From Octopus vulgaris (lineage: Eukaryota): a DNA stretch of 64,000 nucleotides. Shown here piece by piece: positions 1 through 64,000 of the stretch; the first letter of the stretch is position 1, and every line of letters starts with the position of its first letter. The translations under genes were made by a program, and so were the position numbers. The DNA is taken from positions 38,378,001 to 38,442,000 of the forward strand of contig OX597815.1 in NCBI GenBank assembly GCA_951406725.2, read 5' to 3'. The notes under the pieces were generated by a model. The model did not search any database. It was not told the DNA's origin and saw only the letters and a list, made by a program, of their open reading frames with translations.

Positions 1-132
1 GAAACGAATTCAAAATATATCATGAATGAACAAAACTAACATACCAGGCGGAACCAGACAGACAACCGTCGCCTCCATCTGTCTGGTTCCGCCTGGTATG
101 TTCATTCATGATTCATATTTTGAATTCGTTTC
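1..132. repeat. Near-perfect fold-back (arms 1-62 and 78-132) abutting a hammerhead motif; probable inverted PLE pseudo-LTR junction
   Basis: 1-62 is the reverse complement of 78-132 apart from two small indels; 15-nt spacer. Confidence 0.85.
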
Positions 133-191
133 ACTGAAGAGCAAGAGACGTAGATAATACGTTAATTGCGAAATCACAGGTGATCTGGAAC
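128..191 (+). ncRNA. Type I hammerhead ribozyme motif
   Basis: gtttca-CTGAAGA-gcaa...ttgc-GAAA-tcacaggtga-TC-tggaac: canonical core, stem II gcaa/ttgc, short stem III, stem I gtttca/tggaac with one G-U. Confidence 0.8.
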
Positions 192-424
192 TAAATTCTG
201 TTTTTAAATGTCTTGCTTCGAGAGCTGCATTCGGTACGATTTGTTTATTTTTGGTAGTTATGACTTTAAAAGTCCCTCCTAGCGTGTGGCATTTATGTGT
301 AATAATTCCCTCTATATAATATAAATAAATACTTTCAAGTGAAAAAATTTACAGATTTTTTCTCTTATGAGGTTTTTCACGCTAACTACCTGATAATTTC
401 TTATTAAGATTTTATCCTATTTTT

Positions 425-465
<41 letters not shown>

Positions 466-479
466 TCTCAAGTTTTTAT

Positions 480-1430
480 CGCTTGATCTAGGGCTGCTAT
501 AATTAGGCTCTCTGTTTCTTTCGTCAATTGCCCCTTTTGTCACTAAGCCTACGATTTTGTCCCGCATACGTCTTCAGTGGATCTCTTCAATCTGTTTGAC
601 GTGCACTCTTTGTATTTCATTCTTGTCCTTTTCTCTCCTATGACGCGTTCCATCACTTGTACTTTATTAGATGCCTTTAGTAGTTTTTCAGTGCTGCTCT
701 GTAAATACTCTACTAGACTTCTTTTTTCACCTGTATACAATATTCTACTGCTAGCAACCCTCTTCCACCCTGGTCTCTCCTCAAGTACAGCTGGTTGATA
801 TCAGCTTTCGGATGGTGGATTCCATCTTTCTTATTTTTTTCTGTCAAGTTTCTTTATATCGTTTCTGGCCCGGCCTATAATTCCAATTCCATGTCTGATT
901 AAGGGTACTGCTTTTGAATTCATTACTTCAATGAGAGCTTTGGAATTCAGTTTTGACTGAAATAGTTTTCCGTCTCTCCTTGTGTATTCTCTACTGGTAG
1001 TTTGTTTCACTTCTTCATTGTTTATCTCGTCCTTTTCCATTATTCCCAAGTACTTATACCACTGTCCTTTCTCAACCATTCTCATTGTTTGCTCATTTGT
1101 CATTTCCCTTGCTTCTTTCAAACTTTCCTCGTTTCATTTTCAATATACCATACTTTTCTATCCCAAATTCCATACCTACATCATTTGAGAAAATGCTTAT
1201 AATATGTACCAGGCTTTCAAACCGTTTCTCATTTTTCGCATCAACCTTTATATCATCCATGAAATGGAGATGATTTATTTATCTGACCATTTCTTTTTCT
1301 CAGATCGTAAGCAATTTTAACTTTCCGTAGTATTATAGTGAGTGGTGTTATGGCTAATACGAATAGAAGTGGAGATAAGCTATCACCTTGGTTATTCCAC
1401 GTCTAATGTTCACTTTTCCGAAATTTTGCT
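480..1430 (-). pseudogene. R4/Dong-like non-LTR retrotransposon RT fragment (degenerate)
   Basis: Minus-strand translation gives QGDSLSPLLFVLA, INHLHFMDDIKV and YKYLGIME...SKLNSKALIEVMNSKAVP, with frameshifts and stops. Confidence 0.8.
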
Positions 1431-1499
1431 GTCGCTTCTGCCCTACTGACAGATTTAAAGATAGCAACAAAAAAAGATAACATTCACGTAATAGACCGT

Positions 1500-2450
1500 T
1501 CTAAATAGAAGAAAAAGAACCAAATAGCGAAGTATTCTTGCAAGAGAGAGAGTGATGTTCAAAACTTAGGAGCACTCTACTCTGGCGGAAGAAAAACCAA
1601 ACAAGGATTCAATTAAAATAGGAACCAAATTCTATCCGCAGATATATTCTGAAGAACAGATTGTTTTGATTGAAGAACCCAATTCACTCTATATTGGCCA
1701 TATTACCCCTGGTTGTGATCAGTCATCAGCTGTTGCATGAACGATATTATCATTCTTTAGTGAAAAAGATGTTGCTTTCGATGATTTAACTGTGTTTGGC
1801 TGTGATGAGACGAATGTGAATGTCGGAATCCATAATGGTGGCATTCGATCGCTAGAAGAAAGTACTGAGCGTCCATTCCAATGGCTAATCTGTTTCCTTC
1901 ACACAAATGAATTATCGTTGAGAAATTTATTCATATGTATTGATGGATCAACATCAGGGTCATCGAGCAACTCAGGAACGATTGGAAAGGAAATTAAAGA
2001 GTGCGAAAATCATCCAGCTGTCAAATTTGTTCCTATTAGGTGACAGCTTTTGTCACAAAGCCAAAACCTAGACTTGAGCAATGATCAAAACCTATTACTT
2101 ATGCTTTTCGAGGGAGTACGCTCTTGTATAATAAATGACGACGTTGCTCACAGAAAATCTGGATCAGTCTCTCATACTAGACAGCTCATAACTACCATTA
2201 GACTCTTACTATAATATGTTACAAAAATGTGTCCTTCTGATGGGATTGTCGCTTTGGCAACATTTGTGATGTAAGAGTTTGGTTTCAAATTAAAGGCACA
2301 GCATCATGCAACTTTGGATCTCTGCATTTATTTCAAATGATTAAGCTTTCAAAATATTTTCCAAATCAATATCAAAGTATTATTGATATTGTCATCGAAA
2401 GAAATGGGTTTTTCGCCCACCCAGAGAACATTCTTTTAAGCATGTTGTGT
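1500..2450 (+). pseudogene. hAT-related DDE transposase fragment
   Basis: GCDETNVNVG...RPFQWLICFLHTNELSLRNLF (CxxH) and downstream RNGFFAHPENILL; many stops. Confidence 0.7.
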
Positions 2451-2461
2451 AGTAGTAGCAG

Positions 2462-2515
<54 letters not shown>
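2449..2515. repeat. (GTA)n microsatellite
   Basis: Direct reading. Confidence 0.95.
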
Positions 2516-2516
<1 letters not shown>

Positions 2517-5087
2517 GCATGGAGAAAATACAGTGGACGTAAAAGTGGGAGCTTTAAACTATGTGTGAATTAAGGTCAACAGTTTCAACAAAAACCTGAA
2601 AAGAGTTGATAAACAATAGACAGTACATAATAGAACTAGTTTAAAATTTATTTACACAAAGTCGATCAATTAAACGAAAGAAACAAAAAAAAAACAGTAT
2701 TATAAAACACACTAATTATTTCGATGTGTTTGTGTGTGTGTGTGTCTATGTGTATGTGTGTGCGTGATTGTATTCTCCTAATTGGAATTCCCTTTTTTCT
2801 TTTGATTTGTTTGTTTTAATTGAGTGTCCATACGTGTTCAAATGAATACTTCAATGAGAAGGAAAACAAGTTCTGCAATAACAAAACATATGAAAATTTG
2901 CCAACAGTAGCGCGTAGCAATCACCTGTCTCAAGTACATAAATATTGTAATAAGTAGTAGGTTTGCAGCTGAAGCAAGCACTTATTTCAAAATATGATGA
3001 TGTTAGAACTGCTCAAAGATTGCTCTGAGTCTGCTTTAAAATTCTTTGTCATATTCAACTGTGATTCATTATCGAAGATTTTTTCATGATAGCTTTTATA
3101 AAAAAGAAAACGTAGGCGATGAAATAGTCTCTTGGTTCAGCTATGCATTGTTCTGTTATATACGTAAATCGTATTCATATTCATGGGTCTGAATGTGTGT
3201 ATACACAACGCTATTGTGTACCAATTTGTATATGCGTTTGCCTATGTGCAAAGTTACTACTATGATTCCACATATATGAGGAAGTGAATTAGAAAGCATT
3301 GATTGAGGACGTTTAGAACAATCAGCAAAGGAAAGTAACACCAATAAACTCAGTTAAAATGAGTTTTATAAAAATAATAAAAATAGATCAAAATACAGAT
3401 TGCAATGTATTGGGTATTTAATGCTATTGAGTATTTAAAGTCAAGAAAGCAGCAGATAAATTCCGTCAACGGAATAGTACATCAGAGGAATGCCTTGTCT
3501 CTTTAAAGCAAGTAAGTTAGGGGCTTACATATGTAATACGGAGAATTAAAATAAATAATTTAATTGGGATCCTTTTTTCAGTTTGTACACACAGACTCAC
3601 TATAGGTTGGACTGAGATGTAAAACAAAGAAGGGAAATAATACTCATAGAAGAAGTGAACTTAAATATCTGCAAAATAAGACGGCGCAGACGGGAGTGAA
3701 TTTTCTCTTCAATTCTAACTGATGAATGCAACAGACATGTTACGGCATTATTAGATCTCTTCAGTAAGGCATATTCACATCACTTGGCAAAGCGTAGGAA
3801 CGAGCAGTATGTATCCGCAAAGAGAATGAAATTAACCTCACTATGACTGCCGGCGAAAATTTCTAGCTACTCAAAACTGCTGCACCATAAACGCGTAAGA
3901 GTTCATTTTGACCCATGACAGTATAAAAACTGTTCTTGAAGGAGCATCGCTGCAGTAATAGAAATGTCTATAGAACTTTATTATTAGAAATTATTATTAT
4001 TATTAGAAATGTAGCGGTTACGAAGAAGAATAAATATTTCCACAAGATATTTGCATTCTGTTTTAATGCATTATTTTCTACATAAAAGAATCATGTTGTA
4101 ATAAAGTTCTGTAGACATTTTTGCCGGAGGTTTTAAGGGAATTGTCACATATTTGGGTCTGATACTAAGAAGAAAAAGCAGCCTAAACACCGGCAGGCTG
4201 CAACTCAGAATAGTGAGAAACCAAAGTAAATACAGTTCAGTATTGTTTATCATTTCTTTCACCTCTCAAGAATTAAAGTCCATATGAGCTCAATACATGC
4301 TTGAGCTGTTTGTGCATTTATGTAGCTGCTGATGCTATTGTTATTATGCAGCCCTGTGGCTCCTTGTTAATTCGGATGTGAAATCTTTTGCTATTGTTTA
4401 TAACAACTTGTTTGAAAGCACGTGTAGCAATTTCACTTCGTTTCTTTCCTTTATGTTTTATTTCGATGCCATTATCCGTTAAATCCCGTGTGGAAATCAA
4501 ATGAATCATTAACTAAGAGACATTCACTTAATGCTGTTTCTACTACATTGAACCACTCTCATTAAGTTTGTCTTAATGCAAGGCACTTCCTGATCCAACG
4601 AATCATAAAATTACCTTATCTCTTCTCTCCAGACAAATTTTAATAAAATTCGTTTTTCGTAACAAAATATCAGTTCACATTGAGAAAGATGAAAATATGA
4701 ATGTAGATTTCCATAATATTATACTCACCTAATTTTTTTTATTAATAGTGAATAATAAAGTTCTAATTGTTCATTGTAGTATTTCCTCTATTCTCAATCA
4801 TATTTATGTAAACTTTTCCCATATTAAAATTGTAAATTTAGATCTCTTAAGGCACTATGTTTGCTTTCTCTCATATTTCAAAACTATTCACAAACGACGT
4901 AGTGTAATTATCATCAAATTATTGGAATAATCGTACCGGAAGAAGATTATTTTCTGTTGACAGAAGGAAATAAAATAGAAAATGATATATAATTCGTTAT
5001 TCTTGTCATTTCTATGAATATATTCTAATTTCCTACAACTGGTTTTAATCATCCTGTGGTGTCCATGCAGATGCAGCATAATGTAAG

Positions 5088-5152
<65 letters not shown>

Positions 5153-5201
5153 GTGTGTGAGTGTGTGTGTACGTGTGTGTATATGTATGTATGTATGTAT
5201 G

Positions 5202-5254
<53 letters not shown>

Positions 5255-5846
5255 ATGTATGCATATATACATACATTTATATTACTTTTTGTTTTTATGC
5301 AACTTTATATTTGAAAATTATTTAGCATTAAACTGAAACATTACTCAGTAAACTGAACAATTAATAAACATTTTTATAAGAGTATATGTTAATTTAACTT
5401 CAACAGAAAATAAGGATGAGAGTGATTTTCAAATTACTTGTAAGTCAATACCATAATTGGGTCATTTTTTACTCTATATGGTTTTTGGCAAGTTGTTCTT
5501 CTGGGATAGTTGTAGCAATAGGAACTTATAATCAGGCTTGAAGTATGTAGGTCTTGTATGTAGATGTATATGAATGGGAAAAGAAGAGGATAGAAGGAAG
5601 GAAAACTTATCTTCCTCTCCTTTGTATATGTACATGTATATGAGTATATATGTGTGTATATATACTCATATATATTTTCGCCTACACGATCGTGTATGTA
5701 TGTGTATATAAGTGCGACCGCGCGCACGTGTGTGCGTGCGTGCGTGCGTGTGATATTTCTACTTATTGAATCATTCATTCACAAACTTCTCCACACTCAA
5801 CATAGACAAACCTTTTTCAGAAAATACGAAATTACAATAATTTCAA

Positions 5847-5880
5847 TGTCATGATAAGCGAAAGCGAAACCGGTCGAAAA
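5847..5880 (+). ncRNA. Degenerate minimal hammerhead motif
   Basis: tgtc-ATGATAA-gc gaaa gc-GAAA-ccgg-TC-gaaa; same ACCGGT palindromic stem III as the Neptune-like pLTR motifs; core position 3 mutated. Confidence 0.5.
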
Positions 5881-5947
5881 ACACAATATATTAAAACTAT
5901 GTAAGTGTGAGCGATTTCCTTCTTTTATTTTATATATATACATTTTG

Positions 5948-5949
<2 letters not shown>

Positions 5950-6004
<55 letters not shown>

Positions 6005-6021
6005 GATATAGATAGATAGAT

Positions 6022-6110
<89 letters not shown>

Positions 6111-6120
6111 CAGACAGATA
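5950..6120. repeat. (TA)n-(TAGA)n compound microsatellite
   Basis: Direct reading. Confidence 0.95.
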
Positions 6121-6485
6121 TTCTTTTACTTGTTTCATTTGACTGAGGCCATACTGGTATACCGCCTTTAGTCATAGAAATCAATCCCAGGACTTATTCT
6201 TTGTAAGCTTAGAACTTATTCCATCAGTTTATTTTGCCGAACCAATCAGTTACGTGGACGCAAATACATCAACATTGGTTATCAAGTGACAGTGGGGCGA
6301 CAAACACAGACATACAACATATGGATATTTATATATATATACACGACCGACGGGTTCTTTCCGTCTACCAAAACCACTCACAAGGGTTTGGTCGGTCTGA
6401 GATTAAAGTAGAAGAAACCAGAGGTCCTACTCAGAGGGACTGAACCCGGAGTCATGTGGCTGGAAAGCCAGCTTCTTAAACACAT
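6121..6485 (-). mobile_element. SINE family A (octopus OK-like, tRNA-derived)
   Basis: Reverse-complement similarity to 14296-14919 (cttttacttgtttca tail, gactgaacccgga head). Confidence 0.75.
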
Positions 6486-6498
6486 ATATGAATGTATG

Positions 6499-6584
<86 letters not shown>

Positions 6585-6587
6585 TAC

Positions 6588-6642
<55 letters not shown>

Positions 6643-6732
6643 TGTGTTAGAGGAAAAGGATAACAAACACCAAGGCAGGACGCGTATCTCAAATGATTTA
6701 TAATAATTTAATTAGGTTAAGGTGAATTTGAA

Positions 6733-6808
6733 GTCTTACAGTTGTTTCTGGGATATACAAAGTGATAGGCTGGCATGTCCTTACACTGGGTTTTCCGTCA
6801 TCAGCGAC
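6733..6808 (-). ncRNA. Hammerhead motif (degenerate stems)
   Basis: Minus strand: gtcg-CTGATGA-...-GAAA-caactg-TA-agac. Confidence 0.6.
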
Positions 6809-7332
6809 AGAGTGAGTATGTATGAAAGTTCTAGACAGGAATAGTCACAGTTTATAAGGAATAAAATAGAAGATTAAAGATAAAAGTAGATAGAATACAG
6901 ACAGAAGAATAAGCATTTTCTGCATGTAAGCATAAGTTCGTTCGCACCTTTAGATTCCTCCATATGCCCAAATGCAAGCAAAATCAACACACATAACACC
7001 TATATGCATCCACAGTCGTTACAATATACGTACGTTTTACCATTTCTTTTCTTCTCTATCAGCATAAGTATTTTAGAAGCTAACTAGCTTGAAGGGGAAT
7101 TACAACCGTGTTTCGTGGTCTGCAACCACAACAGCTTCTTTATAGGATCCAGTTAGCTCAAGATATCATCAGGAGGAACCACATCCGGTTTCGGCCCCTA
7201 CTCCTCTACCGTTTTGACGTGCCCCCCACCCTTTCGGAGGTATCTTCAGCTCTGGTGTTGGGTGCATGTCTTCTTTCTTCTTTCTTCTGTTCCCTGGCCT
7301 CTTCGATGTCTCGTCAGCGAGTGTCAGCCGGT

Positions 7333-7367
7333 GACTGACTGTCTTGTCAAATTTTCCCCTTTAAATA
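7333..7367 (-). promoter_or_regulatory. Possible TATA + Inr core promoter
   Basis: Minus-strand TATTTAAA starts 31 nt upstream of the A in TCAGTC. Confidence 0.3.
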
Positions 7368-7807
7368 CCTGCCGCATAGGCTCCAGCAGGCAGCCCTAGC
7401 AAGTTGCCACGTGACACTGTCTCATCTTAACTGATTAGTGAAGGCGCGTAGTTTTAGCCCGCGCTTTTTCCAAACGACCGTCACCTGTCAGGCAGCCCCA
7501 GCAAGTTGTCACGTTCACTGTCTCATCTTAACTGACTTAATTTTTAATTGTTTTTAATTTAACTTCTAACTTTTAATTCTTTAATCTGTATCCTTTATCC
7601 ATTTAAATGTATTTTTATCCCATATATACCCCCCTTAAGCTAGGCATCTATTTTTAGCTATCCCTACTGGCCACTGACCACACATATCCTAGATTTTCTC
7701 TATTTCATAAATAGACATAAATACCTTTCTACTCCATTTTACCTTAACACTTGACAATATCGAAAAATACCTTAGGAATGAGAACCCTGATTCGAAATTT
7801 CCCCAAG

Positions 7808-7851
7808 ACACCTGTTAAAGATTGGAAGGTATATCAGCCGAAATGTTGTGT
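7808..7851 (+). ncRNA. Degenerate hammerhead motif in a nested repeat (~7750-7938)
   Basis: acac-CTGTTAA-agattgg...tcagcc-GAAA-tg-TT-gtgt; stem I acac/gtgt intact, core mutated. Confidence 0.45.
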
Positions 7852-8009
7852 TAACATACAAGGTGAGGACAAATATCTGGCAATTATAAAATAATGTAAA
7901 TAACGTACATAATTCCTCGTCTCCTAAATACAGGACTGTTTTACTCTTTATTATCCTAATTTATTCTTTATCTGTGAATTTCTCAGCCTAGAACTTATAT
8001 ACTCACCTT

Positions 8010-8087
8010 GTCTCTGATGACAGAATAGCCAGTGTACGGACAAAAAGCTGGCCTATCACTTGGGATATCCCAGAACAGCTGTAAGAT
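8010..8087 (+). ncRNA. Hammerhead motif (GAAA lacks one A)
   Basis: gtct-CTGATGA-...-GAA-cagctg-TA-agat; palindromic CAGCTG stem III. Confidence 0.55.
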
Positions 8088-8198
8088 TTCAAATTCAACT
8101 TACTCTAACTAAATAAATTGCTATAAATGACTTGGTTTTTGCTGTCATTTTCCTCTCATAAACACCTGCTGACACGGAAGCCTAATAGAGATGTCGAG

Positions 8199-9311
8199 TG
8201 TAATAAATAAAATATATGCATACATACAAACATATATGTACGTACCGACACCTACATGTATATATACATGCATATATAAATATATATACGTACAGGACAC
8301 CACTAAAAGACGTAAAGATCATCAGAAACGAAAACGGAAAACCCATTTTGTTACAACAGAAGGACAGAGATGTAGAACAGGACGAAAACGAAAACGGGAA
8401 AAACATTATGTACAGCAGAAAAACGAGGTACAGGACATGCTACACAAGGAAAAATCCCCTTCATCAGCTGTCACTAGCAGACATAGCGTGTTTCGAAGGC
8501 AAGACAGGATACGTCTGGCCATGCTAAGCCTTCCTACGAGAGAATTAAAATAAAATAACCTCGCAGAGGGGTAAAACGAGCAAGAAAAAAATGTAACACA
8601 AAAAGGGACGTAACAAAGAACTGCACAAAAAATACACAAGAAAAAATACAAAATTAAAGATACATGTACAAGAAAATACAAAACGAGAAATAAATTACAA
8701 TACGAGAAATCAAAATAAACAAGAGAACAAACGAAAAAGACGAACGAAGGCCTTTGTTCTGGCAGGGACGAGAGAGGTAACTGGTGAGTGCTGGGAAACA
8801 TGACCTTAGGGCCTGAAGGCAACGTGCGAAAGGATTAGCAGTGAAGAAAGTGTGGAGGAGTGGGAGAGAGAGAAAGAGAGACAGATAGAGGAAGACACGC
8901 GGCTGAGAGAAGGGTGAGGAAGAGAGAGAAAGAGAGAGGGGAAGGCAAAGCAAAGGGAGAGAATTTCGCGTCATAATATTAAACTATAAAACAAACTGGG
9001 AGGAAAGAGACGGAACGAAGTGAAAATTCGAAAACTCGAAAATTCAAACGAACCCGACGCGAAGCGCTGTCAGACAATAGTGTAATAAATAAAATATATG
9101 CATACATACAAACATATATGTACGTACCGGCATCTACATGTATATATACATGCATATATAAATATATATACGTACAGGACACCACCAAAAGACGTAAACA
9201 TCAACAGAAACGAAAACGGAAAAGCCATTTTGTTACAACAGAAGGACAGAGACGTAGAACAGGGCGAAAACGAAAACAGGAAATGCATTATGTACAGCAG
9301 AAAACGAGGTA
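8199..9311. repeat. LTR-like TG...CA unit (8199-9076) followed by a partial tandem copy (9081-9311)
   Basis: 8199-8430 and 9081-9311 are highly similar (period 882); the unit starts TGTAAT and ends GACA. Confidence 0.65.
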
Positions 9312-9322
9312 TATATATATAC

Positions 9323-9362
9323 TAGTCTGATAAATGCCAGTGCACGAAACTCTCGGAGCTTC
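9323..9362 (+). ncRNA. Degenerate hammerhead motif
   Basis: CTGATAA-atgc cagt gcac-GAAA-ctctcggag; cleavage triplet and stem I lost. Confidence 0.35.
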
Positions 9363-9838
9363 AATCACTCTGTTATTTCTTCTAAATATTAATAGAAATA
9401 GAAATATACTCATATTTTGATTTTTATTTCTCTTCTTTACTTTAACATACCTATACATACTTACATACATAGATATGTACATATATATAATACACATATA
9501 TACGTCTGTATGTATATTTAATAGTAAGTAATTGTATTCAGAACATAATTTTTTTTTTGGCACCTGAGACGTTTCCAATGTTTGCTTAGGTAGCTGTGGT
9601 AAATCGTACGATTATATCTGTATGAAGTTGTGCGCTATCAATGAACAATCTTTCTATGAGTGACAGTTCAAATTAATTACTATTTCATTCCAGCAAAATA
9701 TGTCCTTTTTTGGTTGGTTACTTTCAACATACATGTCTCATATAGACGGATATATGTGCGTATACATCTATACCCATATATATATACATAGATACATAGA
9801 TACATAGATACGTGAAAATATATATATTTGTATATACT

Positions 9839-9900
<62 letters not shown>

Positions 9901-10078
9901 AGAAAATAGTAAAGTGTGAAAAAACGACAGAAGGCTTAAATGTTAAAAAATATATATATTTGTGTCAAAATGTCTGGAGAATATTGGAAAAATTTTTTTC
10001 CTTTCCTTAAAATGACATAATTATAAAATTTTTAGAGAAATTACCGGTTTCGCGTGTATCCTACACAATAACCACTTA

Positions 10079-10906
10079 ATGTTTGACAATACATTTTACC
10101 GTCAAAAATCCGGAATTGCTATGGGTACAAGGGGAGCACCAGTCATTGCGAACTTAACAATGGGATACATGGAAATAATCATTTACCAGGAATCTCTATC
10201 AATCTTTGGAAACTCCCTCTCTCAATACATAAAAGAGAATTGGAAACGATTCCTAGACGATTGTTTCATTCTCTGGAATGAAAACATAGATAAACTCCTA
10301 AAATTTAAAAACCTATTGAACAGCATAAACCCAAATATACAGTTCACAATGGAATACAACCAAAAGGAGCTCCCGTTCTTGGATATACTAATTAAAAAAA
10401 TTAACCTTAAAATAGAAACAGACATTTTTTACAAAGCCACAGACGCCAAACAATACCTTCTTTTTAATTCATGCCACCCAAGACACACTAAAACAAACAT
10501 CCCCTTCAACCTTGCAAGAAGGATATGCACAATAGTGTCAGAACAAAATACCAGGAACTTTAGACTGCAAGAACTCAAAAACACCCTAATTGATAGACAT
10601 TACCCAGCTCAACTCATAGAGGATGGGATCAGACCTGCAACAGAAATCAACATAGAAACTTTAAGAAAAGTTCAACACAACAACACACCTTCCCCGAAAA
10701 TACTACCTTACATATCTACATACAACCCCAGAAACAAAGAAGCCTTCACCATCATCACCCAGAATTTACCAATACTTCATAAAAACCCAAAATTAAAGGA
10801 AATTCTAAACATACACCAAATCATTAAAAGCTACAAACAGCCTAAATCACTTAAAAGATTCTCACAAAGGCAAAATTGTCTTCTAAAATTACGGATGCAA
10901 AAGTAA
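10079..10906 (+). pseudogene. Penelope-like reverse transcriptase, C-terminal part
   Basis: QKSGIAMGTRGAP, WKRFLDDCF, LPFLDILI, YKATD..YL.FNSCHP; frameshift near 10855 before the EN. Confidence 0.92.
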
Positions 10907-11328
10907 AAAAATGTGGTAGATCGAACTGTGCAACATGTCCTAACCTATTGGAAGGATCAGAATTCTTCTTTAAAGAGGGACAGAAATTCAAGATCAAATC
11001 TAACTTTACTTGTGCCTCTGAAAACATAATTTATGTTATTAAATGCTCGGGCTGCCACCAAGACTACGTGGGTTCAACGGGACTATCACTCAGGCGTAGA
11101 TGCACACTGCATCGACAACAGATTGCATTCCCAGAATATAGAATGATACCTTTTAGTGAGCACATTGAGAAATGCGCAAAGCAAATACTGCCACAATTTT
11201 TAATCTTCCCATTTTACCAATGTGCTTTCGGATCATCAACACAAATGAGACTGAACAAGGAAACATGCTTCATTGAAAAGTACAAACCCAGACTCAACCA
11301 TCCGAACATACTGACACAGAGAAATTAA
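10876..11328 (+). pseudogene. GIY-YIG endonuclease domain with Cys-rich linker (Neptune-like)
   Basis: CGRSNCATC...NIIYVIKCSGCHQDYVGSTG..RR...H...E..FI...KPRLN. Confidence 0.9.
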
Positions 11329-11466
11329 CAAGGAAAAGGGAGAAAGAAATTTTTAAGCGATTATCTCCCTTACACCGGAAGAAATCACTCACTACCTCCC
11401 CTTATTTAGAAATCTCCTGTTAATAAACACAACGATAACTCCATGCAATATAAACATAACGTCACA

Positions 11467-11504
11467 AGAAATTTGAAAAGCTACACGCGAAACCGGTAAT
11501 TTCT
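11467..11504 (+). ncRNA. Minimal type I hammerhead, U3-A8 core variant
   Basis: agaaat-TTGAAAA-gc tacac gc-GAAA-ccgg-TA-atttct; 6-bp stem I. Confidence 0.75.
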
Positions 11505-11769
11505 CTAAAAATTTTATAATTATGTCATTTTAAGGAAAGGAAAAAAATATTTCCAATATTCTCCAGACATTATGACACAAATATATATATTTTTTAACAT
11601 TTAAGCCTTCTGTCGTTTTTTCACACTTTACTATTTTCTTATATATTCACCCACGTGCTTTACCAAACAAACTTTCTTATTTATGTATATATATATATAT
11701 ACATATATATGTATACATACCTATATACGCATATATATACGCATATATACATATATATATATATATTTA

Positions 11770-12153
11770 TCTCTCTATATATAAACGGCAGTTTGTCTGT
11801 GCGTGTTTCTGTGTGTCTGTTTGCTTGTACCCTCACCCTGACCACGGCTGTCAACCGATTCTGATGAAACTTGACACACACATAGCCCAATGTCATAATT
11901 CAAAACTAACGCAGCGAAAATTTTGAAAAGTTCCCCCAGTTCTGAAAAAAATCGATAAATTCGACATGGGGTCGAGAATCAGAAACACGAACCACAAACT
12001 GTCTAGGGGACGCAACTCCACCTTTTTAAATCTCAAAAAAAAATTTAACATCATTTTTTTCCATTTTTTTGCTATTTTTTGGCTATAACTCTCTAAAAAT
12101 GCTTTATAGTTATTTCCCTTACAAACCTGAGCAACGCCGGGTGATACTGCTAG
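11770..12153 (+). mobile_element. Non-autonomous Helitron-like element
   Basis: 5' TC(TCTCTATATATAAA), 3' subterminal hairpin cctgagcaacgccggg then CTAG, located between A and T. Confidence 0.75.
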
Positions 12154-12326
12154 TATATATATATATACACACATACTTGCACCTAAATATATACGTATGT
12201 ATGTATACATGCATGCATCTATATAGGTATTTTTCTATCTATCTATTTGTGTATCCGTGTGTATTTATATGTACATAAGTGTCTGAAAGCGTGTTTATAT
12301 TCACTCCTTTCATATATATATAAAAC

Positions 12327-12362
12327 TGTCCGACGAACGGGAACGTGAAACTCTGAGTAACA
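12327..12362 (+). ncRNA. Minimal hammerhead motif (U4C change)
   Basis: tgt-CCGACGA-acg ggaa cgt-GAAA-ctctgag-TA-aca. Confidence 0.6.
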
Positions 12363-12449
12363 ACTTTTGTTATAATTCTGGTGCTTTTAAATAAAGTATA
12401 AATATATATATGTGCATGTTTATACGTGTGTGTATGTATGTATGTCAGT

Positions 12450-12672
12450 GTGTATGTGTGTTTGTGTCTATGTGTTTTACCTCATTGCACTACTTGACAA
12501 TTGGTGTTAGTCTGTTATATCTCCGTAATATAACGGTTCATGAAAATAGAGCAATAGAATACGTACCAAACTTTAGAAAAACATAAGTGTAGGATTTAAT
12601 TTGCTTGAGTAAAACATTCCAAAGTAGCGCCCCCGCACGGCTACAGTCTAATATGTGAAACACGTAAAAGAT
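12450..12672 (+). mobile_element. SINE family A, degenerate 3' half
   Basis: Similarity to 14710-14905. Confidence 0.55.
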
Positions 12673-14295
12673 AACATATGTATTTATCGCTCGATTTCCA
12701 TGTTTGTTTATTTTTACCTTAACTTGTGGAAATTTGTTTCTCCTTTGGTTTGCCATTTTCTCTCCTTACCTTCTATATACCTTCGACTATCGTTATGATT
12801 TCGTAAATGTTTCATCCTTTGGTGTAGAAAAGTATTTCCTTTCTCAGATTGGTGCCCCGTGTTGACACTTGTATATTTGGGAATGATTGTAATATCTAGA
12901 GCTAAGGCATATTTTTTCGACGATTAATTTTAAAAGAGACATAACCTATTCATTCCATTATTTGGCAAATTAGATTAAATTACCTACTTTTCTTGCCTTC
13001 AAGCACTTGAAAGACAGAAAGAGGGACTTTCTTTTGAGGTCTGATTTAGTGTTCCCTGAACTATGAATATAAAACAACTTTATAATTCTTATGTAAAGAA
13101 AAGTTGGATCTTTAGTAATGAGAATTTGTTAAATGTTGTTGCTGGTAATCTCTAAAACGGTCATATGTCATAAGAAATAGTTTTGTTGAATGCTAAAATC
13201 TTTAATTTATTTCACTTCAAACTTCCTTGCATGACGTAAACTTATGAATTATCTGATTTAATATTAAATAAAGTAATTTTTCCCAAAACGTCTTCCATTT
13301 AAGTCAAATATAGATTTTTAGTAATTTTACAGTAGTAAATGTTTGCTATGCTAATTCATGAGTTCATGTAGGGATTATGAGGTCAACATAGTCTTTACAT
13401 TAGCATAATTAACAAAGACATTATACTCATCCAATTCATAAACGCGTCACAAACCCATTACAATGGAGCTTTTAAACTCCTCGATGATTAATTGCTCTCA
13501 GCAGTCACCTCTGTAATCATTATCGTCATCAGATCAATCTAATTCTCATCTCTATATCCACTCCTACTTCTCATGAGGAGGCAGATGAATATATTCATGA
13601 CGACGATGATGATGATGATAATCATGATCATCATTATTATCATCATCACCACCACCACCATCATCATCATCATGGCCTACCTTCAGTGTTTTACTGACAT
13701 TTTTAGTTCTTGATGTCACTGCCATCTCATTAGTAATTTTCATTTCTTGCAAACTATAAAATGCAAATTTTAAAGCAAACAAACGGCACAAAAAGAAAAA
13801 GCGATGTAATTTCTTCATGTTTATTTTTGTCGGGATTTTGAATGATTCTTAAAAATTATAAATTTGTTTTATGTGTATATCTTGAAACTTGACATAAGTA
13901 TCAATTACGACACGCAAACTTTATTTCTTGCGTATACTTCAAATTTAACGAGAGAGATCAAGGAAGAATTGCTTTACACGGATATATTACAGTATTTACG
14001 CCAGAGAACTTCACCTACGGTTGATTAGCAAACAGAAGACCATGTGTTTAGTAATGCTTATGGTTTTCAGATAGTGAATAAATAATAGTAGGAATTGCTA
14101 TTTCTAACTTATACCAGTGGCCTTGAAAAGATAAGGAAAAAGGAAACGTACAGGATTTAGTCTTATATATGATTCTGTTAAAATCTGTGTGGAACATGAA
14201 TTAAACTGTTTTAATTCATGTGAAAAACAATATTCCACCCTTTCTGGTTTATTATGCAGTTCATGATTATTATTATTTATGTCTCCTCCTGATCA

Positions 14296-14458
14296 GACGT
14301 AGGAGTGGCTGTGTGGCAAGTAGCTTGCTTACCAACCACATTGTTCCAGGTTCAGTCTCACTGCGTGGCGCCTTGGGCAAGTGTCTTCTACTATAGCCTC
14401 GAGCCGACTAAAGCCTTATGAGTGGATTTGGTAGACGGAAACTGAAAGAAGCCCGTCG

Positions 14459-14532
<74 letters not shown>

Positions 14533-14637
14533 TGTAAGTAGCTTGTGTGTTCAGTCCACTGTGGCGCCTTGGGCAAGTGTCTTCTACTTGATTTATGAGT
14601 GGATTTGGTAGATGGAAACTGAAGAAGCCGTCATATA

Positions 14638-14683
<46 letters not shown>

Positions 14684-14919
14684 TGTGTGTGTGTGTGTGT
14701 GTGGTTTGTGTGTCTGTGATTGTCCCTCCAACATAGCTTGACAAGCGTTGCTGGTGTGTTTACGTCCCCGTAATTTAGCGGTTCGGCAAAAAAGACCGAT
14801 AGAATAAGTACTAGGCTTACAAAGAATAAGTCCTGGGGTTGATTTACTCGACTAAAGGCGGTGCTCCAGCATGGCCACAGTCAAATGACTGAAACAAGTA
14901 AAAGAGAGAGTAAAAGAGT
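14296..14919 (+). mobile_element. SINE family A, full length with internal partial duplication and (TA)/(TG) tracts
   Basis: tRNA-like head (gtggctgtgtggcaag...ggttcagtct), ccttgggcaagtgtcttctac present twice, tail ggcggtgctccagcatggccacagtcaaatgactgaaacaagtaaaaga. Confidence 0.85.
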
Positions 14920-16560
14920 ATCATTACCACTTCTCCAATTTTTTCACCAGCGGTACCATTATATATCATAAATTATTTCATTGAAAAATAGTTGTTATGT
15001 AAGAAATCAACGTAAAAATTCGTTATTTTCAAGCCGACTTTGTTGCTATCATTATCAATGTGAACATGATGATCATCCTCATTATCATTAGTATAGGGTA
15101 AATAACTTGTTAAAAGCATGACAAGTTCATCTAACTGCATAAAATGAGAAATACGAACTTATTAAAAATGAATTTCAATTCACACTTGATTGAAAGGAAT
15201 GCTTGAAAGTCAATGGTAACCACAATTTTGAAAATACCCAAGTTGATAAATTCCAAGGCAGAGTGGACTATATGTGGTTCTCTTTCCTAATCCGAGCCTG
15301 TGAGATATGTTTTCAGGTTCAAATTCTCCAACCATATATAGAGCACCCCTAATGAATAATAGGGAGAAAATAACAGACAAAATAAAACTCTTCAGCTCTT
15401 ATTAGCAAAAAAGGAGGTTTTGGAAACATGAGGCATGTCTTCCTAAACTTTTTGAATCGCAAGCTTCATCATTAGGTTTGGCAAAAGAAATTACTGGTGT
15501 TCTCTGCCCATAAAACCTAGAAAACTTGGTAAAAATCAACTATTTGCGATTTTTACTACAAACAAATGACGAACTCGCAAAAATCTCCTTCTTTAGAAAA
15601 TTGCTCAGGAGGTATTTTCTCTATAGAAAATCTGTTCTTTTAAGAAAAGTCTTACAGTTAATATTATTTATTCAATCAGAGGAATAAAGAATTTTTTCAT
15701 ACTCAAAATGGACGATACGGAAATAAAAGGAATTATTCAGATATATAAATTATTCAGATATATTCAACAAAGTTAAATATATAGTAGGTTTGCTTAAACA
15801 ACAATATATGTTATTTTTTCGGTCATAACTCAAATAAATAAGAATCAGCGGCAGAAACTGAGTTTTAAAATGTTAATATGAATATACGAAAATGTTGAAA
15901 AATAATACAAAAATATACAAAAATAATACAAAATATTTTCTTACAAGAATAGAAAAGCATCATCTCTAAAATAACGTTACTCCTAAGGAAAAACCAAATT
16001 CAGAATTAGTGTTAACAGAAAAAATATCAAAGAAAATATTTTCTCCCTTAGGCAAAAAGTGCCAAAGTCCGTCTCAGCTCTCATCTTTGTATTTTTGCAG
16101 CAGCAATAACAACTAACATCTCTCAATTTTTTAATATACATTTATTAAAAAAAAGGAGGTATAATTAGAATGTTGTGTTTGTTTATTTTTGCACAAATCA
16201 AATTTTTGTTTGATATTTGGTAATGTTGGTCTCAAGGCAATTTCAATACTTTTTAATTCCATCTGTTTTAATTCCAGTTAACATCAAAAATACAGATTCA
16301 CGCAAAAACATGGTGACAAATGAGAGAAGGGTTTCATTTGCTAAATCTACCAACATTGAAAACTGAGCATGAACACCTACTCAAAAAGCATTTCAGATTT
16401 TCATAGAAAAGTCAAGTTTGAAATTTGAATCACTCTAAAATATTGCTTATCTTTCCTGAGCTTTTAATGGAAGATGTCTTTTGCGCTCTGTTTCATCCAT
16501 GAACGATTCATAGATCCAATCCAAACATATTTCTTTAACAAATGAGTTACAGTCATTAAC

Positions 16561-16790
16561 AAGGTGGCGAACTGGCGGAAACGTTAGCACGCCGGGCCAA
16601 ATGCATAGCGGTATTTCGTCTGCCGTTGCGTTTTGAGTTCAAATTCCGCCGAGGTCGACTTTGCTTTTCCTCCTTTCGAGGTCGATAAATTAAGTACCAG
16701 TTACGTACTGGGATCGATGTAATAGACTTAAAATGGCGGTGCCCCAGCATGGCCACAGCTCGTGAGCTGCAACTAGATGAAATAAAAAAA
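16561..16790 (+). mobile_element. SINE family B (Meta/MESC-like central domain) with LINE-derived tail
   Basis: gagttcaaattccgccgaggtcgactttgcttttcctcctttcgaggtcgataaattaagtacc; tail nearly identical to 31603-31660. Confidence 0.8.
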
Positions 16791-16977
16791 ATGTATTTTA
16801 TTATTTGATTGAACAAATCAAAATATAATACATTTTCAAATATAAAATAATTTGTGCACGAGAACATTTCAAATTCATAATTTCTATTTATTTTTCACAT
16901 TCATATATTTGTTTTATGTAAGATTGAATTTTATATTTAAGGAGGAAAAATTTTCCACAAACAACCCACAAGTATCA

Positions 16978-17310
16978 CGTGGGAAATACGAAGGTTGTGG
17001 TCAATGACGGGAGTACCAATAGTGATACCAATAATAATTGCCGCACTTGGAAGTATCAACATGGACTAACAACATGGCTGAAAAAAATTGGTGCAAGTGT
17101 GAAGGTAGAACACTTACGAAAATCAGCATTGTCTCGGACTGCAAAAATTCGTCACAAGTTTCTTGAAGCATCACCAGTAAAGAAATGTGACCATCGTCTG
17201 CTGTGTGTGAACAGCTGACAATTTCCATCATACTCCTGTGAGTTTTGAACACATAATCATAATAATAATAATAATAATAATGATAATAATAATAATAATA
17301 ATAATAATAT
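16978..17310 (+). mobile_element. 3' end of an R4/Dong-like retrotransposon ending in (TAA)n
   Basis: GLTTWLKKIGASVKVEHLRKSALSRTAKI resembles the RLE-clade C-terminus; short 3' UTR followed by TAA repeats. Confidence 0.65.
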
Positions 17311-17523
17311 GTTTCTTTACTACCCACAAGGGGCTAAACACAGAGGGGACAAACAAGGGTAGACAGACGGATTAAGTCGATTATATCGACCCGAGTGCGT
17401 AACTGGTACTTATTTAATCGACCCCGAAAGGATGAAAGGCAAAGTCGATCTCAACGGAATTTGAACACAGAACGTAACGGCAGACGAAATACGGTTACGC
17501 ATTTCGCCCGGTGTGCTAACGTG

Positions 17524-17584
<61 letters not shown>

Positions 17585-17598
17585 TAATAATAATAATG

Positions 17599-17658
<60 letters not shown>

Positions 17659-18052
17659 GTAATGCTTCCTATTAAAGGAACAAGGACTGGATTTTGTGTG
17701 GAGGGGGACAGTGGTTCACATCGACACCAGTACTCGACTTAATTTATCTACACTGAAAGGAAGAAAGGCAAAGTCGACCTCGGTGGGATTTTAGCTCAGA
17801 TCGTAACGACGAGCGAAATACCGCTAAGCATGTCGTCCACTGTGCTAACGATTCTGCCTTAATAATGATAATAATAATAATAACGATAATAATAACAATA
17901 ATAATGATAATTATAATAATGATGATGATCATGATGATCATGATTTCAAATTTTGGCATAAGGTCAGCAGTTCCTAGGACAGGCTAAGTCGATTACATCG
18001 ACCCTAGTGCTTAACTGGTACTTATCTTATCAACCCCGAAAGGATGAAACGC
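17311..18052 (-). mobile_element. Three SINE family B copies separated by (TAA/TGA)n tracts
   Basis: gaaaggcaaagtcga / accccgaaaggatgaaa motifs at ~17420, ~17760 and ~18030. Confidence 0.75.
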
Positions 18053-18850
18053 AAATATATATTTGAATATGTAAACCGATGACAATGGTAGCGTGTAACC
18101 AATGATTGGGTATATTGTGCACACTGGCCTTCCATAGATAGCAGTAACAACCGTCCGAAATTACATAATATCGTCTTCAGAAAGAGGATCACATTCCGAC
18201 GTGTAGTGAGAGATAAGCAGATGAGGAAAGGCAGGGCTTAGTCAGAGATGACCTGCAAATCAACAACGACAATAACGATAACAGCATCTATGAAAGTCCA
18301 TAACTTATTCATATGTATGCACACGCGTGCGCAGTTCTAAGTAAGCAGTTAATCATTCCGGTCTGTTATCTTACTGAAATAAACCTAAACTTGCAAGCGT
18401 TGGATAATGAAGTTGTAGATACGCAAAATTCTCAGGAGAATGATAGGGAGTATTTTGATTGGGCCGCCTTTGATCGTAGATCGGATCAATCAAAACTGAT
18501 CTTGGGTTTAATAACAACAACAACAACAACAACAACTACAGCAGTTGCGTCGGCAGCAGCAGTAGCAGTAGTGTCAGCAACCTCAGCAGCAGCAGAGGCA
18601 GCAGCAGCATCAAGGAACTGGCATCGAAACGAAGAAAACCAGGAAAAATAATACTGAATGTTCAATCTATAGAAACCTGTATGATATATTTAGATTTTGA
18701 AACCACAAAGTAAAGAAGAAACATATGAGAAAGACAGATATTTCATAAACTCCTTCAGGACATCTTGCACACACACACACACACACGTTTGAGCTCAAAT
18801 GCACGCATGGAGACGCACATATGGCATATATACGTGTGTATATCTGTATA

Positions 18851-19242
18851 CTCTTTTACTTGTTTCAGTCATTTGACTGTGGCCATGCTGGAGCACTGCC
18901 TTTAGTCGATAAAATCGACCCCTGGACTTATTCTTTGTAAGCCTAGTATTTATTCTATCGGTCTCTTTTCTCGAACCGCTAAGCTACGCGGACGTAAACA
19001 CACCACCATCGGTTGTCAAGGGACAAACACAGACACAAAAAAACATACACACACACATATACACATATACATATATATACGACGGGCTTCTTTCAGTTTC
19101 CGTCTACCAAATCCATTCACAATGCTTTGGTCGGCCCGAGGCTATAGAAGAAGACACTTGCCCAAGGCGCCACGCAGTGGGACTGAACCCGGAACCATGT
19201 GATTGGTAAGCAAGCTACTTACTACACAGCCACTCCTGCGCC
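18851..19242 (-). mobile_element. SINE family A, full length
   Basis: Reverse complement of the 14296-14919 family. Confidence 0.85.
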
Positions 19243-19789
19243 TATAAAAACATACATATATAACATACATACATACATATATATATATGTGTGTACATAT
19301 GTGTGCGTTTTTATACATTTATATATACGTATGTACATATATCCATACACTCATACACATATGTGTGTATGTATGCATACATGTATGTATGCATGGATGC
19401 ATGTATCTAGGTAAGTATGTAAAGCAGTAGACATGCAGAAGCGTTAGAGCATCGAACAAAACACTCAATGCTATTTGTTCTCGTTCTTCACGGTCTGAGT
19501 TGAAAACTTATGGAGGTTAGCTGCTTTTCATCAACCGGAAATCGTTACAATGAAGAACTATGTAGATCCAAGCTGATGCACTGACATAAATGTTCCAGCT
19601 TCGTACTAAATAAAGAGTTATTTTCTGTGAGTTCGCTTTAGACAACTCTACTGCACAAATAGCATACGGGACACAGAGGACCGCAAACTTGCTATATGAG
19701 CCGCTGCTTCCTGGAGAGAAACTTTCAAGATGCAAAATCAAAATCACTCTCACAAGCAGTGACTGTATATATGTAAAAAAGACTGGGTT

Positions 19790-20190
19790 TACCTTTGATG
19801 TTCGTGATGTAGTCTGTTTCTTTTTCTGTCAGGTCTTTTCCATGTAGAAGAATTAAGGATGCAAGAAGATTTTTCATTGTTTTTTGTAGTTTATAGTTTA
19901 TAACTTTTTCTAACTTTTTCGTAGACGGCCTCGTTTTCTAGTATGGATAATACTAGTTTTTATAGTATTCTGTGTCCATCAGAACTACAGCACTTCCTTT
20001 GTCTGCTTCTTTAATTGCTAGGTATTTGTCGCTTTGTAATTCTATTAGATTTTTTTCCATTCTAGATTGTCGATGTTCGGATTAAATTTTCGTTTATTGG
20101 ATTCATTAGGGAAATTTTGTATATGGTCGCAGAAGTCATCCAGTGTTTTATTTCTACCCTTTTGTGGAGGGTTTTCTCCATAACGTCTTT
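19790..20190 (-). pseudogene. Penelope-like RT N-terminal fragment
   Basis: Minus strand IKEADKGSAVVLMDTEYYK, a PLE-typical ADKG motif. Confidence 0.7.
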
Positions 20191-20759
20191 TACCCTCTAT
20201 GCAACTCGAACGCTGCAGCTAAACTGCGCAAGAATGATTAAATTAAATATCTAATCGGTATTAGTCCAATGGAGATACAGAGCCATTGTATTGCGAACAA
20301 AGCTTTTTGCTGGTTCAACAGTTTGATATGGTGAATCTTTATATGTCTGTTAAAAAGTCTCTTGTCCTGAAAACCTTGGTTTCTGGAGATACGTCTCTTG
20401 GATCAACGACGACTTTATATGAAGTCATGAATAGCAATCAGGTAACTTTTTATCCTGTGTGTGTGTGCGTGCATGTGTATGTGTGTGCGTGTGTGTGTAT
20501 GTGTGTGTGTCTGTGTGTGTATGTGTGTGTGTGTGTATAAAGCTAAGCAATAACTCCAAAGCATGTATGACCTGGGAGTTTGTACAACTCTTTCGCTAAC
20601 CGTTGTAGATGGTCCTGTAGTTGAGAGAGAAATAAACAAAGGCACTGTACGGTAATAAGAATCGAATCCATAAACTTAAGATTGCAAACTTAAAACTGTA
20701 ATAACTAACTCATGCGCTTTCACACGCATTTCATTTTACATTCGCCAGAAAATATATAA

Positions 20760-20833
<74 letters not shown>

Positions 20834-21121
20834 GTATCTATGTATCTATGTATGTATATATGTATGTGTGTTTGAGTATATATATATATATATTTTTTCA
20901 GAATGAGATAAAAATCCAAGGCTATGAAAGATTTTAGAACATTTTATAAATAGGTCTTACATGCTGATACATGACCTACGTTGGAATCCTCATTCGCATA
21001 ATCACCGATCCTAGAACTTAACTATAGTCTGTCGATAGCACTTAGCATTACCTGACATGTTTGGGTCTGATTGACCCCATTACTTCCCATAACCTCTCTC
21101 TCTCTCTCTCTCTCTCTCTCA

Positions 21122-21168
<47 letters not shown>

Positions 21169-21259
21169 AGAGCAATGGTAAGACAACAAAAAAGTGAAAG
21201 ATACCTCGACATTTTGTAAATAGTCGACTTTATCTGTAAATATATGTGACAATTATTCG

Positions 21260-23070
21260 GTAGCCATGTTAATACTTTGAGTTTTGGATGTCGGGGCGAA
21301 AAACCGCACCGGCATCTCTTCAGTTATCGGGCCTTCAAACAATGGTATGAAAATGACAGTTAAACAAAGAGAAATTACTTTGTGATTGAGCGTTATTAAG
21401 ACAAAAGAGCTATTAGAATGACCGCTAAATAAGGGGAGGGAGTAAAAGGTAAAGGAGTAAAAATGCTCATAAGCGCGCATGTCCATACATACACATGCGC
21501 GTCCGCACACCCACGTATATGTGCCTATATGTATATGCTCATCCACACTCACTTGAAACACTCACATGCGCACCCACACATTCGCTAGAAAAAAAAATAT
21601 ATATATATACCCGTACACACGCTCATTATCTAATTATTGAAAACTTTCGGGCTTAGCATAACTACAGATACCAATCTGAGGGTTGTCAATTTCCTGGATG
21701 TTTCCGTAGATCTAAATAAGCATATATATAAACCTTATAGGAAACCCAACGATAGACTTAGTTATATTAATGTAAGTTCCTGCCATCCCCCCATAAGGGA
21801 TAGCGGATTTAGCGAGGAAATAACCTATACACCTGCCACCAGTCTAGTAATAAAGAAAAGAAAACATAGGAATTGGAAAACTATCTGCTTCACACCCCCT
21901 ACTCCCTCGAAGTGACCTTTAATAGAGGTAAATATTTATCAGCACTGATAGGCATTTTCCAGTCAACCATAGTTACAGAAAGCTCTTCAATAGACATAAC
22001 TTAAAAGTCAGTTTCAGCTCAACTACTATTTTTAAAAATATAATCGCACACAATACACAAAACCATAAAATGAAACCAGTTGTTCATGCAAGGATAAATA
22101 AATTGTGCCCGCTAAATGGAGCTTGCATGTCCGAGACCATCATTTATGAAGCTATCGTAGACACGGTTTCCACGAAGAAATACGTGGGCCTTACAGAGGG
22201 TAATTTCAAGGCCAGGCTCAATAATCACACCTTGAGCTTCAGGTATGTGTGATAAAAGGAAAACGACCAAATTATCCAGTCATATAAGGTCCTTAAATGA
22301 TAAAGGTTCCAGTTACAACATCCATTGGAAGATCTTAACCGAGTGTAAGCCCTCCACCAACGGCAGTGGAAAGTGCGGTCTTTGCGATATGGAAATATGG
22401 CTCATTTGGAAAAGCAGGGTCTAAATTCAAAAACTGAACTTTTCGGATCATGTTCATATGCTGCTAAATATTTGTTACGTTTTTGGTCCCCACGAGATCA
22501 CAAATAGAACTTGCTTTCTATATTGTATCCACGTACAAGCTTTTTTCTCGCTAAACTTTTTACTTATATTTCTTATATATTTTTTGCATATTTTTTTTTT
22601 ACATATTTATAGAGATATATTTAAAAAAACTTTTTAATGCTCATATATTTTTTTACATATTTTTATGTATTTTACCTTCCACCCTGTATATGTGCGTATG
22701 TAGACGTGTATATGAATTTTTTGTGCACGCGCGTGTGTGTACGTGTGTGCGGATATGTTTATGTATTACATATTATTTTAGCGTACGTGTGGGTGCGCAT
22801 GTGTGTGTTTTAAGCGAGTGTGAATGTCCATATGCATATAGGTACATGAACGTAGGTGTGCGTACGCGCATGTGTATGTATACATATGCGCGCATACGCG
22901 ATTGCTATGAGCAATTTTACTCCTTTATCTACATATTCTTATTGCTTTATTTTTTACACATTTTTCTCTATTTTGCTTTCCACGGTTTTTACTTGTGCAT
23001 GCGCGTATATAGACGCGTATATGAACCTTTTTTGTGCGTGTGTGTATGTGGGAGTGTGTGTAAGCGTGTG
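21260..23070 (+). mobile_element. 5'-truncated Naiad-like Penelope element with upstream inverted pLTR (~21260-21620)
   Basis: VNFLDVSVDL..YKPYRKPN..YINVSSCHPP; CSC..CPLNGAC...IIYEA..KYVGLTEGNFKARLNNH..SF; KCGLC; 21450-21620 is an inverted match to 22740-22930. Confidence 0.8.
21268..21328 (-). ncRNA. Hammerhead motif with long stem II, GAAA box altered
   Basis: Minus strand: gataa-CTGAAGA-gatgccgg..ccgacatc-CAAAA-ctcaaag-TA-ttaac. Confidence 0.55.
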
Positions 23071-23079
23071 TGCGGGTAT

Positions 23080-23307
23080 CTCTTTTACTCTTTTACTTGT
23101 TTCCGTCATTTGACTGTGGCCATGCTGGAGCACCACCTTTAGTCGAGCAAATCGACCCCAGGACTTATTCTTTGTAAGCCTAGTACTTATTCTATCGGTC
23201 TCTTTTGCCGAACTGGTATGTTACGGGGACGTAAACACATCAACATCGGTTGTCAAGCGATGCAGGAGGACAAACACAGACACACAAACACACACAAACA
23301 CACACAC

Positions 23308-23346
<39 letters not shown>

Positions 23347-23436
23347 TACGACGGGCTTCTTTCAGTTTCCGTCTACCAAATCCACTCAAAGACTTTGGTC
23401 AGCCCGAGTTTATAGTAGAAGACACTTGCCCAAGGT
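23080..23436 (-). mobile_element. SINE family A (5' truncated)
   Basis: Near match to 18851-19166. Confidence 0.85.
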
Positions 23437-23601
23437 GTGTGCGTGTGTGCGTGTAAATATGCATATATATAAGGAGTTGACTTTAAACGTTGGCTTTAGG
23501 TCAGCGACTTCGGGATATATATATAGTTAATCCAAACATGAACAAAGAGAAAACACAACAACGCGAGGACGTGGAACATATATATATATATATAGTATTG
23601 C

Positions 23602-24255
23602 TTATATGCCGACATAACTATGCATTCCTGTAAAGGACGATGCTACTCTTGTTTTAATCCCAGGAAAATATTTTTCCCAACTGGCTAATGGTACACAGTA
23701 TGTGTCTGTATATAGCATTTGCAAGGGAGGTCATCGCTCCCATCACTAGCCTTACGTGATACTCACACACCTAGGTTTCTCGATGTTATCCGTCCTCAGT
23801 GTGAGACAATCACCAGCTACTGATGAAAGCTATCTCCACTCACAAATACTATATATTCTTTAAGGAACACACAGTCTGTGATCTCATACCGAGAAAAACG
23901 TGTTTTATTTCTCTGAGCAAGAGAAATACAGTAACAGTACCGGATAGCAATGTTTATATGCCAACATAACGTGGCATTCCTGTAAAAGACGTTGCTACTG
24001 TTGTTTTAGCCCCAGGGAAATATCTTTTCCAGCTGGCTGACGACATACAGTCCGTGTCGGTATATAGTGTTTGTAAGGGAGGTCATCGCTCCCAACTCTA
24101 GCCTTAAGTGATACTCACACACCTAGGTTTGCCGATGTTATCCATCCTCAGTGTGAGACAATCACCAACTAGTGACGAAAGCTATCTCCACTCGCAAATA
24201 CTATATATTCTTTAAGCGACACACTTTTACTAACCTCGTATCAAGGAAACACACA
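23602..24255 (-). repeat. 352-bp tandem repeat (~1.9 copies), each unit carrying a hammerhead-like motif (23762-23805, 24114-24157)
   Basis: ttatatgcc at 23602 and 23954; minus strand ctcaca-CTGAGGA-...-(G/C)AAA-cctagg-TG-tgtgag in both units. Confidence 0.75.
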
Positions 24256-25039
24256 CACACGCACGCAGATATATATATATATATATATATACAATACCAT
24301 CCAGTTTATATCCAAATCCCAATCTAAGCTTTTGCATTCCACTCTTATAATCATCTCTGTTTGTATGCAGAGTTATCTTATACTTCATCTTATCTCACGC
24401 TCATAAACATGAAGACAAAATCCTCATGTTTGTTTTAGATTCAACTGATATATCAAAAGCTAGCTCACATGATTGCAAAGAAACGTTTTAACCATTCGGC
24501 GATATTACGTCTATGTAAAGGTACTCTACTTAGGCCTAATGGTTAAAGCGTTGGGTTTATGATTACACTTTTGTAGGTTCGATTTCAGGATCGAACGGTA
24601 GGTTTTGTCATTGGCCAAAGTACATCATTTCACATTGCTCTAGTCCACTTCGCAGAAAATGAGTAGCAGTTTTATGCCAATGCAGCTCTGTCTTCCTCCA
24701 GCTGTGACAACAACGATGTTCTTCTGGGTGAAGGATGGGGTGGACGAGACAGTGATTATGTCTGTTATCGAGTATAGAGCCACCTAAACCTATTAACAAA
24801 AGTGTAATACAAACTATTTGGTCATGGCTGCGAATCACGACTAAGTAAAGAAAAGCATAAACAGATAGCCAGAGTGAGTTGCAAAGACAAATGCGTAACC
24901 AGAATAACAAAACTGGAACATTTTCAGTACTTTGTTCTGTGTACGAGTTCAGCTGACCGAAGCATCAGAAACAACAATCTTATAACTACAATTTTGTGCA
25001 TTTATAATACTGCAAACGTACTATCACCATTAGCTATAT

Positions 25040-25378
25040 CAGTTGTTCTCAACCGGGGTCCACATAGCCCCTGAGGGTCCATGTAAGATTTTTGTGGTTT
25101 CACGTAGCAAAATTGTAAACTGGAGATCCACAACAGCATTTTAAGGGCCCCTGAAAAAGTTTTGCTTTAGACGTATGTACTGGTATGTATTGCAAGAAAC
25201 ATTTTTTCTCTGACATTTTACAAAGTCCAACTTACACAATTTAATGTATGATAAAAATAAGGAATTTTGAAGATATCTATATAAATTGTTTTGAAAAACA
25301 GAATGGCTATGGAGGTCCACCAAAATAAAATAATAATCAAAAGAGTCCATAGATAAAAATTGTGGTTGAAAATCCTTG
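25040..25378. mobile_element. hAT (Charlie-like) MITE
   Basis: TIRs cagttgttctcaacc / ggttgaaaatccttg; 8-bp TSD agctatat at 25032-25039 and 25379-25386. Confidence 0.85.
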
Positions 25379-27678
25379 AGCTATATCTTCTTATCTACCA
25401 CTCCATTGTTACCATCATCATCTTCCCTTCATCGACATAATTATCATCATCAATATTATTCTTATTATTATCATCATCATCTTCTTTGCTCTCGGGAACA
25501 TCAATACCACCATCGTCATCATCGGAACAGTTTCTGCAAACTCACTAAATATAGCCATAAAATCTCAAAGCATGGTCATAGACAAAGGCATGATCGTCGT
25601 AAATCTATGATGATCATGTGTTCAAGTCTTCTACAGTGCAATCTCATGCTTCTGAGTTTGACTCTGTTGTGTGGTACCTCGAGTTAAGTCATATGTTTTA
25701 CCAACGTTTTGAGTTTGCTCCGTTCAAATTATTTTGCTTCATTCATTAAAACTTATCATTGAATTCCTAGTTTTCCTTGTAACTGAACTATGTTTATATT
25801 TCTAAGATAAGCTATTTTCTTTTTATGCATATCACTGTCCTTTTAAAGCTAAACTACGAACATGCTACAATAATACATTTTGGTACCTCCCTGTCTCCAT
25901 AGAAAAATACAATCTAACACAAATAAATAATGTTCTAGAAATATATAAGAAGATATTAAATTGAATGTTCTTTCTCATAAGAAAAAGCAAGCAAGATAGA
26001 AGAAGCCATTGATTTTAATATTTACAAATGCATGGATTCTTGTCAACGAAAGCAACCATTAAATGAAAAATAAGAATTTATTTCTGAAAACTATTATTCT
26101 GAAAACAAATACAAAACAAATGTAGCAAATACAATGCTGGTTAGTCAGATATTGTTTCTATAGATTTTTTTTAAAGGAAATATATTTCTTAGTGTAGATG
26201 TGTTTGGTATGAAACAAGAAAATCGGAATACATTAGAATCTCATCAAATATATATAATAATCTTGGCTTCATTTCTATTACATAAAGACCTGTTATCGCT
26301 AATATTTTGACGCAGGAAACACGTTAGTTCATTTAGCGAAAAACAAGTCAAATTTCGTAGCAGAATTGATTATTATCATTTGTTTCTGTTCTAAGAAGTG
26401 AACTACCTAAAGGAGAGATCAGCTACAGTGGGAATCTGAATTGATAAATACGGTCTAGATTCTTATTCTATTATTTGTCAGCATGAAGTATAATGTCTTC
26501 TGAAGACAGTCTTGCAGTACACGCATACCTGAAATTTCTGAAATGTTTACGATTAGTTACAAAGGCTTGATTTAATTGCCCATTACTGCAGCCTTGCAAT
26601 ATGTATCACCAGACAATTCTTTACATTCAGTATATTTAATTATTTAGGTTTTCTTGCCATTAGATTAGACTATAGAAAATTGGATACTATGTTAATGAAA
26701 CCTATGTATGGTTGTAAGAAAACCCATTACATTGCAAAAGTACTTTAACAGCTTCGTTTGCAATTGACGAGTTTTTCTTTGTTTTTTTTTGTTGTTGTCA
26801 TGCAAATCAATTTATATCCAATCAAATGAGATATATGATTATTTCTTTTGAAAACATCAAAAAGGATTTCAAAAGAAATAGGGTTACTATCACCAAAATA
26901 CCAGTTTCGCAGAACATTAGTATAATACCTGGAGTGGGGAGAGATACGATGGGTTATATTTGAATGGAATCTTCGCTTGTGAGTACATGTTAGTGTAATT
27001 GCAAATTTTTCTCATTTGGTACAGAAATATATGGCTGTAGAATTTACGGTGCTAGGTTTTGCGATGTTGGCTATTGTATTATTTCCCATATTATTTCTTC
27101 GGTATCTGCAATCATTTTAGGAAGATTACTTGAACAGAATTACTGTTTTGAGCAAATAACAGCACAATGCATACGTGACATCGCAAAATAATGTATCTCT
27201 AAACCCATCAATATATATATATATTATTTAGGTGGGTTTATAGACATTACACCGTCGTACAAAATCACCTATGTATTTTGCTTATTTTTGTATATCAATT
27301 TAGTCGAAACAGCAAATCTGCTTAAGTAATGCTTTTGAAATGACAAATACTAGTGAAGAAACCACAGACAATAATACAATATACTCTATCGAAAAATATA
27401 ACATTACATCTATCACACAGGAACCTTAACTTCATTTATGTATGTTCGTGATTGCATGTGCGTATTGTATAAATCTGTACGTATATGCTTTAGGAAGCTG
27501 GATACAAGGAAGTGTAGATGAATGAAAAGGACGAAAGTAACGATAATATGTTTAAGTTTTATTTCAGACACGAGGTTCGATATTTTATACGATGCTGGAA
27601 TATTTTCCTGTCTTCTATATAGTAAATATATCGGATATATTTTAAGTATATAATGACACTGAATGCATACATACATTC

Positions 27679-27743
<65 letters not shown>

Positions 27744-27867
27744 TATATATATATGTACATATATATGTACATATATTTGTATGCATATATATTTTTTCCA
27801 TATATATATATATATATATGGAAAAAATCACGGTAGAAAATGCTAGAATAATTATATAAGAAATATT

Positions 27868-27906
27868 TCAGTACCGGTTTCAGCCTTTGAGACTTTTTCA
27901 ACTGTA
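27868..27906 (-). ncRNA. Minimal hammerhead, U3-A8 variant
   Basis: Minus strand: cag-TTGAAAA-agtc tcaaa ggct-GAAA-ccgg-TA-ctg. Confidence 0.72.
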
Positions 27907-28104
27907 TGGAAAACAATTAAATTTTGGAAAAATTAAATGAAAAGTTTTTTTAAAAGAATATTTGCATAGTATTCAAATACAAGGGGCATTTTCCTTGTTT
28001 CTGCCTGTCTCTGTCTCTCTCGTTTACTCTTGTGGGTTCGAGGTCGTTGTGAATTCTTGGCAGAGAAGAAGAAGAAGAAGAAGAAGAAGAAGAAGAAGAA
28101 GAAG

Positions 28105-28136
<32 letters not shown>

Positions 28137-28269
28137 GGAGGAGGAGAAGAAGAAGAAGAAGAAGAAGAAGAAGAAGAAGAAGAAGAAGAAGAAGAAGAAG
28201 AAGGAGAAGAAGAAGAAGAAGATTTGATTATTTTGTCTGTGGCTATACTGCATGCGTTACTTATTTTCT

Positions 28270-29851
28270 CACTAAACAAAGTCCCTACTCCTAATGACAT
28301 CAAATTGAGACCTATAATAGCAGGTCCCGCATGCGAAACCCACTTCTCAGTAACTGCTTAGATACCCTCTTAAAACCATTCTTCAAGCATGTCAAAAGCT
28401 ACATAAGGAACGACCTGGATATGCTCAATCACCTTCTTGAAACAATAAACAGAAGCTCCCTACTAGTATCCTTCGATTTAGTCAACTTCTATTCCTATAT
28501 CCCCCAACAACCTAGGTATAAAAGCAATTCAGTTCTGGTTAGAGAATTACGTCAACGAAGTTCCACATCGCATCAGAAAAGAATTCGTGATAGAAGGGCT
28601 AAAATTCATCTTGGAGAATAACTACTTTGTCTTCAAAAAGACAACTTCTATCGACAAAAATCGGGGACTGCGATGGGTACGAGAATAGCCCCCTCCTTTG
28701 CTAACCTAGTCATGGGATATCTTGAAATTAGTCTTTATCGTAAGGTTGCAGAAACATACGGCAGCCCATTCTCCCTCTACATAGAAAATAACTGGAAGAC
28801 ATATCGGAATGACTGTTTCATTCTTTGGCATGAAAGTATAGAGAGACTTAAATAATTCCAAGCACTTATAAATGGACTTGACGTAAATATTCAATTCACG
28901 ATGGAATATACCCATCAACAACTCCCTTTCCTCGATATCCTCATTAAGAAATCTAATAACGCAATAGAAACAGATATATACTATACCCACGGAGTCCAAG
29001 CAATATCAATCGTTCAACTCATGCCACCCCAGACACACCAAAATGAATATCCCCTTCAACCTAGCAAAAAGAATATGTACTATAGTTTCTAATGCAAGCA
29101 CCAGAGACACACGACTACATGAACTAAAGGATACACTCATCACAAGGAACTACCCACCTACAACAATTGACATATGCTTTTAATGTGCCCTACAACTCAA
29201 CATCCACGAACTCAAACATCCCAAATTAAAGACGGATTTACAACCAAAAGCCCTACTATACATTTCTACACACAACCCTCTTCACAATGAAGCCTTCGAC
29301 ACCAGCCTACAAAACATTCCACTTCTAAAAAAGGACCACAGAATGAACTTCATCCTCCAAACACATGCCATCATAAAAAGCAAGAGACAGCCCAAATCTT
29401 TGAAAAGTCTCCTAACACGCTCCTAATACGCTCCTAACAGTCTCCTAATACGCTCACCAACACAGAAGCCGTCAGTAAAAAAATGCATAAGACACAACTG
29501 TGGGAAATGCGTCAATTTAATTGAGGGATCAGAGTTCTCCTTCAAACAAGGACAACGTTTCACAGTGAAAAGTAGCTTCACATGTGTTTCGGAGAACCTG
29601 ATATACGCACTAACCTGCTCTGGGTGTCAAGAGCAATACATAGGCCAAACAAAAAACGAATGGCACTGCACAAATCCCAGATCAAAATTCCCCCAAACAG
29701 AAAAATAGCATTCAGCCAATACACTGACGTTTGTGCCAATACCAAAAATCCAAGCTTCAGAATTTTTGTCCCCTCTATCAGTTCACGGAGGATACATGTA
29801 GCCCACGAATTAGTTGAGACTCTCTTTGTTACAAAATACAGACCCCTTTAG
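28270..29851 (+). pseudogene. Penelope RT/GIY-YIG polyprotein pseudogene
   Basis: Fragmented ORFs at 28331, 28673, 28901 and 29582, homologous to 10079-11328. Confidence 0.88.
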
Positions 29852-30283
29852 ATCGCATCTACAACAAACGACATATCTACTACGACCTTAGAATAACACA
29901 AACACACACACACAAATATTAAAAATGATACATTCAAGAGATTCACACGAATTCATTAAAAAGCAGTCTCAATCACTGCTATAATCCATAACGAATCAGT
30001 TTTACGTCACGTGGCCATTTAATATCCTACAACTATCATACCACCTGCATACTTTATTATTCTCTCTTCTCTTTCCCCTTCTTCTTCTTCGTCCTCTTCT
30101 TCCCCGCCACCTACTTCCTTACTTTACTATTATTGTTGTTTAGAATAACACCTACACAAATATTATAAACAATACATTCAAAAGAGATGTCTCAAGAATT
30201 CAATCACTACTATCACCAACAACAAGTCATTTAACATCCTACTACTATCATGGTACTCCCGCATTCTTCTTCTTCTTCTTCTT

Positions 30284-30406
<123 letters not shown>

Positions 30407-30582
30407 GTTGTTGTTATTATTATTATTAATAACAACAAGAATTCACAACGACCTCGAACCCACAAGAGTAAACAAGAGAGACAGAGATGTGCAGAAACAA
30501 CGAAAATGCCCCTTGTATTTGAATACTGTGCAAATATTCTTTGAAAAAAACTTTTCCCAAAATTTAATTGTGTTCCATACTT

Positions 30583-30620
30583 ACAGTTGAAAAAGTCTCA
30601 ATGAGTGAAACCGGTACTGA
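30583..30620 (+). ncRNA. Minimal hammerhead, U3-A8 variant (stem II partly decayed)
   Basis: cag-TTGAAAA-agtctcaatgagt-GAAA-ccgg-TA-ctg. Confidence 0.6.
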
Positions 30621-30721
30621 TATGTTCTTAATAAAATTATTTTAGCATTTTCTACCTTGACTTTTTTCCATATATATCAACTCGTGTGTTCCTTGTCAAC
30701 CTTCTACACGCACACACACAT

Positions 30722-30855
<134 letters not shown>

Positions 30856-31238
30856 TTGAGGGACAGATTTTCTGTTAGATATGTGTGAAACACTGGAGTG
30901 TAATCTAATTTTATTCATTTTATCATTGTTTGCATATATTTTCGGAAGAAGACCCGAATTACTTGTAGTTCATTCGAAACACTAAAGCTGCTAAATTAAT
31001 TGTCACCGTTTGAAGACATTCATAATCTTATTTCACGATGAAGTGTCGTATGTTTGCGTTGCAACCTCTTTCGTTGAAGACTGAGCTAATCAATACATGT
31101 CACTTCAAAAATCTAATAGATCAATACAGTAAAACTATAGATCAATACAGTAAAAAAAATACAACGCAACAAATCCGTCTGACAACACAGCCTATTAGGA
31201 AATCTAAAGCGCAAAATATAAAATATATTATAATAATA

Positions 31239-31661
31239 GGAAGATCCTAGAGGGACTTGTCCCAAACTTTGGCATCGAGAGTTACACAAATGCTAGAACT
31301 GGGCGCCACTGCATAGTGCTAAGGACTCCAAATATGCCATCAAGATGTAGGACAAGATACTGTGATAGCCTGGGCTTCAGAGGCCCACAGCTCTTCAATA
31401 TACCCCGGAAGAACCTGAGAGACCTGCATGGGGTGGATGCAGATGTCTTTAAAATAAAACTGGATCTCTTCCTGTCAGGTGTCCCAGATGAACCAACTTC
31501 ACGGCAGGAGGTGCAGATGAGGGCAGCTGCGTCGAACTCTCTCATGCACCAAATGGCAATTGCTAAAAAGCATCCGTGAAGTAAAATCATGTAGCAATAC
31601 CAAATGGCGGTGCCCCAGCATGGCCACAGATCGTGAGCTGAAACTAGATAAAATAAAAAAA
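31239..31661 (+). mobile_element. 3' end of a CR1-group-like LINE
   Basis: KILEGLVPN...GPQLFN..NLRDL...FKIKLDLFLSGVPDEP; short 3' UTR and A-rich tail. Confidence 0.7.
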
Positions 31662-32616
31662 GGATTTAAAAAAATAAAATACTAATTTTAGATAGATGAA
31701 CACATTGTCTAAAGTTTGTAAATGCGAGAATATAACATGAATTGTACCAACCATAAATTAACACAGTTAATAGATTACAAAACAATAAAATTAAAACAAT
31801 TTCATCAATAACAAATCATAAGCATGTACTATTTATATCACAAATCATAAGCGACTATTTACAGATTGACCAATACATTCGGTTGCGAACGTGAAAAATT
31901 TAAACTTCATGACATTGCGTTGTTTTGGTTTTTCAAATATGCGTGTCATAAGATAATCAGCATTAAAGAAGTTGTTTTCAGTTGTGGTGTTGACTTTGCT
32001 GGTTTATATTCATATTTATAATTTTTATAAATTATTCTTATTTTGCCTTTCGTAGTTGATCATTTCCTTCCTTTAATTGTAAAAACTGAATATTTTGAAA
32101 TTTCTATATGCTCACATGCCTAGATGCTCAATACAGAAAACATTCCTAAGAAATGGATCTGTGATTTTTCTCTCTTTTCTTTTAATTAAATTTTTTTTTA
32201 TATGTACACTATTCCCAAGTTTAATTCTGATCCTGTTCCGCTGATGTAGTTCTCATTGCATTGTAAACATGTAATGCAGTAAACGAGATTTTTTGCTTTG
32301 AAATTCATAAATTCATATTTGGATTAATCTTTAATTCCTTGACATTCTCGAATATTTTTGATTTTGCTCTGTCCAATTTTTCTATATAACCGATAATTTA
32401 TAAGTTAAGACAATTTGTCTTCAAATACTGTGACTGTCAAATATTTTACAACTTAAAAATGTGTGTGTATGCGGTGTGTGTGTGCGTGTGCGTGTTTATG
32501 CGTGTGTATACACATATATGATATATACGTATGCACTTATATACAGACATCGATATATACATAAATATACAATCATATATATATATATGTGTGTGTGTGT
32601 ACATATGCATGTATAT

Positions 32617-32686
<70 letters not shown>

Positions 32687-33489
32687 TCGTATGTATGTGT
32701 GTGTGTGTAGATATAGATATATACATATACGGCTGCATTCACGCAAACATACATACTTTTCCTATATATGTGTGTGCAGGCCTGTACGTATACTTTATGT
32801 TTCTATACCTAAACGCATATTGATGTATTTGTGTTTGTGGGACTATGTGGAGGGGAGAGGCAGACGCAGAGAGAAAGATAGAAACATAGATAATATAGAA
32901 ACATGAAAAGAGATGTAAAGGGAATAGAGATCAGGAGAGATACCAAATCAAAAGCTGAGTTTATTTAACACGCCAGTATTTTGTGCCAATAACATTACAA
33001 AGTATACGGCTGTTTGACAGAATTCCAATAACCACTAGAAAAAAAGAAAATCACGATGCAAACGAATGTCAATAAGAACGACATTTGTTTGTCGTTGAAA
33101 CTTATATCCTCGCTTGAAAAACAGCTGAGATCTGACAAACTGATTCATAACTTACTTTAAAATAGTGACTTATAAAAGCAAAGAGATAGCAGTCAGATAT
33201 ATTTGTAATTTTTAGCTATTTTGCATTCATTGACGGGATAGATTTGCTTGTTATCTTTTTTTTTTTTTTTTTTTGCATTCATTGATTACGGGATTGTTCT
33301 CACCACACATTAAACATACTGCTAGAATAATATGTAGAATAATAATGGTATGTTCGAATGCAGTTCCAACTTTCGACTGGATTTTTTCTCTTTTTAAATT
33401 AAAAGTACATGTGTTCAAGTTCAAGTTGAAATGGCATTGTGAAAAGTGTGATGTTATATTTTGTGGTGAAGATTAATGTATAGCCACAA

Positions 33490-34050
33490 ATATTTCGGAT
33501 CATGCCTATATGTGGCCAAATATCTGTTAAGTTTTTGGTCCCCCTGAGACTTCAGATAGAACTTGCTTTCTATATTGAGTCCACGCACAAGTTTTTTATC
33601 TCTTTATACTTTTTACTTATATTTCTTATATATTTTTATTTATATTTTTTATACATATATTTCTTACATATTTATAGAGATATTGGTTTTTAGGTTTATT
33701 GCTTATATATTTTTTACACATAATTTTTCTGTGTTCTAACTTCCACTCTGCTTTTTTCCCTATGCGTATATAGACGTGTATAGGGATTCTTTTTGTGCGC
33801 GCGTGTGTATGTGTGCGGGTATGTGCGTATATAGTTGTGTGCGTGTGTGCGTGCATGCGAGTATGTGCGTATATAGATGTGCTTTACTCAGTGTTTTTAC
33901 ACATTTTCCTGTACTTTTGCCTTTAACCCTGTTTTTTCTTTGTATAGACGTTTGTATGATCTTTTTTATGCGTGCGTGTGTGTGTGCATATATAGACGTG
34001 TGCGGGTATGAGCGTATATAGGCGTGTGTATGTGCGTGCATACTACGCGT
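33490..34050 (+). mobile_element. Second copy of the Naiad-like 3' end/UTR
   Basis: tttcggatcatg...ttttggtccc...atagaacttgctttctatattg matches 22441-22620. Confidence 0.7.
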
Positions 34051-34409
34051 ACACGTTATAAGACGCCAGTAGCCAGTCGTCACAGTCATGTGCAAAGAAA
34101 GCAGGATGATCTTGGCCAGCCATTAACTGCTCGAGCATTATCTTGCAAGGTATTTATAAATTAAAATTATACAAGTTTATTAAATTATTATGGCGTACAT
34201 CATATTTTCTTAAATGTAAATGAAATAAATGCCATAATATATCGTATCGTGGCACTACGTCGGTTATGTCAACGGAACATCCTGCACGTGAATTTAACGT
34301 GCAAGTGACTGAGCACTCCACAGACACGAGCACCCTTAATGTAGTTCGCTGGGAGATTCAGCGTAACGCAGAGTGTGACAAGGCTGATCCTTTGAAATAC
34401 AGGTACAAC

Positions 34410-38585
<4,176 letters not shown>

Positions 38586-38669
38586 TGGCCTCCTTAAAAT
38601 CCATTAAAACTCATCCACCACCGAAACCTGTAAACTCTCCTCTGACATCCACATCAATATCCAGGCACC

Positions 38670-39650
38670 GGTGGACTGAAAGCTAAGACCTATCATAGCT
38701 GGCATCTCCTGCGAAACACACCGCTTAAGCAATTTCCTGGACATTCTTTTGAAACCTTACCTCAGTGACATCAAAAGTTTCTTTAGAGATGATCTTGACA
38801 TGCACAAGCACCTCTCGAAAACAACAACGAAGAGGCATACTTGGTTTCCTTTGCTGTTATCAACCTCTATACCAATATCTCACATGAATATGATATTGAA
38901 GCAATTGATTTATGACTGGAGAAACACTCAGAAGCATTTCCTAACTTCATTAGTAAGACCTTCATTATGGAATCATTCAAGTTCATTCTGACAAACAATT
39001 ACTTCCTGTTCGAAAATACATACTACCGTCAAAACTGTGGTATCGCAATTAGTACCAAAGCTGCATCAGTCCTTGCCAACCTCATTATGGGCTTCTTCGA
39101 ACAATCACTCTATTGGATATCACGCCAGAAATTTAAACACCTTTTCCACATCTAGTTAATGGAAAACTGGAAAAGATACCTAGATTATTGTTTCATCATA
39201 TGGAAAGAATCTTATGAAAAACTTCTGGAATTCGAAACCACACTTAGCAACATACATCCCAACATTCAATTCACTATGGAATTCAGCAAACATCATCTCC
39301 CTTTTCTTGATCGCCTAATTATAAAAACAACCAAACCACAACCGACATCTACCACAAACCTACAGACTCACAATAATACCTCCTCTTCAGTTTATGCCAC
39401 CCAAAACACACCAAGATAAATATCCCCTTCAACTTAGCTAAAAGTATTTGCACCATTGTCTCTGACACAACCACACGAGAAATACGCCTTCAAGACCTCA
39501 AAACAAACACACTATTACAACGCCAATATCCCTCCACACTCATAGACTAAGGAAAAAAACGTGCCAAGGAACTCGACAAGAACATACTGAAAACCATCCA
39601 ACACAGTAACACACCCAACCTCAAAATACTTCCATACATTTCCACCCACA
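38670..39650 (+). pseudogene. Neptune-like Penelope RT fragment
   Basis: LRPIIAGISCETHRLSNFLDILLKPYL, YRQNCGIA, NWKRYLDYCF, LPFLD. Confidence 0.85.
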
Positions 39651-39882
39651 TTATAATTTTTTTCCGCTTCCTCATCTTCAAAATTTTTCCCCCTTCCTCA
39701 TCCTGAAAATTTGCCTGGCCATGAGGGCCGGTTTGATTTCCTTTCTTAATCATTCTTACACCCATTTAAATTAAAATTTGCTTTCAGTTTAGCCTTCTGC
39801 CTTATTATTATTATTTTTCCTTTCCTATATTTTCTCCACCTGCGGTTAACACAACCCCAGCATTTACTGACTTATAAATGTA

Positions 39883-40021
<139 letters not shown>

Positions 40022-40689
40022 AACTAAGATAACATAAAATATATATATATATATATAGGTATATTTATATATATACACATATATGTATATATATATATAT
40101 ATAGGTATATGTAAATAATCACAGATATAAGCGCACCGATATATATATATCTATATATCTGTGTGCTTACGTCTGTGACTATTTACATAATGTCTTTATG
40201 TGTGCATGTTGATAACATGTTAATGTTCTTCAAATAACGCCAACATCTTTCAAAATCAACAGGGCATGAAATTTCAACTAAAGTCCTCGTATTTGATTTC
40301 TTAACCTTATTTTTTCTACTTTTTGTTTTCTGTGTACTATCCATTATATTTATTTGCTTGTTTTATTTATTTATCTCCTTTCACCATATCTATTTATTCT
40401 CCTTTCACCATACGTTTCATTCATTTAAATTAATACTGGCATGTTCCACTTAACTTTCTTTATGAAATAGATCTATATTTGAAGACAATTTCTTTAATAA
40501 AACTATCTTATTTACTTTTATATTTTTCTGATGCTTTTTAGTGGTTCTTTGGCTTTATTGTATTTATCTACTACGTTTTTCTTTGAATTCCTATTGATCT
40601 ATAAGCATTACTTCCTGAAGCAAACCATGTATGGCATCCTGCCGAATATATCTATCGCCTGTGGGATATATATATATATATATATGTAT

Positions 40690-41070
40690 GTGGAGGCGCA
40701 ATGGCCCAGTGGTTAGGGCAGCGGACTCGCGGTCATAGGATCGCGGTTTCGATTCCCAGACCGGGCATTGCGAGTGTTTATTGACCGAAAACACCTAAAA
40801 TTTCCACGAGACTCCGGCAGGGGATGGTGGTGATCCCTGCTGTACTCTTTCTCCACAACTTTCTCTCACTCTTACTTCCTGTTTCTGTAGTACCTGTATT
40901 TCAAGGGGCCGGCCTTGTCACTCTCTGTGTCACGCTGAATATCCCCGAGAACTACGTTAAGGGTACACGTGTCTGTGGAGTGCTCAGCCACTTACACGTT
41001 AATTTCACGAGCAGGCTGTTCCGTTGATTCGGATCAACCGGAACCCTCATCGTCGTAACCGACGGAGTGC
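40690..41070 (+). mobile_element. SINE family C, full length
   Basis: A box tggcccagtgg, B box gtttcgattcc; followed by (ATCC)/(ATCT)/(ATGT) tail. Confidence 0.88.
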
Positions 41071-41090
41071 ATCCATCCATCCATCCATCC

Positions 41091-41130
<40 letters not shown>

Positions 41131-41167
41131 ATGTATGTATGTATGTATGTATGTATGTATTGCGGTG

Positions 41168-42075
41168 TAAAATGCAGTCGCATGGAGGTTTATATTCTTA
41201 TGATATAACACTTTGAAAAGAACAAGACAAGCATATCTATACTTAAAATATCGCAACTGTAGTCGAAGTATATTCTGATTTAAAAACTAAAAATAATAGC
41301 TTCTATTAGCTATTCTATAAAGAAAAAAACCTCAAACAATAAATTCAACTTTATTAAACTTTCATAATTGTTAGCAAAGAATAAAATAAATTTCGACAGC
41401 CCCATTCAAAATGATTTTTTTCACTTACATATTTTTAAGAAGTACTAAAACTTCTAAAGTAGTATTCAACTGAAATCCCCTTTTTTTCTCATCTTTTTGA
41501 TAAAAATTGGTACACTATAAGTTATTGATAAAGATACCAAAAGACTGGTCTTCTGGAAATTTCAAAAAACCAGAAAGTTCACTTGATACCTTTATGGTAA
41601 GTTTGAGGCTTAGGGGAGGGTAAAGCGATATTTTCCGGAGAGACGGGTATTCTTCCTAATTAAAATTTTGCTTCGGTAGGTAGTATACCATATAAGAAAA
41701 ATCTTGGCGAGGTGCTACATAGCCCATATGGTATGAAATGTCGTGGGAGGTAAGTACCTCAATATACCTACTCCGTACAGATATGGCAGTATTCAAAAAC
41801 TTCCAAAAAACATCTTGAATGGGGCTATTGAAAAATGTTATTCTTTGCTAACAGTCAGCCTAAATTTATTGAGTTAATTTTTTAAATTATAGAGCAGCTA
41901 ATAAAAGCTATTGTTTTTAGTTTTTTAATCTAAATATATTTTTAAATCATAAATATAGCTGCAATATTTTATGTATAAATATGCTTGTCGTGTACTTTTC
42001 TAGATTATAATAATTGGTCAGGTACTTTTCCAGCTTTAATAACTTAAAAACATCAACCTGCATGTGACTCCATTT
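41168..42075. mobile_element. Fold-back/MITE-like element with ~250-bp diverged inverted arms
   Basis: 41168-41420 is an inverted match to 41805-42075 (e.g. tgttagcaaagaataa / ttattctttgctaaca). Confidence 0.65.
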
Positions 42076-43519
42076 TTTTTTTGTAATCCACTTTTCTTCA
42101 GGCAATGAAATTTAATAGTGACAAGTAATCATCTATAATTAAAATTTTTTTTTTAATTTTTATTTAATACTTTTTTAAATAGGTTTTTCAATTATTTTTC
42201 ATGTTTAATAATTGAATTAAAATAAGAATAAGTATAAATCAAAATAACTGAAAGCTGAATTGTAAGAGCACTTTAGTTACACTGGCTTATGATAAAATCG
42301 AAAATTGTAATTAAGATTAGAAAATAAGCGAATGCATCCACCCCGCGGCACGTGGAGCCATGCTCTCGTGGAGTACCCACCAACTTTGTAGAGAAAATTA
42401 TTAGAATAAATTAACAGAAATACATTTATTCTAGAAAGTTGGTGGGTATTTACAACTTGATGTTGGACTGTAGTGTTAGATTGCCAACATATTCAATGAG
42501 TTGTAAATAACGGTTAGTTTGTTAGATCATGATAAAAAATGGTAATAAACATAAAATCAGTGACTGGTATATCTGAAATTGTTTTTCATTGTAGTAGTCA
42601 AACATCGCAAGTTGTGCAGGAAACGCTAAATATTGATTGAAACAACCTAAATGCAAGGTATAAACAATCAATATATTGGTCAAGCAAACACTCATTCAAA
42701 CTAGAAAGTTAATTACTAATCAGAGTGATAATTATAAGTTTAATTAAATATTTAATCATTAATTAGTAACTAAAAGAAGCAAAAACAAATGCACCTAATT
42801 GATTCAAATCATCTGTGCATTTTTTTCATATATTTGTAGCATTTAAAGTGTCTCTAAATAGGCTTTTCTCTCATAGCAGCAAAGAAAAGGAGAGAAGAAA
42901 TTTTACTGTGATGCAAGGGAAACAACGGCGTATATTTTATATATAATAGTTTATATAGTTTATATAATTTTTTAAAAAATCAAACGTCACTTATTTTTTA
43001 TCACTTTTTACCTCATACCTTTTTTCCTACAAAATTTTATTGCATAAAATTAGAATTTTTAGATTCCTCACGTTATGATTTATCATTTGAGATTAAATAA
43101 AATATAGATTACTTTTAAATCAAGAAAGTGTTTTGGATTCCAAATCGATTGGAGGCGTTACTCCTTTCTTTTTTTTCTTTTTTTTTTCTACTTTTGGCTT
43201 CACAACTTCCTTACACTAAAAATAAATTCTCTTGAAAAATTGACATTTTTAGATTCCTCTCGTTTTGTTTTATCATTTAAGCTTAAATAAAATATATTTT
43301 GCTTTTAAAATAACAAGTTTACTTTCATTCAAAATCGATTTTGTGGACTTCACATATTTTAACGTAACTTTTTTTCCCACTGAAACCAAATTTCAATATT
43401 TTATTGCCAAAATATAGCTGGGGAGGGAACTATTACATAACAGTTGACAGTTTTGAATTGGGTTGAGAAATGAGTTAGTGACAAAGATTTGAAGAGGCTG
43501 CGAATGAGTGGTTGAATAA

Positions 43520-43930
43520 TATTCTGTAAATAATAATTATATGCTTTAAGCATATAAGCGTTCACTTTGTATTGGCTATATAATATAGTCTCATATTGGG
43601 TACCCCCACCTCAAAAGGAAAAAATAGGATATTAGTACGCATGGGAATCGAACCTATGCCTCTTATTGTTGCGATACAGTTTCTGACCGATTACACTAAT
43701 TTGCCCAATAATTTCTGTCATTTCATAGTGATGTGTAAACAAGAGTGCGTATTCTGCGTTAAATTAAGAAACGGTGCCGAGAGAAAATTCTGTAAATAAA
43801 AAATATAAGCTTCAAACTTATAAGCGTTTACGGTGTATTGTCTCTAGAAAATTGTCAAATATTGGGGCATATAAATTCCCGACAGAAATAAATGAGCATT
43901 TGAACGCGTAGCAATCAAACCCACACTTCT
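43520..43930 (-). repeat. ~267-bp tandem unit containing a tRNA-like segment (43632-43707)
   Basis: attctgtaaataa repeated at ~43521 and ~43787; minus-strand tagtgtaatcgg A-box-like and ggttcgattccc B box. Confidence 0.45.
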
Positions 43931-46900
43931 TTGAATCAACTTCCTTTATTGTAACAGAGTTGATGTTTTGAACTACCATGGATCGTTCTGCAGATTAGTC
44001 TGTTAGTTAATTTCTCGGCACGGTTGTATACATAGGTGTACATATATGTTGATATGAAATGTATATATATATATATATATATATTATATTTGGGCGAATG
44101 TTGATGTAATATCTATTATAGAAGTAATAAGATTATGAAACACGTAAACGAGTGGAATAAACACTGGTTTATTTGTATGATTCGGTTCCAGTATCCAACT
44201 GCCTTGCATAATAACAAATTATTTAAGATAATTAGTTTACCATGCTAAAATTGTCTACCATTTTACAGCTGTGTTTTGTACTATCTCAGCTCATTAGTTG
44301 CTACTATGGAGAGTGTTGTTAAAGTTTATTGGCAAGTTGGCTTTTTAATTGGGTGTCGAGCGTTTCTAATCACGGCAGTTATCACTGTTCTGCTCAGAAT
44401 TTGTCCCGCTTACAAGTTCATTCAATGTTTCTGCGACAGAATCTTAAGTAATGGCCAGATTTTAAGGAGATATTTTGAACTGATTGAATTCTAAAGCATG
44501 CACTTAAAGTATAAAGATCCGCGATCACTATTCATTGCAATTTTCCAGTTCTCTTGTTATAATTGCACACTTTCTCTGTATTAAAGTGCATGTACATTAC
44601 TTTATGTTGGATTTGAATTCTCTAGTATTCTTTTATTCTTTAATTGTTTCAGTCATTTAACTGCGGCCGTGCTGGAACACTGCTTATGCTAATATTTTTT
44701 ATATTCCTTTACATTCTGATTTTAATTCGTCTGAGTTCATTTTTGCTTTTCATTCCTTCAGAATTGATAAAATAAAGAACCAATCAAGAATTAAGACTGA
44801 TGCTATTGACTCGAAACGTGTGCACCTAAATTAGAAGCCATTAAGTGCGGTACTTTGGCAGGACTGTAGAAGCCTCGTACAAAATACTTCGTAGTATTAC
44901 TTCCTCTACACTTGACAATTTTTATGTGCGTACCTATTAAAAGAACCTGATTTCAGTGTCGAAAATTACTTCGTTATTTTTTGGATTTAATTACTTTGTA
45001 TTAGAGTAATGTATTAGAACTAACTTGTCATATCTAATCTCATACTCATCATGACGCCACGGCTGAATCTGAGTGAAGTTGTCGCAGATATTGAGATGGA
45101 TATAGTTTCTTCTATCTGGGTTTAAATAATCTAAGTAGAAGAGATGGCTTATTGTGTCGCCATAACATTTATAATTCATGGTAGTGTGATTAAATGGACA
45201 AAGATAAAATATTCTTGCATAAATTACTTTTCATACGAAAACAGTTCAACGTTTTAACATGGTACCATTATCGACATATTGCTTATTTTATTTGTTACTC
45301 ATGCAGAGCTTTTCCGGGTGTGTGGTATGCTTCTTTCTTTTATCAAACCACGTCATGTTTAACATTTTCCGTATTGTCTGCTCTGCTTACCAATAGCTAC
45401 TTAGTAAATTACCTCAAAGCAGTCTTTCTACTCTTCTGCTAAGATATCTGTCTATGATTCAAACTCAGTTTATATGATGTATTTATTGTTGCTAAATAGA
45501 TCCTTGGTCTGTAGTTTTGAATGTCCATACAATTTCATTTCTAAGAATTAGCATCGCTTCTAGTAATCGGCGAGCTGTTACTTCGTGTTTCGTGTTTACA
45601 TTTTTTATTTAGTTTTCCCCCTTATTTTTAATATCAGGACCTGCCCCACCTCTTTTACACACTTTAGGGATACATATTTTATATTTTTGTCAGTGTTGTC
45701 AAACACATATTATATTTAAGATTACTTGAGTGCCATCTTATTGTAATGCATTCAAACCCTAGAATCAAACCATGGTTCTAAAGATATCCACACCCCTGAT
45801 ACAGAGAGGTAATTTGTAAAGACTCTTGAAAACAAACGGAGGAAGGAAAGGGACTTCAAGAAACAGATGAAGGTTGCATCGGCATTTGAGACTAAAAGAA
45901 GTCTTGCAGTATTGATATTATTGACCACAAAGAACTGATGGAATGTCCTTGATTATGGGTCTACTCAGTTATAGCTATCATGACTGCCAACATCATTTCC
46001 AAACAAAGGAATATAAGTTTGAAAGCAGGTGCAACGGAGTTATAGCTAGATCTTGTGAACAATATCTCCATGAGGTTTCAATGCACAAGTTTCCAATATC
46101 CATGTAGCTAATGATATGTCAGTAGAAGGGCACCTGTACGTCATGATCTGGATGCGATCCGGTTTCCTTAAAGTATAAGAAGTTGAGAGCCTAAACATTT
46201 GCCTGAGGAAGTGTTTCTCCTCTGAAGATTCTCTGTTGTTCATCTCACCCGAGCTTTTCTTACCAATTTCTTATCAATATTGTTTAAATTAGGGCTTGCT
46301 TCTCTCAAAATAATTTCTTGTTTATCGTTAGCTTACATACGTTCATACTTACAGAAACTTCAGAATTATAATATCTGACCTTTTGAATGCTTTGATAGGT
46401 ACTGTTACAAAACAACATTTGCGCAGTCTTATGCATAACCAAACTGAAAAACATGGTTATGGCACAATTGTTTTTACTATGATACTTTACGTTATATATA
46501 TGCATTATCACTACAAAATATTTTTAAATGTCTCTTGGGATTTCTTTTCGGTTTACTAAAATAGAACCAAACAAAAGAACAATCAGATTGTGGACTATGT
46601 AATTATAAATCTTTGGAAAGAGCAAAACATCTGCTTTCCTAATGTTACTAGACTAACTGTCACTAACATTTATGTTGTTTACGTATTTGGCTATTTAATT
46701 AAGTTTCTTTGGCTAATGAATTTGATCCTTTAATGTTCTGAGCAAACAACGAAGTTCCCTCTGTGTGGCTGCAAGACATGATAGAAATAACAACGCAAAG
46801 TTCCCCTCTGTTCAGATCTGACTATCTTAAAAGAGAGGAAGAAACATTGGATACTGTATTTTTAGATCACCATAAAGAACTGGATGGTTACGTCTAGAAT

Positions 46901-49900
46901 GACTTTGACTATAGGCCTGCTCAATCAAATCTGATCTGGGTAAAAATAACAATGACCATTAGTGCTTAATTTATTTGAAGCAATGGTGTTTTCTATTAGA
47001 TTCGCCATTATTTTAAATCGTTTACAGATGCAAAGATCAAGGCTCTTGATGCCAAAATAGATTTTAAATAAATATATCCTAGAGTTTCAATTTCAATATT
47101 TGGCAGAGAATAATGTCTGGTTTCTTAAATACATAATACGAAGAACCATCAGCGTCAGATTCAATCGAGATGAATTTGAACAGAGAAAGTTGAGTAATTA
47201 TAGATTAGTTCTGCAACCGTCGTTGCCAGTAAATCGGTATCTTTACATTGTTATATAGTTATATATATATAGTTTGAATGAAAAAGCTTTGGAGTAACAA
47301 CAACGATAATTTACTATACACATGCACGCACATACACACACGCACACCCACACATGCACACGCGCACATTCTTTTATTCTTTTACTTGTTTCAGTCATTA
47401 GAATGTGACCGTGTAGGGTATGCACAAAAATACCCATACACAAATGTGGTTTTCGTGACATTTTGTGTCCCTTTGTCTTTATATTATCTGTTAATGTTAA
47501 ACAAATATCACCATTACACAAACAGCATCGTCTGTTTGTGATCTCATGTGATATTTGCAGTCATTGTATTGATCGTATACGAAGGATTAAGGAAATTATT
47601 ACCTTATTTCAAAACGGGTAAAAGTTGGCAACAGGAAGATCACTCAGCTGTATAAAATTTATCTCAAGGACATTCAGTTAAAAATGCAGGCATGGTAAAG
47701 TGAAAGCTTAAATTCCACATTTGCCTTCATTCATCTCATTGGAATCTATAAAATATTACTGGTAATATACTACGTAGATCGAATTTGAATGTATTTCTTC
47801 CATATACTTTAGCATCTAAAAATTATATAATTTTCCTATTAAGTTTTTGCAGCATATCTACAAACATTGTTTCAATTGATACCACAAATTAGTGAATAAT
47901 CATTTTGACGCAACGAAAATCCTCTCTCTGTTTCGACCACTTTTGCTTCTTGAAAATAGATGTAATGGCGATTCATCTGAGATAAGTATATGTGTGCCTT
48001 CTCACCACTTGGAAAGAAATTTCTTTCCACTGAAATTTCTAACGAGAATCACTCTAAGTCTCCATTCAGAACACCGCGACTTGCCGTGATTTACTGAAAC
48101 TCAATCGTTCTGGAATTTCAGGTTTTCATGTTGTACTACCAACAACGTATTTAAAGTGTCCACTGCCTTAAATTCACACTAGAATCTTTGTCTTTCTGTA
48201 CAAAGGATTTAGCAGAGTTATAGTAGTGTAATAACAAGGGAAAATATGACCGGTTCATTTTAAAATGTTTACCCAATGGTACATAGAGTAGATATGAAAT
48301 AAGCCATGGATATAGTAAGAGGTTTCTTAGTGTCCAGAAGACTTACTTTTATCCAGATTGTAGTAGCTACGCATCTAGTCAACATTCTGACTAAATCACA
48401 TTCGAGTGCTAAAAAGTAACCAGTTCCCTGAATTTTTTGTAAACAAGGGTATGTATCTGGGTGTGATAATCTTTTACTGACTTCATGTGTGAATACAGGC
48501 GGAGTTTTGAACCTAAAATATAATCATTATTTGATAACGAAATACCTAATCAAATACGCGTCATCGCAATTTTTGAGTGAGCATTTTCTGGGTAGCCATT
48601 TAAGTTAGCGGAATCAAATTAAGACGTAACCCATCCAGTGTATATGTACCTTGATTCTATTGATGACGGAAAGTATCATTTACAGTATAAACGAACGAAT
48701 GCTTGATTTTTTTTTAACTGTCAATGAAAATGCTTTAATTCCCAGGCAAAACGACATCACTGTTCTGCTCTTCGGGAAGGCTTTGAACGTCGAGTATTCC
48801 ACATCTTTGTAATTCAAACTGTAAGAGATATTTGTTTTACAAAACCAAACAGCAACAACTGGATGACACTGTCTAAATAGATAAACTCATGTGAAAGGAA
48901 AACTACTATTAAGTTAAGTTAGATGACAATCGTTTCCATCGATTGCGTTTTTTTTATGGTTAGAGTATCGACAAAAATTTCGCGATACACACACACACAC
49001 GCACACACGCACTCACATACACACACTCACACACACACACTCATACACTCACACAAACATACATACATACATACATACATACATACATACATACATACAT
49101 ACGTACGTACGTACATACATACATACATACATACATACATACATACATACATACATACATACATACATACAGTATGTATAACATTTATAATATATGTGCA
49201 AAAGTAGAACGATAGTAGCAATAATATTCTGTCTCCAAGTATCTTCCCAAGGAGATTTTGTATTAAAAATATAGGGCAGCTTCGTTCCGGATATCTAGAT
49301 CTCTAGACACGATGTTTTGACATAGGTTGGCGTCCTTGGTGATATGTCTCTTCGAGAAGTTTCTCTTAGACAAAACATCACGGTTAGTGACTTTCCGCGT
49401 GTGTATCACTTTAAACGTTATATACACGACTATCTTTTATCTAGTGAAATTTCAAGTAATATCATTAATGTAGTTCTAGTATAGCTAGCTTTTACACAAA
49501 TCAGGAATTGTTTTGTTTACCGATTTCTATACAGGAATAAGTGGGGATACAAAAGTAGATCGAAACACCATCTTTGGGGATTCACCGGCATTTACTGCAA
49601 AGGTCTATGTTTATTGGCACGAAAGTTGTTTTGAGAAGTATCTCTTAGACAAAATATTACAGCCAGTGCCACACTAGTACTTTAATCTAGTAGCGTTCCA
49701 ACGCAAACATACAATACACACACACACATGTAGGGAGAGAGAGAGAGTTAAAGAAGATTTTTCAGAATAATAAACTAAGACAGCAAAAGCAAGGGTTTTT
49801 TTTAACGTTGAATGAACAAGAAACTGGCGCAAAGAATGTTAGAAACCTAAAGGTAGTTAATAATTGTATGTAGTAAATACATTAAAAATCGTTGTTTACA

Positions 49901-51380
49901 ATATTTGTTTGTTATTGCATACATTATCCAAGCTATTATAAATTGATCTTGATATCATATCTGAGATAATTTGTTACAGCTTAAACTAAATCCTCTTGGA
50001 ATTAATATCCATTGACTATATAACTGTCCAAACTAATTCACATCGTTAACATCATTTATACAAGATACTTCTTTTATTCTCTCAACCTAGATTTTCATTG
50101 TCAAGACATGTTTAAAACAATAATAAAGGAAGCTCTATGTTTAAAGGTTACGTGTTAGCAGAGCCGCTTGCACATCAGACGAGACAACTTACAGTATTCA
50201 TTTTCTAATTTCAATGATCTAAATTCAAATGTCATCAAGTACATATTTATTTTTCATGTTAGTAATAGGTATATCCTTTATATGAAAGGGTCAATTTAAT
50301 CATTTCCAAGTTCACTAATGAAAACTTTAAACTTCAGATGAACCAGAGACAATAAGATAATAGCCCATTGTTGTTTTAAGATCTTAATTTTATAAATATA
50401 AAATCCTAAAATTTCGTGGAAAAATATAAAACGAGAACTTTCACATTCATGAGTAAAAAAAGATTTTATGTTGTCTTCGAGTACGTAAAAACAACACATC
50501 ACTTCACTCTGTCTTTTAAACAAATTTGTGGGTTTTTTCTCTTTCTGGGAAAGGAATAGTCTAATAAATGCTATTTGGATTATGCATAAGTTTTCTTATT
50601 CTCTATGTCAATAACTACACATTCTCAAAGCACAATCGGTAAAGTGGACTTCGTACCCATAAAAGTCACTTGTATCTAGACGAAATTTTTGAAATGAAAT
50701 AATCCATCATGAAAGAAGGCAATTAACGTACAACAGGAATACAAAAAGGTGTCTTTTGAATAAATACAAAGAACTCTTGAATAGATACAAAGAACTTTCA
50801 TTTCAAGAGGTTTGATGTTCATACACTTCGCAAATAGTATTAGCAGTATTCAAGAAAGGAAATAATTTCAACCAGCAACTGATATTTCCACTTATGTCCC
50901 AAGGATTGTCATGCATTATAACATTCTGCTCAGGGCTCCCGTATAAATGGACAAACCGAGAAAAACAGTCGTTTACACAGGTTTTTCTCTAATTCGTCGT
51001 ATGTATATTGTTTGTATGTAAGGTCTTCCATACTTTTTAATCTATATGGTCGTATATTGACATTGGAAAATATTCTTAGTGGTTTTCACATTTATTGATT
51101 TATTGTTTATTTATACGTTGTAATAGTGTATTATTACTTGGTTAGAGAATATTATAAAAGTGAAATGATTTTGTCTATTCATTTATTTCGACTGTCCACC
51201 TGCGACGGTGATTAAATTGACTAGGAACACTGTACGCGATGAATATCCAATACCAAACAATCTTAATCTCCAAACTTCATTAAACTTTGGCAAGTTTACG
51301 TTTACCTATTATGAGTTACTTGAAAGGTGATGTTCTCTTCCCTCTCTTCTACTTGTTGATACATTTGTTTTAGGGGGGTA

Positions 51381-51760
51381 GCACTCCGTCGGTTACGACG
51401 ACGAGAGTTCCGGTTGATCCGAATCAACGGAACAGCCTGCTCGTGAAATTAACCTGTAAGTGGCTGAGCACTCCACAGACACGTGTACCCTTAACGTAGT
51501 TCTCGGGGATATTCAGCGTGACACAGAGAGTGACAAGGCCGGCCCCTTGAAATACAGGTACAACAGAAACAGGAAGTAAGAGTGAGAGAAAGTTGTGGTG
51601 AAAGAGTACAGCAGGGATCACCACCATCCCCTGCCGGAGCCTCGTGGAGCTTTAGGTGTTTTCGCTCAATAAACACTCACAACGCCCCGTCTGGGAATCG
51701 AAACCGCGATCCTATGACCGCGAGTCCGCTGCCCTAACCACTGGGCCATTGCGCCTCCAC
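51381..51760 (-). mobile_element. SINE family C, full length with TSD
   Basis: Highly similar to 40690-41070; 11-bp TSD tacatttgttt at 51360-51370 and 51761-51771. Confidence 0.9.
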
Positions 51761-52988
51761 TACATTTGTTTACCTACCAATGCGTTGTTTCACTTTAAGG
51801 ATGCTTATTTACTCATCCATTGCGATATTTCGAACGCGACATCTCTTCACTGCGAACTGCTAAAAGATTCAAAGCAGTATTCATGAACAGAAGTCAAACT
51901 CTTTCATCTTTTCACGTTTCGTTACCTGAAGTCAATTTTAGAATGGTCGTACATTATAAGCACGTCACAAATACATTCTTTTAGCTCTACATTCTCAAGT
52001 AGGTATTATATCGCCATTTTTTAATGTACCAATCATACCACTCTCCGAAAAAATAGCTCCTTTTGCTGTTGAATTAAATAAACTCGTAGAGGGGAAGTTT
52101 GAACGTCTTCCTTCAATTTCCTTTCACCATTTATATGACAGTTTCTGGCAAGAAATTTCGCATTCATGTAAAACAACTATATTTTGTAGTCATTATCCGT
52201 AATCTACTCCCCAAAACTTCAATAGTTCTACTTTGTATCGCTTGCAAACTTATATGCTCTATGATCATTAATGTGGAACGACCTCCACAATAACCAGCCT
52301 TCAATTTGGCTTTCTGTTCCTAGGTTAATGGGAAACATAGATTGCCGTGCAACTCATAAACCTCGGTAGTTGAATTATTCGGTGAAAAAAATACCACCAA
52401 AGCAACTTGAACCGTCCATAGAACGGGTGTGTTTGCTAGTGGCTGGGATCCATATTTTTGGGGACCGACATGACTTAGATGATTACCTATTTAATAGGAG
52501 TTTAATATTATGTACAGTAGCAATTATATTATGCAACCTGCAATCAGTGGTACTGATCAGATATAAGAATAAGAATAATAGCGATGTGTCTGGTCTGCGA
52601 AAATTCTAGTTGTGTATGCGAACCTGAAGACGGTTATTCAATCTAACTATATCTCATACAATATCACTATCTGTGCCGTCTACAAAGGAAGACGAGATAG
52701 CTTCACAACAGTAACGTTTTATTTTCACATCCTCAATAACGTACTAATAAAATTTATACAACATTAGTGGTTATATTTCACCATAGATGAAGCCGGTGTA
52801 TGGCTTAACGTGATCAGCAAATTAAACAAGAGATTTTCTTTAAACAGGTGTCTTTACTGTTTGTTAGGCCAATTACTTACATGATGTTTTGTGCATAACA
52901 TTAAGTTAGGTCAATGGAATTCAATGTAAAGTATAGTTAGGTGAGTCTAAGAATGTGCGTATTTCACAGTAATATTTCATTTCGTATT

Positions 52989-53200
52989 AAGGTGGTGAGC
53001 TAGCAGAATTGTTAGCACACAGGGCAAGAAGTTTAGCGGTGTTTCGTCTTCATACATTCCATGTTAAAATTTCGCCGAGGTCAACTTTGCATTTCATTCT
53101 TTCAGGGTCAATAAAGTAAGTACCAATTGAGCACTGGGGTCGATATAAACTACTTTCCTCTCTCCCTGAAATTTCTGGCCTTGTGCCAAATTTGAAATCA
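52989..53200 (+). mobile_element. SINE family B
   Basis: Similar to 16561-16730 with a different tail. Confidence 0.7.
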
Positions 53201-53509
53201 AAATTTTACATCATTAAAATCAAACTCTTGATTGTCAGTGATATAATAAGAAAGTTTCTAATCTAGGTTGTTAAAATTAGAAAATGGTATTGAGTTAAAG
53301 AAGCAAAATATTACATTTGGTTAATAAAGAACTGTATTCTGATCTTTGGGCATAATTTGAAAACTACTCAGAAGTCCAAAATTGTATAATCAACAATGAA
53401 CACAAAACAGGTTGTGTTATATAGAGATTTGAGTGTATATTAACATCATACATACGATAGTATTTTTGTGGACTTTATTGAAATTAGTAAATATTCGCAA
53501 AAGTAATAC

Positions 53510-53678
53510 TGATTTCAAATTTTGTCACAAGGCCAGCAATTTTGTGTGAAGAGTAAATCGATTACATAAACGCCAGAGCTCAACTGGTACTTATTTTATC
53601 GACCTCAAAACGTAGAGACGTAGGATATGCCGCTTAGCATTAAGCCCGGTGTGCTAACGATCCTGCCAGCTCGCTCAT
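53510..53678 (-). mobile_element. SINE family B, degenerate
   Basis: caactggtacttattttatcgacc and gtgctaacgatcctgccagctcgc. Confidence 0.6.
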
Positions 53679-54204
53679 TTTAGTCACATAGTAATATTAT
53701 TAAAACTAACTCAATAGCTATTGCAAGATATGATACGGATGACATTTTTACGTTATTCGTAGAAATGTTAACATTAAGGATTAAGAAAATGTACAAGTGG
53801 GAGAAGGAAGCAATATTGATGCAAGAAATTTTCATACTTGAAAAATATGTTGCCAACGAATTTAATGCAGTCTTACAAAGAATAGCAGAGACTTAATACA
53901 GTCCACATAAGTAGCTTCATTAAAACGTTGCCATAGCAAATTTAAAGGTTTACACGCATTACAAACATTACATGTGATCTCAGTATCTAGAATTAAGCAG
54001 CAATTCTGAACTGAGTAAAGAGTCGATTATTATATACGTGGCAAATGGGGAGATATTTAATAGCTCTCGAGATATTTTGTGTCAGAGAATGTAATGGTCT
54101 GCTGGACCTAATAAATGTTACAATGTAAGTACTTGAATAGAAGCATCAAAATATATACCAACGTAAGTTGTTTGGGAGTTTGTACTATGATACAATAGCA
54201 TGTA

Positions 54205-54247
<43 letters not shown>

Positions 54248-54330
54248 GGTCCCGGGTTGATTCGGGGTTAACCACAGTAAATAAGGTACTCAATACATAG
54301 CAGAGTAAAATTAATTTATTATATAGAAGG

Positions 54331-54381
54331 AGCTTCTACAGGACTAGAACTGTTTCATTCAAGAGAAATCATCAGGAAGCT
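54331..54381 (-). ncRNA. Type I hammerhead ribozyme (canonical core)
   Basis: Exact reverse complement of 57196-57246. Confidence 0.82.
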
Positions 54382-54698
54382 AGTTAACAAGAATTGTTTT
54401 GGCATTTATACATTTAGGCAGGTTTAAACTATAGACCTACCCGGCAACCAGATTGACGACACCCCACCCACAAACCCCCCCAATCCCACCGTTCCCCTAG
54501 CACCCCCGATTACCTTTTCTCCTAAGACCTTTCACATGTTGTATGTGTACGCTTGTATATGTGTATCGTATATATGTATAGAAATGTATGGGTATAGTAG
54601 GAATATACGCATGTATTATGTGTGTGTGTGTACGTATGTATGTATATATATATATGTATGAGTGTGTGTGTGTGTGTGTGTATATATGTATATATGTA

Positions 54699-54729
<31 letters not shown>

Positions 54730-54898
54730 GTATGTATATATATATGTATATATATATATATGTGTGTGTATGTGTGTGTATATGTATGTATATATATATA
54801 TATATATAAGTGTACGCTAGTGTGTCGATGTATATGTAGGTATGTAGAGTTATGTGTATGTGCATGTATGTGTGTGTATATACAGATGTGTAGATGGG

Positions 54899-54933
<35 letters not shown>

Positions 54934-55407
54934 ATGTAGGTATGTAGAGTTATACGTATGTGCATGTATGTGTGTATATATGCATGTGTAGATAGGTGTA
55001 TATATATATATATATGTATATATGTATATATATATATATATGTATATATGTGTATATAGATATATATATATATATATATATATGTGTATGTTTATATGAA
55101 TGTTTCCGTCTGTATAAAGGGTAAATGCATGTATATATACTTATTATTTATTATTTATTACTTGAGTATGCGTTTGTATGCATGTATGTATTTATGTATA
55201 TAAGGTGGCGCGTGAGTATGTGTATGTGTATGCACTTGTATAGAAATATGTATACATTTATGCATGTAAGTACTTATGTGTATATACGTGTATATATATG
55301 TGTGTATGTGTATGTGTGTGTGTGTATGAGTATGTATGTATGTATACACACATATGTATATATATATGTGTGTGTATGTATGAGTATGTATGTATGTATA
55401 CGCACAT

Positions 55408-55445
<38 letters not shown>

Positions 55446-55510
55446 ATGTATATATATGTGTGTGTGTGTATGTGTGTATATGTATGTATATATATATGTG
55501 TGTATGTGTA

Positions 55511-55556
<46 letters not shown>

Positions 55557-55664
55557 AATGTGTGTGTATATGTATATATATATATATATGTGCGTAAGTG
55601 TGTGTATATATGTATGTGTAAGTGTGTATATGTTTGCTTGTATGTATATGTATATATATGTGTA

Positions 55665-55695
<31 letters not shown>

Positions 55696-55702
55696 GTATA
55701 TA

Positions 55703-55759
<57 letters not shown>

Positions 55760-56115
55760 ATGTATGTGTGTATATGTACATATACGTGTACGCTCGCGTG
55801 TTTATGTATATGTAGGTATGTAGAGTTATGTATGTATGTATGTATATATACATATGTGTAAATAGGTATATATGTGTAAGTTTATATGTATGTATCCGTC
55901 TGTAGAATAGGTAACTGCACGTATATATATTTATTATTTATTTTTTGAGTATGCATGTAAGTATATGAACATAAGGAGGTGCGCGTGTGTGTGTGTGTAT
56001 GTGTAAGCATATGTATAAATATATGTATACTTTTACGCATGTGTGTACTTATGTGTATATATGGATGCGCGTGTGTGTGTGTGTATGTGTACGCATGTAT
56101 ATGTGTATATGTGTG

Positions 56116-56164
<49 letters not shown>

Positions 56165-56888
56165 GTGTATATGTATGTATGTGTGTATATATATATGTAT
56201 ATGTATATGTGTGGGTGTGTGTATGTGTATATATGTATGTATGTATAGGTGTATGTATATGTATGTATATATACGTATATATATGTGTATGTGTATGTAT
56301 GTGTATGTAGGTGTATATGTATATGTGTATATATATTTATTGGTGTATATGTATGGACTAGTCTTCCGTGGGTGTATTGAGGTATGTATGTGTAAGCGTG
56401 TAGACATGAATCTGTAGGTACGCGTACGTATGTGTATATATGTGAATGTATGTAGATGTATGTATGTATGAATATAACGCGTGCGTGCGTGTATGTGGAT
56501 GAGTGTACGTACGAATGAGAGTGTGTGCGTGCGAATGAGTGTGCGTGCGTGAGTGAGTGCTTGTGTTAAAAAGATAAATGGACTTGCTGTCGTCCCCAGG
56601 GGGACGATAGCCAAGATGCTTGTGACCGCGGTCAAAGATAACAAAAGTAATAAATGAAAATAATAATAAAATTAAAATAAGGGAATTGGTTTGTAAGTGT
56701 ATGTATATGTGTGTATGTGTAGGTATGTATAGGTACACATATGTATATATATATATATGTGTGTATATATGGACATGTGTGTGCATGTGTGTACGTATAT
56801 ATGTGTGTGTATGTGTGTATGTGTATGTGTGTGTATGTATATATTTGTATGTATATGTATGTGTGGGCGTGTGTGTATATATACATGT

Positions 56889-56930
<42 letters not shown>

Positions 56931-57195
56931 GTGTGTATGTATATGTGTGTGTGTGTGTATATATATACATATGTGTATATGTATAACTGAGAGTCTCCTT
57001 ATTTACCTAAAACTCTATTCTTCTATTTATATTTTTTTTATTCTTTTATTTATTCTTTTATCTACTTTACCACTGACTCCTTGACCACTCCCCTAAGTAT
57101 GATATTTTGCGCTATGCCTACCCCCAAAAAGTCCCCCACCACCACCCCTTTAAACCTGCCTAAATGTATAAATTCCAAAACAATTCTTGTTAACT

Positions 57196-57246
57196 AGCTT
57201 CCTGATGATTTCTCTTGAATGAAACAGTTCTAGTCCTGTAGAAGCT
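57196..57246 (+). ncRNA. Type I hammerhead ribozyme (canonical core)
   Basis: agcttc-CTGATGA-t ttc tctt gaa t-GAAA-cag ttctagtc ctg-TA-gaagct. Confidence 0.85.
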
Positions 57247-57261
57247 CCTTCTATATAATAA

Positions 57262-57320
<59 letters not shown>

Positions 57321-57908
57321 GTTCCCTGGTCTACTACGCGGTGTAGTAGCATCTGTTAGGTTCCACGCTATGGGTTTAGCATGTGAACCAATGGGAGTAA
57401 AGGAACCCTAATTCTCGTTAGAACTTCCCTCTAGGAATCGAGGAGAAAACCTGAATTGCATTTGGTTTCTTGTCATTTCAACCTTTGTTATGCCACTGGT
57501 TTTATTGTTTGCGCTGAGAAGTGTGCTCAGTGTTGTGAAACACTTTATCCATTGAAAACAAATTCACGCACATGAACTTCTTGGACTGTCGGAACGTTTA
57601 CACAGACTAACTGAGCTTAGGAATTATTTTTGTGTGTGTGAAAAATGAAAGAGAGTCTTCACATTCTTTCTGCATATTATATTTGCATTAACTATTCATA
57701 GTTATTATCTCAATATTAATAGTAATCATCTCAGTATCTCTTATCTGTGTAATATAAAATTCATTTATTACGTAATTAAATAATTATCCAAATAATTTAA
57801 TTTTAAAAATTAACTAAAAAATCTCCCAGTGTTGTCAATTAGAACCATAATGTTCCGAAGAATCAATCTCTCGCTTTCTTTCTCTATACATATGCACATA
57901 TGCTTATG

Positions 57909-57940
<32 letters not shown>

Positions 57941-57942
57941 TG

Positions 57943-57973
<31 letters not shown>

Positions 57974-58293
57974 GATTTTATTATTTCAAGAATAGCATCC
58001 TGTTTTGTATGTTTGTGTATATGTGCGCATGTGTGTATCTGTGTGGTGTGTGTGCATGCGCACTTGTGTATGTTGAATTTTTACAAGAAGTTTAACATGA
58101 TCTCTACTAAAATTATTGAGTAAATCTTGTTTTAATACAAATGTTTTAATATAGAACTTAAAAGAAATATCCATAGTATTATTTACATGCACACATATAC
58201 GCTCACACACTCAAACACGCAAACACACACACAAACACGCATACAAACACACGCGCTCGCGCGCATATATATATATATATACATATATATATG

Positions 58294-58343
<50 letters not shown>

Positions 58344-58346
58344 TAA

Positions 58347-58456
<110 letters not shown>

Positions 58457-59100
58457 AAGCATACAGTATTATAGATCCATTTCAGCCGGTCTTTTCCATC
58501 AGTTTTTATGTGATATTTTTTTCTCTACCGGTAACTCTGGTACAGTCTTCGGTATTATATATTTACAACTATAACTTATTGAATACTATATATTACTAAA
58601 TTCTAAATTAAGCTCGAAAAACCCATCAGAATTTTATGGGAATAGAATAAATTATATTTTACATACCAACTAAATACATTAACATTTACAGCTTGAATTT
58701 TAGCTTACATTCGCCAACATTTTTTAATCTTTACTTACAAAACGTATTCTTCCGCATTGTAATTTTTCTGCAATTTAAGTTAAAATAATAAACGAAGACA
58801 CATTCTTAATCTATAAACGAAGACACATTTTTAATTTCATGGAAAGGATTTTTTTCCCTAATTTTTCTGTCTTACATTTCGGTTTCAGGTATAGGTTGTA
58901 TCTGTTACTAATTATATTTAGCCGTTCTTATTCTTTTCATATTCTCGTCTTCGAGTCATTTCATGATGGAAGAATATCTTCTTACTACAGCCATTAGCGG
59001 ATTTACCAGTCTTCGGATTACCATTTATTATATACTGTGGTAGTTAATGCCAAGATATGCATTTAAAAAGTTCAATGCTGCTTTTAAATTGAAGCTCTAA

Positions 59101-59164
<64 letters not shown>

Positions 59165-59169
<5 letters not shown>

Positions 59170-59480
59170 CAGAGATACCCGGAGTTGCCCGGTTACATTC
59201 ACTTGAAGAATTAGACTTTTCTGTTATATTTTCTGTAATGAACTGGAATATATATGTTTCGAATTTCATCAAAATTGCAGATGAGGGTTATTTCCCTCTT
59301 TACTCACCCTACAAAATTTGTAATCGTGCCACATGTATCCCATACTACTGATTTTATGCGCATATTCCAAACTTTCAGTGTTATTGAACCTGTTAAAAAG
59401 ATTTTGCTCCTAAAAAGTGTAAGTCATGGAGCTCTAAAATGTGAGAGTTCAGGCCCATGTTGGGGGTGGGTATCTTAATG
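59165..59480 (-). mobile_element. Helitron-like 3' end
   Basis: Minus strand ccgggcaactccggg hairpin followed by tatctctgCTA, resembling the 12126-12153 terminus. Confidence 0.5.
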
Positions 59481-59684
59481 TCAACCAGAGAAGTTGAATT
59501 GTTGAAAATCTTTTTAACTTGGGTCTTATATCTATTGTTTAAATTTCTTTGAAATATGAAATATATGTTCACTGGGTTTGTAAAAGAGAGCAAAGCTACA
59601 GGAAACCAAACGACGAATGATTACATTAAGCAGTCAGTTACCCTACCCTAGTCGTTACTTGAAGTACCGGCTCAAGAACTATGT

Positions 59685-59755
<71 letters not shown>

Positions 59756-59879
59756 ACATATATGTATATATGTATATATATACACACACACACAAAGATA
59801 AATTGATAGATACAACTGAGTGGGCAAACAAAAATATGAGACACTTCGTAGTGCTTTTTTATATTTTGATAAGCCTGGT

Positions 59880-60178
59880 ATTTATTCTATCAGTTTCTTC
59901 TTGTGAAACCAGTAAGTTATGGGGATGTAAATAAACGAACACCAGTTGTGAAGCAGTGATGAGAGAGAAACACGAAGACACACACATAGACTTACATATA
60001 TACATACATATATATATACAATTGATTTCTTTCAGTTTCTGTCTACAAAATCCACTGAAAAGGCTTTAGTTGGTCTCAGACTATAGCAGAAGACACATGC
60101 CAAGTTACCACACAGTGGGACTGAACTGAGGACCATGTGTTTTGGAACAAAGTTTGTTACCACACAGCCACACCTGCA
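59880..60178 (-). mobile_element. SINE family A, degenerate
   Basis: ttcagtttctgtctac...cagtgggactgaac...cacacagccacacctgc. Confidence 0.7.
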
Positions 60179-60289
60179 CTTATGCGTGTCTGTGTGCGTG
60201 TGTGTGTGTGTGTGCGTGTGTGCGTATGGGTGTATATATGTATGCATATATATATATGTATATATATATGTGTACATATTACATGTACA

Positions 60290-60339
<50 letters not shown>

Positions 60340-60432
60340 TAGACATACATGTATATCTTTAGAAATACATCTATACATATACAGGTATGCATATGCATGT
60401 ATACATATACAGCTATATATATATATATATAC

Positions 60433-60465
<33 letters not shown>

Positions 60466-60579
60466 CAACCATATACATACAATAGAGAGATGTTTATGTT
60501 TCACTTTTAACACGTAAGACTGAGATAGTGGAGAAGATATGATATTGCTGTGGCCTCGCCCTAGGCAAGAAGTTAGAAT

Positions 60580-60700
60580 TTTTTGCCCATGACACTACAT
60601 GAACCCTAAGTAAGGCATGTGTAAATTTTGAATGAAATTAGTTGTGTAGCTCTCAAGTTTTAGGGAAACACACAGACAGACAGATACACATTCTCAGTTT

Positions 60701-60710
<10 letters not shown>
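60580..60710 (-). mobile_element. Helitron-like 5' end
   Basis: Minus strand tatatacaaaactgagaatgtgtatctgtctgtctgtgtg...aatttcattcaaaatttacac, similar layout to 11775-11885. Confidence 0.4.
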
Positions 60711-60750
<40 letters not shown>

Positions 60751-61406
60751 TGCTTACACACACATACATGCATATATATATTTGGAATTTACAAAAGAAA
60801 CAAACAAATGACGAAGACGGGTGTGTAAACAGCAAATAGGTTTATTAGTTTAACGCTCCGGACTTAGGAAAATTTATATAGTGAGTACTACTCATTTTAA
60901 AAATAGATAAAGGGGACACAAGAATTCATTTATTCACCCCTGTATAAAAAATTCCACGATATTAGCATCATACATTAACCACCTCATACATTCTAGTATT
61001 GAGTATAATTAACGATGATTGATAATTACTGAATCAACACCATAGAACATATATACTAAATCGTATAGGCTTTGCATCAAGGAATCGAATAGCATACTAT
61101 ACGCTAGTAATAGAAATAAAGACATTTTCTTTATTAGGCACTCAGGCCACTAACACAGAGGGGACACTACAAGGACAGACACAACACCACAGTGGGGACA
61201 AAATCACAAAACGAATGAGTATGAATATTATATATTAATGAATGATGACTGGCTGCATGGGCCCACTCCTCATGCAGTACCATTTGAACATTTGTACACA
61301 CAGTAACTATCTATTGTTTTTTCTTTCCTTAATTATCGTTTTTTTCCAAAAACTTTTTCCTTCTTTTTTTTTAAATAAGACCAATTAATTTTACATTTAT
61401 TCCTCT

Positions 61407-62390
61407 TTAACGCCTCATGTAAGGCTCCAATTCTAACAGGTCGATTACTGGTGGCAGCTCGTTGAACTCCACCAGTGCTCCGGCTGTGTCAATTTTACTT
61501 CCACACATGTCTCTCAGTTTCTTATAGGTTTCCCTATCGACCACAATGGCATTCACACTCTCTGGGTACACGTCGTTTGGTAACTTTACCCTTATAATGT
61601 GCTTGAACTTTACGATTTTTTCTCCACCTCCTCGTTCTTGGAATAGGTCACGAAATTCCATTTGTAACTCCCTCCTCTCTGCTTTCTCTTTTTTTCCTCC
61701 ACTACCCTTCCTATTATAGATTCCTCTATACTCTTCTCTGAGTCTAGGACCTTCTCTTTCTCCGTCTCTACTGTAAACAGTTTCTCCGTTTCGTCCACTT
61801 GTAGTTGAATTCCTGAGTCTTCCGTCAATTTACCTATCATCTTCATATTTGTTTCCTCCTTCTCTGACTCTTTTTCACACATCTTCTCAATTATTTTTCC
61901 CCTTCCTTTTCCGTCTCACTTTTATCATCTTTCTTTCTCGTTACCTCTTTCTTTTCCATCTCTTCTTTCTGCTTTTTCTGATTAGTCGGTGGTGGGCTTA
62001 CTCTACCGCTCCTCTTTCTTTTTCTTTCCACTAGTGTGAATTCTTCTACCGCTGTTGTCTCATTATTCTCACCTGTTAGTGCCTGTTCGACCTATTCTGT
62101 AGTCTCTCTCTGTTCTTTTCGTGGGCATCTCGCCTTCGTGTGTTCTTTTTCGCCACATTCGTAACACATTTCGCCAAATTCTTAGTCTTCTTCCTAACGT
62201 TGCTCATTTGTTCCTCTGGTGGCGTCAACCTTATCTTTCCGCCTTCCTTTTTCAGCAGCTTCTCACTAGCCGTCATCTTCCTGGGCTCTACCTTTATTTC
62301 AAAGGTCTCTAATGCTTCCTTCGCTGCTCCTCTTCCAGGTGCAGCTGCATAGCTGTAGCTGCCCTCTGGCGCCTTCTCCATTTTCCTCAA
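61407..62390 (-). pseudogene. Retrotransposon ORF1/gag-like remnant with CCHC zinc knuckle
   Basis: SYAAA N-terminus; frameshifted CYECGEK-HTKARCP at ~62123-62165; charged low-complexity C-terminal half. Confidence 0.6.
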
Positions 62391-63090
62391 CGGGAAAGTT
62401 TAACAACACAAAAATTAACGGTATAACAAACGATATTAACAACGGTTTTAACAACAGTAGTAATCAACAATAAATTCTACTCACAAATAAAATTCAACTT
62501 CAATAACTCAACTTATTAAATAAAATTACAGACATTTTAGTATGTTGTAAGCATAAATATTCAGCGTCTTATAATTTTCTTAAACTTTAAAATTTAATTT
62601 TTTAGAATATAAAATTTTATAGCTTTTTGAAAATACGATCCAATTAGATCATTAGATCCAATGAACACTTATGCACAAACCTGTAATCTTAAATTCTTTT
62701 TTTATAGTAGTATATATCAGTACAAATGGAATATTCCCATTGGCTATTATTTGCATGATTAACTAAAGTTAACCTTTCAATGATTTTCATTTCTTATTTA
62801 AACGTGGTAATCCTCTTGAAAAACTTTATGACATGATATAATGCTGTCACTTATTCATCGATACTCAAAAACTGAACTTTCACCAACTGAATACTCACCA
62901 TGTAGTGCCTTACTGCTTTTTGTTGGATTTTACCTCGAGAAAGAAACCCTGAGGATGGAGGGCTGAATTTCGAATACTTCGTACAACCACTTTTCTGAAA
63001 CGGCTGCAGGTTAGGAAAAAATTTTAATCGCCTCTTTTAATTTATGTTTTTATGTTTCATGTTTATATTTGTATTTCATTGCTATGTTTA

Positions 63091-63366
63091 TATTGGGTTG
63101 TCCGGAAAGTTCGTTCCAATTTTTAAAGGAATGTAAAAGGTCACTAAATACTTGCCATTACATTTTTAATTAACCAAATCTGAACCATTTCGTTGCACAA
63201 TACGTCTCCATCTTTCCTTTGCCTTGAAAATACCCTCTTCCCAGAATTGGGATGGTTTCAAGGCAAAGAATTCAAGGTATCTTTTTACGTCATCTAAGGA
63301 ATTGAAATTTTCACCATTAAGACTATTCTGCAGAGACCTGAATAAGTGGAAATCCGAAGGAGCAAC
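63091..63366 (-). mobile_element. mariner 3' fragment with TIR
   Basis: APSDFHLFRSLQNSL...FWEEGIFK..ERWRRIV..NG; terminus tattgggttgtccggaaagtt. Confidence 0.85.
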
Positions 63367-63367
63367 C

Positions 63368-64000
63368 TTAGGGTGTCCACGAAGTCTGGGTACACGGAAT
63401 AAAATCATAACATAAACAAATAAATATAAGAAATAATAATTTTCCGATTTTACTTTTGTTTAAATTAAATTTAAAAAATACTTTACTTTTCTAAATTTAT
63501 TTGTTAATTTTTCTACAGATGATCGAATGATGGCTCAGTCTAAAGAAGAAAGAATCGAGATAGTATTATTAGGTGGACGAGAAGGATGGTCTTATCGCAA
63601 AATTGCGGAAGAATTTAATCTTCGACACACTTATAGGCAACCTATTTATTTTACTGCCGTCGGGAAATTGATCAAGAAATTTAAAGAAACAGGCAGTGTT
63701 TTGGATAAACCCCGTTCCGGGCGACCAAAGACTTCAGATGAAACGAAAGAGGCTGTCATGGCTAAAGTTTCTGCTAGCCCAAAGAAATCACTTCGTCGAA
63801 CATCCACAGTGTTAGGTGTTCCAAAACCAACCATCCACAGAATGCTGGTTGAGGAAAAGTTTCATCGATACAACCTACAGATATTGCATCACTTAAATGA
63901 AGACGACCCTGATAGACGAATGTAGACTTGCGAATGGTTTTCAAATAAATTAGGTGAAAATATCAATTTTACGAAAGACTTTGTGTTGTTCAGTGACAAA
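63368..64000 (+). mobile_element. Tc1/mariner-superfamily element, 5' part (transposase from 63527, premature stop at 63923-63925)
   Basis: HTH region, KFKETGSVLDKPRSGRP, SPKKSLRR; the frame continues past TAG to VLFSD; terminus-like tagggtgtccacgaagt. Confidence 0.85.

What the first reader, a model, noticed from the sequence alone, without database searches (positions are those of the whole stretch)
11467..11504. Compensatory U3-A8 hammerhead core (TTGAAAA) shared by two different Neptune-like PLE families
Seen: agaaat-TTGAAAA-gc(tacac)gc-GAAA-ccgg-TA-atttct here, and cag-TTGAAAA-agtc(tcaaa)ggct-GAAA-ccgg-TA-ctg at 27868-27906(-) and 30583-30620(+). Stems I and II and the surrounding pLTRs differ, but TTGAAAA, GAAA and ACCGGTA are fixed. 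Established: the HHR core is C3UGANG8A, C3-G8 is a tertiary Watson-Crick pair, and PLE pLTRs carry minimal type I HHRs with palindromic stem III thought to cleave as dimers. Inference: U3-A8 is a selected covariation defining a ribozyme lineage that a CUGANGA pattern search would miss. U3-A8 variants exist elsewhere, but I cannot say whether they are reported for cephalopod PLEs.
Basis: partly seen in the sequence, partly recalled or inferred. Interest (0 to 1): 0.8.

Follow-up and report, generated by a model that had tools for sequence, protein, structure and literature searches.

The report
Retroelement hammerhead swaps its core pair
A Penelope-like jumping gene carries a small RNA motif predicted to cut itself, whose U-A core pair is already in print, but related families in this genome use all four possible Watson-Crick pairs at that site, which likely means the cutting fold is under selection.

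Summary
The motif is real: a minimal type I hammerhead in the terminal repeat (pLTR) of a Neptune-like Penelope element, core UUGAAAA in 30 of 30 family copies found by downstream sequence alone. The two 'other family' sites are the two ends of one insertion. U3-A8 in Penelope hammerheads is published (Schistosoma, PMC4209133, the same UUGAAAA core), and this scan met it in other genomes. What is added: among motifs with the ACCGGU stem III, this genome holds U3-A8 (6,201), A3-U8 (1,632), G3-C8 (154) and C3-G8 (134). Near-identical subfamilies differ only by G-C/A-U or C-G/U-A, and A3-U8 arose twice. A fourth window site (5847-5879) belongs to an A3-U8 family. Canonical cores still dominate overall (22,898 with the short stem III). 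I found no report of natural A3-U8 or G3-C8 Penelope hammerheads, but key papers were unreadable. Cleavage is untested; no insertion junction falls at the cut site, and one C3-A8 mismatch subfamily spread. Verdict: known variant, with a modestly new covariation set.

The parts
11467..11504 (+). Minimal type I hammerhead motif, family A: 6-bp stem I, U3-A8 core, 2-bp stem II, palindromic stem III, predicted cut after 11498
   Evidence: Sequence; family state in 30 of 30 copies
11473..11479 (+). Core box UUGAAAA (U3 = 11473, A8 = 11478)
   Evidence: Sequence
11492..11497 (+). ACCGGU palindrome; cannot close a stable stem III alone, predicted to give a 6-bp intermolecular stem III in a dimer
   Evidence: Sequence; cofold energies
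10059..11328 (+). 5'-truncated, frameshifted ORF of family A: end of the reverse transcriptase, C-x4-C-x2-C linker, GIY-YIG endonuclease with CCHH residues
   Evidence: ORFs, weak Pfam GIY-YIG E 0.0077 below cut-off, full-length relative L261
9894..10058 (-). Inverted, 5'-truncated pLTR arm matching 11482-11646 (99%); holds only the 3' half of the hammerhead
   Evidence: Inverted repeat I7
11499..11682 (+). pLTR downstream of the predicted cut, with a tail of about 36 nt that the inverted arm lacks, then (TA)n
27868..27906 (-). Family-B hammerhead (U3-A8), inverted end of one insertion
28640..29845 (+). Decayed RT, linker and GIY-YIG remnant of the family-B insertion, about 50-58% identical in protein to family A
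   Evidence: tblastn
30583..30620 (+). Family-B hammerhead (U3-A8), forward end of the same insertion; stem II damaged in this copy
5847..5879 (+). Family-C hammerhead, family core A3-U8; this copy has decayed to A3/A8 with a stem I mismatch

Best explanation
The motif is a minimal type I hammerhead in the terminal repeat of a Neptune-like Penelope retroelement, and it is predicted to cut the element's RNA slowly after GUA (11498) when two copies pair through their ACCGGU palindromes, with U3-A8 likely filling the role of the usual C3-G8 pair. Shown: anatomy, family-wide fixation, position just 3' of the ORF stop, direct tandems 3,994 nt apart in a full-length element, and repeated swapping of the 3:8 pair among all four Watson-Crick types. 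From established knowledge: 3:8 is a tertiary pair of the active fold whose identity can be swapped, and such motifs cut as dimers. Inferred: selection acts on the master elements to keep the catalytic fold; swaps likely pass through short-lived mismatch states; in families A and B U3 could instead pair with A17 and damp the rate. The window copy itself is a truncated single motif and is probably inert.
For: Family fixation: A 30 of 30, B 28 of 30, C (A3-U8) 26 of 30. Whole-genome exact counts with 3 and 8 fixed, control in brackets: U-A 6,201 (40), A-U 1,632 (301), G-C 154 (43), C-G 134 (19); both free 10,131 (1,338), so 8,121 of 10,131 are Watson-Crick. With 3 and 8 free inside one family, hand counts of the first 100 listed: family F (227 in all) G-C 40, A-U 53, other 7 (script check on the first 30: 8, 18, 4); family D/H (381 in all) C-G 42, U-A 52, C/A 6. 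An F G-C copy and an F A-U copy align end to end over 230 nt with both core sites changed. A3-U8 rows as one clade are rejected (AU test p 7e-75, 21 rows). Stem I differs in sequence between families yet stays complementary. The double-hammerhead fold is the lowest-energy dimer for C, F(A-U) and H examples and within 1.1-2.2 kcal/mol of it for the other six of nine. C3G/G8C partly rescues cleavage in a Penelope hammerhead (PMC11167929, passage); U3-A8 is active in vitro (PMC3088659 section 8).
Against: No cleavage data. None of the 30 family-A loci chosen by downstream sequence has a 5' junction at the cut site 11498/11499. A C3/A8 mismatch subfamily is dispersed in the genome (6 of 100 listed, 5 with one loop sequence), so a paired 3:8 is not strictly needed to spread. 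In vitro the anole element inserts without hammerhead cleavage and no reads ended at its cut site (PMC11167929); minimal hammerheads cut weakly even as dimers (PMC4209133). Stem II is only 2 bp in A and C. Copies are not independent; the number of independent swaps is about three to five. The A-U count includes at least one family without stems (L270-272).
Confidence: 0.7

Rival explanations
1. The hammerhead fold is conserved, but for binding or RNA pairing (protein recognition, dimer formation, reverse-transcriptase pausing) rather than for cutting in the cell.
For: No junction at the cut site in 30 loci, while several inversion junctions lie at 11449-11482, just 5' of or inside the motif; cleavage dispensable in vitro for the anole element; U3-A17 pairing is predicted 1.4-2.2 kcal/mol more stable per dimer than the active form in A and B.
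Against: The invariant letters (UGA, A9, GAAA, U16.1, never G17 in family states seen) and the 3:8 pair are the ones that the catalytic conformation needs (established knowledge); other stems vary freely.
Confidence: 0.15
2. The ribozyme is optional cargo: mutation (CpG decay at C7-G8, A+T bias) breaks the pair, mismatch lineages still transpose, and pairing is restored only for the sake of the small RNA's own replication.
For: C3/A8 subfamily with C7 in D/H shares its loop with U3-A8 copies; Naiad elements thrive without canonical hammerheads and the authors raise parasitism by hammerheads (PMC8557442, passage).
Against: Mismatch states are 7 of 100 and 6 of 100 listed copies; all ORF-bearing family states that I could define are paired; G3-C8 runs against an A+T bias.
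Confidence: 0.13
3. The motif is a chance match in A+T-rich repeats.
For: One abundant repeat matches the loose pattern with no stem I or II (CTGATTA family, 12 of the first 100 rows; L235-239).
Against: Shuffles give 0.005 per window; 6,201 against 40 in the control; fixed position 110-750 nt after the endonuclease in most ORF-bearing copies; stems covary.
Confidence: 0.02

Closest known systems
Minimal hammerheads of metazoan Penelope-like elements, U3-A8 variant of Schistosoma mansoni Cercyon elements (Cervera and De la Pena 2014, PMC4209133)
   Same: Type I, in pLTRs, palindromic stem III, U3-A8 core; the row S. mansoni(4) of Fig. S3 has the same UUGAAAA box.
   Different: 6-nt ACCGGU palindrome and short stem II here; A3-U8 and G3-C8 families, absent from the 56 rows of Fig. 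S3; Neptune-like host element.
Natural core variants of hammerheads (Perreault et al. 2011, PMC3088659)
   Same: Natural C3-G8 to U3-A8 covariation; 2-bp stem II is common.
   Different: The section read names only U3-A8 for this pair; not Penelope-associated.
Hammerhead of the anole Poseidon element PAc (Frangieh et al. 2024, PMC11167929)
   Same: Penelope pLTR hammerhead whose 3:8 pair can be swapped (engineered G3-C8 partly active); inverted arm and tail structure.
   Different: Natural core is C3-G8 and overlaps the ORF start; Poseidon clade; the swap is engineered, here natural.
Non-LTR retrozymes of animals (Cervera and De la Pena 2020, PMC7229834; bioRxiv 10.64898/2026.07.22.740005)
   Same: Family D/H: 357-360-nt tandem repeats, one type I hammerhead per unit, no ORF over 72 codons.
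   Different: Core toggles between C3-G8, C3/A8 and U3-A8; circular RNA not shown.

Membership tests
Type I hammerhead ribozyme (minimal form) | Core N3-UGA-N-N8-A and GAAA...UH in order | tested here: met
Type I hammerhead ribozyme (minimal form) | Watson-Crick pair between positions 3 and 8 | tested here: met
   U-A in A and B; covariation across families
Type I hammerhead ribozyme (minimal form) | Stems I and II, with G10.1-C11.1 | tested here: met
   A: 6-7 bp and 2 bp with G10.1-C11.1; B: 3 bp and 4-5 bp starting A-U
Type I hammerhead ribozyme (minimal form) | Palindromic stem III allowing a double hammerhead | tested here: met
   ACCGGU; dimer energies. Computed, not observed.
Type I hammerhead ribozyme (minimal form) | Self-cleavage after N17 | not testable with these tools
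   No assay; only contig-type runs were offered, which cannot show RNA ends
Type I hammerhead ribozyme (minimal form) | Match to an Rfam hammerhead model | tested here: inconclusive
   None among the 150 rows shown of 208; 58 weaker rows were not shown
Endonuclease-positive Penelope-like element | RT followed by C-terminal GIY-YIG with CCHH | tested here: met
   811-codon frame in L261; RVT_1 E 8e-7, 29.4 bits against cut-off 29.6; GIY-YIG weak
Endonuclease-positive Penelope-like element | pLTR tandems, inverted 5'-truncated arm, tail at one end | tested here: met
Neptune clade | CX2-5CxxC linker between RT and endonuclease | tested here: met
   CGRSNCATC in A; shared with Nematis (PMC8557442)
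Neptune clade | Insertion into (TA)n microsatellites | tested here: met
   Most family-A ends run into TA/TG repeats
Neptune clade | RT phylogeny with reference Neptune and Nematis proteins | not tested
   No reference sequences were on hand; the label stays 'Neptune-like'
Non-LTR retrozyme (family D/H only) | 170-400-nt ORF-less tandem unit with one hammerhead | tested here: met
   359-nt unit
Non-LTR retrozyme (family D/H only) | Linear and circular RNA monomers | not tested
   No RNA look-up was made for this family

The most novel reading that the evidence does not exclude
This genome holds the first natural set in which retroelement hammerheads cycle the catalytic 3:8 pair through all four Watson-Crick types, with natural A3-U8 and G3-C8 families and a mismatch intermediate caught spreading; the swaps concentrate in motifs with the longer ACCGGU dimer stem, which would buffer weaker cores, and U3 with A17 would act as a built-in brake. 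It would be direct evolutionary evidence that Penelope elements need hammerhead catalysis in vivo.
Probability: 0.35. Interest if true: 0.62.

Novelty: new variant of a known kind. Interest (0 to 1): 0.4.

Why it matters
What hammerheads do for Penelope elements is open: they cut weakly in vitro and were dispensable in the one reconstituted system. Repeated compensated swaps at a pair that belongs to the active fold argue for selection on that fold and supply near-isogenic natural pairs (F: G-C against A-U; D/H: C-G, C/A, U-A) for a direct test. Practically, CUGANGA descriptors miss about 8,000 exact-match motifs in this genome, which could bear on claims that some Penelope families lack hammerheads. 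The U3-A8 variant alone is not new.

Tried and rejected
Rfam scan: only microsatellite-driven miRNA and snoRNA hits among the rows shown. Repeat finder: swamped by microsatellites, useful only for the inverted arm. Junction pile-up at the cut site: none. RNA: no RNA holder on record, only contig-type runs; laying four of them showed cover across the motif and, among the 40 of 52 difference rows shown, none at 11473 or 11478, but cannot show ends or expression. 'U3-A8 is the dominant core of this genome': rejected, canonical cores with the short palindrome number 22,898, control 772. Swapped cores in that short-palindrome class: 1,692 against 2,781 in the control, so not above background, though one recurring UUGAAAA motif there is unresolved (its pattern fixes CG, allows YR). 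The CTGATTA repeat (C3/U8) and the L270-272 repeat were rejected as hammerheads for lack of stems. One insertion whose two arms read U3-A8 and A3-U8 (L155) was set aside as chance among thousands of copies. A full IQ-TREE run timed out; trees rest on FastTree with 38 rows and a quick IQ-TREE with 21 of those rows. Left out of the trees: near-duplicate family-A rows, most rows under about 120 residues, and rows whose upstream ORF seemed to belong to a neighbour or was rearranged (L153, L248, L055 and others). L234 (U3-A8, 176 residues) was in the 38-row tree, where it fell with family C at weak support, and was not in the 21-row tree; it may be a further origin. Lunse et al. 2017 and Przybilski and Hammann 2007 could not be read. 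No protein-homologue search was run.

Full report
Observation. At 11467-11504 the parse is stem I agaaat/atttct, U3 at 11473, A8 at 11478, a 2-bp stem II, GAAA, the palindrome ACCGGT (11492-11497) and A17 at 11498. A loose pattern with positions 3 and 8 free occurs 4 times in the window and 0.005 times on average in 200 shuffles. The 30583 copy has gagt where the family has gact. The 27868 and 30583 sites are the two ends of one insertion, with RT and endonuclease remnants between them.

The element. Site A ends a 5'-truncated, frameshifted ORF (10059-11328) with the RT end, a C-x4-C-x2-C linker and a GIY-YIG domain bearing CCHH residues, preceded by an inverted arm matching 11482-11646. A full-length relative, L261, has two motifs in direct tandem 3,994 nt apart around an 811-codon RT-endonuclease frame. 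Linker, CCHH, tail, inverted arm and (TA)n targets fit Neptune or Nematis as described in PMC8557442 (passages); no reference phylogeny was run, so 'Neptune-like' stands. The window copy has one whole motif and is probably inert.

Family states. U3-A8 is in 30 of 30 family-A copies found with sequence downstream of the cut only and 28 of 30 family-B copies. These are the 30 best-scoring of 1,227 and 2,475 candidates, so they lean to young copies. A fourth window site, 5847-5879, belongs to family C with A3-U8 in 26 of 30 copies.

Genome-wide counts. Exact patterns ending GAAACCGGTH gave U3-A8 6,201 (control 40), A3-U8 1,632 (301), G3-C8 154 (43), C3-G8 134 (19) and, with both sites free, 10,131 (1,338). 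Much of the unpaired remainder is one repeat without stems I and II (12 of the first 100 rows). These counts cover the ACCGGU class only: canonical cores with the 4-nt palindrome number 22,898 (control 772), and doubly changed cores in that class are not above control (1,692 against 2,781).

Swaps between close relatives. With 3 and 8 free inside family F, the first 100 of 227 matches read G-C 40, A-U 53, G-U 1, A-C 2, G-G 2, C-C 1, U-C 1 (hand count; the first 30 checked by script). In family D/H, a 359-nt ORF-less tandem unit like an animal retrozyme, the first 100 of 381 read C-G 42, U-A 52, C/A 6 (hand count). Five of the six C/A copies share a loop with U-A copies, which suggests a path by CpG decay at C7-G8 and then C3 to U (inference). 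Copies are not independent, so the Fisher values overstate the case; the evidence is three to five independent swaps. On a 21-row protein tree the U3-A8 ORF families form one side of a branch (SH-aLRT 92), and A3-U8 arises twice, in C and inside F (AU p 7e-75). The tree is unrooted and built from decayed copies; L234 may be an exception.

Mechanism. A monomer cannot close a stable stem III; two copies can swap strands into a double hammerhead with a 6-bp ACCGGU helix (computed). By established knowledge 3:8 is a tertiary pair of the active fold; an engineered C3G/G8C swap partly restores a Penelope hammerhead (PMC11167929, passage). In A and B, U3 can also pair with A17, predicted 1.4-2.2 kcal/mol more stable per dimer, like the inactive C3-G17 trap discussed in PMC3884650 (passages); I infer a damped rate. 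Against a needed cut: no junction at 11498/11499 in 30 loci, the spread of a mismatch subfamily, weak in vitro rates (PMC4209133) and dispensability in the anole system.

What is known. PMC4209133 (parts 1-2 of 4 of the text; supplement parts 1-2 of 3) reports U3-A8 in Schistosoma Cercyon elements, about 1,300 hits, and its 56-row alignment has UUGAAAA but no A3-U8 or G3-C8 row; figure logos were only partly legible. PMC3088659 (section 8) reports natural U3-A8. PMC7229834, PMC6765202, PMC6155905, PMC10085705 and bioRxiv 10.64898/2026.07.22.740005 were seen as passages only. Searches for natural A3-U8 or G3-C8 and for cephalopod hammerheads found none, but the library lacks Lunse 2017 and Przybilski and Hammann 2007. 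Earlier notes of this scan record U3-A8 Penelope hammerheads in other genomes and 3:8 swaps in phage arrays; they are unchecked leads.

Verdict. The finding as stated is a new member of a published variant. The four-way covariation in one genome is a modest, testable addition. Interest 0.4.

Noticed in passing
L261 minus strand 3452-3570; L262, L263: Family A has an ORF1 overlapping the RT frame in the -1 frame at a U UUU UUA heptamer followed by a predicted hairpin: a likely ribosomal frameshift, a feature noted for some Penelope types. ORF1 has no Pfam match and ends at a stop before this site in L261.
   Followed up: partly
L092-L118, L221-L224 (G000, e.g. C1:20002278-20004542): Retrozyme-like 357-360-nt tandem family with a GC-rich type I hammerhead, in direct and inverted arrays; 381 exact core matches.
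   Followed up: partly
window 11449-11512 equivalents in L192, L200, L206, L210, L218 and the window: Several short family-A insertions have fold-back junctions just 5' of or inside the hammerhead rather than at the cut site; an earlier scan note saw the like in a shark-like genome.
   Followed up: partly
window 29900-30430 and 28060-28220: Family B carries internal (TTC)n/(TTA)n tracts between its ORF and the hammerhead.
   Followed up: no
window 38600-39650: A third decayed Penelope-like RT remnant without endonuclease or hammerhead nearby.
   Followed up: no
L235-L239: A very uniform repeat that mimics the hammerhead boxes (C3/U8, GAAACCGGTC) but has no stems; a source of false hits.
   Followed up: partly
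G000, e.g. C1:3635743-3635767: A recurring UUGAAAA motif with the short ACGU palindrome; either a U3-A8 subfamily of the canonical class or a misparse of decayed canonical copies.
   Followed up: no
L155 1370-1530: One insertion whose two inverted arms read U3-A8 and A3-U8; treated as chance.
   Followed up: partly
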